From Ilumatobacteraceae bacterium (lineage in GTDB: Bacteria; Actinomycetota; Acidimicrobiia; Acidimicrobiales; Ilumatobacteraceae): 64,000 nt of DNA. The translations under genes and the position numbers were made by a program. Every line of letters begins with the position of its first letter. The first letter of the stretch is position 1. Below are positions 1-64,000 of this stretch, one piece after another. Location: the NCBI GenBank assembly GCA_965279405.1, contig OZ257157.1:3568865-3632864 (forward strand), in the 5' to 3' direction. The notes below the pieces were generated by a model. It made no database searches and was not told the DNA's origin. It worked only from the letters and a program-made list of their open reading frames with translations.

Positions 1-1
1 G

Positions 2-241
2 AAGGGCGTCAGCGTCCCGGCCAGCCGTCTCGGCAAGTACAAGACGCTGACCCAGCAGCTGTCGGTCGGCTTCGCCATCGCTCCGATCACGTCCGCCGAC
101 GCGACGTGGCTGTGGAAGTGGTTGCTGTGGGCCGCGGTCGTGCTCGCGCTCGTGAGCGGCGCGCAGTACCTGTGGAAGTCGCGAGCCAGCCAACGAGTGC
201 CGCAGGATGCCGAACAGGTGCTGGATGGTCATGCGCTGTGA
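2..241 (+). CDS. pgsA: CDP-alcohol phosphatidyltransferase (PgsA-like), C-terminal fragment; 5' end lies outside the window
   Basis: Frame 2 is open from the window edge. It reads KGVSVPASRLGKYKTLTQQLSVGFAIAP...WKWLLWAAVVLALVSGAQYLWKS, which has the GKxKT motif and a hydrophobic C-terminus. TGA 239-241 overlaps the cinA ATG at 231. pgsA-cinA adjacency is common in actinobacteria. The fragment is absent from the ORF track because it has no start. Confidence 0.5.
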   Translation, partial: KGVSVPASRLGKYKTLTQQLSVGFAIAPITSADATWLWKWLLWAAVVLALVSGAQYLWKSRASQRVPQDAEQVLDGHAL

Positions 242-1478
242 CGTCGTGGCGATCGGCACCGAGCTCCTGCTCGGGCAGATCACCGACACGAACAGCGCCT
301 GGATCGGCGAGCAGCTCGCGGCGGTGGGCATCGACTCGCTGCTGCAGCTCAAGGTCGGCGACAACCTCGGGCGGATGGAGTCCGTGCTGCGCAGCACCTT
401 GGCCGACGCGGACGCGGTGATCGTCTGTGGCGGTCTCGGCCCGACGCACGACGACGTGACGCGCGAGGCGATTGCCGCAGTGATGGGCGCCACGCTGGTG
501 CACGACGACGCGGTGGCCGAGGTGATCCGCGGGCTGTTCGCTACCCGAGGCCGCACGATGGCGGCCAACAACCTCCGTCAGGCACAGGTGCCCGAGGGCG
601 CGACCATCATCCCGCAGACGCGTGGCACGGCACCCGGGTTGATCTGCCCGGTCCTCGTCGACGGTGTCGAGAAGGTCGTGTACGCGGTGCCGGGCGTGCC
701 GCACGAGATGAAGGAGATGGTCGAGCGAGCGGTGCTGCCCGACATGCTTCGCCGCGCCGGTGACGCCGGTGCGATCGTCAGCCGCGTCTTGCGCACGTGG
801 GGCGAGAGCGAGAGCGGGCTCAACGAACGGCTCGACGGTGTCATCGCCCAGCTCGATGCGGTGGGCAACCCGACGCTGGCGTTCCTCGCCAGTGGGTGGG
901 AGGGCATCAAGGTGCGCCTCACGGCAAAGGGCGCGACGACGGCCGACGCTGCCGCGCTGCTCGACCACTGGGACGCCGAGGTCCGCGCGGTGGTCGGCTC
1001 GCAGGTGTTCGCGGTCGACGACGAGACGATGGAGTCCGTCGTGCTGCAACTGCTGCGCGAGCGTGGTCTGTCGCTGGGCCTGGCCGAGTCGGTCACCGGT
1101 GGCCTCGTGTCGGGTCGGCTGACGGCGATCCCGGGAGCCAGCGACGTGCTGCGCGGCTCGATCGTCAGCTACGCCAGTGAGGTCAAGTTCGATCTGCTCG
1201 GCGTGGATCGCGGTCCCGTGGTGAACGAGCGCACTGCCGGTCAGATGGCGGCCGGCGCATGCCGCGTCCTCGGCAGCGATGTCGGGCTGGCGCTCACCGG
1301 CGTCGCCGGACCGAGCGAGCAGGACGGCATGCCGGTCGGCACGCTCTGCGTCGGCATCGCCATCGGCGGCACCGTGACGACGTCGACGCTGCGCCTGCCG
1401 GGTCAGCGCGAGCAGATGCGCCAGATCAGCGTGATCAGCTCGCTCGACCTCCTGCGCCGCGCGCTCATCGCCAGCTAG
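231..1478 (+). CDS. cinA: CinA family protein (MoCF-like N-domain plus nicotinamide-nucleotide amidase-like C-domain)
   Basis: ORF 207..1478. The N-terminus reads MRCDVVAIGTELLLGQITDTNSAWIGEQL. The C-terminal part has LAESVTGGLVSGRLTAIPGASDVLRGSIVSYA. The start is placed at ATG 231 (M9), which overlaps the upstream stop. Confidence 0.85.
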   Translation: MRCDVVAIGTELLLGQITDTNSAWIGEQLAAVGIDSLLQLKVGDNLGRMESVLRSTLADADAVIVCGGLGPTHDDVTREAIAAVMGATLVHDDAVAEVIRGLFATRGRTMAANNLRQAQVPEGATIIPQTRGTAPGLICPVLVDGVEKVVYAVPGVPHEMKEMVERAVLPDMLRRAGDAGAIVSRVLRTWGESESGLNERLDGVIAQLDAVGNPTLAFLASGWEGIKVRLTAKGATTADAAALLDHWDAEVRAVVGSQVFAVDDETMESVVLQLLRERGLSLGLAESVTGGLVSGRLTAIPGASDVLRGSIVSYASEVKFDLLGVDRGPVVNERTAGQMAAGACRVLGSDVGLALTGVAGPSEQDGMPVGTLCVGIAIGGTVTTSTLRLPGQREQMRQISVISSLDLLRRALIAS

Positions 1479-1489
1479 CGTCGAACCCC

Positions 1490-2479
1490 GTGCGCGTCTC
1501 CCTTGCCGATCTCCTGTCCACCGGGCGCGTGCTGCTCGCGGACGGCGCCACCGGCACGAACTACTTCGCCATGGGCCTCGAGGCCGGTGAACCGCCCGAG
1601 TTCTGGAACGTCGACTCGCCGGAGAAGGTGCAGTCGCTGCACCAGCGATTCGTCGACGCGGGCGCCGACATCGTGCTCACCAACACGTTCGGTGGCAACC
1701 GCCACCGGTTGAAGCTGCACAAGGCCGAGAGCCGCGTGCACGAGCTCAACCGGCGCGCCGCCGAGCTCGCCGGCGAAGTCGCTGCCGGTGCGTCCCGCCC
1801 GGTCGTCGTCGCCGGCTCGGTCGGCCCGACGGGCGAGCTGTTCGAGCCGCTCGGCGCGCTCACCCACGAGGCCGCCGTCGCGGCGTTCACCGAGCAGATC
1901 ACCGGGCTGCGCGACGGTGGCGCCGACGTCGCCTGGATCGAGACGATGTCCGCACCCGAGGAGGTGCGCGCTGCGGCGGAGGCGGCGATCGCCGTCGGCA
2001 TGCCGTACGTGGCGACGTGTTCGTTCGACACCGCCGGCCGCACGATGATGGGCGTCATGCCCTCCGCGTTGCCGGGCGTGTTCGACGGACTCGCCGTGGC
2101 GCCGCTGGCGATGGGTGCCAACTGCGGGGTCGGCGCGCCCGACATCCTCGTCACCGTCCTGTCGCTCACCGAGTCCACCGACGCGGCCGTCGTGTCCAAG
2201 GGCAACTGCGGCATCCCGCAGTTCCAGGGCGCGGAGATCGTCTACTCCGGCACGCCGGCGCTGATGGCCGACTACGCCTCGCTCGCCGCAAACGCGGGCG
2301 CGCGCATCGTCGGCGGCTGCTGCGGCACGTCGCCCGATCACCTCGCGGCGATGCGCGTCGCGCTGGACACCGTCCCCCGCGGTGAGCGGCCGACGGTGGA
2401 TGAGATCGTTGCCACGGTCGGCCCGTTGACCAACTCGGCGCCCACCGCAGACGCCCCCCGCAGAGCACGTCGCCGTTAG
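1490..2479 (+). CDS. Homocysteine S-methyltransferase family protein
   Basis: ORF 1259..2479. The first 77 aa are an Arg-rich shadow overlapping cinA. GTG 1490 gives VRVSLADLLSTGRVLLADGATGTNYF. The protein has TNTFGGN and the C-terminal zinc-ligand motif IVGGCCGTSPDHL. Confidence 0.85.
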   Translation: MRVSLADLLSTGRVLLADGATGTNYFAMGLEAGEPPEFWNVDSPEKVQSLHQRFVDAGADIVLTNTFGGNRHRLKLHKAESRVHELNRRAAELAGEVAAGASRPVVVAGSVGPTGELFEPLGALTHEAAVAAFTEQITGLRDGGADVAWIETMSAPEEVRAAAEAAIAVGMPYVATCSFDTAGRTMMGVMPSALPGVFDGLAVAPLAMGANCGVGAPDILVTVLSLTESTDAAVVSKGNCGIPQFQGAEIVYSGTPALMADYASLAANAGARIVGGCCGTSPDHLAAMRVALDTVPRGERPTVDEIVATVGPLTNSAPTADAPRRARRR

Positions 2480-2496
2480 GCTCGCGGGCGCTGCTC

Positions 2497-2570
2497 GCCT
2501 CCGTAGCTCAATGGATCAGAGCAACCGGTTTCTACCCGGTTGGTTGGGGGTTCGAGTCCCTCCGGAGGCA
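2497..2570 (+). tRNA. tRNA-Arg (anticodon TCT)
   Basis: A 74-nt cloverleaf read by eye. Acceptor stem GCCTCCG/CGGAGGC. D arm GCTC-AATGGATCA-GAGC. Anticodon stem ACCGG/CCGGT with loop TT-TCT-AC. T arm GGGGG-TTCGAGT-CCCTC. Discriminator A. No CCA is encoded. Confidence 0.93.
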
Positions 2571-2571
2571 C

Positions 2572-3279
2572 TCAGGCGTGGTCGTTCGCGTCGTCGGGTC
2601 CGGTGAGTCGGTAGCCGACACGCACTTCGGTGTGGATCACCGGGCGGCGCGGGCCGGTGCCGATCAGGGTGCGGATCCGGCTGACGGCGATGCGCAGCGA
2701 GTTCAGATCCGGGGCGTCGGGCTCGTGGCCCCACATCGCCTTGGCGAGGGTGCTGTACGTCACCACCTTGCCCTCCTGGCGCAGCAGCAGGGTGAGCAGC
2801 GCGAACTGGCGGGCCTGCATGTCGACCGGTCTGCCGTCGACCGTCACCTCGTGTGCGGGCACGTCGAGACGCAGGTCGCCACACTCGAAGCGATCGGCCC
2901 CGGCGATGGCCGCTGCGGTGGCTGCGTGGCGCAGCGAGACGCGGACGCGCGCGAGCAGCACGGGCATGCTGTAGGGCTTGACGACGTAGTCGTCCGCGCC
3001 GCGATCGAGCGCCTCGACCATGCGCTCTTCGACCGCGTCGCCGCTGACGACGATGATGGGGCAGTGCAGCCACACGCGCATGCGCGTGCACACGGTGAGC
3101 CCGTCCATGTCCGGCAGGCCGAGGTCGAGCAGGACGAGATCGGGCGTGAGGTGCTCCAGCGCGGCGAGTGCCTCGACGCCTGAGGGTGCCGTCACCACCG
3201 AGTAGCCGCGGGATTCGAGTGCGATCGACAACGTGCGTCGCTGTGCGGCTTCGTCCTCGACGAGCAGCAGGGTCGTCAT
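2572..3279 (-). CDS. OmpR/PhoB-family response regulator (KdpE-like)
   Basis: Receiver domain: MTTLLLVEDE...LLDLGLPDMDG...VKPYS. C-terminal winged helix: LRIAVSRIRTLIG...VRVGYRL. The stop lies 1 nt from the tRNA 3' end. Confidence 0.9.
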   Translation of the reverse strand: MTTLLLVEDEAAQRRTLSIALESRGYSVVTAPSGVEALAALEHLTPDLVLLDLGLPDMDGLTVCTRMRVWLHCPIIVVSGDAVEERMVEALDRGADDYVVKPYSMPVLLARVRVSLRHAATAAAIAGADRFECGDLRLDVPAHEVTVDGRPVDMQARQFALLTLLLRQEGKVVTYSTLAKAMWGHEPDAPDLNSLRIAVSRIRTLIGTGPRRPVIHTEVRVGYRLTGPDDANDHA

Positions 3280-3409
3280 CGGGCGCGGATGCTATCCGGC
3301 GAGTTCACGGGAGTGCGTTCGGTCAGAAACAGTGTGGAAACAAACACACGCCATTCTGCGGCAGTTCGTCGAGGCCCTCGATGACTGACGCATGGGAAAT
3401 GGAGCACTG

Positions 3410-4991
<1,582 letters not shown>

Positions 4992-5038
4992 CAGGGGCCG
5001 CGTCACCGCAGGTTCGCAGTGGCCCGTCGGGTCAACGA

Positions 5039-5074
5039 GGGAGCCGGTCGCGCTGTCGGGCGCGACCGGCTCCC
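5039..5074. terminator. Hairpin between convergent glnK and the winged-helix gene; likely a bidirectional terminator
   Basis: GGGAGCCGGTCGCGC (5039-5053), a 6-nt loop, then GCGCGACCGGCTCCC (5060-5074). This is a 15-bp perfect stem, followed by CTTGCGTTTC. Confidence 0.6.
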
Positions 5075-5101
5075 TTGCGTTTCAGGACAGGGCGTTCAGG
5101 A

Positions 5102-5620
5102 TCAGGCGTCGACGGCGAAGCCACTGGCGCGGACGGTGCGCACGCGCAGGTGCAACGGCAACAGCCGGCGTCGCAACCGGTAGACGACCGCTTCGACGGC
5201 TCGGTTGCTCGGCGGCTCGTCCTGCCACAGCAACGACTCCAGCTTCGTCCGGCTGACGACGCTGCCGGGCGCGGCGAACAGCGCGGTGGCGACGACCGCC
5301 TCGGCCGCCGTCAGCACGACCGCCGATTCGCCGCGGTGGGCGATGCGGTGCTCGTCGATCCACGGTCGTTGCTCGTCGAGTCGGGCGACGTTGCGAAGCA
5401 GGGTGCGCATCCGCGTCAGCACGTCGCGTTCGTCGGCGGGCATGCGAATCCAGTCCTCGTCCGGTCCGACCGACTCCGGCGGCGCCTCACCGGCGGAGAC
5501 GAGCAGCAGTCGTGGCACGCCGGCACGGGCCAGCCGCTCGCGCAGCTCGCGCTCGTCGGGCCATGTGACCAGCTCGACGCCGGTGCTCTCCACGGGTTCT
5601 GCGATGGCGACCTTGCGCAC
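5102..5620 (-). CDS. Winged-helix (OmpR C-terminal type) DNA-binding protein with a degenerate N-terminal pseudo-receiver
   Basis: This is the C-terminal 172 aa of ORF 5102..6820, starting at GTG 5620. LTAAEAVVATALFAAPGSVVSRTKLESLLWQDEPPSNRAVEAVVYRLRRRL resembles a trans_reg_C domain. I cannot find the canonical DD..D..K phospho-acceptor set in the N-terminal about 80 aa. Confidence 0.6.
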   Translation of the reverse strand: MRKVAIAEPVESTGVELVTWPDERELRERLARAGVPRLLLVSAGEAPPESVGPDEDWIRMPADERDVLTRMRTLLRNVARLDEQRPWIDEHRIAHRGESAVVLTAAEAVVATALFAAPGSVVSRTKLESLLWQDEPPSNRAVEAVVYRLRRRLLPLHLRVRTVRASGFAVDA

Positions 5621-5688
5621 ACGTCGATGGTATGTCCCACGACCGCTGGGAGCGTTTCGGGATTGTTTCGTCGACGTGAAGGGCCTGC

Positions 5689-6729
5689 TCAGCGCGCGGT
5701 GGTGAGCACCGTGAACGTCACCCGGCCGCCGCCGTCCGGTGACGTCGACGCGTTGATCGTGCCGCCGTGTGCCTCCACGATCGCTTTGCACACGGCCAGC
5801 CCGAGTCCCGACGAACCACTTGTCGAGTGGAACGCTTCGAACACGGTGTCGAGGTCGTCCACGGCAAACCCGTTGCCTCGGTCGCGCACGCTGACGGCGA
5901 CGAAGCCGGCGATGTGGAGCCGTGCTTCGACGGTCACGGTCGTGCCGACGGGTGCGGCTCGCTTTGCGTTCTCGATCAGGTTCGTCAGCACCTGGTCGAT
6001 CTGCACCGGATCGACTCGCACGTTGGGAAGGTCGGGTTCGATCCGGGCCACGACGTCCACCTCGCCGTTGTCCGGCAGGCGCTCGAAGCGCTGGACGCAC
6101 CGGTCGATCAGCGTGGAGATGGACTCGTCGTCGAGCTCCGGAGACAGCGACCCGGCTTGGATGCGGGTCAGGCTGAGGAGGTTGCCGACGATGCGGTCGA
6201 GTCGCTCGCTCTCGTCGACCACCACGCCCAGCAGGGCGTTGCGCGTCGGCGCGTCGTACGAACCCTGCTCGAGCAGGTCGGTGGACACCGAGCGGATCGT
6301 GCTCAGGGGGTTGCGCAGGTCGTGCGACACGCTGCGCAGCAGCTGCGCCCGTCGGTCGTCGATCAACGCGTCGGCACTGCCGCGGCTGCGGCGACCGCTG
6401 AGGATCGCGACCGCGAGTGCCACGGCGACGAACGTGATGAGCACGAACACGTCCTCGGTGAGACCGATGCGAACGTGGCCGATCGGTGGCAGGAACGCCA
6501 GCGCGTACGCCGCGGCCGCCAGGACGGCGACAGGCACGGCGACCACCACGCCGCCGAGGACGCTCGCGGCGACGATCGGCACGAGCAGCAGCAGTGCCGG
6601 GATCGTCACCGGAACGTGGCTGCCGATCGCGTAGAACACCGCGGTGACGAGGCCGGTGCCGCCAACGCCGAGGCCGATCGCCTCGAGCTGCCGGCGAGAG
6701 CGCGTGCGGGTCACCCGCACAGTCTGCAC
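5689..6729 (-). CDS. Sensor histidine kinase (resembles the KdpD C-terminal half, with a membrane DUF4118-like N-terminus)
   Basis: It has 3-4 N-terminal TM helices. H-box SVSHDLRNPLSTI. N-box VLTNLIENAKRA. G-boxes VRDRGNGF and GSSGLGLAVCKAIVEAHGG. Confidence 0.88.
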   Translation of the reverse strand: MQTVRVTRTRSRRQLEAIGLGVGGTGLVTAVFYAIGSHVPVTIPALLLLVPIVAASVLGGVVVAVPVAVLAAAAYALAFLPPIGHVRIGLTEDVFVLITFVAVALAVAILSGRRSRGSADALIDDRRAQLLRSVSHDLRNPLSTIRSVSTDLLEQGSYDAPTRNALLGVVVDESERLDRIVGNLLSLTRIQAGSLSPELDDESISTLIDRCVQRFERLPDNGEVDVVARIEPDLPNVRVDPVQIDQVLTNLIENAKRAAPVGTTVTVEARLHIAGFVAVSVRDRGNGFAVDDLDTVFEAFHSTSGSSGLGLAVCKAIVEAHGGTINASTSPDGGGRVTFTVLTTAR

Positions 6730-6764
6730 GACGCACGTCGGCCGGGCTCCTACAGTCGTCGGCC

Positions 6765-8144
6765 GTGACAGACGTGTTCGGGACCGACGCCGAGGAGATG
6801 CGTCGGGTGGGATACCGCATCGTCGATGCGGTGGTCGATCACGTCAGCGGCATCGATGCCATCCCCGCGCTCCGCGTCGGCGATCCCGACACGCTCGCCG
6901 ACCTCCTCGGCCGCGGCGAGCCACCGATCGCAGGATCGTCGATCGACGTGGCCATCGAGGTGGTCGTCCGTGAGGTGATGAGCACCATGCAGCACGGTGA
7001 CCATCCCCGCTACTTCGCGCGCGTGCCGGGTCCGTCATCGTTCACCGGGATCGCCGGCGACTGGTTGGCGACCGGCTTCAACGCCATCGCGTCGTCGTGG
7101 GGCGGGGGAGCGGGGCCGAGTGCCGTCGAGCTGGTCGTGCTCGACTGGCTGCGCCAGTGGATGGGCCTGCCGGACGGCACCGAAGGGATCATGCTCAGCG
7201 GCGGATCGATCGCCAACCTGACGGCGCTGTCCGTGGCTCGTGACGCGGTCGGACCCGGCGTCGTCTACTTCAGCGACCAGACGCACAGCTGCGTCCCGAA
7301 GGCGTTGCGCATGCTGCGCGTGCCCTCGGACCACCAGCACCTGATCGACACCGGGACGAAGCTGCGGTTGACGGCAGACGCACTCGTCGGCGCGATCGCC
7401 GCCGATCGTACCGCCGGACGAGTGCCATCGGTGGTGGTGGCAACCGCGGGGAGCACGAACACGGGCGCAGTCGACGAGCTGACCGCGATCGCTGAGATCG
7501 CCGCCGACGAGGGCATGTGGCTGCACGTCGATGGTGCCTACGGCGGCCCGACGCGGCTGACCGAGACCGGTGCCGCCGCGCTGGCCGGCATCGAGCTTGC
7601 GGACTCGTTGGTGATCGATCCGCACAAGTGGCTGTTCCAGCCCTACGACGTCGCCTGCCTCCTCGTCCGCCGGCCGGGCGCCTTGGCGAGCAGCTTCACG
7701 CTGAACCCGGAGTACCTCGCCGACGTGGTCGCCGACGAGGTCGGCGAGATCGACCTGCGCAATCGCGGGCCAGAGCTGACCCGTCGGGCCCGAGCGATCA
7801 AGCTGTGGCTGACGATCGTCACGCACGGCACCGACGCGATCGCGCACCTGGTGCAACGCGGGATCGACCTCGCCGAGCACGCTGAAGGTCTGCTCCGGGG
7901 TGATCCGAGCTGGATCGTCGTCACCGAAGCCGAGCTCGGCATCGTCACCTTCGTTCGGCGCGGCGTCGACGACGAGGGTCACGTGCGCGCTGCTCGGAGC
8001 GTCACCGACGGTGGGTTTGCTGCTGTGACCTGCACCAAGCTGAACGCGCGCCAGGTGCTGCGGCTGTGCACGATCAACCCGCGAACCACCGAATCGGACG
8101 TCGCCGCCACGCTCGCAGCTCTGGCTGCAGCATGTGACGTCTGA
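6765..8144 (+). CDS. Pyridoxal-dependent (group II, aromatic-amino-acid type) decarboxylase
   Basis: HPRYFARVPG, SGGSIANLTAL, LHVDGAYGG and the PLP-lysine motif SLVIDPHKWLFQPYDVACLLVR. Confidence 0.85.
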   Translation: MTDVFGTDAEEMRRVGYRIVDAVVDHVSGIDAIPALRVGDPDTLADLLGRGEPPIAGSSIDVAIEVVVREVMSTMQHGDHPRYFARVPGPSSFTGIAGDWLATGFNAIASSWGGGAGPSAVELVVLDWLRQWMGLPDGTEGIMLSGGSIANLTALSVARDAVGPGVVYFSDQTHSCVPKALRMLRVPSDHQHLIDTGTKLRLTADALVGAIAADRTAGRVPSVVVATAGSTNTGAVDELTAIAEIAADEGMWLHVDGAYGGPTRLTETGAAALAGIELADSLVIDPHKWLFQPYDVACLLVRRPGALASSFTLNPEYLADVVADEVGEIDLRNRGPELTRRARAIKLWLTIVTHGTDAIAHLVQRGIDLAEHAEGLLRGDPSWIVVTEAELGIVTFVRRGVDDEGHVRAARSVTDGGFAAVTCTKLNARQVLRLCTINPRTTESDVAATLAALAAACDV

Positions 8145-8204
8145 ACATCGTCAAGAACGTGTCAAGAGCCTTGTCGCGGGCATCAGGACTGCCGATACCG
8201 AGGC

Positions 8205-9428
8205 ATGCAATCGAGCACGTCCCGCTGGGGCAAGTTGGATCCGATGAGCGGCGACTGGCCGATGGTCTTCGTCGACCTGCTCGTCGTGGTCGGGCTGGCC
8301 GCCCTCGGCCGCTGGGCGGCGACGTTCGGGAGCTCCTCGGTCACCGGGTGGATCATCTTCATCGGCACCGTCGGCGCGCTGGTCATGGGCCTCGTTGCGT
8401 TGCCGCTGCGCATCCTGCTGATGCAGCAGCGCAGCGAGAGCAGCGCGACAACGGAAGCACTGCGCCTGCAGAACGAGCGACAGGACTTCGACGCCCGGCT
8501 CGGCCGCGCGCTGGAGATGACCGACAGCGAGACGGTTGCGTTGACCACGACGGCGCGGGCGCTGTCGATGTGTGGTGACGGCCTCAACGCCTCGATCCTG
8601 CTGGCGGACAACAGCGACGCCCACCTGCAGACCGTCGTGACCACGGCGGGGTGCGCTCCGGAGTCCCTCTGCGAGGTGGCGACGCCGCGCGGCTGTCCCG
8701 CGATCCGCAACGGCCACACCCTGGAGTTCCGGTCCGCCGATCAGCTCGACTGCTGTCCGCACCTGTTCGAGCGGGGCATCGCCGATCTGGCAGCCGTGTG
8801 TGTTCCGGTGAGCGTGGTCGGACGCGCCACCGGCGTGGTCCACGCGGTTCGCGCCGGCCAGCCGTTCGAGCCCGCCGAGCGCAGCCTGATCGAGACGGTC
8901 GCCCACCAGTCGGGCCAGCGCGTCGGCATGTTGCGCGCCACCGCCCAGGCGCAGTTGCAGGCGAGCACCGACCCGCTCACCGGCCTGTACAACCGGCGGA
9001 GCATGGAGAACTCGGTGCGCCAACTGGTGCACGAGCACACTCCGTTCACCGTCAGCATCTGCGACCTCGACCACTTCAAGCACCTGAACGACACCTTCGG
9101 GCACGACACCGGCGACCGGGCGTTGCGACTGTTCGCGCGCACGCTGCGCAACACGGTTCGGGCCAATGACCTCGTCTCCCGCCACGGCGGGGAGGAGTTC
9201 GTGGTCGTGCTGCCGTACGCCGATGTCGAGACGGCGAAGAGCATCCTCGACCGCGTCCGCTTGGAGCTGCTGGCCGCGCTGAGCGACGGGCGCACGCCCG
9301 CGTTCACCGTGTCCGCCGGGATCGCCGACTCGTCGGAGGCCGAGGACTACCAGACGCTCCTTGCACTGGCCGACGAGCGGTTGCTCGAAGCCAAGCGAGC
9401 TGGGCGAGACCGGGTGCTCACGGGCTGA
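8205..9428 (+). CDS. Membrane-anchored diguanylate cyclase (2 TM, Cys-rich GAF-like sensor, GGDEF domain)
   Basis: DPLTGLYNRRSM...ICDLDHFKHLNDTFGHDTGDRALR...SRHGGEEFVVVLP, with a GGEEF active site. The N-terminus has hydrophobic helices. Confidence 0.85.
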   Translation: MQSSTSRWGKLDPMSGDWPMVFVDLLVVVGLAALGRWAATFGSSSVTGWIIFIGTVGALVMGLVALPLRILLMQQRSESSATTEALRLQNERQDFDARLGRALEMTDSETVALTTTARALSMCGDGLNASILLADNSDAHLQTVVTTAGCAPESLCEVATPRGCPAIRNGHTLEFRSADQLDCCPHLFERGIADLAAVCVPVSVVGRATGVVHAVRAGQPFEPAERSLIETVAHQSGQRVGMLRATAQAQLQASTDPLTGLYNRRSMENSVRQLVHEHTPFTVSICDLDHFKHLNDTFGHDTGDRALRLFARTLRNTVRANDLVSRHGGEEFVVVLPYADVETAKSILDRVRLELLAALSDGRTPAFTVSAGIADSSEAEDYQTLLALADERLLEAKRAGRDRVLTG

Positions 9429-9564
9429 CGGCCCGCAGCCCTCCCAGCAGCCACCCCCAGCTGCCGCCCCCAGCTGTAGGGATTCGCGCTGTCAAGCCGT
9501 ACCCTTGAGACGCCGGATTCCCGCCGTGGTGCTCCCTCCGGAAGCGCCAATCCCGACAGATCTC

Positions 9565-10098
9565 ATGAGGTCCGCTTTGAAGTTCAAGAAGGGCGACACC
9601 GTCATCTACCCCCAGCACGGCGCATGCATCGTGCAGGGCACCAAGAAGATGGAAGCGTTTGGGTCCAGCCAGGAGTATCTCATCCTGCGCACCGTGATCA
9701 ACGAGATGACCCTGTCGGTTCCCACGTCGAAGGCCGACGAGGTCGGCGTTCGCCCGCCGGTGAACCCCGACGAGCTCGAGGACCTCGTGTCGGTGCTGTC
9801 CAAGCCCGACCCACGCGTTCCGTCCAACTGGAGCCGCCGGTTCAAGAACCACCAGGAGAAGCTCAAGAGCGGCGACGTGTACCAGGTGGCCGAGGTCGTT
9901 CGAAACCTGGCCGCGCGCAACCGCGACGCGTCGTTGTCGGCCGCCGAGCGCACCATGTACGACCGGGCCCGCATCAACCTGATCAGCGAGATCGCCCCGG
10001 CACTGAAGGTCAGCGCCGAGGAAGCCGAGAAGTACCTCGACGAGGCGCTCGCCCGTGGTGTGCTGAAACCGGCCAAGGAAGTCAAGAAGAAGGCCTGA
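9565..10098 (+). CDS. carD: CarD/CdnL family RNA-polymerase-binding transcription regulator
   Basis: ORF 9361..10098, with the start placed at ATG 9565. MRSALKFKKGDTVIYPQHGACIVQG...SNWSRRFKNHQEKLKSGDVYQVAEVVRNLA. Confidence 0.9.
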   Translation: MRSALKFKKGDTVIYPQHGACIVQGTKKMEAFGSSQEYLILRTVINEMTLSVPTSKADEVGVRPPVNPDELEDLVSVLSKPDPRVPSNWSRRFKNHQEKLKSGDVYQVAEVVRNLAARNRDASLSAAERTMYDRARINLISEIAPALKVSAEEAEKYLDEALARGVLKPAKEVKKKA

Positions 10099-10135
10099 CC
10101 GGCCGCTCAGTTCGGCAGGTCTACAGTCGGCGCCC

Positions 10136-11515
10136 ATGACAGCAGGGCGCATCCACATCTCACGCACCGACCTCGAGGGCCGCATCCGCAGCGGCGAGAT
10201 CGACACCGTCCTGATGGTCTTCCCCGACCTGCAGGGTCGGCTCACGGGCAAGCGCACCACCGGTCGCTTCTTCCTCGAGCAGGTGGCCGACGACGGCACG
10301 GAGAACTGCGACTACCTGATCGCCTGCGACATGGACAACAACCCGGTCCCCGGGTACCGCTGGGCCAGCTACGAGCAGGGCTACGGCGACATGCTCGCTC
10401 GCGCCGACTGGGACACGGTGCGCATCATCCCGTGGGTGCAGGGCACAGCGATGATCATGTGCGACCTGTTCGACGTGGACACCGGTGAGCTCGTCGAGGT
10501 CGCGCCGCGCACGATGCTTCGCCGTCAGGTCGAAGCCGCCGAGGCACTCGGGTTCCTGCCGATGGTGGCCAGCGAGATCGAGTTCTACCTGTTCCACGAC
10601 ACCTACGACGAGGCTCACGCCAAGGGCTACCGCGACCTGCGTCCGCACTCGCCGTGGCTCGAGGACTACCACATCCTGCAGACGACGAAGGACGAGGTCA
10701 TCCTCGGTCAGATCCGTCGTGGTCTCGAAGCGGCGGGCGTGCCGGTGGAGTTCTCGAAGGGCGAGGCGGGCCGCGGACAGCACGAGATCAACCTCGACTA
10801 CACGACCGCCGTCGAGATGGCCGACCGCAACAGCGTGTACAAGACGGCGGCCAAGGAGATCGCTCACCTCAACGGCAAGTCGGTGAGCTTCATGGCCAAG
10901 TACGACTTCAACGACACCGGTTCGTCGTGCCACATCCACTCCAGCCTGTGGAGCCTCGACGGTGCGAAGGCCCAGTTCGACGATCACCACGGCGAGCACG
11001 GGATGAGCAAGACCTTCCGCCACTACCTCGCCGGGCAGATCGCCACGGCGCGCGAGTTCAGCCTGCTGTGGGCGCCGACAGTCAACAGCTACAAGCGATT
11101 CCAGCTCGGTTCGTGGGCGCCGACCGGTGTCGGCTGGGGCATCGACAACCGCACGCTCGGCTTCCGCAAGGTCGGCCACGGCAAGGGAACGCGCGTCGAG
11201 TGCCGCATCCCCGGCAGCGACGCCAACAGCTACTTCGCCTTCGCCGGCACGATCGCCGGCGGGCTGCACGGCATCCGCAACGAGCTCGAGCTCGGAGCGC
11301 CGTTCTCGGGCAACGGCTACGAAGCGCCCGACATCGAGCGCATCCCGTGGAACCTGCCTGACGCGATCGCGTTGTGGGAGGGCTCAGCCGTCGCCAAGGA
11401 GTGCTTCGGCGACGATGTGCACCACCACATCCTGACGATGGCCAAGGCCGAGTGGCAGGCCTCCAACCAAGCCGTCACCGACTGGGAGCTCCGCCGCTAC
11501 TGGGAACGAATCTAG
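10136..11515 (+). CDS. Glutamine synthetase family protein (GlnA3/GlnA4-like, possibly a gamma-glutamyl-amine synthetase)
   Basis: GS catalytic-domain motifs: KGEAGRGQHEINL, SSCHIHSSLW, NSYKRF and ECRIPGSDANSYF. Confidence 0.85.
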   Translation: MTAGRIHISRTDLEGRIRSGEIDTVLMVFPDLQGRLTGKRTTGRFFLEQVADDGTENCDYLIACDMDNNPVPGYRWASYEQGYGDMLARADWDTVRIIPWVQGTAMIMCDLFDVDTGELVEVAPRTMLRRQVEAAEALGFLPMVASEIEFYLFHDTYDEAHAKGYRDLRPHSPWLEDYHILQTTKDEVILGQIRRGLEAAGVPVEFSKGEAGRGQHEINLDYTTAVEMADRNSVYKTAAKEIAHLNGKSVSFMAKYDFNDTGSSCHIHSSLWSLDGAKAQFDDHHGEHGMSKTFRHYLAGQIATAREFSLLWAPTVNSYKRFQLGSWAPTGVGWGIDNRTLGFRKVGHGKGTRVECRIPGSDANSYFAFAGTIAGGLHGIRNELELGAPFSGNGYEAPDIERIPWNLPDAIALWEGSAVAKECFGDDVHHHILTMAKAEWQASNQAVTDWELRRYWERI

Positions 11516-12222
11516 AGACGGATCTCCAGCAGGACGGGGAGGTGGTCGCTGAGGGCGTGCCATTGATCGCCGCCATCGGGGGTGGCGCGGTCGAGCACCT
11601 CGGCGTTGGGTGGGACGAGCACGTAGTCCAGACGTTGGTTCGGAGCGATCGACGGGTTGGTGAACACGCCACCCGGATCGCTGAGGCCGGTGAACTCCCG
11701 GATCACCTCGATGGCGTCGTCCTTCACGTTGAGGTCACCGGCCAGCACGACCGGTGACCCGGTGTCGCCTTCGATGCGCAGCGCGATGCGCGCCGCCTGG
11801 GCGATGCGTTCGTCGGCGTCGTGCGAGGCGAGGTGGGTGTCGTAGAGCCGCAGCGAGTCGTCGCCACGTCGCGCCGTCGCGGCGACCATGACGCGGTGGC
11901 GGTAGGTCCAGGTGCTGACGCCGGGGCTGATCGTCGCCTTCACGATCGAGCTCAGCGGGTGCGGCGACAGGATCGCCAACCCCTCCGCCCTCCACCACAG
12001 CAACGGGGTGTACGGGTAGTGCTTGCGCGCCCAGCAGACCTGGAACTGCAACCGCTTGGCCAACGCTCGCGCCTGGTTGCGCCGCACCTCCTGCAGGGCG
12101 ACGACGTCGGCGTCGTAGCCGTGAATGACCTCGGCCACGACCGTCAGGTTCGGGTCCTTGGCGCCGAGGACGTTCCACGTGAGGATGCGCCACGTTGCGC
12201 CAACGCGCGGGCTGCTCGTCAT
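11512..12222 (-). CDS. Endonuclease/exonuclease/phosphatase (EEP) family protein
   Basis: WRILTWNVLG, VVALQEV, GDLNV, and C-terminal LSDHLPVLLEI with the catalytic His. Confidence 0.8.
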   Translation of the reverse strand: MTSSPRVGATWRILTWNVLGAKDPNLTVVAEVIHGYDADVVALQEVRRNQARALAKRLQFQVCWARKHYPYTPLLWWRAEGLAILSPHPLSSIVKATISPGVSTWTYRHRVMVAATARRGDDSLRLYDTHLASHDADERIAQAARIALRIEGDTGSPVVLAGDLNVKDDAIEVIREFTGLSDPGGVFTNPSIAPNQRLDYVLVPPNAEVLDRATPDGGDQWHALSDHLPVLLEIRL

Positions 12223-12259
12223 CGGGTCGCAGTCTTACCGGTGCGGTACTCTGCGCGCC

Positions 12260-13045
12260 ATGACTCGACTGGCGGGCAAGGTTGCCCTCATCACAGGTGC
12301 TTCATCCGGGCTCGGGCGCGTCGGCGCCGAGCGGTTCGCAGCCGAGGGGGCGAAGGTCGTCATCGCCGACATCGTCGACGGTGACGAGGCGGTCGAGGCC
12401 ATCGCCGCCGCAGGCGGGGAGGCGAGCTACGTCTCCTGCGACGTGACCGATGAGGAGAGCGTGAAGGCTGCCGTCGAGCACGCGGTGGAGACGTTCGGCG
12501 GGCTGCACGTGCTCTACAACAACGCCGGTGTGATGCTCGGCGACGACGACAACCCGGTCACCACCAGCGTTGCCACGTATCAGAAGACGATGGACATCAA
12601 CGTGCTCGGCACGCTGCTCGGCTGCAAGTACGCCATCCCGGCGATGCAGGAGAGCGCCAAGGAGTCCGGTGTCGCCGGCAGCATCGTCAACGTCGCTTCG
12701 TTCGTCGCCCACATGGGAGCAGCGACGCCACAGGTGGCCTACACCGCGTCGAAGGGTGCCGTGCTGGCGATGACCCGCGAGATCGCCGTGATCTACGCCC
12801 GCCAGGGCGTGCGTTGCAACGCGCTGTGCCCGGGCCCGATCATGACGCCGCTGCTGGCCAAGTTCCTCAGCGACGACGCCAAGAAGCAGCGCCGGTTGGT
12901 GCACATCCCGATGGGTCGCTTCGGTGAGCCGATCGAGATCGCCAACGGTGCGCTGTTCCTGGCCAGCGACGAGTCGAGCTGGATGACGGGGCAGTCGTTG
13001 ATCATCGACGGCGGCATCACCGCGGCCTACGTCACGCCGGAGTGA
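12260..13045 (+). CDS. SDR family oxidoreductase
   Basis: ORF 12125..13045, starting at ATG 12260. KVALITGASSGLG, NNAG, and the YTASKGAV catalytic YxxxK. Confidence 0.9.
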   Translation: MTRLAGKVALITGASSGLGRVGAERFAAEGAKVVIADIVDGDEAVEAIAAAGGEASYVSCDVTDEESVKAAVEHAVETFGGLHVLYNNAGVMLGDDDNPVTTSVATYQKTMDINVLGTLLGCKYAIPAMQESAKESGVAGSIVNVASFVAHMGAATPQVAYTASKGAVLAMTREIAVIYARQGVRCNALCPGPIMTPLLAKFLSDDAKKQRRLVHIPMGRFGEPIEIANGALFLASDESSWMTGQSLIIDGGITAAYVTPE

Positions 13046-13052
13046 TCATCAG

Positions 13053-14378
13053 GTGATCCACGGACCGGACGCGCCGCTCGGCGATCTTGCCGCCAGCGTG
13101 AGCGCGTTCATCGCCGACCGGGTTCGCCAGTCGCCGCTCGGATCGACCGCGACGGCAGCGACGATGGACGGGTTGCTCGCCGGCACCATCACCGACGCCG
13201 GACTCGGCACGGACGCTGCGTGGCAGCGCTTCACCGATGCGATCGTGCCGAACACGGTGGGGCTGGACAGCGAACGGTTCCTGGCGTTCATCCCGGTGTC
13301 GCCGAGTGCGGCCGGTGTGTGGATGGATGCCGCCGTCAGCGCGGCGAACTTCAGCGCCGAGTCGTGGTTGGAGGCCGCCGGCGCGGTGGCCGCCGAGAAC
13401 CAGGCGCTGCAGGTGCTGATGGACGCGGCCGGGATGCCCAACGGTTCAGGCGGGTGCTTCATGAGCGGGGGATCGATCGGCAACCTCTCGGCGCTCGCTG
13501 TTGCGCGCGATCAGGCCGGCGGCCGGCGCGCCGTCGTGGTCGCCGACAGCGCGCACGCCTCAGTCCACAACGCGTTGCACCTGCTGGGCCTCGACGCGGT
13601 GGTGGCCACGACTGACGCGGTCGGCCGATTGACGGGCGACGCCGTGCGAGCCGCTGTCTCAGGACGTACGGACGTCGGCATCGTCGTTGCTGCTGCGGGG
13701 TCGACGAACGGCGGTGTCGTCGACGAACTGACGACAGTTGCCGATGCCGCGGATGAGCTCGACGCGTGGTTGCACGTCGATGGCGCGTACGGCGGTGCCG
13801 CGCTGTTGCTCCCCGAGCTGCAGGCGCTGTTCGCCGGCATCGATCGCGTCGACTCGCTGATCATCGATCCACACAAGTGGCTGTTCTCGCCGGCCGGTTC
13901 GTGCGCGCTGCTGTACCGCTCGCCGGAGCTGGCTGCAGCCGTGCACACCCAGCACGGCCCGTACCTCGACATCCTCCATGGCGACGAGGAACCGGGTTGG
14001 AACCCGAGCGACTACGGCTTCCAGCTCACTCGCCGCGCCAGCGGTCTGCCGCTGTGGTTCGCGCTCGCCGCGCATGGCGTGGACGCGCACCGCGAGGCGA
14101 TCCGCGTCGGCATCTCGCTCGCCCGCACGTGTGCAGATCGGTTCGCCGCGGAGCCGAACGTGGAGCTGGTGCTGCGGCCTCAGCTCGGCGTCGTCGTCTT
14201 CCGCCGCGAGGGTTGGGGTCGCGCGGAGTGGCGGGCGTGGGCCGCTCGATTGCTCGATGACCGCATCGCCTTCGTCGCGCCGACCACGTGGAGCGGCGAA
14301 CCCGTCGGCCGCCTCGTCTTCATGCACCCGCGCACCCCGCCCAGCATCATCGACGACCTCGCTGCCTCGCTCCGCTGA
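13053..14378 (+). CDS. Pyridoxal-dependent (group II) decarboxylase, second paralog
   Basis: SGGSIGNLSALAVAR, LHVDGAYGGAA, and SLIIDPHKWLFSPAGSCALLYR with the PLP Lys. GTG start at 13053. Confidence 0.82.
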   Translation: MIHGPDAPLGDLAASVSAFIADRVRQSPLGSTATAATMDGLLAGTITDAGLGTDAAWQRFTDAIVPNTVGLDSERFLAFIPVSPSAAGVWMDAAVSAANFSAESWLEAAGAVAAENQALQVLMDAAGMPNGSGGCFMSGGSIGNLSALAVARDQAGGRRAVVVADSAHASVHNALHLLGLDAVVATTDAVGRLTGDAVRAAVSGRTDVGIVVAAAGSTNGGVVDELTTVADAADELDAWLHVDGAYGGAALLLPELQALFAGIDRVDSLIIDPHKWLFSPAGSCALLYRSPELAAAVHTQHGPYLDILHGDEEPGWNPSDYGFQLTRRASGLPLWFALAAHGVDAHREAIRVGISLARTCADRFAAEPNVELVLRPQLGVVVFRREGWGRAEWRAWAARLLDDRIAFVAPTTWSGEPVGRLVFMHPRTPPSIIDDLAASLR

Positions 14379-14379
14379 A

Positions 14380-14426
14380 AACTGGATGTCTGACAGCTCG
14401 AATGTCGAGCTGTCAGACATCCAGTT
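14380..14426. terminator. 22-bp perfect palindrome between convergent genes, overlapping the last 4 codons of the minus-strand gene
   Basis: AACTGGATGTCTGACAGCTCGA (14380-14401), loop ATG, then TCGAGCTGTCAGACATCCAGTT (14405-14426). There is no T-tract. Confidence 0.6.
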
Positions 14427-15384
14427 CGCGTGCGGCTGCGAAGGCGGTCCAGATCTCGGGGCGCAGGCGGCCCTTCGGCGGCACGTCGAACCCCGCCGCG
14501 CGGGCCCAGGCGCGGACCTCGGCCGTCGTCGGCTCGGCCGGGGCCAGCGGGCCCGCGGCAGGGAGGCGCTCCTCGAACACAGCGGCAGCGTCGTGCTCGG
14601 CGTGGTGGGCGATCGCTGCGCCGAGGAAGCGGTACGCCCACTCCTGGGCCAAGGGGCGCGTCTCGCAGAACACGATCGGCACGGTGGGGAAGCGGACCTG
14701 CATCTCGGCCAGGCCGTCGGCGACGACGGCCGGGCGGACGAAGCTGAGCTTGAACACCGACGACCAGCGATCCTCCACCACGAGTGCGGCTCGCGGGACA
14801 GAGGCGAGCTCGGCCATCAACGAGCGCAGCTTGCCGGTGGTCAGCGTGCTCGTCAGGTCGGCCAGGCTCTTGCGTTCGACGGTGGCGATGACGAGTCCGT
14901 CGAGGGTGACGGCGTAGTCGCCTGCGGGAAGCGCCTGCGGGCGCGTCGTGGCCTGTTGCTTGCTGAACGTCCACGGGTAGCGCTCGTGCGTGTCGACGAC
15001 GATCTCCAGCACCTGACCCGCAGCGCGGGCCGTCGGCAGCGAGACGTTCGGACGAGCCTGCTTGGCCGTGCGGGCGCTCTGCCAGAAGATCACTTCGCGG
15101 CCGCGGGCCTTGGCGAAGACGAACTGCGAGCGGTTCTCCCGGCCACGATCGAGCACCAGGTCGATCACTGCGCCGCGACGGATGCAGGATCGGACGGGCA
15201 CGCGCTCGACGATCTCCAGATCATCCGGCCACTCGTCGGCGCGATGGCAGTAGACCTTGGCCGTTCGCGGCCACGTGTCGCGCACCTTCAAGGCGATGCC
15301 GCCGGCGCCCATCGGGAGCCGCAGCAGGTACGGCAAGGTCGACGCAGGATCCGGGTTGCGGGCGATCACCAGTTCCAGCGCCAT
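14413..15384 (-). CDS. ERCC4/XPF-type nuclease domain protein with a C-terminal Lsr2-like DNA-binding domain
   Basis: This is the C-terminal 323 aa of ORF 14413..15981, starting at ATG 15384. ERCC4 signature: VVDTHERYPW, GDYAV, VERKSLADL and LVVEDRW. The tail TTAEVRAWARAAGFDVPPKGRLRPEIWTAFAAA resembles the Lsr2 C-terminal domain. Confidence 0.72.
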   Translation of the reverse strand: MALELVIARNPDPASTLPYLLRLPMGAGGIALKVRDTWPRTAKVYCHRADEWPDDLEIVERVPVRSCIRRGAVIDLVLDRGRENRSQFVFAKARGREVIFWQSARTAKQARPNVSLPTARAAGQVLEIVVDTHERYPWTFSKQQATTRPQALPAGDYAVTLDGLVIATVERKSLADLTSTLTTGKLRSLMAELASVPRAALVVEDRWSSVFKLSFVRPAVVADGLAEMQVRFPTVPIVFCETRPLAQEWAYRFLGAAIAHHAEHDAAAVFEERLPAAGPLAPAEPTTAEVRAWARAAGFDVPPKGRLRPEIWTAFAAARELDV

Positions 15385-16430
15385 CAGCGCGACGCTCGCA
15401 GCTCGGGGAGCACCCAGCGAGCGACGCGCTCGGCTTCGTCGTCGAGCGGGTAGCCGGAAAGGATGAACGCGTCGACGCCGGCCGCTGCGTACGCACGGAG
15501 CGTGGCGACGACCTGATCGGGATCGCCGACGATCGCTGCGCCGACGCCACTGCGCGCCACGCCGATGCCGGTCCACAGGTGCGGCTCGACGAAGCCGTCG
15601 TCGCCGGCCGCCTGACGCAGCGCGTCCTGGCGTTGGACACCGACCGAAGCGTGGTCGTGTGCCGCCTGCTTCATCCGCCGCCCGATCTCTGGGTCGAGAT
15701 TGCTGACGAGGTCGGCGGCCGCCTGCCGCGCCTCGGATTCGGTCTCGCGGACGATCACGTGGGTGCGCAGGCCGAAGCGCAGGGTGCGTCCGAAGGTCGT
15801 CGCTCGTGCGCGCATGTCGGCGACGAGCTCGCCGATCGAGGCGACGGTCTCCACCCACATCAGGTAGACGTCGGCGTGCTCGGCTGCGCACGCGCGCGCT
15901 TCGTCGGAGGTGCCGCCGAAGTACATCGGCGGGGGAGTGCGCGTTCGAGTCGGCGCGGTCGGCAGGTCGTAGTGCCACCACTCACCGTTGTGACGAACGT
16001 GATCATCGGTCCAGAACGATCGCAGGAGCCGCATCGCCTCCGCAGTTCGCCGGTAGCGCGATGGGCCGTCGAGCGATTCGCCGGCCAGCTCGCTGGAGAT
16101 GATGTTGATCGTCAGGCGCCCATCCATCGCCTGCTGCAACGATTTCGCCGCGCGGGCGAACATCGGCGGATCGAACTCGCCGACTCGCACCGCGGGGAGC
16201 AGACGCGAGTGAGCGAGCGTCGGTCCGAGCGCCGCGGCGAGCGTCCACGGGTCCATCCCCGGCACGAAGCTCGACGGGATGAGGACGTTGTCGAAGCCGA
16301 GCCGGTCCGCCGTGCCGATGATGTGCGAGTTGTAGGCGAACGTCGCCAGGCGCTGTGGGTCGATCGTCCCGAGGCGCGTCGAGTCACCGCCGCACGATGG
16401 AGCGAACCAGGCGACCTCGAACCTGCTCAC
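15384..16430 (-). CDS. LLM-class (luciferase-like) flavin-dependent oxidoreductase
   Basis: ORF 15384..16628, with the start at GTG 16430 giving VSRFEVAWFAP. It reads GFDNVLIPSS...GRLTINIISS...MYFGGTSDEA...AGVDAFILSGYP. Its stop overlaps the downstream ATG at 15384. Confidence 0.8.
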   Translation of the reverse strand: MSRFEVAWFAPSCGGDSTRLGTIDPQRLATFAYNSHIIGTADRLGFDNVLIPSSFVPGMDPWTLAAALGPTLAHSRLLPAVRVGEFDPPMFARAAKSLQQAMDGRLTINIISSELAGESLDGPSRYRRTAEAMRLLRSFWTDDHVRHNGEWWHYDLPTAPTRTRTPPPMYFGGTSDEARACAAEHADVYLMWVETVASIGELVADMRARATTFGRTLRFGLRTHVIVRETESEARQAAADLVSNLDPEIGRRMKQAAHDHASVGVQRQDALRQAAGDDGFVEPHLWTGIGVARSGVGAAIVGDPDQVVATLRAYAAAGVDAFILSGYPLDDEAERVARWVLPELRASR

Positions 16431-17053
16431 AGCACGATGCGGCCGCTCGGACCGTCGATCGTGGCCGAGAGCCGCGGCGCATCGCCGTCGACGACGACCA
16501 CGCCCGAGGCGGCATCGAGCGCGTCGAGGACGATCTGCACCCGTGTCGGGTCCGGATGCTCGATGCGCAGCTCGACCAGTTGCAGTTCGTGACCCAGCGA
16601 CGCGGTCGGGTGCTCGGAGGATCCCCAATCGATGAGGAACGGGATCACGGCGACGTGCTCACCGACCGACGGACGGAAGGTCAGCTCCCACTCGAGCAGC
16701 ACCCCGTCCGGTCGACGCCGCGACATCGACTGGATGGCGCCAGCGTCGTAACCGACGGCGTTCGCTGCGGCGACGACATCGGCGAGGGGACGTCGCGGAC
16801 GAGCGCACCAACCGACCAACGTCGGCACCGTGATCCGATCGACGCCGAACGGCCGGACACCGTCGTGGTCGGCTTGCTCCACGTCCGGACCGATCAGCTC
16901 GAGGTAGGTGTCGCCGCCGAGGCCGAGCAGCTCGTTGCGCGTGCCGTGGCCGACGTGCGGTCCTCCTGGCGTCGGCGTCACGCCCCAGTGCTCGACGGCG
17001 GTGGCACGCGCCGCGGCGAGGTCCGGCACCGCAACGACGAGGTGGTCGATCAC
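16427..17053 (-). CDS. VOC (glyoxalase/bleomycin-resistance-like) family protein
   Basis: ORF 16427..17341, with the start placed at GTG 17053 giving VIDHLVVAVPDLAAARATAVEHWGV. The upstream ATG at 17122 would overlap the divergent GNAT start. The stop overlaps the LLM GTG as GTGA. Confidence 0.65.
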   Translation of the reverse strand: MIDHLVVAVPDLAAARATAVEHWGVTPTPGGPHVGHGTRNELLGLGGDTYLELIGPDVEQADHDGVRPFGVDRITVPTLVGWCARPRRPLADVVAAANAVGYDAGAIQSMSRRRPDGVLLEWELTFRPSVGEHVAVIPFLIDWGSSEHPTASLGHELQLVELRIEHPDPTRVQIVLDALDAASGVVVVDGDAPRLSATIDGPSGRIVL

Positions 17054-17120
17054 GGCTCCGACAGTAGCCAGCGACAAATGGGTTCGGCCGCTGGCGGCGG
17101 GCCTGCGAGGGTGCCACTTC

Positions 17121-17636
17121 ATGAGCACGATTCCGTCCGCAGGTGGCAGTTCGATCGGTCTGCGCCCCATCCGCGCCGACGACCTGGCCCGCATCGCCGA
17201 CTTCAAGTACACCGCGTCGATCGTCGAGCCGCTCGACGATCTCGTGCTGCTCACGGCCGCACACGCCCTGAACGGCTTCTGGCAGCAGGATGCAGGAGCG
17301 CTGGCCATCGAGGACCAGGCGACTGGTCGTCTCCTCGGCACGACGCAGTTCTACCGATCCGGCGCGTGCATCCACGGCTACGAGATCGGTTATGTCATCC
17401 ATGAGGAGGCCGACTGGGGTCATGGCCATGGTGCGGCAGCGCTGCAGCTGATGACAGCGCTCCTGCTGGCCGAGCGACCCAAGTGCCACCGGCTCCAACT
17501 GATCATCGAGACGTGGAACGAGCGGTCGTGGCGCCTCGCCGAGCGCGCTGGCTTCGAACGCGAGGGTGTGCTGCGCAAGGCGGGCTACAGCTCGGAGATC
17601 CCCGAGGACTGCTACCTGTACTCGCTCACCCGCTGA
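17121..17636 (+). CDS. GNAT family N-acetyltransferase
   Basis: ORF 16908..17636, starting at ATG 17121. IGYVIHEEADWGHGHGAAALQLM...WNERSWRLAERAGFEREGVLRKA. Confidence 0.8.
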   Translation: MSTIPSAGGSSIGLRPIRADDLARIADFKYTASIVEPLDDLVLLTAAHALNGFWQQDAGALAIEDQATGRLLGTTQFYRSGACIHGYEIGYVIHEEADWGHGHGAAALQLMTALLLAERPKCHRLQLIIETWNERSWRLAERAGFEREGVLRKAGYSSEIPEDCYLYSLTR

Positions 17637-17677
17637 GCTCGACCCGTTCCCGGGTGCTGGTCTGCTTGTGGTTTCGT

Positions 17678-17697
17678 GACCGGCAAGACTGCCGGTC
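17678..17697 (+). terminator. Small hairpin after the GNAT gene, abutting the next start codon
   Basis: GACCGGCA-AGAC-TGCCGGTC. The stem is 8 bp and ends 1 nt before ATG 17698. Weak call. Confidence 0.3.
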
Positions 17698-18570
17698 ATG
17701 AGTTCTGTTGCGTTCATCGGGCTCGGTGTGATGGGGACTCCGATGGCTCGCCATCTCGCCGCCGCCGGCCACCAGGTCACCGTGTACAACCGCACCCCGG
17801 AGAAGGCCCTCGCGTGGGTGGCCCTCTACGGCAACCGTGCCGCGCCGACGCCGCGCGAGGCGGCCGAAGGCGCCGAGTTCGTCTTCTTGTGCGTCGGCAA
17901 CGACAACGACGTGCGCGAGGTCGTCTACGGGCCCGACGGTGCCCTCGCCGGAGCCGGCGCCGGCGCCGTCCTCGTCGATCACACCACCGCGTCAGCTCGG
18001 GTGGCGATCGAGCTGGCCGAGGCGAGCGCCGAGTTCGGCGTCGGGTTCGTCGACGCCCCGGTGTCAGGCGGGCAGGCCGGCGCCGAGAACGGCGCGCTGA
18101 CGATCATGTGCGGCAGCGACGACGAAGCGTTCTACGACCTCGCTCAGCCGGTCATGGCCGCCTACGCCCGGGCGACCGCGTACATGGGCGCGGCCGGCAA
18201 CGGGCAGCTGACGAAGATGGTCAACCAGATCTGCATCGCCGGGATCGTCCAAGGACTGTCCGAGGGGATCAACTTCGCCCAACGCGCCGGCCTCGACCCG
18301 GACGCGGTGGTCGACGTCATCCGCTACGGCGCAGCACAGAGCTGGCAGATGGAGAACCGCGGGCACACGATGGCACGCAACGAGTTCGACTTCGGCTTCG
18401 CCGTTGAGTGGATGCGCAAGGACCTCGGCATCGTGCTCGAAGAAGCCAACCGCAACGGCGCCCGCCTCCCCGTGACCGCACTCGTCGATCAGTTCTACGC
18501 GCAGGTCATCGCCCGCGGCGGCAAGCGCTGGGACACCAGCAGCCTGATCAACCTGCTCGCCAACGACTAG
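17698..18570 (+). CDS. NAD(P)-dependent oxidoreductase, 3-hydroxyisobutyrate dehydrogenase family
   Basis: The N-terminus has the Rossmann motif VAFIGLGVMGTPMARHL. Also DAPVSGG and GNGQLTKMVNQ. Confidence 0.88.
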   Translation: MSSVAFIGLGVMGTPMARHLAAAGHQVTVYNRTPEKALAWVALYGNRAAPTPREAAEGAEFVFLCVGNDNDVREVVYGPDGALAGAGAGAVLVDHTTASARVAIELAEASAEFGVGFVDAPVSGGQAGAENGALTIMCGSDDEAFYDLAQPVMAAYARATAYMGAAGNGQLTKMVNQICIAGIVQGLSEGINFAQRAGLDPDAVVDVIRYGAAQSWQMENRGHTMARNEFDFGFAVEWMRKDLGIVLEEANRNGARLPVTALVDQFYAQVIARGGKRWDTSSLINLLAND

Positions 18571-19796
18571 AAGGACAGCGGCAGGTTGCTGACGCCTCGG
18601 ATGGTGATTCGGTCGCGCCACTCGGGTGCGCCGGCCAGTTCGAGGTTCGGGAAGCGGCGGATCAGCGTGGTGATGGCCACCTGCGCTTCGAGCTTCGCCA
18701 ACGACGCGCCGAGGCAGTAGTGAACACCGGCGGCGAAGGCGAGGTGGCGGTTGGCGTTCGGGCGGTCGAGACGAAGCTCGTGCGGCGCATCGAAGACCTC
18801 GGGGTCGTGGTTCGCTGCGCCGAGGATCGTTGCCACCAACGTCCCCTTCGGCACGATGATGCCACCGAACTCGACGTCGACCAACGGCACGCGCACGGTG
18901 TTCTGCACGGGCCCGTCGTAGCGCAGCAGCTCGTCGACCGCCTTGGCATCGAGTGACGGATCGTCGCGCCAGCGGCGCAGCTCGTCGGGATGCCGGAGCA
19001 GCGCGAGGGTGCCGTTTCCGATCAGGTTGACGGTGGTCTCGTGTCCGGCGATGTAGAGCAGGGTCACGAACGAGACGAGCTCGGCCGGGCTCAACCGGTC
19101 GCCTGCCTCCTCGGCCTGGATCAGCGCCGACAGCACGTCGTCGCCGAGCGCGTGTCGACGTTCGTCGACGAGGTCGTTGATGTACTCGCCCATCAGCCGG
19201 CCGCAGCGCTCGCTCTCGTCCAGTGTTGCCTCGCTCGCCGTCGGCTCGAGGGCAGCCGTCAGCGCCTGCGACCACTCGCGCACCTCATCGGAGCGTTCGG
19301 TGGGCAGGGCGAGCAGGTCGGAGATGACCTGGAACGGCACCGGGAAGGCGAGGCTGTCGATCAGCTCGATCGAACCCTCGTCCTCGGCGCGGTCGAGGAT
19401 GTCGCCGACCAGCTGCTCGACGCGTGCGCGGAGCTGTTCGATCGCCTTCGGCGTGAACGCCATCGTCACCAGCCGGCGCAGGCGCGTGTGATCGGGCGGG
19501 TCGAGGTTGAGGATCGTCTTCGCCCCGCGCCCCTCGGCGCGCCGGCGTTGGAACCGCTCGCGTCGTGCGAGGCGGACCGGGTCGGTCGGCAACGGCGTGT
19601 GCTCCTCGATGTCGCGAGCGAACTCGGCGCCGCGCAGCGCGCGGGCGACGTCCTCGTAGCGCGACAGCACGATCATCCCCATCGGCGAGCGGTGCACCGG
19701 CTCCAGCTCGCGCAACCGGTCGTAGAAGGGGTATGGATCGGCCCGGAAGAGCGGATCGAACGGGTTGTACAGCAGCTCGGGGGTGTCGATGCTCAT
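18567..19796 (-). CDS. Cytochrome P450
   Basis: This is the C-terminal 409 aa of ORF 18567..20489, starting at ATG 19796 with MSIDTPELLYNPFDP. ExxR motif ELLRYD. Heme loop FAAGVHYCLGASLA. The start overlaps the upstream stop as ATGA. Confidence 0.9.
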   Translation of the reverse strand: MSIDTPELLYNPFDPLFRADPYPFYDRLRELEPVHRSPMGMIVLSRYEDVARALRGAEFARDIEEHTPLPTDPVRLARRERFQRRRAEGRGAKTILNLDPPDHTRLRRLVTMAFTPKAIEQLRARVEQLVGDILDRAEDEGSIELIDSLAFPVPFQVISDLLALPTERSDEVREWSQALTAALEPTASEATLDESERCGRLMGEYINDLVDERRHALGDDVLSALIQAEEAGDRLSPAELVSFVTLLYIAGHETTVNLIGNGTLALLRHPDELRRWRDDPSLDAKAVDELLRYDGPVQNTVRVPLVDVEFGGIIVPKGTLVATILGAANHDPEVFDAPHELRLDRPNANRHLAFAAGVHYCLGASLAKLEAQVAITTLIRRFPNLELAGAPEWRDRITIRGVSNLPLSF

Positions 19797-21154
19797 GCCG
19801 TCACCGTCGATGTCGTGTCGCGCTTGCCGGAGGCGCTGTCGTCGGCCATCCGCTGCAGCGTGGCCTCGAGCTCCAGGTTGCCGGTGGCCTTGGCCCACTG
19901 CTTGGGCAGCGCCGGGAACGAGTAGTCGCCGAGGTCCTTCGGTTGGTAGTGCTCGGCGCGCCGAGCCATCGCCGCTTCGATCGCGGGAGCGAGTCGCTTG
20001 GCCTTCGCCGCGACCTGTGCCTCGTCGCGTTCCATGAACTCGGGCAGCACCTCCTTCCCGAAGATCTCGATCGACTCCATGATGTGCTCGTGCTTGTTGC
20101 GTCCGGCCTGGAGCACGAAGATCACCTGGTCGACGCCGGCCTCCTCGAAGCGGCGCAGGTACTCGCGCACCTGCTGGGGCGTGCCGACGCTGCCGCGCAG
20201 GCCGGTCGAGTCGCCGGCCGCCTGCTTGGCGCCGAGCGTCTCGGCGCGAGCGGCGGCAGCGACGGCCTCGGGGTCGTAGCCCTGTGCGGCACGACGGTCG
20301 ACGTACTCGGCCCACACGTCTGTCTTCGCCGGGCGGTGCTCGCCGAAGACGTAGAAGTGGCCGAGCGAGTAGCCGAAGAAGTTGGAGCCCTCGGCGCCGC
20401 GACGGATGGCTTCCTCCTCGTCGTGGTGCATCATCATCGGGCTGACGCAGGCGACCTGTGGGTTGACGGCGAAGCCGACGGGCACGCACTCCTCGGCGAA
20501 GGTGCGCTCGTACTCGCTGACCCAGTTGACGGCTTCCTCGGGGTCGATGAACGCGAAGGTCAGCGCGCCGATGCCCTTCTGCGCAGCCAGGAGGATGGTG
20601 TCACGGCGTGAGCACGCCACCCACAGGGGCGGGTGCGGCTTCTGCATCGGCTTGGGGATGACGTTGCGCGGCGGCATCGTGACGTACTTGCCGTCCACGC
20701 CGGTGAACGGCGTCTCGGCCATGCAGCGCACCGCGGTCTCGAGACCTTCGAGCCAGGCGTCGCGCTTCTCCAGCGGGTTGACGCCGAAGCCGCCGAGCTC
20801 GGCTTCGCTGGAGGACTCGCCGCTGCCGAACTCGACGCGACCGTTTGAGACGAGGTCGAGCATGCTCACTCGCTCGGCCGTGCGCGCCGGGTGGTTGAAC
20901 TGCGGTGCGGTGAGGATGATGCCGTGGCCGAGACGCATGTTCTTCGTGCGCTGGCTGCACGCGGCGAGGAACACCTCGGGCGCGGAGGAGTGGCTGTACT
21001 CCTCGAGGAAGTGGTGCTCCACCTCCCACACGTACTGGATGCCGAGCGAGTCGGCCAGCTCCACCTGATCGAGCGCGTCCTGCACCAGTTGGCGCTCGCC
21101 GTCGTCGCCCCAGGGGCGGCCCATCTGGTGCTCGTAGAAGATGCCGAACTTCAT
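19793..21154 (-). CDS. LLM-class flavin-dependent oxidoreductase (453 aa)
   Basis: MKFGIFYEHQMGRPWG...QYVWEVEHHFLEEYSHSSAPEVFL...RVEFGSGESSS. This is bacterial luciferase-like. Confidence 0.85.
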   Translation of the reverse strand: MKFGIFYEHQMGRPWGDDGERQLVQDALDQVELADSLGIQYVWEVEHHFLEEYSHSSAPEVFLAACSQRTKNMRLGHGIILTAPQFNHPARTAERVSMLDLVSNGRVEFGSGESSSEAELGGFGVNPLEKRDAWLEGLETAVRCMAETPFTGVDGKYVTMPPRNVIPKPMQKPHPPLWVACSRRDTILLAAQKGIGALTFAFIDPEEAVNWVSEYERTFAEECVPVGFAVNPQVACVSPMMMHHDEEEAIRRGAEGSNFFGYSLGHFYVFGEHRPAKTDVWAEYVDRRAAQGYDPEAVAAAARAETLGAKQAAGDSTGLRGSVGTPQQVREYLRRFEEAGVDQVIFVLQAGRNKHEHIMESIEIFGKEVLPEFMERDEAQVAAKAKRLAPAIEAAMARRAEHYQPKDLGDYSFPALPKQWAKATGNLELEATLQRMADDSASGKRDTTSTVTA

Positions 21155-21160
21155 GTCCGC

Positions 21161-21182
21161 ATGTAAACACCTGTGTATACAT
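21161..21182. promoter_or_regulatory. AT-rich inverted repeat; candidate TetR operator
   Basis: ATGTAAACAC-CT-GTGTATACAT, with half-sites matching 9/10. It lies 7 nt upstream of the LLM ATG (21154) and upstream of the divergent TetR gene. It is the most AT-rich stretch in a GC-rich intergenic region. Confidence 0.5.
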
Positions 21183-21210
21183 CCGTCAAGGGTCGGGTTA
21201 GCATCGCGTC

Positions 21211-21858
21211 ATCGGAACACCACGCCTCCCCAGAGCGGAACGGCGCGAGCAGGTCCTGCGCGCTGCGGCGAGCGCCTTCGTCCGCGCCGGCTTCGACGGG
21301 ACGTCGATGGACGACGTCGGCCGCGAGGCGGGCGTGACGCGGCTCATCGTCTACCGCATCTTCGAGACGAAGGAAGCGCTGTACCGGGCGGTGCTCGACG
21401 AGGTCAGCGCGGACCTGTACGCGTCCTTCAACGAGCACGACGCGAGAGAGAACGGCGTGTCACGCCTCCTGCTCGACGTGGCCCGGCGGCACCCCGACGG
21501 GTTCCGGTTGCTGTGGCGCCATGCCAACCACGAGCCGGAGTTCGCCGAGTACGCGCGCGTGTTCCGCGACCTCGTCACCGCGTACACCGAGACGTTGCTC
21601 GGCGAGCACGTCGGCGACGCGCTGACGCGCCACTGGATGGCGCAGACGTTGGTCGGCTACCACTACGACGGGTTGTGCACCTGGCTCGACGACGGCGATG
21701 TGGCGCGCGACGACGAGTACCTGGCGATGGTCAGTGCCGGTTCACGCGCTCTGGTGAGCGCCTGGTTGCCGGACGCGTTGCCTGCGGGCGTCAGCCCGGC
21801 AGGCTCTCCTCGATCTTCGCGACCAGCGCCGGGTCCTCGGGGGCGACCATCGGGCTGA
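21211..21858 (+). CDS. TetR/AcrR family transcription regulator (start codon unresolved)
   Basis: ORF 21307..21858 begins inside the HTH (MDDVGREAGVTRLIVYRIFETKEALY). The same frame reads RAERREQVLRAAASAFVRAGFDGTS upstream, which is helix 1. There is no in-frame ATG, GTG or TTG back to TAG 21199-21201. The candidate starts are ATC 21211 and CTG 21256. Confidence 0.65.
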   Translation: MGTPRLPRAERREQVLRAAASAFVRAGFDGTSMDDVGREAGVTRLIVYRIFETKEALYRAVLDEVSADLYASFNEHDARENGVSRLLLDVARRHPDGFRLLWRHANHEPEFAEYARVFRDLVTAYTETLLGEHVGDALTRHWMAQTLVGYHYDGLCTWLDDGDVARDDEYLAMVSAGSRALVSAWLPDALPAGVSPAGSPRSSRPAPGPRGRPSG

Positions 21859-22276
21859 AGCGGGTGACCGAACCGTCGGGGGCGATCAGGAACTTCTCGA
21901 AGTTCCAGCGGATGTCGCCGCTGTGGCCTTCGCTGTCGGCGGTCTGCGTCAGCTCCTGGTAGATCGGGTGGCGATCGTCGCCGTTGACGTCGATCTTCTC
22001 CATCATCGGGAAGCTGACCCCGTAGGTGGTGCTGCAGAACGTCTCGATCTCCTCGGCCGAACCGGGCTCCTGCGCACCGAACTGGTTGCACGGGAAGCCG
22101 ACGACGGTGAAGCCGCGATCGCCGTAGGTCTGCTGCAGCTGCTCGAGGCCGGTGTACTGCGGGGTGAGACCGCACTTGGAAGCGACGTTGACGGCCAGGA
22201 TGGCCTTGCCGTGGAAGGCCTCCAGCGAGGACTCGTCGCCGCGCAGGGTGTGGATGGGAGCATCGAAGATCGTCAT
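21791..22276 (-). CDS. gpx: Glutathione peroxidase (Cys type)
   Basis: This is the C-terminal 161 aa of ORF 21791..23680. VNVASKCGLTPQY, FPCNQFGAQEPG and WNFEKFL. The ATG overlaps the upstream stop as ATGA. Confidence 0.9.
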   Translation of the reverse strand: MTIFDAPIHTLRGDESSLEAFHGKAILAVNVASKCGLTPQYTGLEQLQQTYGDRGFTVVGFPCNQFGAQEPGSAEEIETFCSTTYGVSFPMMEKIDVNGDDRHPIYQELTQTADSEGHSGDIRWNFEKFLIAPDGSVTRFSPMVAPEDPALVAKIEESLPG

Positions 22277-24147
22277 GGCGACATCATGCCCGCATCGGCA
22301 CGGGTTCGGTGCAGTTCTGCGTACCTTCCGTCGTGCGCGAGCAGCTCGTCGTGCGTGCCTCGTTCGACGACGACGCCGTCTTCGACGACGAGGATCAGAT
22401 CGGCGTCGCGGACGGTCGACAGCCTGTGGGCGATGACGATCGCGGTGCGACCGGCGAGCGCGTCGGCGAGCGCGGCTTGCACCGCGGCTTCCGAGGTGTT
22501 GTCGAGGTGGGCGGTGGCCTCGTCGAGGATGACGACGCGTGGCGCGGCGAGCAGGATGCGGGCGATCGTCAGCCGCTGACGTTCGCCGCCGGAGAAGCGG
22601 TAGCCACGCTCGCCGACGACGGTGTCGAGGCCCTCGGGCAGCTCGGCGACGAGTTCCGCGAGGCGGGCAGTGCGCAGCGCGTCCCACAGCTCCTCGTCGG
22701 TCGCTTCGGGTCGGGCGAAGCGAAGGTTGTCGCGCACCGACTCGTGGAAGAGGTGGCCGTCTTGGGTGACGAGACCGACGGTCTCGCGCAGCGATTCGAA
22801 CGACAGGTCGCGCACGTCGACGCCGCCGACGCGCACGGCGCCTGAGTCGGTGTCGTAGAGCCGTGGGATCAGCGAGGCGATGGTCGACTTGCCGCTGCCG
22901 GACGTGCCGACGATGGCGACGAGGTGGCCGGGTTCGGCACGGAACGAGATGCCGTGGAGCACCTCGGCCCCGCCGCGACCGTCGAGCACGGCAACGTCCT
23001 CCAGCGACGCGAGCGACACCTTGTCCGCGGCCGGATAGCTGAAGCGGACGTCGTCGAACTCGACGCCGACAGGACCGTCGGGCACGGTCAGCGGGCCGTT
23101 GCGCTCGGTGATCAGCGGTGCGAGGTCGAGCACCTCGAACACGCGCTCGAAGCTGACGAGCGCGGTCATCGCATCCACGCGCGCGCTGGCGAGTGCGGTG
23201 AGCGGCGCGTAGAGCTGGTTGAGCAACAGGGCGAGAGTGACCACGGTGCCGGCCTCGAGGTCGCCCTTCAGGGCGAGGTATCCGCCGAGCCCGTAGACGA
23301 GCGCCAGCGCCAGGGCGGAGACGAGGGCCAGCGATGTCATGAAGACGTACTCGCCCATGGCGGAGCGAACGCCGATCTCGGCGACGCGTTCGGCGCGCCG
23401 GCCGAACTCGGCCTCCTCGCGCTTGGGTCGGCCGAACAGCTTGACCAAGGTCGCTCCGGGCGCGTTGAAGCGCTCGGTCATCTGGGTGGTCATCGCCGCG
23501 TTGTGGTCGGCGCCCTCGCGTTCGAGCTGGGCGAGGCGCGAGCCCATCCGGCGCGCCGGGATGACGAACACGGGGAGCAGGATCAGCGCCAAGAGCGTGA
23601 TCTGCCACGACAGGCGGAGCATGACGACGAGCGACAGGGTGAGCGCGATGACGTTGCTGACCACGCCGGAGAGCGTCCACGTGAAAGCTCGCTGGGCGCC
23701 GATGACGTCGTTGTTCAGCCGGCTGACGAGCGAGCCCGTGTGGGTGCGGGTGAAGAAGGCGACGGGCATGCGCTGCACGTGACCGAACACGGCGCGGCGC
23801 AGGTCGAGGATCAATCCTTCGCCGATCTTCGACGACTGCCAGCGCTCACCGATGCCGACGATCGCATCGAGCACGGCGATGCCGGCGATGACGAGCGCGA
23901 GCACGACGACCTTCGTGGTGCTGCGGCCGCCGATGATCTCGTCGACGACGCGGCCGGCGAGCACGGGCGTCGCCACGGTGAGCACGGCGATGAGCACGCT
24001 GAGCCCGAGGTAGAGCACCAGCGCGCGGCGGTGCGGTCGGGCGAATTCGAGGATTCGCTTGAGCGTCGCTCGACTGATCTTGCGCCGCGGTTGATCGCCC
24101 TGCATCGCGCTCTCGAGCGCCATCCAATGGCTGAAGTCCATCTGCAT
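22273..24147 (-). CDS. ABC transporter, fused permease/ATP-binding subunit (MsbA/MDR-exporter type)
   Basis: Six-TM N-domain. Walker A GTSGSGKST. Signature FSGGERQR. Walker B VVILDEATAHLD. Confidence 0.9.
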   Translation of the reverse strand: MQMDFSHWMALESAMQGDQPRRKISRATLKRILEFARPHRRALVLYLGLSVLIAVLTVATPVLAGRVVDEIIGGRSTTKVVVLALVIAGIAVLDAIVGIGERWQSSKIGEGLILDLRRAVFGHVQRMPVAFFTRTHTGSLVSRLNNDVIGAQRAFTWTLSGVVSNVIALTLSLVVMLRLSWQITLLALILLPVFVIPARRMGSRLAQLEREGADHNAAMTTQMTERFNAPGATLVKLFGRPKREEAEFGRRAERVAEIGVRSAMGEYVFMTSLALVSALALALVYGLGGYLALKGDLEAGTVVTLALLLNQLYAPLTALASARVDAMTALVSFERVFEVLDLAPLITERNGPLTVPDGPVGVEFDDVRFSYPAADKVSLASLEDVAVLDGRGGAEVLHGISFRAEPGHLVAIVGTSGSGKSTIASLIPRLYDTDSGAVRVGGVDVRDLSFESLRETVGLVTQDGHLFHESVRDNLRFARPEATDEELWDALRTARLAELVAELPEGLDTVVGERGYRFSGGERQRLTIARILLAAPRVVILDEATAHLDNTSEAAVQAALADALAGRTAIVIAHRLSTVRDADLILVVEDGVVVERGTHDELLAHDGRYAELHRTRADAGMMSP

Positions 24148-24169
24148 GGGCTCAGCCTGTCAGTTCAAG

Positions 24170-25156
24170 TCAGGTTGAAGTCAAGGACCCGTCGTTGGCC
24201 AGGAGGAGCTTCGCCGCAGCAGTCGGCGTGAGCGTGCCGGCATCGATCTTCGCTTCGAGCTCAGCAGCGAGTGTCTTCACCCCGGGCGTGGCGCGGAAGC
24301 GCGACACGAGCTGATCGTCGACCGCGCTCCACATCCAGCGGCGAGCCTGGTCGCTTCGTTTGCGGGCCAGCGCGCCGGTGCGCTCGAGGTGGTCGCGGTG
24401 GTTGGTCAGCTGCTTCCACACCGCGTCGAGCCCAGTGCCCTCGATCGAGCTGCACGTCAGGACGGGTGGGTCCCACCCATCGCTGCCGGCGTTGACGAGG
24501 TGCAGTGCGGCGCGCAGCTCGCTGGCAGCATTCTCCGCTTCGCGCACGTGCGCGCCATCGGCCTTGTTGACGACGAGGAGGTCGGCGAGCTCGATGACGC
24601 CCTTCTTGATGCCCTGCAGGGTGTCGCCGGTGCGGGCCAGGGCCAGCAGCATGAACGTGTCGACCATGTTGGCGACGACCGTCTCCGACTGGCCGACGCC
24701 CACGGTCTCGATCAGCACGACGTCGTAGCCGGCTGCTTCGACGATGACGATGGCCTCTCGCGTGGCGCGGGCCACGCCACCCAGCACGCCGGCGCTGGGG
24801 GAGGGGCGGATGAACGCGTGCTCGTCGACGGACAGGCGCTGCATGCGCGTCTTGTCGCCGAGGATCGAGCCCTGCGTGCGCGACGAGGACGGGTCAACGG
24901 CGAGGACGGCGACACGGTGACCGCTTGCCGTGAGCGAGCTGCCGAGCGCGTCGATGAACGTCGACTTGCCGGCCCCGGGCACGCCGGTGATGCCGATGCG
25001 ATGCGCCTTGCCCGAGTCGGGCAGCAGCTGCACGAGCAGCTCCTGCGCGGCCTCCTGGTGGTCGGCGCGACGCGACTCGACGAGCGTGATGGCCTTGCCG
25101 AGCATGGCGCGATCACCGCGTCGCACGCCGTCGACGTAGCGATCGATCTCGATCAC
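24170..25156 (-). CDS. meaB: Methylmalonyl-CoA mutase-associated GTPase
   Basis: GITGVPGAGKSTFIDAL, ETVGVGQSE and VVNKAD. It lies directly downstream of mutB. Confidence 0.9.
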   Translation of the reverse strand: MIEIDRYVDGVRRGDRAMLGKAITLVESRRADHQEAAQELLVQLLPDSGKAHRIGITGVPGAGKSTFIDALGSSLTASGHRVAVLAVDPSSSRTQGSILGDKTRMQRLSVDEHAFIRPSPSAGVLGGVARATREAIVIVEAAGYDVVLIETVGVGQSETVVANMVDTFMLLALARTGDTLQGIKKGVIELADLLVVNKADGAHVREAENAASELRAALHLVNAGSDGWDPPVLTCSSIEGTGLDAVWKQLTNHRDHLERTGALARKRSDQARRWMWSAVDDQLVSRFRATPGVKTLAAELEAKIDAGTLTPTAAAKLLLANDGSLTST

Positions 25157-25157
25157 G

Positions 25158-27262
<2,105 letters not shown>

Positions 27263-27266
<4 letters not shown>

Positions 27267-29089
27267 GCCACTCCGATCCGATCGAGCAGCTCGGTGAGCG
27301 TCGCCTGCACGTCGGACCCCGCGTAGATCTGCGGGAGGTCGAGCGGCAGGTCCTTCGGGCGTCCGGCGAGGTAGGTCGCCGTCGCGCCTGCCTTGGCGAG
27401 TGCCGCTGCCACCGGGGCGGCGTGTGCGGCGTAGAGCTCGTCGCTGCTGCAGAGGCAGGCGAGCGTCGTGCCCGATGCGGTGAGCTCGCTGGCGATGGCT
27501 GTGGCATCGATGCCGCCGTTGCCGATGATGGCCCGCACGCCGGCGATCTCGAACAGGTTCTTGGCGAACATCACGCGTGCGGTGTTGGCCGCCGGCTCGC
27601 CGATCGCGGCGAGGAAGATGGCGGGGCGTCCGTTGGACTCGGCGTGTGCGTCGACCCGTGACCGGAGCGCCTCGAAGCCCTCGGCGAAGCGATGCGTCGG
27701 CAGGCCTTGTCCGGCGATGGCGATCTTCACGAGACCGGGGCGGGCAGGCTCGTCGATGTTCGGGAACTCGCTGACACCGGTGAGCGGGTCGCGTCGAGTG
27801 GCGACGTTGCGTTGCCGTGCCGTCGCCGTTGCTTCGACGGTGGCGAGCAGCGAGCCATCGGCGATCGCGGCGCGCATGCCGCCGTTGCGCTCGACGTCCT
27901 GGAAGCGGGCCCATGCGCCATCGGCGATCTGGGCGGTGAGCGTCTCGACGAAGTGCGACCCGCCGGCCGGGTCGATCACCTTGGTCAGGTTGCTCTCGAA
28001 GGCCAGCACCGACTGCGTGTTGCGAGCCAGTCGCAGGCCGATCTCGGAGGATGCTGCGCTGAGCAGGTGGTCGTAGGGGAGCACGGTGATCGCATCGGCG
28101 CCGGCGACGCCTGCGGCGAAGCAGGCCATCGTGCCGCGCAGCATGTTGACCCACGGGTCGTAGACCGTGAGCATCGCCGTCGACTCCATCGCGTGGATGC
28201 GCGTGGCGCCGGATGCTTCCTTGTCGCCGAGCACTTCTGCGACGCGCGAGAGGAGCTGGCGCACCGCACGGATCTTGGCGATCGTGGCGAACTGGTCGGC
28301 GGTCGCGGCGACGCGCACCTCCATCGAGGCGAACAGTTGCAGCGGCTTGTCGAGCGCGCGAGCCGTGTCGACCACGGTGGCGATCACATACGCCAGCTCG
28401 TCGGCATCTGACGCGCCGGCATCGTGGAAGCGAGTGCCGTCGATCGCGACGACCGCGGTGGCCGGGTGCTCGGCGCGCATGCGCGTGATCCATGTTGCGA
28501 CGGTGGCGAGCGCTTCGTCGAGCCCGTCGACATCGCCGCGTGACGCGGCCTCGCCGATCGGGTCGGCGCCGAGGCATGCCGCGGCACGGTGCGTCGCACC
28601 GGCTGCGGCGATGAACGCCTCGGCTGCGGCTTCCCAACGATCTGCCGCCTGGAGCGTGATGGGGGCGAGGTCGAGGTAGACGCCGTCGAGGAGCGATGCG
28701 AGCAGCGCCTCGTCGATCGTCTCGGCGTCGCGCAGGTCGATCAAGAGTCCGGTGGCGCCGCGTTCCAGCTCGTACGCGCCGGCGCCGCGACCTCGTTCGG
28801 GCGAGATGCGCTGCCGCATCTCCCACGCCCGGTCCGCTGTGGTCTGAACGGCACGACCTCGGGTGAACGGCGCCTGGCCGGGCATGCCCGTGTCGACGGC
28901 GGGGACGAGCGACGGGTCGTAGAACGGCTCGATGGTGATGCCCTCGTAGGTGGTGCTGCGCAGCTTGCCGAGCACCGCCTCCGGATCGTCACCGAGCTCC
29001 CGCTTGAGCTGCTTGGCGACCAGCGCCAGCCACTGATCACGCGTCGCTGCCGGGAACTCCTCGGCCAAGCTCAGCGGTGCGTCACCCAT
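27263..29089 (-). CDS. mutA: Methylmalonyl-CoA mutase small (beta) subunit
   Basis: This is the C-terminal 608 aa of ORF 27263..30058, starting at ATG 29089 with [36 protein letters not shown]. The stop overlaps the mutB ATG as ATGA. Confidence 0.85.
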
Positions 29090-29141
29090 CGCCAGGACGT
29101 TACCGGCCACCCCTTCCGTGAACCGAAACGCGGGCTTGGCG

Positions 29142-29190
29142 CTTCTCGGTGCATCCAGCGACAGGACCTGTCGCTGGATGCACCGAGAAG
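29142..29190. repeat. 49-nt perfect palindrome (element E1)
   Basis: CTTCTCGGTGCATCCAGCGACAGG-A-CCTGTCGCTGGATGCACCGAGAAG. The arms are 24 nt. It lies 52 nt upstream of the mutA ATG. Confidence 0.9.
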
Positions 29191-29218
29191 CCGGTTCGCC
29201 CGGCGATGTCCCCGGTTC

Positions 29219-29259
29219 TGTCGACGATTCTCGACGCCCCGCGTCGACAATCGTCGACA
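29219..29259. repeat. 41-nt near-perfect palindrome (element E2)
   Basis: TGTCGACGATTCTCGACGC-CCC-GCGTCGACAATCGTCGACA. 18 of 19 arm positions pair. Confidence 0.85.
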
Positions 29260-29368
29260 AGAGCGCCTGCTTCGTTGACTGTCCCGGTGGCCGACCTACG
29301 ACGTCGCGTTCGGCTGTTCGACCATGAGTCGAACCACGCCTGCTGCTCGAGGGCTTCCACCGACTGGA

Positions 29369-29417
29369 CTTCTCGTTGCGTGGGGCGACACGATCGGTCG
29401 CCGGACGCAACGAGAAG
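29369..29417. repeat. 49-nt palindromic element E3, homologous to E1
   Basis: CTTCTCGTTGCGTGGGGCGACACG-A-TCGGTCGCCGGACGCAACGAGAAG. It has the same length, the same centre and the same termini (CTTCTCG...CGAGAAG) as E1. Three arm differences are compensated in the opposite arm. Confidence 0.85.
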
Positions 29418-29455
29418 CTCAAATCGGTTGGTGCGGCGGACGGTGCGCGTCGACG

Positions 29456-30364
29456 ATGGGAGTCATGGCGCGGGTTCGGATGCATGCGGACGAGGTGGAG
29501 ACGAGCCCTGCGCTCGTGCGCGCCTTGCTCACGGACCAGTTCCCGCAGTGGGCGGAGCTGCCCATCGAGCTGGTGGACTCCTACGGCACGGATCACGACA
29601 TCTACCGAGTCGGTGATCACCTTGCGGCTCGCTTGCCTCGCATCGGATGGGCGACGAGGCAGGCGGCGAAGGAAGCAGTGTGGCTGCCGAGGCTCGCTCC
29701 ACATCTGCCGCTCGCCGTGCCGGTGCCACTGGCGATGGGTGCTCCCGGGAACGGCTACCCGTTCGACTGGTCGGTGTGCGAGTGGCTGCCCGGCGTGAAC
29801 GCCAACGACAGCATCGACGGCCTCGACCGAGCAGCACGTGACCTCGGTGCGTTCATCATCGCCTTGCGACGGATCGACACCGCAGACGCACCGCGACGGC
29901 GGAAGCACGCTCGAGGTGGTCCGCTGATCGAGAGCGACGAGCAGGTACGCGCGTCCATCGCCGAGCTCCGTGATCGCGTCGACGCTGCCGCAACGCTGCG
30001 CGAGTGGCAACGCGCACTCGACGCACCGACGTGGGACGGTGACGAGGTGTGGGTGCACGGCGACCTCCTCCCGGGCAACCTGCTCGTCGTCGACGGCCGG
30101 CTATCGGCGGTCATCGACTTCGGTGGGCTCAACGTCGGCGACCCGGCGTGCGACCTCCAGCCGGCGTGGAACGTGTTCACCGGCGCCAGCCGAGAGCGGT
30201 TCCGCACAGAGCTCGACGTCGACGATGCGTCGTGGCAGCGCGGCCGCGGCTGGGCCCTGGCGCAAGCGGTGAACGCGCTGCCGTACTACTGGGACACCAA
30301 CCCGGGCATCGTGCGCCAGGCTCAGCACGCGCTCGAGCAACTGCTGAGTCAGCCGAAGGGCTGA
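29456..30364 (+). CDS. Aminoglycoside phosphotransferase (APH) family protein
   Basis: ORF 29324..30364. LVRALLTDQFPQWAELPIELV...GTDHDIYRVG, VWVHGDLLPGNLLV and IDFGGLNVGDPACDL. The start is uncertain: ATG 29456, 29465 or 29480. Confidence 0.8.
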   Translation: MGVMARVRMHADEVETSPALVRALLTDQFPQWAELPIELVDSYGTDHDIYRVGDHLAARLPRIGWATRQAAKEAVWLPRLAPHLPLAVPVPLAMGAPGNGYPFDWSVCEWLPGVNANDSIDGLDRAARDLGAFIIALRRIDTADAPRRRKHARGGPLIESDEQVRASIAELRDRVDAAATLREWQRALDAPTWDGDEVWVHGDLLPGNLLVVDGRLSAVIDFGGLNVGDPACDLQPAWNVFTGASRERFRTELDVDDASWQRGRGWALAQAVNALPYYWDTNPGIVRQAQHALEQLLSQPKG

Positions 30365-30732
30365 TCCATCACGCAGAATTCGTTGCCCTCGGGGTCGGCC
30401 AGCGTCGTCCATCGATCGAGCACCTGCAGGACCGTCGCGCCAAGCGCGGTCAGCCGAACGACTTCGGCATCGCGGTCGGCGGCGCCCACGTCGAGGTGCA
30501 TCCGGTTCTTCGAACGCTTCGTTTCATCGACCTGTTGGAAGCACACCGACGGTCCGGGCCCGTCGACCATCACGATCGGGTCGGTGTCCGGCGTGAGCCC
30601 GAGCGAGCCGAGGCGAGCGACCTCGGCGTCGTCGTACCCTCGCACCGCATAGCCGTCGAGCACCTCCGCCCAGAACCGTGCCAGTGACGGCGCGTGCTCG
30701 CAGTCGACCACGATCTCGACGATCTTGCCCAT
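30349..30732 (-). CDS. VOC/glyoxalase-like family protein (127 aa)
   Basis: This is the C-terminal part of ORF 30349..31383, starting at ATG 30732. MGKIVEIVVDCEHAPSLARFWAEVLDGY...RMHLDVGAAD...LADPEGNEFCV. Confidence 0.75.
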   Translation of the reverse strand: MGKIVEIVVDCEHAPSLARFWAEVLDGYAVRGYDDAEVARLGSLGLTPDTDPIVMVDGPGPSVCFQQVDETKRSKNRMHLDVGAADRDAEVVRLTALGATVLQVLDRWTTLADPEGNEFCVMDQPFG

Positions 30733-30749
30733 GCCCAGATCCTCGCGGA

Positions 30750-31652
30750 CTACGAGCGTGCAGGAACCAGGGATTCGATGGCGGTCACCGCGCTGCGCGC
30801 ATCTTCTGCCCACAGGTCGGCGTCGAGCACGGCGGCGGTCTGTGGGTTGAGGACCGCCTGGCCGCCGACGATCACCGGCACGGACGGCATCTCGGCGCGG
30901 ATGGCAGCGATCGTGAGTCGAGCCTCGTCGACGTGCTCGATGCTGGTGATCCCCAGCCCGACGGCCACCAACCGCGTCGCCGCTGATGCTGCGGCAGCGA
31001 ACGCCTCGGGCGGGGTGTCGGCGCCGAGCTCCAGCACATCGAAGCCGGCGAAGCGCAACACGTCGGCGACGATCGCGATCGGCAACACGTGTCGCTCGCC
31101 GCTCGGCGCTCCGAACACGACGCAGCCGCGGCTGCGGCCTGGGCGGCGGAACCGGGCCCCGAGCCGGCTGATCAACCGGTACGCAACTGCGGTGGCCAAC
31201 GGCTGCCGCGCCGCGTCGAGCGAACCCGCCGCTCGCTGCTGATCGATCAGCGCAACCGCCGCGCCGATCACGTCGATCGAGCAGAACGCCGCGTCGTGAC
31301 CGCTGGCCAAGGCGCGCTCGATCAGCGCCCATGCGGTGGCCTCGTCGCCGGCCAGCAGGGGAGTGACGAGTCGCGCCGCCCAATCCGTGCGATCACCGGC
31401 GTCGACCGGCACGTCATCGGCGAGGAAGGATGCGATGTCGCGCTCCAGCACTCGCCATGCCGTGCCGTCGCGCTCGGCGGGCAAACGGCCCTGGCGCACG
31501 TAGCGGTAGGCGGTCATGTAGTGGACCCCGAGCTTGGTCGCTGCCTGCTTCAGGTTCAGGCTCGCTTCCGGGTCGTCGGGGGGCACCCGGGGCACCGTAG
31601 CGGGAGCGTCCGGACGCGCGCGCGGACCATCGATTAGCACCCAATCGAGCAA
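30750..31652 (-). CDS. HTH (excisionase/MerR-superfamily type) plus cobalamin-binding domain transcription regulator
   Basis: N-terminal LNLKQAATKLGVHYMTAYRYVRQGRLPAERDGTAWRV. C-terminal Rossmann-like B12-binding domain GCVVFGAPSGERHVLPIAIVADVLRFAGFDVLELGADTP...VPVIVGGQAV, with His in the DxHxxG-equivalent position. Confidence 0.75.
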   Translation of the reverse strand: MLDWVLIDGPRARPDAPATVPRVPPDDPEASLNLKQAATKLGVHYMTAYRYVRQGRLPAERDGTAWRVLERDIASFLADDVPVDAGDRTDWAARLVTPLLAGDEATAWALIERALASGHDAAFCSIDVIGAAVALIDQQRAAGSLDAARQPLATAVAYRLISRLGARFRRPGRSRGCVVFGAPSGERHVLPIAIVADVLRFAGFDVLELGADTPPEAFAAAASAATRLVAVGLGITSIEHVDEARLTIAAIRAEMPSVPVIVGGQAVLNPQTAAVLDADLWAEDARSAVTAIESLVPARS

Positions 31653-31691
31653 GTTGCACCGAGGTACTTACCGTGCTGTAGTTCGTGCTCC

Positions 31692-31739
31692 CCACAACAT
31701 GCTGCGTGCCCGGTTGGGAGCGACCCCCACATCTTGGGG
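31692..31739. promoter_or_regulatory. Candidate tandem NrdR boxes upstream of nrdA
   Basis: Box 1 (31692-31707) CCACAACATGCTGCGT matches 11/16 of the remembered consensus acaCwAtATaTwGtgt. Box 2 (31724-31739) CCCCCACATCTTGGGG(T) is weaker, about 9/16. The centres are about 32 bp apart, as is typical for NrdR box pairs. Confidence 0.3.
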
Positions 31740-31769
31740 TCGACCGGTCACTCGATTGGAGCGACCGCG

Positions 31770-34196
31770 ATGACGTTGACGGAAGAGAACCCGCAGGCAA
31801 CACGTGACGAAACACGTGACGAGACCCCGTGGGGACTGGCCAGTCCGATGCGCGTCCGCAAGCGCAACGGCGGCCTCGAACCGGTCGATCTGACCAAGAT
31901 CGTGCGGGCCGTCGGCAGGGCCGCGAGGGGTCTCGACGGGGTCGATCCGATGCGCGTCGCCACTCGCACGATCAGCGGCCTCCACGACGGCGCGACGACC
32001 ATGGAGCTCGACGAGCTGAGCATCCGCACGTCGGCGGCGCTCGTCAGCCTCGAGCCGAACTACAGCCGCCTCGCCGCCCGTCTGCTGTCGGCCTTCGTCA
32101 ACAAGGAGGTGGCCAACCAGGACATCCACTCGTTCTCGCAATCGGTCGCCTCCGGTCACCGCAGCGGGATCATCGCCGACGCAACGGCCGAGCTCGTCGC
32201 CCGCAACGCGCGCAAGCTCAATGAAGCCATCGAGACCGAGCGCGACCAACTGTTCGAGTACTTCGGACTACGCACCGTCTACGACCGCTACCTCCTGCGC
32301 GACCCCGAGGGTCGCCTCGTCGTCGAGACGCCGCAGTACTTCTTCCTGCGCGTCGCGTGCGGACTGGCGACGAGCGCTGAAGAGGCGATCGAGCTCTACC
32401 GGCTGATCTCTTCGCTCGACTACATGCCGGCCACGCCGACGCTCTTCAACAGCGGCACGACCCACCCGCAGATGTCGAGCTGCTACCTGCTCGACTCGCC
32501 AGAGGACACGCTCGAAGCGGTCTACGACCGGTACAAGGACGTCGCCCGCCTCTCCAAGTTCGCCGGTGGCATCGGCCTCGCCTTCCACCGCATCCGCAGC
32601 CGTGGCTCGCTGATCCGCGGCACCAACGGGCTCTCCAACGGCATCGTGCCGTGGCTGAAGACGCTCGACTCGTCCGTCTCCGCCGTCAACCAGGGCGGCA
32701 AGCGCAAGGGCGCGGCGTGCGTCTACCTGGAGAGCTGGCACGCCGACATCGAGGAGTTCCTCGAGCTGCGCGACAACACCGGCGACGAGGCTCGACGCAC
32801 CCACAACCTCAACCTGGCCAACTGGGTACCCGACCTGTTCATGGAGCGCGTCGAGAAGGACTGGACGTGGTCGCTGTTCGACCCGAAGAAGGTGCCGCAC
32901 CTGACCGACCTGTTCGGTGAGGAGTTCGAGCGGGCCTACGTCGAGGCAGAGTCGCAGCACCTCTACGAGCGTCAGGTCCCCGCACGCCAGCTCTACTCGC
33001 GGATGATGCGCACCCTGGCGCAGACCGGCAACGGCTGGATGACGTTCAAGGACGCATCGAACAAGCGCTGCAACCAGACCGGCGTCGAGGGCACCGTGCA
33101 CCTCTCCAACCTGTGCACCGAGATCATCGAGGTGACCAGCGCGTCGGAGACGGCGGTGTGCAACCTCGGCTCCCTCAATCTCGGCAGGTTCGTCGACGAT
33201 GGCGCGTTCGACTTCGAGCGCCTCGGCGAGGTGGTCCGCACCGCGGTGCGGTACCTCGACCGCGTCATCGACATCAACTTCTACCCGACCGACGAAGCGG
33301 CGTCCTCGAACCGGCGTTGGCGTCCGGTCGGCCTCGGCGTGATGGGCCTGCAGGACGTGTTCTTCCGCATGCGCCTCCCGTTCGATTCGCCCGAGGCTCG
33401 CGACCTCTCGAAGCGCATCGCCGAGGAGATCTACTTCCACGCGCTGTGGACGTCCAGCGAGCTCGCCGAGGCGAGCGGCGCGCACGCCGCCTACCCGCTC
33501 ACCCGCGCCGCGGGAGGTGCGCTGCAGTTCGACCTCGCCGGCGTCGCACCGACCGACGCGCCTCGTTGGCAGCCGCTGCGCGACCGCGTTGCCCAGCACG
33601 GCTTGCGCAACTCGCTGCTGATCGCCATCGCACCGACCGCGACGATCGCCTCCATCTGCGGCGCCTACGAGTGCATCGAGCCGCAGGTGTCGAACCTGTT
33701 CAAGCGCGAGACGCTCTCCGGCGAGTTCATGCAGATCAACTCGTACCTCGTCCGCGACCTGCAAGCCCGCGACCTCTGGGACGACGACATGCGCGACGCG
33801 ATCAAGCGCGCCGAGGGCTCGGTGCAGGACATCGCCGCCGTGCCCGACGAGATGAAGGAGCTCTACCGAACGGCGTGGGAGATCCCGATGCGGTCGCTGA
33901 TCGACATGGCCGCCGACCGGGGCGCGTTCATCGATCAGAGCCAGTCGCTGAACCTCTTCGTCGAGTCGCCCTCGATCGGCAAGCTCTCCTCGATGTACCT
34001 CCACGCATGGAAGCAGGGTCTGAAGACCACGTACTACCTGCGCTCGCGACCGGCGACGCGCATCACGCAGACCAACTCCGCTCCCGCGCCGACGCCTGAG
34101 GCGACGGTCACCGACATCGTCAGCGCGACCGACGCAGACGCTGACGCCGTCGCCTGCTCGCTGGAGAACCCCGGCACGTGCGAGGTGTGCACCTGA
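31770..34196 (+). CDS. nrdA: Class I ribonucleoside-diphosphate reductase alpha subunit (with an N-terminal ATP-cone-like segment)
   Basis: ORF 31734..34196, with the start placed at ATG 31770, which has GGAG 8 nt upstream. VRKRNGGLEPVDLTKIVRAV, PATPTLFNSGT, SSCYLL, NLCTEI and a C-terminal CSLENPGTCEVC Cys pair. Confidence 0.9.
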   Translation: MTLTEENPQATRDETRDETPWGLASPMRVRKRNGGLEPVDLTKIVRAVGRAARGLDGVDPMRVATRTISGLHDGATTMELDELSIRTSAALVSLEPNYSRLAARLLSAFVNKEVANQDIHSFSQSVASGHRSGIIADATAELVARNARKLNEAIETERDQLFEYFGLRTVYDRYLLRDPEGRLVVETPQYFFLRVACGLATSAEEAIELYRLISSLDYMPATPTLFNSGTTHPQMSSCYLLDSPEDTLEAVYDRYKDVARLSKFAGGIGLAFHRIRSRGSLIRGTNGLSNGIVPWLKTLDSSVSAVNQGGKRKGAACVYLESWHADIEEFLELRDNTGDEARRTHNLNLANWVPDLFMERVEKDWTWSLFDPKKVPHLTDLFGEEFERAYVEAESQHLYERQVPARQLYSRMMRTLAQTGNGWMTFKDASNKRCNQTGVEGTVHLSNLCTEIIEVTSASETAVCNLGSLNLGRFVDDGAFDFERLGEVVRTAVRYLDRVIDINFYPTDEAASSNRRWRPVGLGVMGLQDVFFRMRLPFDSPEARDLSKRIAEEIYFHALWTSSELAEASGAHAAYPLTRAAGGALQFDLAGVAPTDAPRWQPLRDRVAQHGLRNSLLIAIAPTATIASICGAYECIEPQVSNLFKRETLSGEFMQINSYLVRDLQARDLWDDDMRDAIKRAEGSVQDIAAVPDEMKELYRTAWEIPMRSLIDMAADRGAFIDQSQSLNLFVESPSIGKLSSMYLHAWKQGLKTTYYLRSRPATRITQTNSAPAPTPEATVTDIVSATDADADAVACSLENPGTCEVCT

Positions 34197-35272
34197 TGTC
34201 CGCGCTCGCCAGCGACCTCCAACCGATCATCACTGCGCCGGCGACGCCGCCCGCCGCAGCTCCGACTCGTCGGGCCATCCTCGATCCGGGTCTCGACCTC
34301 ACCCTGCGACCGATGCGCTACCCGGAGTTCTACGACCGCTACCGCCAGGCGATCAAGAACACCTGGACCGTCGAGGAGATCGACTTCTCCGACGACCTCG
34401 TCGACCTGCGCAACACGCTGCTGCCGGCGGAGCGCCACCTCGTCAGTCGTCTCGTCGCGTTCTTCGCCACCGGCGACTCGATCGTCTCCAACAACCTGGT
34501 CCTCAACCTGTACCAGCACATCAATGCGCCAGAGGCCCGGCTCTTCCTCTCCCGCCAATTGTTCGAGGAGGCCGTCCACGTCCAGTTCTACCTGACCCTG
34601 CTGGACACCTACCTGCCCGACCCCGACGAGCGCGCCGCCGCGTTCGACGCGATCGAGAGCATTCCCTCGATCCGCGCCAAGGCGGAGTTCTGCTTCCGAT
34701 GGATGGACTCGATCAGCGGTCTGCGCGAGCTGCGCACCGCCGACGACCGGCGCACGTTCCTGCTCAACCTGATCTGCTTCGCCGCGTGCATCGAGGGCCT
34801 GTTCTTCTTCGGCGCGTTCGCCTACGTCTACTTCCTTCGCTCGAAGGGGCTCCTCAACGGGCTCGCCGCCGGAACCAACTGGGTGTTCCGCGACGAGAGC
34901 GGTCACATGGAGTTCGCCTTCGCCGTCATCGACACCGTGCGTCGCGAGGAGCCCGAGCTGTTCGACGACGAGCTGCGCGCCCAGGTCGTGGCGATGATGG
35001 AGGACGCCGTGCGCACCGAGATGCTGTTCGTCGAGGACATGCTCAGCGACGGCGTGCCCGGCCTGTCGCCGACCGACACGCGTGAGTACCTGCAGTACGT
35101 CGCCGACCAACGCCTGGTCCGGTTGGGCATGGGCAAGCGCTTCAACAGCCGCAACCCGTTCGGCTTCATGGAGCTGCAGGACGTGCAGGAGCTCTCCAAC
35201 TTCTTCGAGCGCACCGTCAGCGCCTATCAGGTCGGTATCACCGGCGAGGTCTCGTTCGACCACGAGTTCTGA
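34196..35272 (+). CDS. nrdB: Class I ribonucleoside-diphosphate reductase beta subunit
   Basis: ORF 34178..35272, with ATG 34196 overlapping the nrdA TGA. Metal-ligand motifs EEAVHVQFY, CIEGLFFF and RDESGHMEF. Confidence 0.9.
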   Translation: MSALASDLQPIITAPATPPAAAPTRRAILDPGLDLTLRPMRYPEFYDRYRQAIKNTWTVEEIDFSDDLVDLRNTLLPAERHLVSRLVAFFATGDSIVSNNLVLNLYQHINAPEARLFLSRQLFEEAVHVQFYLTLLDTYLPDPDERAAAFDAIESIPSIRAKAEFCFRWMDSISGLRELRTADDRRTFLLNLICFAACIEGLFFFGAFAYVYFLRSKGLLNGLAAGTNWVFRDESGHMEFAFAVIDTVRREEPELFDDELRAQVVAMMEDAVRTEMLFVEDMLSDGVPGLSPTDTREYLQYVADQRLVRLGMGKRFNSRNPFGFMELQDVQELSNFFERTVSAYQVGITGEVSFDHEF

Positions 35273-35297
35273 GACACGGACTTCTGAGCGGGAGCTT

Positions 35298-36017
35298 CTA
35301 CGCGAGCAGGTCGACGGCGGCGAGGGAGCCGACGACGACCGTGGACGGTGACTTGATGTCCATCGCTGGAACGGTGGCGAGCGTGCCGCGCACGACCTCT
35401 TGACGATCGGTCGTCGCCCAGCGGATGGCCGCGACCGGGGTGTCGGCCGCCAGACCGCCGCGCTGCAGTCGTTCGGCGATCTCGACCATTCGCGCGGCGG
35501 CCATCAGGATCACGATCGTCCCGCCCGTCGAGGCGATCGCATCCCAGTCGATGCTCGCCGGTGTGCCGTCGGTGCTCGGCGACTCGTGTCCGGTGACGAC
35601 CGTGAACGACAGCACCTCGCTGCGCATCGTCACCGGGATGCCCGCGGCCGCGGGCGCGGCGATCGCAGACGTCACCCCGGGCACGATCTCGAACGGCACC
35701 CCTGCCTCCGCGAGCGCGAGTGCCTCCTCGGCACCGCGTGCGAACACGAACGGATCGCCACCCTTCAGACGCACGACGTCCAGACCCGCCAGCCCACGCT
35801 CGACGAGCAGCGAGTTGATCTCGCCCTGCTCCATCGTCGCGTTGCCCGGTGCCTTGCCGACGTTGACCACCTCGGCGGTCGAGGGCACGAGCTCGAGCAG
35901 CGCGCTGCCGCTCAGCCGATCGTGCACGACCACGTCGCACGAGCGCAGCAGCTCGGCCCCGCGCACGGTGATCAGCTTCGGGTCGCCGGGCCCGGCGCCC
36001 ACCAGGTACACGGTCAC
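35298..36017 (-). CDS. cobA: Uroporphyrinogen-III C-methyltransferase (SUMT)
   Basis: This is the C-terminal 239 aa of ORF 35298..36317, starting at GTG 36017. VYLVGAGPGDPKLITVRG, VRLKGGDPFVFARG and VPGVTSAIAAPAAAGIP. Confidence 0.88.
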   Translation of the reverse strand: MTVYLVGAGPGDPKLITVRGAELLRSCDVVVHDRLSGSALLELVPSTAEVVNVGKAPGNATMEQGEINSLLVERGLAGLDVVRLKGGDPFVFARGAEEALALAEAGVPFEIVPGVTSAIAAPAAAGIPVTMRSEVLSFTVVTGHESPSTDGTPASIDWDAIASTGGTIVILMAAARMVEIAERLQRGGLAADTPVAAIRWATTDRQEVVRGTLATVPAMDIKSPSTVVVGSLAAVDLLA

Positions 36018-36154
36018 GTGGCGGAGGCTACCGATCGGAGCGGAGGCTTTCGTGCGCTCCCGGGTGGGCGTGAAATCCTCCACTCGAACGGCATGGAGGG
36101 TCTCGCGCACACCCGGGTGGACGTCGAACCCTCCACGGTCGTGCCAGTCGTACG

Positions 36155-36982
36155 ATGGTGATCGTGACGCGTGGTCGACGGTGGCCGTGGTTGCTCGGGG
36201 CCGGACTCGTGATCGTCGCGGTCGTGGCCGTCCTCGTCTACCGCCGATACCACGACGACGTCCGTCCGGTGACCATCGACCAGGCGATCGACGACTACGA
36301 CCAGTCCACGGCGGCACCCGCGACGGCGGCCACCGTGGCGAGCGAGGCGCCCGCTCCGTCGTCGACGTCGCTCGCCACGATCGAGCTGCCGACGCCCGGC
36401 GTCTACCGATACGCGGCCACCGGTCACGAGGGGGTCGACGCGCTAGGCGGCGTGCAGCACGACTACCCGGCAGAGACTGCTGTCGTCGTCACGCCCGAAG
36501 GTTGCGGTGTGCGCGTCTCGTGGACGCCGTTCGAGGAGCGCACCGAAGGATGGGACGTCTGCCTGCGCGACGGCGGCATCGCCATCGTCGGCTACACGTC
36601 GACCCACGAGTTCTTCGGCACGCCAGACGTCAAGCACCTGTCGTGCCCCGACGCGTGGCTGCTCGCGCCGGCAACCGAAGTCGATGCGACGTCGACGTGC
36701 AACGGAGACGGGCTGACCGAGCAGCGGACGACCACGGTCATCGGACCGACGACCGTGATGATCGACGGCGTCGAGGTCGACGCCATCGATCTGACCGTCG
36801 CCGTTGTCACGTCGGGGAGCACCAACGGATCGACGACGCGTCACCTGGTCCTTCACGCGCGAACGGGCATCCCGCTGCAGTGGACGGACACGGTCGGCAA
36901 CACCACGTCCACGGCGATCGGCGACGTGCACTACACCGAGACGTTCACCTTGACCGCGACGTCGTTGACGCCGGCGACGTGA
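36155..36982 (+). CDS. Hypothetical membrane-anchored or secreted protein
   Basis: N-terminal RRWPWLLGAGLVIVAVVAVLVY TM segment, then an Ala/Pro/Ser/Thr linker and a Thr-rich beta-looking domain. I recognise no motif. Third-position GC bias looks coding. Confidence 0.5.
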   Translation: MVIVTRGRRWPWLLGAGLVIVAVVAVLVYRRYHDDVRPVTIDQAIDDYDQSTAAPATAATVASEAPAPSSTSLATIELPTPGVYRYAATGHEGVDALGGVQHDYPAETAVVVTPEGCGVRVSWTPFEERTEGWDVCLRDGGIAIVGYTSTHEFFGTPDVKHLSCPDAWLLAPATEVDATSTCNGDGLTEQRTTTVIGPTTVMIDGVEVDAIDLTVAVVTSGSTNGSTTRHLVLHARTGIPLQWTDTVGNTTSTAIGDVHYTETFTLTATSLTPAT

Positions 36983-36983
36983 C

Positions 36984-37895
36984 TCAGGCGAGCACGCCGC
37001 GGCGGCGACGGATGGTGCGGTCGAGCTGCGTGAAGACCAGCCCGTCGATGAGGATGCCGATGATCAGGATGACGAGCATCATCGCCATCATCGAGGGGTA
37101 GTCGCTGAACTGCCGATCGAAGTCGAGCCGACTGCCGATCGATGGCTTGTTGGCCACGATCACCAGCAGCTCACCGGCCAGCAGGCTGCGCCAGGCGAAC
37201 GCCCAACCCTGCTTCAGGCCGCCGACGAACGAGGGCAGCGCAGCCGGTACGACGACGTGACGTAGCTGCGTCAACCGGTTGGTGCCGAGCACTCGTCCGG
37301 CGCGCAGCAGCAGCGGCGGGATGTGGTCGACGCCGTTGATCAAGCCGTTGGCGATCGACGGCGCGGCGCCGAGCACGATGACGAAGAAGATGGCGCCCTC
37401 GCTGAGCTTGAACAGCACCAGTGCCAGTGGGAACCACGCGACCGACGGCATCGTCTGCAGGCCCGTGATCAGCGAGCCGACGGCGCGACGAACGACGTTG
37501 AACGTGCACACGGCGAGACCGAGCACCGTGCCGATGATCAACGCGATCGAGAAGCCGGTGACGGCGCGACGCATCGTGGTGGCGATCGCCTCCCACGTGG
37601 CGCCTTCGAACAGCGAGTGCCAGAACACGTCGAGCACGGTGAACGGGGAGGGGAGGATGAACTCCTTGCGCCAACCGGTCCAGACGACGGCCTGCCAGGC
37701 GAAGATCGCCAGTGCGATCGCGGCGAGCTTGGGCCACACGACGGACCATGCGCGAGCGAGGAACGCGTGCTCCGGTTCGGGCTCCTCTTCCAACGCGTCG
37801 AGGCCGGCGATCTCGGTTGCCAGCTGGTGGTGGGCCTGCTCGAGGATCTCCTCGGCGTCCGCCTCCGCGAGCTCGTGATGGACGTCAGCGGGCAT
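36984..37895 (-). CDS. ABC transporter permease (nitrate/sulfonate/taurine NitT family)
   Basis: ORF 36984..38045, starting at M51 (37895). LFKLSEGAIFFVIVLGAAPSIANG and AWRSLLAGELL. It overlaps the ATPase stop by 11 nt. Confidence 0.85.
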   Translation of the reverse strand: MPADVHHELAEADAEEILEQAHHQLATEIAGLDALEEEPEPEHAFLARAWSVVWPKLAAIALAIFAWQAVVWTGWRKEFILPSPFTVLDVFWHSLFEGATWEAIATTMRRAVTGFSIALIIGTVLGLAVCTFNVVRRAVGSLITGLQTMPSVAWFPLALVLFKLSEGAIFFVIVLGAAPSIANGLINGVDHIPPLLLRAGRVLGTNRLTQLRHVVVPAALPSFVGGLKQGWAFAWRSLLAGELLVIVANKPSIGSRLDFDRQFSDYPSMMAMMLVILIIGILIDGLVFTQLDRTIRRRRGVLA

Positions 37896-38676
37896 GGAGG
37901 GCGACCTCCTGGCGCAAGCGGTTGGTGATCTCCGCGGCGAGTGAACCGACGCCCGCGTCCTCGATGCGACGAGGCCGTTCGAGCTCCACCGGGAAGGTCG
38001 CGGCGACGCGCCCCGGGCGGCTGGACAGCAGCACGACGTTGTCACCCAGGCGGGCGGCCTCGCGGACGTTGTGGGTGACGAACACGATCGTCGTGCCGGT
38101 CGCCTGCCAGATCCGCTCGAGCTCGTCGTGCAGGACGTCGCGGGTCATCGCGTCCAGCGCGCCGAACGGCTCGTCCATCAGCAGCACGTCGGCGTCCTGA
38201 GCGAGTGCCCGCGCCAACGCGACGCGTTGACGCATGCCGCCGGACAGCTCGTGCGGACGGCGACCGGCGAAGTCGCTGAGGTGCACGAGGCGCAGCAGTT
38301 CGTCGACCCGTGCGCTGCGCTCGTCGCGGCCGACGTGGCGCAGCTTCAGTGGCAGCGCGACGTTGTCGGCGACCGACAGCCACGGGAACAGCGCCGACTC
38401 CTGGAACATCAGGCCGGTGCGACCCTGCACCTCGACGGTGCCGGACGTGGGCGTGTCCAGGCCGGCGAGCAGGTTCAGCAGCGTGCTCTTGCCGCAACCC
38501 GACGCGCCGACGATGCACGTGAAGCTCCCGGCAGGCACATCGAGGCTGACTCGGTCGAGCGCAGCGACCTGCTTGCGCCCGCTGCGATACACCTTGGAAA
38601 CGCCGTCGAGGCGCACGGCCGGAGCCGTGCGCCTCGCTGTTGCGTCGATGATCTCTCGATCGTCTGTGACCGTCAC
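37885..38676 (-). CDS. ABC transporter ATP-binding protein (NitT family)
   Basis: This is the C-terminal 263 aa of ORF 37885..39252, starting at GTG 38676. Walker A GASGCGKSTL. Signature LSGGMRQR. Walker B VLLMDEPFGALD. The GTG overlaps the SBP stop as GTGA. Confidence 0.9.
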   Translation of the reverse strand: MTVTDDREIIDATARRTAPAVRLDGVSKVYRSGRKQVAALDRVSLDVPAGSFTCIVGASGCGKSTLLNLLAGLDTPTSGTVEVQGRTGLMFQESALFPWLSVADNVALPLKLRHVGRDERSARVDELLRLVHLSDFAGRRPHELSGGMRQRVALARALAQDADVLLMDEPFGALDAMTRDVLHDELERIWQATGTTIVFVTHNVREAARLGDNVVLLSSRPGRVAATFPVELERPRRIEDAGVGSLAAEITNRLRQEVALHAR

Positions 38677-39827
38677 GTGAGTCCCTTCACTTCTGGCAGC
38701 CCACGCTCGGTGAGCACTTCGTTGAGCAACGTCAAGTCGTAGATCCCGTTCAGGTCGACCTTGTCGAGCAATCCGACCGAGGTGGCCCGATCCGCCGACG
38801 TTATGAGCGAGCTGGCCACCGGATCCCACGTGAACGTGAGGTTCTCCCACGCCGCGCTGATCACCTCGTCCTTCAGACGCTTCTGGGTGATCGATTCGAT
38901 CTGGTCGTTGGCTGCGGTCTGCGCTTCGGTGGGGTTGGCGGCGATGAAGTCGATGGTGTCGATCTCGCCGGCGATGAGCTGCTTGACGACATCGGGGTGC
39001 TTGTCGAGGAAGCCCTTCGAGACGATGAGGTGCGTGGTGACGAACTTGCCGTCGGGCCACAGGTCGCGCTCGTCGACGAGCACCTTCGCGCCGCCCTCCT
39101 GGATCAAGCGGGTGGCCCACGGCTCGGGCAACCAGGCACCGTCGATCTCGCCCGCCTTGAACGCGTCGAGCGTGGCGCCGTTCTCCTGCGGCACGATCGA
39201 CACGTCGCCACCGCCGCTGGTGTCGGTCTCCAGACCGTTGTCCTTCAGCCACGAGCGCAGCGCCACGTCCTGCGTGCCGCCGAGCTGCGGTGAGGCGAGC
39301 TTCTTTCCCTTGAGGTCGGCTGGACCGTTGATCTCCGGCTTGACGACGAGGAAGGCGCCTCCCGAGGTGGAGCCGGAGACGATGCGCAGTGCGTCACCCT
39401 TCGACTTGACGTAGGCGTTGATCGCCGGGTTCGGCCCGATGAAGGTTGCGTCGATGGCATCGGCGAACAACGCCTCGATGGCTTCCGGGCCGGCGTTGAA
39501 CGTGGATGTCTTCAGCGTGACGTTGTCGGCGAGGGCATCCTCGAAGATGCCGTCCTGCACGCCGACGAGCGCCGGAGCGTGGGTGATGTTGGGGAAGTAG
39601 CCGAGGCGCAGTGTGACCGGATCGGTCGACACCGGGTCGGTGGCTACCGGCTGCGTGCCGGGAGGGTCGGTGCCGGGGGCAGTGGAGTCGCCGGGAGCGA
39701 CCGTGCCGGGAGCCTGGGTGCCGGGCGCCTGAGTGGCCGAGGTCGAGTCGCCGTCGCTTCCACACGCGCCGAGGACGAGCGAGGCGAGCAGTGTGGAGGC
39801 GGCGAACAGGTGGCGTCGGGAGAGCAT
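38673..39827 (-). CDS. ABC transporter substrate-binding lipoprotein (NMT1/THI5-like, sulfonate/nitrate/taurine family)
   Basis: ORF 38673..39899, starting at M25 (39827). The signal peptide has a lipobox, MLSRRHLFAASTLLASLVLGAC. LRLGYFPNITHAPAL. Confidence 0.85.
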   Translation of the reverse strand: MLSRRHLFAASTLLASLVLGACGSDGDSTSATQAPGTQAPGTVAPGDSTAPGTDPPGTQPVATDPVSTDPVTLRLGYFPNITHAPALVGVQDGIFEDALADNVTLKTSTFNAGPEAIEALFADAIDATFIGPNPAINAYVKSKGDALRIVSGSTSGGAFLVVKPEINGPADLKGKKLASPQLGGTQDVALRSWLKDNGLETDTSGGGDVSIVPQENGATLDAFKAGEIDGAWLPEPWATRLIQEGGAKVLVDERDLWPDGKFVTTHLIVSKGFLDKHPDVVKQLIAGEIDTIDFIAANPTEAQTAANDQIESITQKRLKDEVISAAWENLTFTWDPVASSLITSADRATSVGLLDKVDLNGIYDLTLLNEVLTERGLPEVKGLT

Positions 39828-39958
39828 GGAAGACCCTTGGATCGGTGAGAGCGGCCGGGAGGGGTTCCGGCTCGCATCGCGGGCTTCGATTGCCCGCAAT
39901 GCCGATCAAGTTAGTCGGGTATTCCACGACCCGTCAAACCGTTTCACGAAAAGGGGCC

Positions 39959-41170
39959 TCAGGTCAGGGCGGTGCTCAGGGTGTCCACGATCCGATCGAT
40001 GTGCTCGTCGCTGATCACGAGCGGCGGGCAGAACGTCAACGAATCGGTGTTGATCGCACGCGTGATCACGCCGAGCTCGAGCATCCGGTCACGCACGGCC
40101 ACCGCGTTCTGATCGGTGCGCAGCCCGGCAGCCCACATCGCGCCCTCGCCCCGGGCGTGGTCGATGACACCGTCGGACGCGAGCGCCTGGAGACCGGCAG
40201 CCAGCCGCTCGCCGACGTGCGTGGCCCGCTCCACCAGACCCTCACGGCGGATGATCGCGAGGTTGGCCAAGCCTGCCGCGCAGGCCGCCGGATGGCCGCT
40301 GTAGGTGAACCCGTGGCGCAGGAAGAAGTCGGGATTCGACTCGAGCGCGGCACGCGGCGCCGGGCCGACGAACACGCCGCCGAGCGGCTGGTAGCCGGAC
40401 GTGACCGCCTTCGCGAAGGTGACGAGGTCGGGGCGGACATCGAAGTGATGAGCAGCGAACCATGAGCCGAGACGGCCGTAACCGGTGATCACCTCGTCGA
40501 AGATCAGGTAGGCGCCGTGCTGGTCGCAAAGTCGGCGCAGTCCGGCGAGGTAGCCCTCGGTCGGCGGGAAGATGCCGGCCGCACCCTGCACGGGCTCGGT
40601 GATCACCGCGGCCACCTCGTTGCCGCGCTCGGCCATCAACGAGGCGATGGCTTCGAGATCATCGGCGGAAACCTGCACGACGTCGCCGACGAACGGCCCG
40701 AAGTGCTCGCGGTTCGGGGCGATGCCCTGTGCGCTCGTGCCGCCGTACGCGACACCGTGGTAGCCACGCGTGCGGGAGATGATCAGCGTTCGTTGCGGCT
40801 GCCCGGCTTGCACGTGGGCGACTCGGGCGAGCTTCATCGCCGTGTCGACCGACTCGCTGCCCGACGAGCAGAAGAAGACGCGCGAGTCCTCCATCGGTGC
40901 GATCGTGTGCAGCTCGGCGGCCAGTTGTTCGGCGGGCTCGTTGGTGAACGGGTCGAAGCATGAGTACGCGGCGAGGGTGCTCAGCTGACCGGCGACGGCG
41001 TCGGCGATCTCGGTGCGGCCGTGTCCGACAGCGCAGTACCAGAGGCTGGCCATGCCGTCGACCAGCTCCTGCCCATCGGCAGTGAAGACGAGTGCGCCCT
41101 CGCCACGCACGATGGGGATGAAGGTCTCACGGGTGGGCTTGGCGAAGGGGTGGAGGAACGCACTGGGCAT
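39959..41170 (-). CDS. Class III (omega/acetylornithine-type) PLP aminotransferase
   Basis: This is the C-terminal 403 aa of ORF 39959..42526, starting at ATG 41170. CSSGSESVDTAMK, IFDEVITGYGRLG, and TFAKAVTSGYQPLG with the PLP Lys. Confidence 0.88.
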   Translation of the reverse strand: MPSAFLHPFAKPTRETFIPIVRGEGALVFTADGQELVDGMASLWYCAVGHGRTEIADAVAGQLSTLAAYSCFDPFTNEPAEQLAAELHTIAPMEDSRVFFCSSGSESVDTAMKLARVAHVQAGQPQRTLIISRTRGYHGVAYGGTSAQGIAPNREHFGPFVGDVVQVSADDLEAIASLMAERGNEVAAVITEPVQGAAGIFPPTEGYLAGLRRLCDQHGAYLIFDEVITGYGRLGSWFAAHHFDVRPDLVTFAKAVTSGYQPLGGVFVGPAPRAALESNPDFFLRHGFTYSGHPAACAAGLANLAIIRREGLVERATHVGERLAAGLQALASDGVIDHARGEGAMWAAGLRTDQNAVAVRDRMLELGVITRAINTDSLTFCPPLVISDEHIDRIVDTLSTALT

Positions 41171-41260
41171 GGCGGCGACCGTAGCCGTGGGCCTCGTGCG
41201 TACACTCGCCAGATCGGCACAGACCCAGCGCGGAACGTTCCTGCCAACCAGCCGGCGGCG

Positions 41261-42547
41261 ATGCAGTTCGTCGCCCGGTTCGGTCGCGGGCTGGGACGGT
41301 TGGCGTCCGGCAACGCGACGTCGTCGACGCTCACTCGGTTGCGCTGGTTCCAGGCGTTGTCGGTGGTGCTCGGCCTCGTCCTCGCGCTCGCCGGTGGGTA
41401 CGGCGTCGGGCGTCGGTCGAGCTCGCTGGCCGAGGCGCGGACCGCCGCGCAGCAGCTGATCGCCGTACAGGACGTGCGCGTCGCAGTCGTTCGTGCCGAC
41501 GCCATCGCCAGCTCGTCGTACCTCGTCGGCGGCGAGGAGGACCCCGCCCAGCGCACCGCGTACCTGGCCGAGGTCGACCGCGCCAGCAACGGGATGGTCG
41601 CCGTCGCCAACCGCGTCGGGGGCGCCGACGCCGCGCTGCTGGCCGAAGGCAGCCGCTTGCTCAGCTCGTACGTCGGCCTGGTCGAGCAGGCCCGTGCCAA
41701 CAACCGCCAGGGCTTCCAGGTGGGAGCGGCGTACCAACGGCAGGCCAACGCGATCGTCGTCAACGATCAGATCGGCGACGACGGCACCGCGGTGCCGAAC
41801 ATCGTGGCCACACTCCGCGCCGTCGAGGACTCGCAGCGACGTCAGGTCAACGATCGTCTCGCCGAAGCGCACCGCGCCGGTGCCTGGCTGCAGCTCGTCG
41901 GATGGGTGCTGTTCGGCGTGCTGGCGCTCGGTGCGGTGTGGATGGCCCTTCGCTTCCGGCGGTGGGTCAACGTGCCGGTCGGTCTCGCGGCGCTCGGCGT
42001 GCTGGTGCTGCTCGTCGCCGGCGGCACGGCGCAGAGCGCCGCGGTCAACGACGCCGACACCGCGGTCGACGGGCCACTGCTCCAGGCGGACATCACCGCG
42101 CAAGCGCGTGCCGCTGGCTTCGACGCTCGATCGCAGGAAGCGCTGACGTTGATCAACCGCGGCAGCGGCCAGGCCAACGAGGCGAAGTGGAAGGTCTCGG
42201 CGGCGATCGTCGACGACATCGTCGGTCGATGTGCCTGCGATCCCGATCGCTCGTTCGCCGCCTACGAGGCCGGTCACGACGAGCTGCGCGCGCTGGACGA
42301 CGGCGGCGACTGGGACACCGCAGTCGCGACCAGCTTGGGGCAGGCCGGCACGGTGGCCACCTCGTTCGAGTCGTTCGCCGACGCCACTGCGTCGGTCGTC
42401 GACGACGCATCGCGTCGTGCCGACCAGCAGCTGGTCGATGCGCGGTCGTCGCTCGCGTCCTTGCGGTTGTTCGTCATCGTCGTCGGTCTGCTGGCGGCGG
42501 TGCTCGCCGCGGTCGGCTTCGGGCAACGGATCCGGGAGTACCGATGA
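41261..42547 (+). CDS. glnX: GlnX-like integral membrane protein (4 TM, two extracytoplasmic helical domains)
   Basis: ORF 41021..42547, starting at M81 (41261). The four hydrophobic helices are ALSVVLGLVLALAGGYGV, WLQLVGWVLFGVLALGAVWMAL, VGLAALGVLVLLVAGG and LFVIVVGLLAAVLAAVGF. They are separated by Ala/Gln-rich helical segments. The call rests on topology and position upstream of glnH-pknG. Confidence 0.6.
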   Translation: MQFVARFGRGLGRLASGNATSSTLTRLRWFQALSVVLGLVLALAGGYGVGRRSSSLAEARTAAQQLIAVQDVRVAVVRADAIASSSYLVGGEEDPAQRTAYLAEVDRASNGMVAVANRVGGADAALLAEGSRLLSSYVGLVEQARANNRQGFQVGAAYQRQANAIVVNDQIGDDGTAVPNIVATLRAVEDSQRRQVNDRLAEAHRAGAWLQLVGWVLFGVLALGAVWMALRFRRWVNVPVGLAALGVLVLLVAGGTAQSAAVNDADTAVDGPLLQADITAQARAAGFDARSQEALTLINRGSGQANEAKWKVSAAIVDDIVGRCACDPDRSFAAYEAGHDELRALDDGGDWDTAVATSLGQAGTVATSFESFADATASVVDDASRRADQQLVDARSSLASLRLFVIVVGLLAAVLAAVGFGQRIREYR

Positions 42548-43563
42548 GGCGCCGATCGATCTTCAGCGCAGCACTCGCTGCGGCTGCGATCGTCGTCGTC
42601 ACCGCGTGCTCCGGCGACACGCGACTGCCGGACGCGGTCGAGGTGAGCGTGCCCGTCGAGACGACGCCATCCGTGCCGGCTCCACCGCAGTGCACCGCCG
42701 ATGAAGCGGCGCTGGATCCGACGCGTTCCTACGAGCCGCTCGACGAGCTGCCGGATCCCGGCGACATGCCTTCGGGCTCGACGATGGCGCGCATCCTGCA
42801 GCGCGGCCGGCTCATCGTCGGCGTGTCCGGCGACACCCGCCTGTTCGGTGCCCGCGACTCGAAGACGGGGAACATCGAGGGGTTCGACGTCGACATGCTC
42901 AAGCAGGTCGCGCTGGCGATCTTCGGCGGTGACGAAGCCGACATCAACGACCACATCGAGTACAAGGTGATCACCTACGCACAGCGCCTGCCGGCGCTGG
43001 AGGCGGGGCCGGACAACGGTGGCGTCGACATCGTCGCCCACACGATGACCATCAATTGCAACCGCTGGCTGCGCATCGGCTTCTCGTCCGAGTACTACCA
43101 CGCCGGTCAGAAGGTGCTCGTGAAGGCGGGCTCCGGCTACGAGTCGGTTGGTGACCTCGTTGCGGCGAAGGCGCGCGTGTGCGCACCGCTCGGCAGCACC
43201 AACATCGACGAGATCAACAAGCCCGAGTACGCCGGCATCACCGTGATCGGCAAGCCCGACATCACCGACTGCCTCGTCGCCATGCAGCAAGGTCAGGCCG
43301 ATGCGACCACAGGTGATGACACCGTGCTCGCCGGCTTCGCTGCGCAGGATCCGAACGTCCTGGTCGTCGGTGGTGCCTTCACCGGCGAGCCGTACGGCCT
43401 CGGCATCGGCAAGGACAACGTCGACTTCGTCCGCTTCGTCAACGCCGTGCTCGAGCAGGTCCGCGAGGACGGACGTTGGGAGCGCATCTACGACACGTGG
43501 CTGACGTCCAGCCTCGGTCCGTCGAACGGTCCGCCGACGGCGCTGTACGGGCGGGAGCCGTGA
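42544..43563 (+). CDS. glnH: GlnH-like amino-acid-binding lipoprotein (SBP family 3)
   Basis: ORF 41902..43563. ATG 42544 overlaps the glnX stop as ATGA. Lipobox MRRRSIFSAALAAAAIVVVTAC. GRLIVGVSGDTRLFG...GFDVDMLKQVA...DIVAHTMTI...GEPYGLGIGKDN. Confidence 0.8.
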   Translation: MRRRSIFSAALAAAAIVVVTACSGDTRLPDAVEVSVPVETTPSVPAPPQCTADEAALDPTRSYEPLDELPDPGDMPSGSTMARILQRGRLIVGVSGDTRLFGARDSKTGNIEGFDVDMLKQVALAIFGGDEADINDHIEYKVITYAQRLPALEAGPDNGGVDIVAHTMTINCNRWLRIGFSSEYYHAGQKVLVKAGSGYESVGDLVAAKARVCAPLGSTNIDEINKPEYAGITVIGKPDITDCLVAMQQGQADATTGDDTVLAGFAAQDPNVLVVGGAFTGEPYGLGIGKDNVDFVRFVNAVLEQVREDGRWERIYDTWLTSSLGPSNGPPTALYGREP

Positions 43564-44642
43564 TGACGGCGAGCGTTCCCACGATCGACGAGGTTCGTCA
43601 CTGGATCACGCAGTGGCGCGAGTGGCTCAGCGTGCGCACGGACGCGCTGCTGTCGCTCGACGAACGGGCGCGCGACCTCGGCAACGACGGCGATCGCGCT
43701 GATGTCGCTGCAGCGTTCGTCGTGCACAAGGCCCTGTCGAACCGGATCATCGACATCGAGACGGCGGCTGGCCGCGGCGATCGCGCCGCCGCCGGCCAGC
43801 GTGCCGGCTCAGCACTCGTCGACGAGCTCGGTGGTGCCGTTGCCGCGTCGCCCGACGAAGCGGCCACCCTGCTCGACGCGATCGTCGACCGCGTCTCCAC
43901 ACGTCTCGACGGGATCGAGCGGACTGCGGCCGCCGAGATCCGCGCCGCGCAGGCGGTGCAGGTGGAGCTCGACGCCGCCGAGCGGTTGAGCACGACCCTC
44001 GGCATGCAGGCCAACCGGCTCGCGGCGATCCGCACGCAGCTGGCGACGAGGCGCGACCTCGGCTCGCTCGCGGCCGAAGCGGCCACGGTTCGCGCCGAGC
44101 TCGAAGCGGCCAGTCGCCGACGCAACGAGTTGCTCACTGCGATCGAGCAGGCACCCGAGCGGTTGGCGGGCATGGCGAACGACGAGGCATCGCTGCGCGA
44201 GCTCGCAGCGCGATGCCGCGAGAAGATCAAGCAGGCGCCGCCGTTGGCGGTGCCCAACGTCGGCGCGATCCAGCTCGATCACGACCGAGCTGCACTCGAG
44301 GCGATGCCGTGGTCGCCGGCACGTGCGATCGTCGAGCCGCTGCTGCAGCGCATCGACCGCCTGCAGGCAGCGCTGGCGGAAGCCCGGCGTCGTTTCCAGG
44401 CGCCGCTCGACGAACGCGACGAGCTGCGTGGCCTGCTGCAGGCGTTCCGTGACAAGGCGGGTGGCAGCGGCAAGGCCGAGGCCGCCGACGTGGACAGCGC
44501 CTACCGCCAGGCGCAGGACGTGCTGTGGAACGCGCCGTGCGACCTCGACGCCGGTCGACGGCTGACCCACGAGTTCATCGCGCTGGTCAACCGCGTCGTC
44601 GGAACGGGTACGGCTGCACCGGGGAAGGGGCAGGCATCGTGA
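43563..44642 (+). CDS. Hypothetical Ala/Arg/Leu/Glu-rich helical (coiled-coil-like) protein
   Basis: ORF 43476..44642. ATG 43563 overlaps the glnH TGA. The stop overlaps the pknG GTG. It reads MTASVPTIDEVRHWITQWREWLSV... with long heptad-like stretches. I recognise no catalytic motif. Confidence 0.55.
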   Translation: MTASVPTIDEVRHWITQWREWLSVRTDALLSLDERARDLGNDGDRADVAAAFVVHKALSNRIIDIETAAGRGDRAAAGQRAGSALVDELGGAVAASPDEAATLLDAIVDRVSTRLDGIERTAAAEIRAAQAVQVELDAAERLSTTLGMQANRLAAIRTQLATRRDLGSLAAEAATVRAELEAASRRRNELLTAIEQAPERLAGMANDEASLRELAARCREKIKQAPPLAVPNVGAIQLDHDRAALEAMPWSPARAIVEPLLQRIDRLQAALAEARRRFQAPLDERDELRGLLQAFRDKAGGSGKAEAADVDSAYRQAQDVLWNAPCDLDAGRRLTHEFIALVNRVVGTGTAAPGKGQAS

Positions 44643-46888
44643 AGTGCACGCAACCCGGATGCACGGGCAACATCGTCGACGGCTACTGCGACGTCTGCGG
44701 CATGGCCGCCGCGTCGGGGGCCGTCACGCCATCGCCGACGTCGGCCGTGAGGCCGACTCCCAACCCGGGTACGGCCGGAACGTCGCCGCCTTCGATCGGC
44801 TTCACCGGATCCACTCGCCTCGGACTCGTGCCGATCGGCTCGGCGCGCAACAGCGGCAGCACGCGGCCCACCCGTCGGCTCGGCGGCGCGACGCAGGCGA
44901 CACGGCTCGGTGCCGGGCTCACCCAGGTGCCGTCGATCCCGATCGTCGATCCGCGCCAAGCGCTGATGAACCCGGCGGTCGTCGCCGAGGACAAGCGCTT
45001 CTGCTCGGTGTGCGAGACACCGATCGGTCGCACCCGCGACGGCCAGCCCGGCCGCACCAAGGGCTTCTGTCCGAAGTGCCGCACGCCGTTCGACTTCGAG
45101 CCGAAGCTCGCTCCCGGCGCGCTGGTCGGCGGTCAGTACGAGGTGGTCGGCTGCCTGGCGCACGGCGGCATGGGCTGGATCTACCTCGCCCGCGACCGCA
45201 ACGTCAACGATCGCTGGGTGGTGCTCAAGGGCCTCCTGAACACCGGCGATCCCGACGCGTCGCGTGCCGCCGTTGCCGAGAAGCAGTACCTCGCCGAGGT
45301 GGAGCACCCGCTGATCGTCGAGATCTACAACTTCGTCACCGCGCCCGACGGTGCGTCGTACATCGTCATGGAGTACGTCGGCGGGCGCTCGCTGAACAAC
45401 CTCCTGAAAGACCGGATGGCGGCCACCTCCGGACGCTTCTCGCCGATCCCCGTCGATCAGGCGATCGCCTACATGGTCGAGATCCTGCCGGCGTTCTCCT
45501 ACCTGCACGGCCTCGGGTTGCTGTACTGCGACTTCAAGCCGGCCAACCTCATCCAGGTCGGTGACGGCCTGAAGCTGATCGACCTCGGCGGCGTACGGCG
45601 CGTCGACGACGACCAGTCGCCGATCTACGGCACCGTCGGCTTCCAGGCGCCCGAGGTGCCGAGCGAAGGCACCACGGTGGCGAGCGACGTGTACACGATC
45701 GCGCGCACGCTGGCCGTGCTGGTGTTCGAGTTCAAGGGCTACCAGAACCGCTTCGTCGACTCGCTGCCCGGCCCGGACGACGTGCCGTTGTTCGGCGAGC
45801 ACGACTCGCTCTACCGCTGGTTGCTGAAGGGCACCGCGCCGCGTCCGGAGGACCGGTTCCAGACCGCCGACGAGATGCGCGACCAGTTGCTCGGCGTGCT
45901 GCGCGAGGTCACCTCGCTGACCGCGGCCGGAGGTGGTCGCCGCGGCGTCACTCGCAGCACGCCGTCGCGGCTGTTCGAGACGCCGGCCGTCGCCGGAGAT
46001 CAGCTCTCGTGGTCGGACCTGCCCGGCGTCATCGTCGACGAATCCGATGCGATGGCATCCTGGCTCTCGTCGGTCACCGCCGACGACGCAGCGGTGCGGC
46101 TCGCCGCACTGCGCGGTGCGCCGGAGGAGACCGTGGGTGTGCTGCTGGCCACGGGCATGGCAGCTCTGGCGACGGGTGACGCGGAGCAGGCCGAGGCCGC
46201 GTCGCAGCGCATCCTCGCCCGCGATGCGTGGGAGTGGCGCGGCGCGTGGCTGCACGGGCTGATCGCGTTGGCGACCGACCAGCACACCGAAGCGGTGTCT
46301 GCCTTCAACGCCGTCTACGGGCAGCTGCCCGGCGAGCTCGCCCCGAAGCTGGCACTGGCGCGGTCGTGCGAGCTCGGCGACGAGCCGGCAGTGGCCGAGC
46401 GCATGTACGGACTCTGCGCGCGAACGGATGCCGCGTACGTCGCGCCCGCGCAGTTCGGGCTGGCCCGTCTTGCCGCGGCCGGCACTCGCCGCGACGATGC
46501 GCTTGCCGCGCTCGACCGCATCCCTGCCACGAGCCGTGCGTACGGCGATGCGCGCCGGCAGCGAGCGGTGCTGCTGGCGTCGGCGCTCGATCCGCAGCAC
46601 GCCCTCGACGACCTCAGCGCTGCTGCCGCCGAGCTCGATCGCGCGGGCATGGAACCACTCGCTCGCGCCGAGCTGCGCGTGCAGATCCTGTCCTCGTCGC
46701 TGCAGTGGGTGCTGCGCAACGGTCCGTACGCCGGGCTCAGCATCGGCGGCGTCCCCGCCGTCGAAGGACCGTTGCGGTCGGGGCTCGAGAGCGCCTATCG
46801 CGAGGCGGCTCGACTGACCGCTGGCCACGCCGAGCGCATCGCGCTCGTCGATCAGGCCAACGCGGTGAGGCCGCGCACGTTCGTCTGA
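44639..46888 (+). CDS. pknG: PknG-type Ser/Thr protein kinase (N-terminal zinc ribbon, Thr/Pro-rich linker, rubredoxin-like CxxC pair, kinase domain, TPR)
   Basis: ORF 44525..46888, with GTG 44639 overlapping the upstream stop. FCSVCETPIGRTRDGQPGRTKGFCPKCRTPFDF lies directly before GQYEVVGCLAHGGMGWIYLARDRNVNDRWVVLKGL. Kinase motifs: LLYCDFKPANL, LIDLGG and GTVGFQAPE. The C-terminus is made of TPR-like helices. Confidence 0.88.
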   Translation: MKCTQPGCTGNIVDGYCDVCGMAAASGAVTPSPTSAVRPTPNPGTAGTSPPSIGFTGSTRLGLVPIGSARNSGSTRPTRRLGGATQATRLGAGLTQVPSIPIVDPRQALMNPAVVAEDKRFCSVCETPIGRTRDGQPGRTKGFCPKCRTPFDFEPKLAPGALVGGQYEVVGCLAHGGMGWIYLARDRNVNDRWVVLKGLLNTGDPDASRAAVAEKQYLAEVEHPLIVEIYNFVTAPDGASYIVMEYVGGRSLNNLLKDRMAATSGRFSPIPVDQAIAYMVEILPAFSYLHGLGLLYCDFKPANLIQVGDGLKLIDLGGVRRVDDDQSPIYGTVGFQAPEVPSEGTTVASDVYTIARTLAVLVFEFKGYQNRFVDSLPGPDDVPLFGEHDSLYRWLLKGTAPRPEDRFQTADEMRDQLLGVLREVTSLTAAGGGRRGVTRSTPSRLFETPAVAGDQLSWSDLPGVIVDESDAMASWLSSVTADDAAVRLAALRGAPEETVGVLLATGMAALATGDAEQAEAASQRILARDAWEWRGAWLHGLIALATDQHTEAVSAFNAVYGQLPGELAPKLALARSCELGDEPAVAERMYGLCARTDAAYVAPAQFGLARLAAAGTRRDDALAALDRIPATSRAYGDARRQRAVLLASALDPQHALDDLSAAAAELDRAGMEPLARAELRVQILSSSLQWVLRNGPYAGLSIGGVPAVEGPLRSGLESAYREAARLTAGHAERIALVDQANAVRPRTFV

Positions 46889-47940
46889 TGTCGTCTGCAC
46901 CGGAAGTCAACGACACCACGTGCCCGTCGTGCGGCGCGTCGATCACCGCCGCCGACTCTTTCTGTGAAGCGTGCGGAGCCACGCTCGGCCCACCCGGCGC
47001 GACGCCTCCACCGCCACCCGTCGCGGCGTCGGCTCCAGGCAACGGCACTGGCGGCGGGCGTGCCTGTCGAGCGTGTGGAGGTCGGATCCTCGACGACGGG
47101 TTCTGCGGTTCGTGCGGTCAGAAGGCGCCGACCGAGCGCGACCACTGGGACGAGCAGCCGGCGCCGTGGGTGGCCGGCGTGTGCGACCGCGGCATCGTCC
47201 ACGCCCGCAACGAGGACGCGATGGCGCTCGCCGCCACTGCCGACCGCGCGTTCGCAGTGCTGGTCGTGTGCGACGGCGTGACCTCGGCGCCGGACAGCGA
47301 TCGAGCCAGCCTTGCTGCGTCGCGTCGTGCGTGTGCCGACCTCGTCGGCGCGGCCCGGCCCGAAGGTGGCGAAGCGGTGCGCGTGGCCCACTGGGCCGCT
47401 GCGGTGCAGCACAGCGCGGTGGTCGCCAACGAGGTCGCCGTCGGCGTGGCGCACGCGCTGGGCGATCCACCGGAACCGCCGTCGAGCACGTTCGTCGTCG
47501 GGGTGCTCGCCGATGACCTCCTCACCGTTGGCTGGTGCGGCGACTCACGGGCCTACTGGTTGCCGGATGCAGGGGAGGGCGTGCAGCTGACCACCGATCA
47601 CTCGCTCGGCACGGAGATGATCCGCGCCGGACGGTCGCGTGCGGAAGCAGAGGCCGACCCGACGTGCCACACCATCACCCGCTGGCTCGGTGCCGACTCG
47701 GTCTCACCAGACGCCGAGGTCGTCTCACGACGCCTCGATGCGCCCGGCTGGGTGCTCGTCTGCAGCGATGGCATGTGGAACGACTTCTCCGAACCCGCTG
47801 CGCTGCGCGGCCTGATCGACGCGGTGGGGGCCGGCGACCCGCTCGTCATCGCTGATGCGATGGTGCGCGCCGCCAACGATCGTGGCGGGCACGACAACAT
47901 CACCGCGGCCCTGGCTCGCTTCGAGCCATCGCTACGCTGA
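46888..47940 (+). CDS. PP2C-family Ser/Thr phosphatase with two N-terminal zinc ribbons
   Basis: ORF 46228..47940, with ATG 46888 overlapping the pknG TGA. CPSCGASITAADSFCEACG and CRACGGRILDDGFCGSCG. PP2C motifs: HARNEDA, VVCDGVTS, VCSDGMWN and GGHDNITA. Confidence 0.85.
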   Translation: MSSAPEVNDTTCPSCGASITAADSFCEACGATLGPPGATPPPPPVAASAPGNGTGGGRACRACGGRILDDGFCGSCGQKAPTERDHWDEQPAPWVAGVCDRGIVHARNEDAMALAATADRAFAVLVVCDGVTSAPDSDRASLAASRRACADLVGAARPEGGEAVRVAHWAAAVQHSAVVANEVAVGVAHALGDPPEPPSSTFVVGVLADDLLTVGWCGDSRAYWLPDAGEGVQLTTDHSLGTEMIRAGRSRAEAEADPTCHTITRWLGADSVSPDAEVVSRRLDAPGWVLVCSDGMWNDFSEPAALRGLIDAVGAGDPLVIADAMVRAANDRGGHDNITAALARFEPSLR

Positions 47941-47975
47941 CCCAACGACGAGCCGAACAGACAGAGGAGGTCGAC

Positions 47976-49259
47976 TTGGCCGAGTTCACGGCGTCCGTGT
48001 TCCAGAACGAGTACCTGTCGGAGAACGCCACCGACGTGCACGCGGTCGTCTCCGTCGCCTGCACCGGTGCCGGCCTCGCCGGCCAGGCGGGAACGGGCGA
48101 CGCTGCCGAGATCCTGATCGTCGACACGTCCGGCTCGATGGACATGCCGCCGACCAAGATCGCCAACGCTCGCCGCGCGGCGAAGGTGGCGATCGACGAG
48201 ATCGTCGACGGCACGTGGTTCGCCGTGCTCAGCGGGCACTCGGTCGCGCAGATGGTGTACCCGACGCATCCCGGCCTGGCGAAGATGAGCGCCGTCACCC
48301 GACGCGAGGCGTCGCACATGGTCGAGCGCCTGCGCAGCGGCGGGAGCACCGCGATCGGGGCGTGGATCTCGGCCGCCACCGAGCTGTTCCAGCAGGCACC
48401 GACGTCGCAGCACCACGCCATCTTGCTGACCGACGGTCGCATCGAGGGCGAACCTCCCGAAGCGCTGCCCGCGGCACTGGCCGCGGCTCGTGGCGTGTTC
48501 CAGTGCGACTGCCGTGGCGTGGGTGAGGACTGGGAGGTCGACGAGCTGCGCTCGATCGCCGACGCACTGCTCGGCACCGTCGACATCATCGCCGACCCGG
48601 CCGACATGGAGGCCGACTTCGAGACGATGATGCGCACCGCGATGCAACGCGGCGTGGCCGAAGCGCGCCTGCGGATCTGGGCGCCACAGGGCAGCGAGGT
48701 GCTGTTCGTGCGCCAGGTCGCACCCGCAGTCGAAGACCTCAGCTCCAAGGCGCAGCAGACCGCACCGCTCGTGCGTGAGTACTCGACCGGGGCGTGGAGC
48801 GACGAGAGCCGCGACTACCACGTCGCCGTGCGCGTGCCCGTGGCTCCCGTCGGCAGTGAACGGTTGGCGGCCCGCGTCGAAGTCGTCGTCAACGACGAGG
48901 TGCAGGCGAAGGCGCTGATCCGTGGCGTGTGGAGCACGGACGCCAACCTGACGACCCGCATCGACCCCGCAGTGGCCCACTACACCGGGCAGGTGCAGCT
49001 GGCCGACGTCATCCAACGCGGCCTCGCGGCGAAGGCCGCCGGCGACGAGCGCACCGCGACGGTCCTGCTCGGCGAGGCGGCGAAGATCGCTCACGAGGGC
49101 GGCAACGAGGACACCACCCGGCTGCTGTCGAAGGTCGTCGACGTGGTCGATGCCGAGGCGGGCACGGTGCGGTTGAAGGCCCAGGTGCAGCGCAGCGACG
49201 AGATGGCGCTGGATACGCGCAGCACGAAGACGACGCGGATCAGGCCGACCGCGCCATGA
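47976..49259 (+). CDS. von Willebrand factor type A (vWA) domain protein
   Basis: TTG start at 47976, with GAGGAGG 6 nt upstream. MIDAS motif ILIVDTSGSMD. GGSTAIGAW and AILLTDGR. The C-terminal about 200 aa are uncharacterised. Confidence 0.85.
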   Translation: MAEFTASVFQNEYLSENATDVHAVVSVACTGAGLAGQAGTGDAAEILIVDTSGSMDMPPTKIANARRAAKVAIDEIVDGTWFAVLSGHSVAQMVYPTHPGLAKMSAVTRREASHMVERLRSGGSTAIGAWISAATELFQQAPTSQHHAILLTDGRIEGEPPEALPAALAAARGVFQCDCRGVGEDWEVDELRSIADALLGTVDIIADPADMEADFETMMRTAMQRGVAEARLRIWAPQGSEVLFVRQVAPAVEDLSSKAQQTAPLVREYSTGAWSDESRDYHVAVRVPVAPVGSERLAARVEVVVNDEVQAKALIRGVWSTDANLTTRIDPAVAHYTGQVQLADVIQRGLAAKAAGDERTATVLLGEAAKIAHEGGNEDTTRLLSKVVDVVDAEAGTVRLKAQVQRSDEMALDTRSTKTTRIRPTAP

Positions 49260-49942
49260 CCGTCCTGTGCCCGAACGGACACGACTCCACTGACCCGGAG
49301 TGGTGCGACACCTGTGGCGCTCGCATCGGCGAACCGGCGCCTGCGCCGGCCACGCCTGCAGCACCGGCAGCCGTGACGCAGCCGCCGGCGAGCTCGGCGC
49401 CCTCGGTGCCCTGCCCGAACTGCAGCACCCCGAACGCAGCCGACAACCTGTTCTGCGAGGAGTGCGGCTACGACTTCACGACCGGCGAGGCGCCACCTGT
49501 GCCGGCGCCGGTCGAGCCGGTTGCCGAGCCGGCCCCGGTCGGCAGCGCGGCGTGGGTGGTCGTGGTCGAGATCGATCCGGCGTGGTACGCGCTGAAGGGC
49601 ACGCTGGCCGATCAGCCGTGCCCGAAGCCGTCCACCTTCACCGTCGCCGTCAGTGGCCGCACCGCGCTGATCGGGCGAACGAGCCAGTCGCGTGGCGTTC
49701 GTCCCGAGGTGGCGCTGGACAACGACACGGGCGTGTCCCGACGGCACGCGCAGCTGGTCCGCGACGACGACCAGCTCAGCGTGGTCGACCTGTCATCGAC
49801 CAACGGCACCTACGTCGTGGTCGCCGGCTCGACGCCGAGCGAGGACACCGATGCCATCACCCCGGGCGTCCCGGTGGTGCTGCGCGATGGCGATGCCGTC
49901 TACGTCGGCGCCTGGACCCGCCTCACCGCCCGCGCCGGCTGA
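49256..49942 (+). CDS. FHA domain protein with two N-terminal zinc ribbons
   Basis: ORF 48929..49942, with ATG 49256 overlapping the vWA stop as ATGA. CPNGHDSTDPEWCDTCG and CPNCSTPNAADNLFCEECG. FHA motifs: LIGRTSQ, GVSRRHAQL and DLSSTNGTYV. Confidence 0.85.
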   Translation: MTVLCPNGHDSTDPEWCDTCGARIGEPAPAPATPAAPAAVTQPPASSAPSVPCPNCSTPNAADNLFCEECGYDFTTGEAPPVPAPVEPVAEPAPVGSAAWVVVVEIDPAWYALKGTLADQPCPKPSTFTVAVSGRTALIGRTSQSRGVRPEVALDNDTGVSRRHAQLVRDDDQLSVVDLSSTNGTYVVVAGSTPSEDTDAITPGVPVVLRDGDAVYVGAWTRLTARAG

Positions 49943-49998
49943 ATCGGAGTTGTTGAAACGGCGTCATGAATCGGGGCCGTTGACGTCCTTGCCCCGGT

Positions 49999-51567
49999 AT
50001 GGGTCCGACGGGGGCACGAATTCAACGCTTGCCGTGGCGGCGCGTCCTCGTCGCGGTGATCGCCCCGATCGCCCTGTCGCTCGCCGTGCAGAGCGGTCAC
50101 CGCGCTGACGCCTCGGTTCCGCAGTCGCTGTTCTCCTCCGCCGTCAGCGCGCTGAACACCTCCAGCGGCTGCACCGGATCGGGAGTGGCCTCGGCGGGCA
50201 TCCGCACGGCCGTCGACGCGCTGGACGACCCGTGGCGAGCCGCGGCAACTGCCGCTGGGTTCACCACCATCTCGATGCTCGACACCGCCGGGGCACCGAC
50301 CGGCAACGCCAACCCCTTCGTGCTCGGCGTGCCGTCCACGGCGATCACCGTCGGCGTGTCGCTGCGCAACGTGCCGATGAGCGACGTCCCGGCCTACGGA
50401 GGCGGCGGCGCCGGGGTTGGTGCGTTGGCCGTGGCCAACAGCAACGGCCCGTCGATCCGAGTGAGCACCGATCGAACGCTGCAGGAGTGCGCGCCCTACC
50501 CGGCGTCGCTGTACGGCACGTCGATCGCCACCCAGACGCGGGCGTGGCAGGAGAACGCCGGTGACGGCAGCACGTTGAACGGCGTCCTGTTCCAGTTCTC
50601 CACGCCCGTGCGTGCGTTCGGCGCCTGGTTCGGCGACCTCGAGTCTCGGCCGGGCACCGGAGGCAACGGCGGGCAGGGCACGCCGGCCTGGTTCAAGGTG
50701 ATCGGAACCTCCGGCCAGGTGCTGTCACAAGGGCCGGTGCCGGTCGACGAGGGCGCGGCGCCGACGAACGCCCAGTGCGGCGGCTCCGACGCCGAGGCCG
50801 ATGGTCTCGGCTGCGGGAACCAGTCGACGCGCTGGCTCGGCTGGTTGGCCGATGCCGACGACCCGATCGCCGCCATCCTGGTGGTGGTCGGCGACGACGA
50901 CGCCTGCACGCAGGCGGCCGCGTCGCAGTGCGACGGCTCCACCGAGCACCTTGCCTGGGTCGGCGCGTCCGTCGGCCTCACCGCCACTGGCGACCCCAAC
51001 CCCACCACCACCACGTCGACCACGTCGACCACGTCGACCACGTCGACCACGACGACTGAGCCCTCGACCACGACGACGACCGAGCCGTCGACCACGACCA
51101 CGACCGAGCCGTCGACCACGACCACGACCGAGCCGTCGACCACGACCACGACGACCGAGCCGTCGACCACGACCACGACCGAGCCGTCGACCACGACGAC
51201 GACCGAGCCGTCGACGACGACCACGACTGAGCCGTCGACCACGACCACGACTGAGCCGTCGACGACGACCACGACTGAGCCGTCGACCACGACCGATCCG
51301 TCGACGACGTCATCGACGATCGCGGTCGAGCCGCCGACGGGCTCGACGACGACCTCGTCGTCCACCACCACCTCGACCTCGACCTCGACCTCGACGACGT
51401 CGTCGACGACGACGACGTGGTCGGGCGCGGGCGGAGGGATGCTTCCGACGACCGGCAACGATCCGGACGGGTTGCTCGAGTGGGCGCTGGTCGTGAGCGG
51501 CTTCGGGGCGATTGCTGTCGTGCTCGGCCGTCGATCGACTGCCCGGCCGCCGAAGCGGAGGGTGTGA
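49999..51567 (+). CDS. LPXTG cell-wall-anchored surface protein with a Thr/Pro/Ser-rich repeat stalk
   Basis: Signal peptide MGPTGARIQRLPWRRVLVAVIAPIALSLAVQSGHRADA. The C-terminus is LPTTG plus a hydrophobic helix (WALVVSGFGAIAVVLG) plus an RRSTARPPKRR tail. Confidence 0.8.
   Translation: MGPTGARIQRLPWRRVLVAVIAPIALSLAVQSGHRADASVPQSLFSSAVSALNTSSGCTGSGVASAGIRTAVDALDDPWRAAATAAGFTTISMLDTAGAPTGNANPFVLGVPSTAITVGVSLRNVPMSDVPAYGGGGAGVGALAVANSNGPSIRVSTDRTLQECAPYPASLYGTSIATQTRAWQENAGDGSTLNGVLFQFSTPVRAFGAWFGDLESRPGTGGNGGQGTPAWFKVIGTSGQVLSQGPVPVDEGAAPTNAQCGGSDAEADGLGCGNQSTRWLGWLADADDPIAAILVVVGDDDACTQAAASQCDGSTEHLAWVGASVGLTATGDPNPTTTTSTTSTTSTTSTTTTEPSTTTTTEPSTTTTTEPSTTTTTEPSTTTTTTEPSTTTTTEPSTTTTTEPSTTTTTEPSTTTTTEPSTTTTTEPSTTTDPSTTSSTIAVEPPTGSTTTSSSTTTSTSTSTSTTSSTTTTWSGAGGGMLPTTGNDPDGLLEWALVVSGFGAIAVVLGRRSTARPPKRRV
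51007..51300 (+). repeat. In-frame coding tandem repeats: 9-nt ACCACGTCG x4, then about 10 copies of a 24-nt unit (one 27-nt variant)
   Basis: The protein reads TTSTTSTTSTTS followed by (EPSTTTTT)n. The first GAG of the EPS units is at 51058 by residue count (E354). The units are GAGCCGTCGACCACGACCACGACC with synonymous variants. Confidence 0.9.
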
Positions 51568-51575
51568 CGCTCACC

Positions 51576-51724
51576 CGGGTGGGCTTCAAAGCCTCCGCTG
51601 GGTTGGGGTGGAGGGTTTCGGGCGCGTGCGGGTGGGCTTCAAAGCCTCCACTGGGTTGGGGCGGAGGGTTTCGGGCGCGTGCGGGTGGACTTCAGACCCT
51701 CCGCGGCGGTGGCGGGAGGGTGGT
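51576..51724. repeat. Intergenic 53-nt tandem repeat, 2 near-identical units plus a diverged third; each unit carries a hairpin
   Basis: U1 (51576-51628) and U2 (51629-51681) read CGGGTGGGCTTCAAAGCCTCC[G/A]CTGGGTTGGGG[T/C]GGAGGGTTTCGGGCGCGTG and are 51/53 identical. U3 starts at 51682, is diverged, and runs into the stop of the convergent M23 gene. The internal stems are GCCTCC...GGAGGG in U1/U2 and ACCCTCC...GGAGGGT in U3. Confidence 0.85.
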
Positions 51725-52944
51725 CAGCAGACGGAGCGGACCGTGGCGTACGGGTTGACCGCGGGGCCGCCGCCGGGGTGGATCTCGAAGTGCAGGTGGT
51801 TGGCGGTCGTGTTCCCGGTGTGGCCGACGTAGCCGATGACCTCCCCGGCCACCACCGTTCGCGAGCTGCCTTCGTACCGCGACAGGTGCCCGTAGAAGTA
51901 GCGGTTGCCGTCGTTGCCCACGAGTGACATCACCAGCCCACCCAGCGTCGCCGTGCGGAACGTGACGTTGCCGCCGACCACCGCGACGATCGGTGTCCCC
52001 TCCGGGCTCATCATGTCCACGCCTTCGTGGTGACGCCCGCCGGAACGTGCCGCACCCCACGTGTCGCCGAACGCGTTCGGGCCGGCGATCGGGCAGCGGA
52101 AGCCGGCGCCGGCGATGATCAGCGGACCCTTCGGGGCGGCGGGCGGCGGCTTCGGTGTGGCGGGTGGCGTGGACTGAACGCCACTTCCGCCGACCGATGA
52201 CGTCGTCGAGCGCGTGTCGCCACCGCCCTTGGCGGGCGGCGCGGTGGTCGTCGCCGCCGCTTCCGCCGCTGCCTGCGCGTCGGCGTGCGCTTGCGCCTCG
52301 GCGGCCAATCGAGCCTGACGCTCGGCCACCTTTGCTTCGTAGGCCTGCTTGATCTCGGCGTCCTCGAGCTGCTGGCGGAGGACTTCGAGGTCGGCCAGTT
52401 GCTGCTCGAGGCTGGACTGATCTCGTTCCAGCTGGGCGACCTGCTGATCCGATTGGCGCTGGAGGTCGGCGACTCGATCGGACTCGGCTTCGAGATCGGT
52501 CCTCGACGCCTGGAGTCGGTCGAGCTCGTCGTCGGCCGAGCCGTTGATGAACTTCGTCATCTGGGCCCGCTGGACCTCGTCCGACGGATCGTCGATGAAC
52601 ACCGTCAGCTCGCCGGACGACTCGCCGGTGTAGCGATCGATCGCCGCTTCGGTCAGCGACGCCTCCAGTGCATCGACCGTGGCCGACGTCGCGGCGAGCG
52701 TCGTGGTCGCAGCGGCGAGCTCGATCGCCAGATCTTCACCACGTTGCGACGCCTCGGCCCACTGCTGGGCGAGCTCGTCGGCCTGCTCCTGCTTGCGGAG
52801 GATCTCGGCCGCAACCTCCTCCGACGAACGTTGACCACGCGCCTCCGCGGGCCCGGCGGCGACGACGAACGCGCCGAACAGGAACGCCGTGACGGCGACC
52901 AGGGCAGGGGCGCGCCGGAGCCGCAGAGAATGTTGCGATTGCAT
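51724..52944 (-). CDS. M23 (LytM) family peptidoglycan endopeptidase with an N-terminal coiled coil
   Basis: It has a signal peptide and a long Glu/Ala/Gln-rich helical region. The catalytic motifs are HHEGVDM and GHTGNTTANHLHFEI. Confidence 0.88.
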   Translation of the reverse strand: MQSQHSLRLRRAPALVAVTAFLFGAFVVAAGPAEARGQRSSEEVAAEILRKQEQADELAQQWAEASQRGEDLAIELAAATTTLAATSATVDALEASLTEAAIDRYTGESSGELTVFIDDPSDEVQRAQMTKFINGSADDELDRLQASRTDLEAESDRVADLQRQSDQQVAQLERDQSSLEQQLADLEVLRQQLEDAEIKQAYEAKVAERQARLAAEAQAHADAQAAAEAAATTTAPPAKGGGDTRSTTSSVGGSGVQSTPPATPKPPPAAPKGPLIIAGAGFRCPIAGPNAFGDTWGAARSGGRHHEGVDMMSPEGTPIVAVVGGNVTFRTATLGGLVMSLVGNDGNRYFYGHLSRYEGSSRTVVAGEVIGYVGHTGNTTANHLHFEIHPGGGPAVNPYATVRSVC

Positions 52945-53094
52945 GACGGCGCCAGGCTAGTCGTCATACAAGAGATTCGCCAGGAGCGACGCACTGTCGC
53001 TGAGCTGGGGTGATGCTGAGACCCGATCGCCCGCGCGGGGGACGTTCGGAAAGAAATCGTCAAGGTGTCCGGCGCTCGTGCCGATCCCTTGAAC

Positions 53095-54048
53095 ATGTCT
53101 CGTTTGTGCCGAACCGTCGTGACCGCTGCACTCAGCGTGATGACGGTGCCCGTCCTGCCAGCACTCCCGCTGGTCGGTTCCGCAGTCGCCGCGCCCAACG
53201 CGGCACCGAAGTACGTCGTCCTCAAGGGCGACTACCTCGTCGGCATCGCCAGCAAGCTGCAGGTCACCCTGCCGGCGCTGCTGAAGTCGAACAGCCTCAC
53301 CGTGAGCAGCGTCATCGTTCCGGGTCAGCAGTTGGTCGTCCCCGCCGGGGGAGTGCTCCCGCCGCCCGCTCCCGCAGGCTCGACGGCGACCCCGCCGGTG
53401 AAGGTGCCGGTGTCGACGGTCGCTGCCTCCTCGACGAAGTACACGGTGAAGAACGGCGACTTCCTCTACGGCATCGCCACCAAGCTGAAGGTCAAGATCG
53501 GTGATCTGCTGACCGTCAACGGGTTCAAGGTGACCACCGTGATCAACCCGGGTCAGCAGATCCTCGTGCCGGCGACAGCTGTGTTCCCCACGCAGGTCTC
53601 CAACACGGTGAGCGGCAACGGCTCCGGTGGAAGTGTCAGCTCGTCGCCGCCGGCCGGCTCCCAGGCCGCAGCGCGCATCGCCACGGTCGTTGCATATGCA
53701 CAAGCACAGCTCGGCAAGCCGTACGTGGCGTACAAGGCGGGACCGGACAGCTTCGACTGCTCGGGGCTCACCTTGATGGCCTACAAGACGGTGGGCATCA
53801 ACCTGCCCCACTGGAGCGTCGCCCAAGCGTTGAAGGGCGTGCCGGTCGACTGGGTCAACGGCGAGATCCAGGCCGGCGACCTCGTGTTCACGTCGCACAC
53901 CAACGACGTCAACGCGATCAACCACGTCGGCATCGCCGTCGACTCGCGACGCTGGATCCAGGCACCGCGCACCGGTGACGTCGTCCGCATCGGATTGCTG
54001 CCCTCGGACGACAAGATCGTCGCCGTGCGGCGGATCATCCTCCCCTGA
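53095..54048 (+). CDS. NlpC/P60 (C40) peptidoglycan hydrolase with two LysM domains
   Basis: ORF 53065..54048, with ATG 53095 giving the signal peptide MSRLCRTVVTAALSV. GTG 53065 is the alternative start. LysM domains: YVVLKGDYLVGIASKL and YTVKNGDFLYGIATKL. Catalytic motifs: FDCSGLTLMAY and HVGIAV. Confidence 0.88.
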   Translation: MSRLCRTVVTAALSVMTVPVLPALPLVGSAVAAPNAAPKYVVLKGDYLVGIASKLQVTLPALLKSNSLTVSSVIVPGQQLVVPAGGVLPPPAPAGSTATPPVKVPVSTVAASSTKYTVKNGDFLYGIATKLKVKIGDLLTVNGFKVTTVINPGQQILVPATAVFPTQVSNTVSGNGSGGSVSSSPPAGSQAAARIATVVAYAQAQLGKPYVAYKAGPDSFDCSGLTLMAYKTVGINLPHWSVAQALKGVPVDWVNGEIQAGDLVFTSHTNDVNAINHVGIAVDSRRWIQAPRTGDVVRIGLLPSDDKIVAVRRIILP

Positions 54049-54058
54049 CCGACAGATC

Positions 54059-54391
54059 TCAGGTGGCGACGGGCGTGCGCGCCTTGCGGTCGCTGGCGCG
54101 GGTGATCAGCTCGATGTGATGGGCGACGACGCGCAGCTCGTTGACGTCCTCGTCGCCCTCGCGGTAGGTGCGATCCTCCAGCCGTCCGCGGATCGAGACG
54201 AGATCGCCGACGTACAGGTGCATCCCGAAGTCCCCGGGTTGGCCGAAGGCGTCGAACTCGACGCGATCGAACCGCCCGGAACCGTCTTCGTGGACGCGGA
54301 TCTTGATCACCGTCCGTGCCCCGTTGCCTGGGCGAAACGGGCGGTCGACCACCTCACCGACGAGGGCGACGACGTTCACGTTGCGCACCAT
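54059..54391 (-). CDS. Short single-stranded-DNA-binding (OB-fold) family protein without an acidic tail
   Basis: MVRNVNVVALVGEVVDRPFRPGNGARTVIKIRV...DLVSIRGRLEDRTYREGDEDVNELRVVAHHIEL fits the SSB OB-fold pattern. It ends in RKARTPVAT rather than an acidic DDxPF-type tip. Confidence 0.55.
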   Translation of the reverse strand: MVRNVNVVALVGEVVDRPFRPGNGARTVIKIRVHEDGSGRFDRVEFDAFGQPGDFGMHLYVGDLVSIRGRLEDRTYREGDEDVNELRVVAHHIELITRASDRKARTPVAT

Positions 54392-54474
54392 ACCCCCACC
54401 CAGACGGGTGCTGGTCCGGATGGAGCCGTCGCTGCGTGAAGGGCGTGACCGGCCGGCGAATTACGGTCGCCTGC

Positions 54475-55257
54475 ATGGGCCAACACATCCGCTACGAGAC
54501 CGCCGGCAAGGTCGGCACGATCACCATCGATCGGCCGGAGAAGCGCAACGCGATGACCTACGCGATGCTCGGTGAGTTCATCGAGACCGTGGGTGTGGCC
54601 GACCGCGATCCGAGTACGGTGGTGCTGGTGATCACCGGAGTGCCGGGGGCGTTCTGCGCCGGCACCGACCTCGCTGATCTGGCGACCGTGCCGGGCGAGA
54701 CGCGCGGGCTGCGCGGCACCGCCGAGGAGCGTGATCGGTGGTGGCCGATCGCACAGTGCTCGAAGCCGACGATCTGCGCGATCGACGGCCCGGCCGTCGG
54801 CATGGGCGCCGAGTTCACGTCGCAGTGTGATCTGCGCATCGCGTCCACCAACGCCCGGTTCGGTTGGAACTTCGTGCACCGCGGGCTCGTCCCGGACACC
54901 GGCGCCGGCACGTGGCTGCTGCCGCGCATCCTCGGACCGCAGCAAGCGATGCGCCTGCTCTACACCGGCGAGATCATCGACGCCACCGAGGCGCTGCGGC
55001 TCGGCTACGTGCTCGACGTCGTCGCCCCCGAGGCGCTGTCCGATCGCGTCGCCGCTCTGGCCACGGCCGTGTCGGCGGGATCGCCGCACAGCTTCCGCTA
55101 CCTCAAGCGCCTGATCTACGACGGGTTCACGGCGCCGGTCAGTGAGCACATGGCGCGTCATACGACGGCGATGGCGGCGTGCTTCAAGAGCGACGATCAC
55201 CGTGAGGGCGTGGCCTCGTTCCTCGAGCGTCGCCCGGCGCAGTTCACGGGAACGTGA
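54475..55257 (+). CDS. Enoyl-CoA hydratase/isomerase (crotonase) family protein
   Basis: ORF 54316..55257, starting at M54 (54475). GTITIDRPEKRNAM, GAFCAGTDL, AIDGPAVGMGAE and EGVASFLERR. Confidence 0.88.
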   Translation: MGQHIRYETAGKVGTITIDRPEKRNAMTYAMLGEFIETVGVADRDPSTVVLVITGVPGAFCAGTDLADLATVPGETRGLRGTAEERDRWWPIAQCSKPTICAIDGPAVGMGAEFTSQCDLRIASTNARFGWNFVHRGLVPDTGAGTWLLPRILGPQQAMRLLYTGEIIDATEALRLGYVLDVVAPEALSDRVAALATAVSAGSPHSFRYLKRLIYDGFTAPVSEHMARHTTAMAACFKSDDHREGVASFLERRPAQFTGT

Positions 55258-56666
55258 CCGGCCTCGCCGCGTCCGCCGTCGCCGACGCGGCACGGTGGTT
55301 CGACAGCTGGCTGGCGTTCCGCCAGCGCTACGACCGCGTTCCCGGGGTGCAGGCGGCGATCCTGCACGGTGATCACCTCGTGCTCGACACGGCGCACGGC
55401 TGGGCCGATGTCGAGCGTGGTGTGCCGCTCGGCAACCGTCACCTGTTCCGCATCGCCTCGCACTCGAAGACGTTCACCGCAACGGTGACGATGCAGCTCG
55501 TCGAGCAGGGCAGGCTCCGGCTCGACGACACTGCGGCGCACTGGCTGCCGCACCTCGTCGGCGCACCGCTCGGCGACGTGACGGTTCGCGAGCTGCTGTC
55601 GCATGCGGCCGGCATCGTGCGCGACAGCTGGGACGGCGACTTCTGGCAGCTCGCGCGGGCGTTCCCCGACGAGGCCGGCCTGCAGCAGATGAGCCTCGAC
55701 GACGCCGCGGTGATCTCGCGCAACGTGCAATTCAAGTACTCCAACGTCGGCTACTCGATGGTCGGCGAGATCATCGAGGCGGTCACGGGGCAGCCGTACC
55801 GCTCGGTCGTGGTGGAGCACGTGGTCGACCGGCTCGGGCTGGCGGACACCGGGCCCGATCTCGATCCTGAACGGTTGGGCGAGTACGCCGTCGGCTACTC
55901 GGCCCGCAGCTACGCCGATCGTCGCATCCCGATCGAGCACGTCGACACCGGGGCGATGTCGTCGGCCACCGGCTTCTTCTCCACCGCGGCCGACGTCGTG
56001 CGCTACGCCTCGGCGCACTTCGCCGGCGACGGCCGGCTGCTGACGGATGAGTCGAAGCGGATGATGCAGCGAGCCGAGTGGAAGGTCGAGGGCGCCGATT
56101 CGTCCTACGGGCTCGGCTTCGCCATCGCCGACATCGGCAAGCGGCGCGTGCTCGGTCATGGCGGTGGCTATCCCGGGCACATCACCCGCACGTTCTTCGA
56201 TCCCGTCGATCAGCTCGCCGTGTCGGTGCTGACGAACTCGATCGATGGTCCGGCGCTCGGCTGGGCGACTGCCGCGATCCGCCTGATCGACCGAGCGGCG
56301 AGCAGCGTGCCGGACAGCAGCGAGATCCCGCTGTCGTCGTTCGAAGGTCGGTTCGCCAACCTCTGGGGAGCGTTCGACATCGTGGCCCTCGGCGGTCGGC
56401 TGTACCAGCTCGACCCGACGCTGCCCGATCCCGCACTCGACCCGACGCAGCTCGAGGTCGTCGACGAGCACACGCTGCGGATCACCAAGACCTCCGGCTA
56501 CGGATCGCCTGGAGAGCGGATCGCGTTCGACCGAGACGATGACGGTGTGGTGCGATCGGTGCGCGGCGGCAGCGCCACCTCGTACTCGTTCGAGCTCATC
56601 GCCGACGCGGTCGCACACCGTGACGAGATCACCCTCGGTGCGTCGTTGCGGCCGATCGAGCGTTGA
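55254..56666 (+). CDS. Serine hydrolase (beta-lactamase/transpeptidase-like family)
   Basis: The GTG start overlaps the upstream stop as GTGA. FRIASHSKTFTAT is the SxxK motif. YSNVGY and GHGGGYPG. Confidence 0.85.
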   Translation: MTGLAASAVADAARWFDSWLAFRQRYDRVPGVQAAILHGDHLVLDTAHGWADVERGVPLGNRHLFRIASHSKTFTATVTMQLVEQGRLRLDDTAAHWLPHLVGAPLGDVTVRELLSHAAGIVRDSWDGDFWQLARAFPDEAGLQQMSLDDAAVISRNVQFKYSNVGYSMVGEIIEAVTGQPYRSVVVEHVVDRLGLADTGPDLDPERLGEYAVGYSARSYADRRIPIEHVDTGAMSSATGFFSTAADVVRYASAHFAGDGRLLTDESKRMMQRAEWKVEGADSSYGLGFAIADIGKRRVLGHGGGYPGHITRTFFDPVDQLAVSVLTNSIDGPALGWATAAIRLIDRAASSVPDSSEIPLSSFEGRFANLWGAFDIVALGGRLYQLDPTLPDPALDPTQLEVVDEHTLRITKTSGYGSPGERIAFDRDDDGVVRSVRGGSATSYSFELIADAVAHRDEITLGASLRPIER

Positions 56667-56798
56667 CGGTCGCGCCGGTTCTCACGGCAACGAGCGCGCC
56701 GAGTGCACCGCCGGCGCTCGACAGCAGCAGATCCCCGATCGTGTCGCCGGAGGTCGATGACAGCCAGTGCGACGGCCTGTCGGCGACGGGTGGCAGGT

Positions 56799-57449
56799 TC
56801 AGGTTCGGTCTGCTTCGAGGTAGGTCAGCACAGCCAGGACACGACGGTGGTCGATCTCGGTGGCCGGCAGCTGGAGCTTGATGAAGATGGAGCTGATGTG
56901 CTTCTCCACCGCGCCCTCGCTGACCACCAGCTGCGCAGCGATGCCGTGGTTGGACAGCCCGCCGGCCATCAGTGACAGCACCTCGCGCTCGCGTGGCGTC
57001 AGGTTGGCGAGCGACGGTTGGCGGCTGCGGCTGAGGAGCTGGGCCACCACCTCCGGGTCGAGCGCCGTGCCGCCCGCAGCAACGCGGCGCAGCGCGGAGA
57101 TGAAGTCGCTGACGTCGGCGACGCGTTCCTTCAACAGGTAGCCGATCCCGACGGTGGACCCGCCGAGCAGCTCGGTGGCGTAGCGCTCCTCGACGTACTG
57201 CGACAGCACCAGCACCGGCGTGTTCGGACGCGCTCTGCGGACGGCGATGGCTGCGCGCAGACCTTCGTCGGTGTGCGTCGGGGGCATGCGCACGTCGACG
57301 ATGACCGCGTCCGGTCCGTGCTGCAGCACCGTCTCGACGAGCGTCTCGGCGTCGGCCAAGGCGGCGACCACCTCGATGTCGTACGCGGCCAACAGACGCA
57401 TCAGGCCCTCGCGGAGCAGCACGGCATCCTCGGCGATCACGACGCGCAC
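56799..57449 (-). CDS. NarL/LuxR-family response regulator
   Basis: Receiver domain: VVIAEDAVLLREG...VIVDVRMPP. C-terminal LuxR HTH: LTPREREVLSLMAGGLSNHGIAAQLVVSEGAVEKH. Confidence 0.9.
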   Translation of the reverse strand: MRVVIAEDAVLLREGLMRLLAAYDIEVVAALADAETLVETVLQHGPDAVIVDVRMPPTHTDEGLRAAIAVRRARPNTPVLVLSQYVEERYATELLGGSTVGIGYLLKERVADVSDFISALRRVAAGGTALDPEVVAQLLSRSRQPSLANLTPREREVLSLMAGGLSNHGIAAQLVVSEGAVEKHISSIFIKLQLPATEIDHRRVLAVLTYLEADRT

Positions 57450-58792
57450 GGGATGTCCACCACCAACGTCGTCGGGCCGCCGGGCGGGCTCGTCATGCGC
57501 AACGATCCTTCGACGGAGCGCACGCGGTCGTGCAGGCCGGCGAGGCCGCCGCCGGCGTGCTCGTGAGCACCGCCGATGCCGTCGTCGGTGACCGCGATCC
57601 GCAGTGCGTTCTGGTGTCGTGTCACGAGCACCGAAGCGTAGGAGGCGCGACTGTGCTTGGCGACGTTGGTGAGCGCCTCGGCGACGACGAAGTAGGCGGC
57701 GGACTCGACGGTTGCCGGCGGGCGCTCGTCGAGGCGCACATCGACCTCGATCGGGATCGCGCTGCGCCCGGCCAGCGCCGACAGCGCGGCGTCCAGCCCG
57801 CGGTCGGTGAGCACCGAGGGCATGATCCCGCGAACGAGGTTGCGCAGCTCGCCGATCGCGTTCTTCGCCTCCTCGTGAGCTCGCCCGACGAGCTCAGCCG
57901 CTTCGGTCTGATCGGTGGCGGCCAGCCGCTCCTTGGCCATGCCGAGGTCCATCGCCAACGCGACGAGCCGCTGCTGCGCGCCGTCGTGGAGGTCGCGCTC
58001 CAATCGGCGCAACTCGCCCTGCGAGCCCTCGACCGATGCGTCGCGGCTCACCGTCAGCTCCTCGACCCGTTTCGTCAGCTGCTCCTTCTCGTTCTGCGAG
58101 AGCAGACCGCGGACGAGTGCCTTGTCGACGGCGGCGAAGCCACGGACGATGAACGGGGTGACGTAGAGCAGGACGAGACCGAGGACGAAGTTGCCGGCGA
58201 TCCACCCGAGGCGACCCCATCCCTTCAACACGTAGTCCTCGCCGAACTGCTGGTCGACGAGCCAGCCCCAGATCGGCGCGGTCGCGCCGCCGAGCGCGAC
58301 GGACCAGAGCGTGATCGTGACGACGAAGGTGGTGATGCCCCACGGCAGCATCAGGAACCCATAGAGCAGGCCCTGCCAACCGCCACGATCGCCGAGCCCG
58401 GCGCCGACGCGCGCCCACAGGCCGGTCGAGGTCGGCGCGCGTCGCGGGTAGGGGCGGACGTCGATGTCGAGCAGCGCGGCGGCACGGGCCCGATCGGCGG
58501 CGGCGATGGCCCGTCCGATCCAGACCGTCGCGATCATCAGCGGGATGCCGATGACGGTGACGAACAGGCCGGCGCTCACCGACAGCAGGGTGATGGCGAT
58601 GGTGAACCAGGCGATGCCGAGCGGCAGGCTCATCAACAGGTAGAGCGAGCTCTTCCACGTGCGCTTGTCGAGGAACGGGCGGAGGAAGAACGGCCGGTGA
58701 CGGACGTCGGTGCGGGGTCCCCGCACAGGGGCGATGGTGGGGCTTGCGAACATGCCTCCATCCTGCGGATCCGGTGGCGTGGCCACGATCAT
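57437..58792 (-). CDS. Sensor histidine kinase (HisKA_3 / LiaS-DesK type) with a multi-TM sensor domain
   Basis: H-box RDLHDGAQQRLVAL. ATPase motifs EALTNVAKHS and VTDDGIGG. The N-terminal half is hydrophobic. The ATG overlaps the DeoR stop as ATGA. Confidence 0.85.
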   Translation of the reverse strand: MIVATPPDPQDGGMFASPTIAPVRGPRTDVRHRPFFLRPFLDKRTWKSSLYLLMSLPLGIAWFTIAITLLSVSAGLFVTVIGIPLMIATVWIGRAIAAADRARAAALLDIDVRPYPRRAPTSTGLWARVGAGLGDRGGWQGLLYGFLMLPWGITTFVVTITLWSVALGGATAPIWGWLVDQQFGEDYVLKGWGRLGWIAGNFVLGLVLLYVTPFIVRGFAAVDKALVRGLLSQNEKEQLTKRVEELTVSRDASVEGSQGELRRLERDLHDGAQQRLVALAMDLGMAKERLAATDQTEAAELVGRAHEEAKNAIGELRNLVRGIMPSVLTDRGLDAALSALAGRSAIPIEVDVRLDERPPATVESAAYFVVAEALTNVAKHSRASYASVLVTRHQNALRIAVTDDGIGGAHEHAGGGLAGLHDRVRSVEGSLRMTSPPGGPTTLVVDIPCAS

Positions 58793-59580
58793 GCCCCCCG
58801 GTGGATCGGTGGTGGGGTTACCCCCCGGGCGCGGATGATCGTCAGCCCGGCCTTGCCGAGCGCGCGAGCCGCGGCCGCCGACGTTGCCTCGTCGGTGATC
58901 GCGCCGGCGACGTCGCCGAAGCCGACGACGCGGAACGGTGATGCCGCGCCGACCTTCTCCGACGAGGCGAGCACGTAGGTCTCCGAGGCGCGACGACAGA
59001 GCGCCCGTTTGATCGCGGCCTCCTCGGCATCGCCCGTCGTCAGCCCGGCCTTCGGGTGCACGCCACTGACGCCGAGGAAGAACACGTCGGCGCTCATCGA
59101 CGCGATCTGCTCGGCGGCGATCGAGCCGACGGCGACGACCGAGTGCGGGTACAGCCGACCGCCGATCAGGAGCACCTCGATGCGCGGGTGGGCCACGAGC
59201 TCGACGGCGACGGTGGGCGAGTGGGTGATGATCGTCGCTCGTCGATCACGAGGGAGGGCGCGACACAACGCCTGGGCTGTGGTGCCGCCGTCGATGAACA
59301 CGGTCTGGCCGTCGGTGACCATCGTCGCGGCGTGGGCGGCGACGGCCGCCTTCGCCGCATTGGCGACGGTTCGCCGGGCTTCGAAGTCCTGCGCGGCGAG
59401 CGAGATCGGCAGTGCACCGCCGTGCACGCGTTGCAGCTTCCCGTCGGCGGCGAGCTCGCGCAGGTCTCGGCGAACGGTGTCCTCGGACACGCCCCAGTGC
59501 GACGCGAGGTCCTTGGCGACGACGGTGCCGTCCCGGTCGAGGAGATCGAGGATCGTCGTCTTGCGTTGCGCGGTCAGCAC
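58789..59580 (-). CDS. DeoR/GlpR family transcription regulator
   Basis: RKTTILDLLDRDGTVVAKDLASHWGVSEDTVRRDLRELAADGKLQRVHGGA, followed by a sugar-phosphate-isomerase-like effector domain. Confidence 0.88.
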   Translation of the reverse strand: MLTAQRKTTILDLLDRDGTVVAKDLASHWGVSEDTVRRDLRELAADGKLQRVHGGALPISLAAQDFEARRTVANAAKAAVAAHAATMVTDGQTVFIDGGTTAQALCRALPRDRRATIITHSPTVAVELVAHPRIEVLLIGGRLYPHSVVAVGSIAAEQIASMSADVFFLGVSGVHPKAGLTTGDAEEAAIKRALCRRASETYVLASSEKVGAASPFRVVGFGDVAGAITDEATSAAAARALGKAGLTIIRARGVTPPPIHRGA

Positions 59581-59636
59581 GCGGCGATGCTAGCGCCTCT
59601 GCACGAATCTGCTTGTTTCTGCATGAAACTACACAT

Positions 59637-60041
59637 ATGATCGACGGCATGAACGACACCGATCATCGACCGATGCTGATCCTCATCGCCGGGCCGTACC
59701 GCTCCGGCACGAACGACGAACCGGATCGGCTGGCGGCCAACCTCGCCGTCCTCGAGTCGGCGTCCTGGCCGATCTTCGAGGCCGGTCACATCCCGATGAT
59801 CGGTGAGTGGGTTGCCCTGCCCGTCATGCGTTGCGTCGGTTCCGACGTCGGCGACGCGACCTCGTTGCGGGTGCTGTCGCCGACGGCCGAGCGGTTGCTC
59901 GAGCACTGCGATGCGGTGCTCCGGCTGCCGGGCGCATCGACGGGTGCGGACAACGACGTGCGCATCGCGAACGCTCGCGGCATCCCGGTCTTCACGAGCG
60001 TCGCCGAGATCCCGCGCCGGTCGTCGACCGCCGTCGCCTAG
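59637..60041 (+). CDS. Hypothetical protein, possibly nucleoside 2-deoxyribosyltransferase-like / DUF4406-like
   Basis: ORF 59412..60041, starting at M76 (59637). LILIAGPYRSGTNDEP...CDAVLRLPGASTGADNDVRIANARGIPVF resembles the Rossmann-like pattern of that family. Tentative, from memory. Confidence 0.45.
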   Translation: MIDGMNDTDHRPMLILIAGPYRSGTNDEPDRLAANLAVLESASWPIFEAGHIPMIGEWVALPVMRCVGSDVGDATSLRVLSPTAERLLEHCDAVLRLPGASTGADNDVRIANARGIPVFTSVAEIPRRSSTAVA

Positions 60042-61234
60042 CGGTCCCAGCGCACGTGGAGGTGCGCGGGTGCACGGAACTCCCAACCGCGCACGCGCGG
60101 CGGACGGTCGTCATCCAGCCTGAGGTTGCGGCAGCGTTCGAAGAGGCCGCCGATGGCCAAGCGCATCTGCAGCCGCGAGACGTGGTGGCCAGGGCAGAAG
60201 TGAGCGCCGAACCCGAACGCGCCGTGCGGACGTGCGGTGCGGAACAGGTCGAACTCCTCGGCGTCCTCGCCGAACACGTCGTGGTCGCGACTGGCCGACG
60301 AGACGAGCAGGCCGACGTTCGCGCCGGCCGGAAGGTCGACGCCCGACAAGGTCGTGGCCGCGGTGGTCCGGCGCGTCTGGGTGCCGATCGGAGCGATCCA
60401 GCGCAGACCCTCCTCGATCGCCTGGCGAACGAGGTCGTGCGGGTCGGATCGCATCGCTTCCGCCTGATCGGGGTTGGACAGCACGCCGAGCACCGTGGAC
60501 CCGGCTGCGTGGCCCGGCTCCTGCATGCCGCCGGTGATCGTGATCTTGATCGTCGGCATCATCCAGGCGATCCGTTCCTCGACCGACCCACCTCGAGCAG
60601 CGGCCATGCCGGCGATCATCGAGTCATCCGGCTCACGGGCCAGGCGTTCGATGATCGGACGAAGGCGACCGTCGATGTCCGCACCGGCCGCAGCGCCGAT
60701 GTCGTCCTTGACCGGATCGCCCTCGAAGTTGGTCGCGCCCACCGCCATGTCGGCGAACCAGTGGCGGAGCGTCGCGTCGTCGACCTCGCCGATGCCCATC
60801 ATCTCGGCCAGGGCGCGCACGCTGATCGGCTCGAACAGCTCCGACATCAGCTCGGCTTCGCCACGATCCTGCAGCCGATCGAGGTACTGGTCGACCATGG
60901 CCGCCAGCGCGGTTGCGACGCGTGCCTCGACCGCCCGCGGCCGCAACGGAGGCTCCACCGCCTTGCGCAGCTCGCGGTGAGGTGGGCCGTCGACCAACAG
61001 GATGTTGCCGGCGCCCATCGTGCGTTCGAGCGGAGACGGCGTCACGCCGGCAGAGAACACCTCGCCGTTGCGCGCCGCGGCGTCGACGGCCTGCCACGTG
61101 GTGACCAGCCACAGCTCCACGGCAGGCACCCATGCGACCGGTGCGTGCTCGCGCAACCATGCGTACGCCGGGTACGGGTCGGCGTCGAGCTCGGCCACGG
61201 TGATCGCGGCCAGGCGGTCGTCCACGGTGCTCAT
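60038..61234 (-). CDS. Cytochrome P450
   Basis: AGMQEPGHAA (I-helix-like), ExxR motif EEGLRW, and heme loop FGFGAHFCPGHHVSR. Confidence 0.9.
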   Translation of the reverse strand: MSTVDDRLAAITVAELDADPYPAYAWLREHAPVAWVPAVELWLVTTWQAVDAAARNGEVFSAGVTPSPLERTMGAGNILLVDGPPHRELRKAVEPPLRPRAVEARVATALAAMVDQYLDRLQDRGEAELMSELFEPISVRALAEMMGIGEVDDATLRHWFADMAVGATNFEGDPVKDDIGAAAGADIDGRLRPIIERLAREPDDSMIAGMAAARGGSVEERIAWMMPTIKITITGGMQEPGHAAGSTVLGVLSNPDQAEAMRSDPHDLVRQAIEEGLRWIAPIGTQTRRTTAATTLSGVDLPAGANVGLLVSSASRDHDVFGEDAEEFDLFRTARPHGAFGFGAHFCPGHHVSRLQMRLAIGGLFERCRNLRLDDDRPPRVRGWEFRAPAHLHVRWDR

Positions 61235-61250
61235 CGCATCGGCGTCGCGG

Positions 61251-61874
61251 TCAGTGACCGCGACGGAGCCAGTCGTCCAGTGCTGGTGCCTCGGCGCCGA
61301 TGGTCGTGCTGTCGCCGTGACCGGTGTGGACGATCGTCTCCGGCGGCAAGGTCAGCAGCTGTGCGGCGATGCTGGCGACGATGGTCGGGAAGTCGCTGTG
61401 GCTTCGCCCAGTGGCACCCGGGCCGCCGCAGAAGAGCGTGTCGCCGCTGAACACGACGCCATCGGCGTCGTCGCGGAAGCAGCAGCACCCGGGGGAGTGC
61501 CCCGGTGTGTGCAGCACGCCGAGCTCGACGCCGCCACCCCGCAGCGTGGTGCCCGGGACGATGTCGCGGTCGGGGGCACGGTCGGGGTAGACGACGTCCC
61601 ACAGCATGCGGTCTGCCGGATGCAGGTAGATCGGGGCGTCTGTCGCCTCGGAGAGGTCGACCGCAGCGTTGATGTGGTCGTTGTGCCCGTGTGTGAGCAC
61701 GATGCCGGCGACCCGCCGGCCGTTGATCGCGGCGAGGATCGGTTCGTGGTCGTGCGCGGCGTCGATGACGAGCACTTCGCGTTCGCTGCCGACGAGCCAG
61801 ATGTTGTTGGTGACCTCCCACTCGCCGCCGTCGAGGGCGAAGATCCCGGTGGTGTTGACGAGCTCGATGGCCAT
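61251..61874 (-). CDS. MBL-fold metallo-hydrolase (glyoxalase II-like)
   Basis: VLTHGHNDHINAA is the HxHxDH motif. HTPGHSPG and HTGHG. Confidence 0.88.
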   Translation of the reverse strand: MAIELVNTTGIFALDGGEWEVTNNIWLVGSEREVLVIDAAHDHEPILAAINGRRVAGIVLTHGHNDHINAAVDLSEATDAPIYLHPADRMLWDVVYPDRAPDRDIVPGTTLRGGGVELGVLHTPGHSPGCCCFRDDADGVVFSGDTLFCGGPGATGRSHSDFPTIVASIAAQLLTLPPETIVHTGHGDSTTIGAEAPALDDWLRRGH

Positions 61875-61879
61875 GCGTG

Positions 61880-63085
61880 TCAGCGTGGCACGTTCGGGCC
61901 CCGCCGAACCAGCGTCGCCAGCGCGTACGCCCCGGCGCCCAGGTAGAGCACGGCCTGCACCTCGAGCAGCGGGGTCAGCCCGACGTGGTCGAGGAGCACG
62001 CCGGTGACGATGCTGCCGACTGCCGCGCCCGCCAGGCCGACGGCGTCCGTCGTGCCCATCACGCGGCCGAGCACCTCGGGCGGTGCCGACGTCTGCGCCG
62101 TCGTGAGGATGCCCACCTGCATCGCCGCGCCGGGTGCGCCGGCCAGTGAGAACAGGATCGCGGCGACCACCAACGAGGTGGTCACGGCGGGTGCGTTCCA
62201 GAAGAGGACCGCCGCGGTGCCCATCCCCAGCAGTCCCGCGGCGAGCAGGCGGGAGGCCTCGACGCGCGCCGCGAGCCGGGCGATGACGACGCTGCCGACG
62301 ATGCCTCCCACCGCCTGCGTGCCGCGGATGATCCCGACCGCACTGCCGTCGCCATGGAGGCGTTCGATCACGAAGGCGACGAACAGGACGAGGAACATCC
62401 CTTGCGCGACCTGCACGATGCCGATGACGGTCACCAACGGGCGCAACGACGGGTGCTCGCGGATCGCGGCGATGCCGGCACGCACACCTCTGCTGCGATC
62501 GGTGCCGAACGTGGCGATCGGCGACGCGTCAGCGCGGACGAGGGCGGTCAGCCCTGCGACCGCGAGGAAGCTGATGCCGTCGGCGATGACCACCGCGTGC
62601 AGACCGCCGGCCTGTACGACGATGCCGCCGAGTGGCGAGCCGATGAGGCGGGCCAGGCTGCCACTGGTCGCGTTGGCAGCGTTCGCCGCGACGAGCTGAT
62701 CCGCAGCAACCAGTCGCGGGAGCAACGCGACGCCGGCGGGGTTGTTCAGCCGGGTCAGCACCGCTTGCGCTGCTGCGACGAGGAAGGCGGGCCAGATGCG
62801 GTCGGGCGTCACCGCCAGCAGCGGCAGCAGGGTGACCGCCTGCGCGAGGTTGGTCGTGATGAGGGTGCGGCGAAGGTCCCAGCGGTCGACGAGGCTCCCG
62901 GCGTAGGGGCCGACCACCACGCCGAGCCCGTACTCGATCGCGAACAGGAGCGCCGTTGCCGCACCGGAGCGGGTCTCGGCGAACACGTAGACCGGCAGGG
63001 CCACCATCAACAGCCAGTCGCCGACGTCGTTGACGAACGAGCCGGTCCACACCAGCCGGAAGTTGCGGTCGCGCCAGGGGCTCAT
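61880..63085 (-). CDS. MFS transporter
   Basis: About 12 hydrophobic helices. WTGSFVNDVGDW and the loop 2-3 motif GSLVDRWDLRR. Confidence 0.85.
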   Translation of the reverse strand: MSPWRDRNFRLVWTGSFVNDVGDWLLMVALPVYVFAETRSGAATALLFAIEYGLGVVVGPYAGSLVDRWDLRRTLITTNLAQAVTLLPLLAVTPDRIWPAFLVAAAQAVLTRLNNPAGVALLPRLVAADQLVAANAANATSGSLARLIGSPLGGIVVQAGGLHAVVIADGISFLAVAGLTALVRADASPIATFGTDRSRGVRAGIAAIREHPSLRPLVTVIGIVQVAQGMFLVLFVAFVIERLHGDGSAVGIIRGTQAVGGIVGSVVIARLAARVEASRLLAAGLLGMGTAAVLFWNAPAVTTSLVVAAILFSLAGAPGAAMQVGILTTAQTSAPPEVLGRVMGTTDAVGLAGAAVGSIVTGVLLDHVGLTPLLEVQAVLYLGAGAYALATLVRRGPNVPR

Positions 63086-63669
63086 GCGTCGGGTCGGCGA
63101 AACGCTTGGAGCGACATCCGGACAGGCGCTGCGCTTGCCGGAGCGTCATCTCGGGTGATGGCGATGAACGGCCGAACGATCGCATCGATCCGATCGGCGA
63201 TGGCGCGCAGCTCCGCCGGCGTGACGGCGAGGTGATAGGTGGTGAAGCGCGCCGCGTCCTGCCACGCAGCAGACAGGTGCTTGGCGCCGACCGCGTACTC
63301 CTTGGCCAGCCGGGCACCTTCGTCGACGCCCATGTCGCTCAGCACACGGCGGATCGAACGCTCGGTCGGCCCGTCCTGGCTCGGCTTGGCAGCGAAGTCG
63401 TAGCCCGTCGCGGTGGTGCGCCAGCGTCGCTCCCTGCCGTCATCGCCGGGTTCGGCATCGACGCGCTCGAGCATGCCGAAGCGGGCCAGGTGACGCAGGT
63501 GGTAGCTGCATGCGGAAGGTGTGAGCCCGACGGCTTGCGCACACGACGTCGCCGTGCGCGGGCCGGCCATCAGCAGGTCGAGCAGTCGCACGCGAGCAGG
63601 GTGGGACAGCGCTGCGAGCACGCGGACGTCGGTGATCGCCGTTCGGTGCTCGGCTCTCGGATGGCTCAT
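63082..63669 (-). CDS. ArsR-family (winged HTH) transcription regulator
   Basis: LAALSHPARVRLLDLLMAGPRTATSCAQAVGLTPSACSYHLRHLARFGML. The stop overlaps the MFS ATG as ATGA. Confidence 0.8.
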   Translation of the reverse strand: MSHPRAEHRTAITDVRVLAALSHPARVRLLDLLMAGPRTATSCAQAVGLTPSACSYHLRHLARFGMLERVDAEPGDDGRERRWRTTATGYDFAAKPSQDGPTERSIRRVLSDMGVDEGARLAKEYAVGAKHLSAAWQDAARFTTYHLAVTPAELRAIADRIDAIVRPFIAITRDDAPASAAPVRMSLQAFRRPDA

Positions 63670-63789
63670 CGTTCATCGGCTCCGGATCTGAAGGAAGTGC
63701 TTCATGATCGCGACAGCGCGGGGAGATGTCAAGGGATTGCTTCACATCGTCGTTTGGTGGGCTCGATCGCCGGATGGCAGGGTGACCGG

Positions 63790-64000
63790 ATGACGGATCC
63801 GACGGGCGAGCGAAACCTCGAGCGACTGCTCGCCGGCCTCGAGCCGGTGCGACGTGAGGGCACCTGGGTGTTCGCCTGTGCCGCTGCGATTCCGCCCGGC
63901 GCCAACCCGATCGCCACGGTGCGCGAAGCCGAAGGCATCACCTTGGTGATCGAGCAGTCCGAGGCCGATCGCCTCGGCCTCGGCTACGACTTCGTCGCGG
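63790..64000 (+). CDS. ACT-domain-like protein, N-terminal fragment (runs off the window)
   Basis: From ATG 63790 the frame reads MTDPTGERNLERLLAGLEPVRREGTWVFACAAAIPPGANPIATVREAEGITLVIEQSEADRLGLGYDFVA and is open to the window end. It is not in the ORF track because it has no stop. Confidence 0.45.
   Translation, partial: MTDPTGERNLERLLAGLEPVRREGTWVFACAAAIPPGANPIATVREAEGITLVIEQSEADRLGLGYDFVA

Follow-up and report, generated by a model that had tools for sequence, protein, structure and literature searches.

The seven-gene operon described here carries five short zinc ribbons at the N-termini of its kinase, phosphatase and FHA protein which, together with a sixth ribbon on the unlinked orthologue of GarA, are judged from their sequences to be of two classes with different evolutionary behavior rather than copies of one motif. 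We give about an even chance to the reading that these ribbons are independently folding protein-protein tethers in an extended ancestral GlnX-GlnH-PknG-GarA nutrient-signalling pathway. The operon lies in a 64,000-nucleotide window (the whole stretch of DNA analyzed; positions 3,568,865 to 3,632,864 of contig OZ257157.1, Ilumatobacteraceae bacterium assembly GCA_965279405.1), to which all coordinates below refer, and every feature is on the forward (+) strand. The full set of seven genes and six ribbons, GarA's included, is shared by this genome and most of the other families sampled, and no description of ribbons on a PknG-type operon and GarA was found in the searchable literature.

The first gene, the ORF 5' of glnH, encodes a GlnX-like multi-pass membrane sensor (41021-42547; start uncertain, at 41021 or internal) that has no Pfam family and matched its counterpart in mycobacterial glnX-glnH-pknG at 43-70 bits (phmmer). 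It is followed by a GlnH-like lipoprotein solute-binding protein (42544-43563; Pfam SBP_bac_3, E 1.8e-21), with a lipobox-like N-terminus and a gene kept across the operon's relatives, and by an uncharacterized helical protein (43563-44642), also without a Pfam family. Iterated HMM searches of 94 loci placed the helical-protein gene immediately 5' of the kinase in 67 and found it in none of the Mycobacteriaceae loci. The PknG-family Ser/Thr kinase (44639-46888; Pfam PknG_TPR 7e-54, Pkinase 1e-26, PknG_rubred 5e-24) is ordered as K1 ribbon, Thr/Pro-rich linker, rubredoxin, kinase, and TPR. Downstream are a PP2C phosphatase with two N-terminal ribbons (46888-47940; Pfam PP2C_2 6e-12; DZR 33 bits, cut-off 27.3 bits), a ribbon-less ArnB-type vWA protein (47976-49259; Pfam VWA_3 and VWA_3_C), and an ArnA-like FHA protein, which also has two ribbons at its N-terminus (49256-49942; Pfam FHA 7e-11; DZR 28.6 bits). 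Stop and start overlap, making the starts translationally coupled, at pknG (GTGA at 44639, where the helical-protein gene ends), at the PP2C gene (TGATG at 46888), and at the FHA gene (ATGA at 49256). The operon is strongly conserved and syntenic, resembling a housekeeping system, and GlnX and GlnH are invariably members of the cluster.

The five Cys-rich strings quoted in the initial annotation are present exactly as given: K1 (CTQPGCTGNIVDGYCDVCG, 44645-44701) at PknG residues 3-21, P1 (CPSCGASITAADSFCEACG, 46921-46977) and P2 (CRACGGRILDDGFCGSCG, 47065-47118) on the PP2C, and F1 (CPNGHDSTDPEWCDTCG, 49268-49318) and F2 (CPNCSTPNAADNLFCEECG, 49412-49468) on the FHA protein. The spacing C-x2-4-C/H-x7-10, originally proposed for all of them, needs a small correction for F1 (predicted Cys3-His ligands), which has 6 residues between its His and Trp. 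Start codon and ribbon are separated by 2-11 residues, those starts overlap the preceding stop, and in orthologues an ATG stands one or a few codons ahead of the first Cys, so the N-terminal ribbons are translated. As also annotated, K1 is additional to the canonical rubredoxin-like domain of PknG (44894-45109; Pfam PknG_rubred, residues 86-157); Pfam did not detect K1, and a profile built from orthologues only recovered it at 9e-13. K1 occupies the PknG N-terminal extension, which in mycobacteria and corynebacteria is the known substrate-docking segment (PMC8546545).

Each ribbon is kept residue-for-residue in >60 operons orthologous to this one (Acidimicrobiia to Streptomyces), and its distinct, position-specific signature persists in the various classes of Actinomycetota; the adjoining linkers vary in length and sequence. 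In the AlphaFold model of the FHA protein, the ribbons and FHA domain are confident and the linkers low-confidence, in a beads-on-string layout. The K1 consensus reads C[TA]QPGCxGxIxDGYCDVCG in Acidimicrobiia and CQRPGCEGSYEDxGGGELYCDTCG in Streptomyces. F1 is invariant at C5, P6, G8, H9, S11, C17, D18, C20, and G21 among 23 orthologues, F2 at C53, P54, C56, F66, C67, E68, C70, and G71, and all Cys and His positions predicted to be metal ligands are invariant. After F2 comes a YDFTTGQxP tail (here YDFTTGEAP, 49469-49495), in which D73 and F74 are invariant and T76, G77, Q78, and P80 are conserved in at least 90%; by analogy with the ETTS motif of GarA, its Thr pair is a possible phospho-acceptor.

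The regular expression of the initial annotation has 6 sites when the whole 5.26-Mb genome is translated in six frames, namely the five operon ribbons and the N-terminal ribbon of the GarA orthologue, and Pfam Zn_Ribbon_1 is above cut-off at only 6 genome sites. Class B consists of K1, P2, and F1, one each on kinase, phosphatase, and FHA protein, and these are the only genome-wide matches of its profile; across 94 related loci, the profile gave 192 matches inside the three genes and 2 outside, both frameshifted fragments at PknG 5' ends, so that co-occurrence is far beyond chance. Class A consists of P1 and F2 and is of the generic Zn_Ribbon_1/DZR type; genome-wide, its profile additionally matches GarA and three other proteins, and two other class A proteins are membrane proteins with the ribbon at a cytoplasmic N-terminus. 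P1 and F2 are reciprocal best non-self matches in the genome, and the best non-self match of the P2 profile is K1. By hhalign, pairs among P1, F2, and the GarA ribbon (G1) span 97-98% (P1-F2 98%, P1-G1 97%) and class B pairs reach 96.5% (K1-P2), 93% (P2-F1), and 92% (K1-F1), against 18% for K1-F2 and 47% for F1-F2 across classes. Every tested pair outscored all 60 column-permutation nulls in which Cys columns were fixed, which supports a relationship beyond Cys spacing at the sequence level; the shared module first proposed is upheld to this extent, though as two classes and not one motif. Small leave-one-out profiles from window sequences alone gave no mutual recovery. The PknG rubredoxin resembles the ribbons as closely as the ribbons resemble one another (P1-Rdx 95%, G1-Rdx 94%), and hence sequence similarity alone cannot define the functional set.

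No solved relative of class B was found in the PDB, nor a structural or functional precedent. For class A, the best prokaryotic PDB match is the zinc finger (ZnF) of ArnA (CNLCGYENDDDALFCIKCGA; ranks 2-3 of 177,635 sequences), a weak match at E 0.0065 over a 20-residue motif, and F2 is the ribbon nearest to it. ArnA (8S05_C, 5A8I_A) is likewise the best PDB match of the FHA protein profile, with GarA behind. In Sulfolobus acidocaldarius, ArnA and ArnB are ZnF-FHA and vWA proteins with kinase ArnC and phosphatase PP2A (PDB 8S05, 5A8I, 5A8J; PMC12852372, PMC7472852); the ArnA zinc finger docks ArnA on ArnB (PMC12852372), and both a ZnF-ArnB co-crystal structure and a loose-to-tight switch have been published (PMC12852372, PMC7472852). 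The operon's vWA protein, an orthologue of PDB 4FX5, is built of a beta-sandwich, a vWA domain whose MIDAS DxSxS motif is intact (D50/S52/S54 invariant), and a C-terminal helical bundle. Foldseek ranks 2-4 for its AlphaFold model (pLDDT 92.8) are ArnB 8S05_A/B (E 1e-21, whole-chain TM 0.75) and ArnE 5A8J, and the modelled fold is ArnB-like at a sequence identity with ArnB of only ~14%. Its conserved, Ser/Thr-rich C-terminal tail (DEMALDTRSTKTTR, 49197-49238; S416 and T419 invariant and T417, D408, E409, L412, and R421 nearly so in 26 sequences) is a candidate phospho-acceptor and FHA-docking site; in ArnB, the phosphosites bound by the ArnA FHA domain are located in the C-terminal domain (PMC12852372).

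The two systems thus share neighboring genes for a zinc-ribbon-FHA protein and a ribbon-less three-part vWA protein, an FHA domain nearest ArnA, a DALFCxxCG hairpin in F2-type ribbons that in ArnA is the ArnB interface (PMC12852372), a conserved Ser/Thr-rich vWA C-terminus, and a link to nutrients with dedicated kinase and phosphatase (PMC12852372, PMC7472852). Unlike ArnA-ArnB, the operon is bacterial, has a PknG-type kinase and PP2C instead of PP2A, adds a ribbon of the other class to the FHA protein, places ribbons also on kinase, phosphatase, and GarA substrate, and includes the helical protein and GlnX/GlnH. Adjacent kinase, PP2C, and stand-alone vWA genes and a kinase-zinc ribbon fusion also characterize the TerY-P triad (PMC10542128, PMC7159879), and Kaur et al. 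2020 pointed out the actinobacterial kinase-ZnR/PP2C/vWA theme. The described triads, however, have the ribbon C-terminal on the kinase, lack the PknG TPR and rubredoxin as well as GlnH/GlnX, have no reported ribbons on phosphatase or FHA partner, and stand in tellurite-resistance, defence, and GTPase contexts that were not seen at the operon. The Sec23/Sec24 core (zinc finger, vWA trunk, beta-sandwich, helical domain) has the same domain set, the zinc finger here being in trans; Sec23/24 chains are among the Foldseek matches of the vWA model, and the title of PDB 8S05 names an archaeal orthologue of that core, but Sec23/24, a eukaryotic coat protein, combines all the domains in a single polypeptide and has no kinase, phosphatase, or FHA logic.

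In this genome, the orthologue of GarA, the classical substrate of PknG, matches GarA structures at E 1e-29 and carries one class A ribbon. The GarA ribbon is present in families f20, f80, f96, f122, f76, and f55, in 8 of 9 Streptomyces when judged from alignment coverage (the ninth turned out to bear it too), and in none of 12 Mycobacteriaceae genomes from 4 genera. In Mycobacteriaceae, every ribbon is missing, and so are the genes for the helical, PP2C, vWA, and FHA proteins; K1 is missing in 16/16 loci that have none of these four genes (Mycobacteriaceae and two paralogue types), and in genera g354 and g330 of f122, K1 is without its fourth Cys, P2 and F1 are gone, and P1, F2, and the GarA ribbon are kept, a covariation that represents few independent events (the large Mycobacteriaceae loss, the f122 loss, and paralogues of unclear origin). 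There are exceptions: in two loci (L090, L116) K1 is present with none of the accessory genes, P2 alone is lost in three (L027, L029, L101), and the GarA ribbon alone in one genome (G701). The vWA protein had been suggested as one possible common partner, for which the ArnA ZnF-ArnB precedent and the ArnB-like fold speak; no vWA orthologue, however, was found in six f80 genomes, from which three loci (L085, L123, L124) keep all five ribbons, the contig-truncated L087 keeps K1, P1, and P2, and the two genomes checked (G512, G762) keep the GarA ribbon, so the vWA protein can be neither the only partner nor an obligatory one.

If the ribbons are tethers, each would be a small domain for docking, hung on a flexible linker rich in Pro, Ala, and Thr, and together they would gather writer, eraser, reader, and substrate into an assembly. 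The class A ribbons (P1, F2, and that of GarA), being of ArnA type, would most likely park reader, eraser, and substrate on the vWA hub; in the archaeal switch, the ArnA-type ribbon holds the FHA protein on the ArnB beta-sandwich/helical-bundle face before phosphorylation (PMC12852372). Class B would most likely provide a second shared address for kinase, phosphatase, and reader, either each other or the co-inherited helical protein, such that all three may act within one complex. Phosphorylation by PknG of conserved Thr/Ser residues (candidates lie in the C-terminal tail of the vWA protein, in the Thr pair that follows F2, and in the linker of the kinase) would convert loose ribbon contacts into tight FHA-pThr contacts, and PP2C would reset them. 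On this tether reading, the original idea of a module bringing the three proteins together is partly supported.

A doubtful but arguable alternative makes the ribbons sensors of redox state or metals. Like the PknG rubredoxin, whose Cys4 metal center modulates kinase activity when oxidized or alkylated, their Cys4 or Cys3His centers on kinase, phosphatase, reader, and substrate would let the whole pathway respond to oxidative stress or to the supply of zinc or iron. The profile relationship with the rubredoxin and the invariance of all ligand residues fit such a role, as does work cited in PMC6069109 and PMC8546545, according to which the metal site of the rubredoxin modulates PknG activity. 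Long flexible linkers, however, hold the ribbons at a distance from the catalytic domains, so direct allostery is unlikely, and non-ligand residues are position- and class-specific (DGYCD, PNGH, DALFCE, YDF), which argues for recognition surfaces beyond metal sites alone; moreover, among solved structures their nearest relative is the ArnA ZnF, which serves for docking (PMC12852372).

The constancy of GlnX and GlnH in the cluster would also suit membrane anchors that bind the GlnX cytoplasmic face or anionic lipids and so would concentrate the cascade under the GlnH/GlnX receptor, as would the cytoplasmic ribbons of two further class A membrane proteins and the persistence of ribbons after vWA loss. 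We judge this unlikely: Mycobacteriaceae retain GlnX-GlnH-PknG signalling without any ribbon, the mycobacterial PknG-GlnX link needs the TPR domain (PMC6069109), and GarA targets are soluble metabolic enzymes.

Nucleic acid, once named as a possible ligand, gained no support in our analysis, and RNA or DNA binding by which the phospho-switch would be coupled to translation or to the expression of genes is very unlikely. Although PDB match lists contain many ribosomal and RNA-binding zinc ribbons, the TerY-P kinase ribbon has been speculated to bind nucleic acid (PMC10542128), and the title of PMC10470591 presents S. islandicus ArnA as a global repressor of the DNA-damage response, DNA binding was not observed in a 2026 study of ArnAB, which showed instead that ArnB occupies the ZnF (PMC12852372), the ribbons are acidic to neutral (DGYCD, DPEWCD, ADNLFCEE) and not basic, and the known output of PknG, via GarA, is metabolic. 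Hardly credible, and already disfavored, is incidental co-occurrence of separately acquired, generic Actinomycetota N-terminal ribbons with no shared function, for which Pfam's broad families, the failed window-only profiles, and class A ribbons on unrelated genome proteins might be cited, since only ~6 genome sites reach the Pfam cut-off, class B is limited to three genes in the genome and 94 loci, each ribbon is conserved across classes of the phylum, and ribbon losses are coordinated.

Set against the GlnX-GlnH-PknG-GarA/OdhI pathway of Mycobacterium and Corynebacterium, the operon has the same rubredoxin, kinase, and TPR architecture of PknG, the same 5' placement of glnH and a GlnX-like gene, and a GarA orthologue. 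The studied pathways, in contrast, have three-gene operons without the helical, PP2C, vWA, and FHA genes, and their PknG and GarA are without ribbons; the much-studied Mycobacterium tuberculosis-type pathway looks like a pared-down form of the pathway.

The Cys-rich segments that head the kinase, the phosphatase and the FHA protein, taken in the initial annotation for one zinc-ribbon motif, fall into two classes according to genome searches and profile-profile scores, and one of these classes also heads GarA. All five segments occur verbatim in the translation of the window: K1 on PknG (44645-44701, + strand; residues 3-21), P1 and P2 on PP2C (46921-46977 and 47065-47118, both +), and F1 and F2 on the FHA protein (49268-49318 and 49412-49468, both +). 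K1 is distinct from the PknG rubredoxin, as first proposed, since Pfam places the latter at residues 86-157. The quoted spacing of 7-10 residues describes the other ribbons correctly but not F1, which has six residues between His and Trp. The objection that these stretches might precede the real start codons falls away because orthologues have an ATG one to a few codons upstream of the first Cys.

Conservation among orthologues defines a signature for each ribbon, namely C[TA]QPGCxGxIxDGYCDVCG for K1, CPxCx7DxFCExCG for P1, CxxCGGxVxDDGFCxxCG for P2, CPNGHxSxDPEWCDTCG for F1 and CP[HN]CxxxNxxDxLFCExCGYDF for F2. Invariant columns ahead of the FHA domain cluster in the two ribbons in an alignment of FHA proteins (n=23), while the linkers differ in both length and sequence; the AlphaFold model of the FHA protein is likewise confident for the ribbons and the FHA domain, with low-confidence linkers between them. 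The regular expression of the motif finds six matches in a six-frame translation of the entire 5.26-Mb genome, five of them in this operon, and Pfam Zn_Ribbon_1 scores above cut-off at only six genome sites.

The operon comprises seven genes on one strand (41021-49942) in a window of ~0.70 GC, placed by its nearest relatives in an Ilumatobacteraceae (Acidimicrobiia) genome; all on the + strand, the genes encode a GlnX-like membrane protein, GlnH (Pfam SBP_bac_3), a helical protein of 359 aa without family, the PknG-family kinase (GTG 44639; Pfam PknG_rubred, Pkinase, and PknG_TPR), the PP2C phosphatase (ATG 46888), a vWA protein (TTG 47976; VWA_3 and VWA_3_C, MIDAS motif DTSGS), and the FHA protein (ATG 49256). 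Junctions are translationally coupled: the pknG GTG overlaps the helical-gene stop (GTGA), the pknG stop overlaps the PP2C ATG (TGATG), and the vWA stop overlaps the FHA ATG (ATGA), while a ribosome-binding site, GAGGAGG, precedes the vWA TTG. Searching with the vWA protein returned 34 loci, including uncultured Actinomycetes, Catenulispora (L032) and, on an incomplete contig, Nocardioides (L028), nearly all with the identical seven-gene order. In two of the fetched loci (L026:3734-7939 and L034:4462-7455) one open frame runs across PknG and PP2C, either a natural fusion or a frameshift artefact; we set these aside as evidence because they come from long-read MAGs, and assemblies of the same kind are clearly fragmented by frameshifts elsewhere (L031, L033). 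Separately, the operon is present in many Ilumatobacteraceae MAGs, whereas no PknG_TPR match came from 12 other Ilumatobacteraceae species genomes in the phylum sample (three of them 4.8 Mb in size); either the operon is patchily distributed in the family or the search's prefilter missed it.

Leave-one-protein-out HMMs of the five window ribbons failed to find whichever ribbons had been omitted, these profiles being small and of little power, and an HMM trained on all five matched only its own training set, which is uninformative; we therefore adopted orthologue-based profiles. Searched against the whole genome, orthologue-only profiles of P1 and F2 found each other as best non-self match and that of P2 found K1, while those of K1 and F1 matched nothing other than themselves. 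Profile-profile comparison grouped P1, F2, and the GarA ribbon as class A (P1-F2 98%, P1-GarA ribbon 97%, F2-GarA ribbon 97%) and K1, P2, and F1 as class B (K1-P2 96.5%, P2-F1 93%, K1-F1 92%), with lower scores across classes (K1-F2 18%, F1-F2 47%). Such hhalign probabilities do not discriminate as a sole criterion, since comparison of the PknG rubredoxin, used as a control, with P1, P2, and the GarA ribbon also reached 92-95%; its equally high scores mean that sequence puts ribbons and rubredoxin in one broad superfamily rather than making the ribbons a private family. For this reason a column-permutation null and whole-genome and whole-PDB searches were added, and every tested pair exceeded each of 60 nulls made by permuting all columns other than Cys.

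The pooled class B profile matched only the K1, P2, and F1 sites in the genome and, across 94 related loci, gave 192 matches in the three genes and 2 in other ORFs, both frameshifted fragments of PknG 5' ends. The pooled class A profile had further matches in GarA, in a protein of adenylate-cyclase/ATPase type and in two membrane proteins. The cyclase-type protein (C1:3103625-3108382, - strand) combines, as judged by eye, a class A ribbon with a nucleotide cyclase and a large ATPase/regulator, and the membrane proteins are adjacent (C1:1955400-1956254 and 1956178-1959579, both -) with cytoplasmic N-terminal class A ribbons. By the Pfam test for zinc ribbons, which asks for two CxxC knuckles and a score above the curated cut-off (Zn_Ribbon_1 PF13240, DZR PF12773), membership is confined to class A: P1 and F2 exceed the Zn_Ribbon_1 cut-off when the genome is scanned, and PP2C and the FHA protein score 33.0 and 28.6 bits for DZR (cut-off 27.3 bits). 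In class B, K1 and F1 have no Zn_Ribbon_1 or DZR match even at E<=10 and P2 is seen only as the second half of a DZR match; class B relates to class A by profile-profile comparison only, and its profile found no meaningful relative in the PDB.

The sixth match to the motif, at C1:4410989 and outside the window, heads a 161-aa protein (C1:4410974-4411456) whose best PDB matches are GarA and OdhI structures (E 8e-30 to 3e-26). Because these are its best solved relatives, we identify it as orthologous to the classical substrate of PknG. It carries the N-terminal class A ribbon CNQCGHRNPPESSFCSSCG, and has HTITL in place of the mycobacterial ETTS. Streptomyces GarA begins with the ribbon in 8/9 genomes by alignment coverage, followed by ETTS, and the ninth (G282) also has a ribbon on GarA (LPVCNRCG...). 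GarA likewise starts with a ribbon in families f20, f80, f96, f122, f76, and f55, and the ribbon is absent from GarA of 12 Mycobacteriaceae genomes (four genera) and one f58 genome. We found no description of this ribbon-bearing GarA architecture in the literature, nor any paper in which ribbons on PknG, its phosphatase, its FHA partner and GarA appear together.

Comparison with solved structures points to the archaeal ArnA-ArnB switch. A profile of the FHA protein matched ArnA (8S05_C, 5A8I_A) ahead of GarA in the PDB, and a search of every PDB sequence with the profile of the class A ribbons ranked DZANK1 first and the ArnA zinc finger CNLCGYENDDDALFCIKCGA second and third (E 0.0065). The vWA protein is an orthologue of 4FX5; after 4FX5, the next structural matches of its AlphaFold model (pLDDT 92.8) are ArnB and ArnE over the whole chain (Foldseek: ArnB 8S05_A, E 1.3e-21, TM 0.75 over the whole target; ArnE 5A8J, E 1.9e-19). 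The two systems share an FHA protein with an N-terminal ArnA-type zinc ribbon and a vWA protein with a beta-sandwich and C-terminal helical bundle, the gene for which adjoins and overlaps the FHA gene. In the archaeal switch, a 2026 co-crystal study showed the ArnA ribbon docking on the beta-sandwich and C-terminal helical domain of ArnB via its second hairpin (D31-Q41, DALFC region) in a loose complex, and ArnC phosphorylates the ArnB C-terminal domain, upon which the FHA domain is recruited (PMC12852372), a process reversed by PP2A (PMC7472852). The C-terminal tail of the vWA protein, DEMALDTRSTKTTR (49197-49238, + strand), has conserved S416/T417/T419, with S416 and T419 invariant, and resembles a phospho-acceptor patch like that of the phosphorylated ArnB C-terminus. 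A conserved YDFTTGQxP motif stands after F2, and the Thr residues of this motif and the Ser/Thr residues of the tail are candidate phospho-sites.

Two surveys for PknG_TPR covered 800 distinct genomes, 60 further loci were fetched, and 83 complete PknG loci were scored in all. Acidimicrobiia, Streptomyces and six further families have the complete module and every ribbon, and all Mycobacteriaceae loci consist of glnX-glnH-pknG alone, without ribbon. The helical, PP2C, vWA, and FHA genes are all missing in 16 loci, and K1 is missing in 16/16; only L090 and L116 have K1 without any accessory gene. Genera g354 and g330 of family f122 hold the module, and there K1 keeps CPEPDCEGVIEDGYC with its fourth Cys lost (YCTITG), P2 and F1 are gone, and P1, F2, and the GarA ribbon are kept. 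Such joint decay, confined to class B, is the strongest evidence for the classes being functional units. P2 is singly missing in three loci (L027, L029, L101), and K1 is duplicated in tandem in f76, f55, f122 genus g371, f20 and one Streptomyces (L102-L105, L110, L095, L098, L044, L039), placing two class B ribbons on the kinase, which suggests that valency matters. Besides these loci, PknG paralogue cassettes (L053, L054, L122, L115, L117) combine a helical protein, a kinase and a vWA protein without PP2C; the ribbon on their kinase, CNRPDCGxGxIDxQGFCPxC, is K1-like, and the vWA reading frames of L053 and L122 each have a class A match near the C-terminal end.

Ribbons shared by writer, eraser and reader had been proposed to meet a common partner or to heteromerise. 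This idea is supported in part: docking modules remain the best reading, but the ribbons form two classes. A vWA orthologue is absent genome-wide in 6/8 f80 genomes (G512, G714, G727, G446, G762, G580), and the loci sampled from four of these (L085, L087, L123, and L124, from G512, G446, G714, and G727) keep the ribbons of each gene present, namely those of PknG, PP2C and the FHA protein; the vWA protein is therefore insufficient as the single common partner, and cannot be the sole partner of class A. This persistence also counts against an ArnA-like arrangement here, in which a ribbon would dock on the vWA protein and the FHA domain would bind its phosphorylated C-terminus; the conserved S416/T417/T419 tail is indirect evidence in its favour.

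Known bacterial systems cover parts of this arrangement. The operon shares with the GlnX-GlnH-PknG-GarA pathway a PknG of rubredoxin, kinase and TPR, upstream glnH and glnX with synteny to mycobacterial loci, and a GarA/OdhI orthologue encoded elsewhere in the genome. In mycobacteria and corynebacteria PknG's N-terminal extension recruits GarA (PMC8546545), and the three-gene operon alone is described, with the ribbon unmentioned, in PMC8546545 and PMC6069109. With the TerY-P triad, whose kinase carries a C-terminal ribbon (PMC10542128), it shares neighbouring vWA, PP2C, and Ser/Thr kinase genes (here in the order pknG-PP2C-vWA). The vWA protein here folds like ArnB, and a Pfam scan of the seven operon genes and the downstream gene found no ter/TelA or defence family. 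The actinobacterial kinase-ZnR/PP2C/vWA theme was pointed out by Kaur et al. 2020 (PMC7159879). We did not equate this operon with the 'FHA-VWA' cluster that the pamtide paper describes (PMC10787088), since in Streptomyces loci the gene downstream of fha resembles, on inspection by eye, a truncated haemoglobin rather than a methyltransferase.

Taken together, the reading that fits best is of docking tethers, in two classes, belonging to an extended PknG/ArnAB-like switch, within which zinc binding, each contact and each phospho-site are what we infer. A bolder and rather unlikely proposal is that the ancestral Actinomycetota PknG pathway was an ArnA/ArnB-type hub system with a two-letter zinc-ribbon address code. 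Under this code, class B on PknG, PP2C, and the FHA reader would join writer, eraser and reader in one complex, class A on PP2C, the FHA reader and GarA would contend for a single site of the vWA hub, and 'loose' parking of ribbons there would set which protein is next phosphorylated or dephosphorylated. Mycobacteriaceae, from which most published studies of PknG come, would have dropped the hub and every ribbon, so that the PknG-GarA mechanism known from textbooks would be a minimal, derived form.

The PknG-GarA/OdhI pathway, a bacterial Ser/Thr-kinase system that has been studied well, controls the 2-oxoglutarate node, is important in mycobacterial physiology and is used in industrial glutamate production, and to our knowledge all mechanistic work on it comes from Mycobacterium and Corynebacterium. 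Our results indicate that most other Actinomycetota, Streptomyces included, run a larger PknG system with a phosphatase dedicated to it, a vWA hub resembling ArnB, a reader resembling ArnA and a helical protein, in which six conserved zinc ribbons mark kinase, phosphatase, reader and substrate, one ribbon class (B) being without structural precedent. These findings tie a bacterial pathway to the archaeal Arn switch and, more distantly, to the Sec23/24 domain set, and offer a hypothesis for how a bacterial Ser/Thr phospho-switch may arrange its specificity and reversibility.
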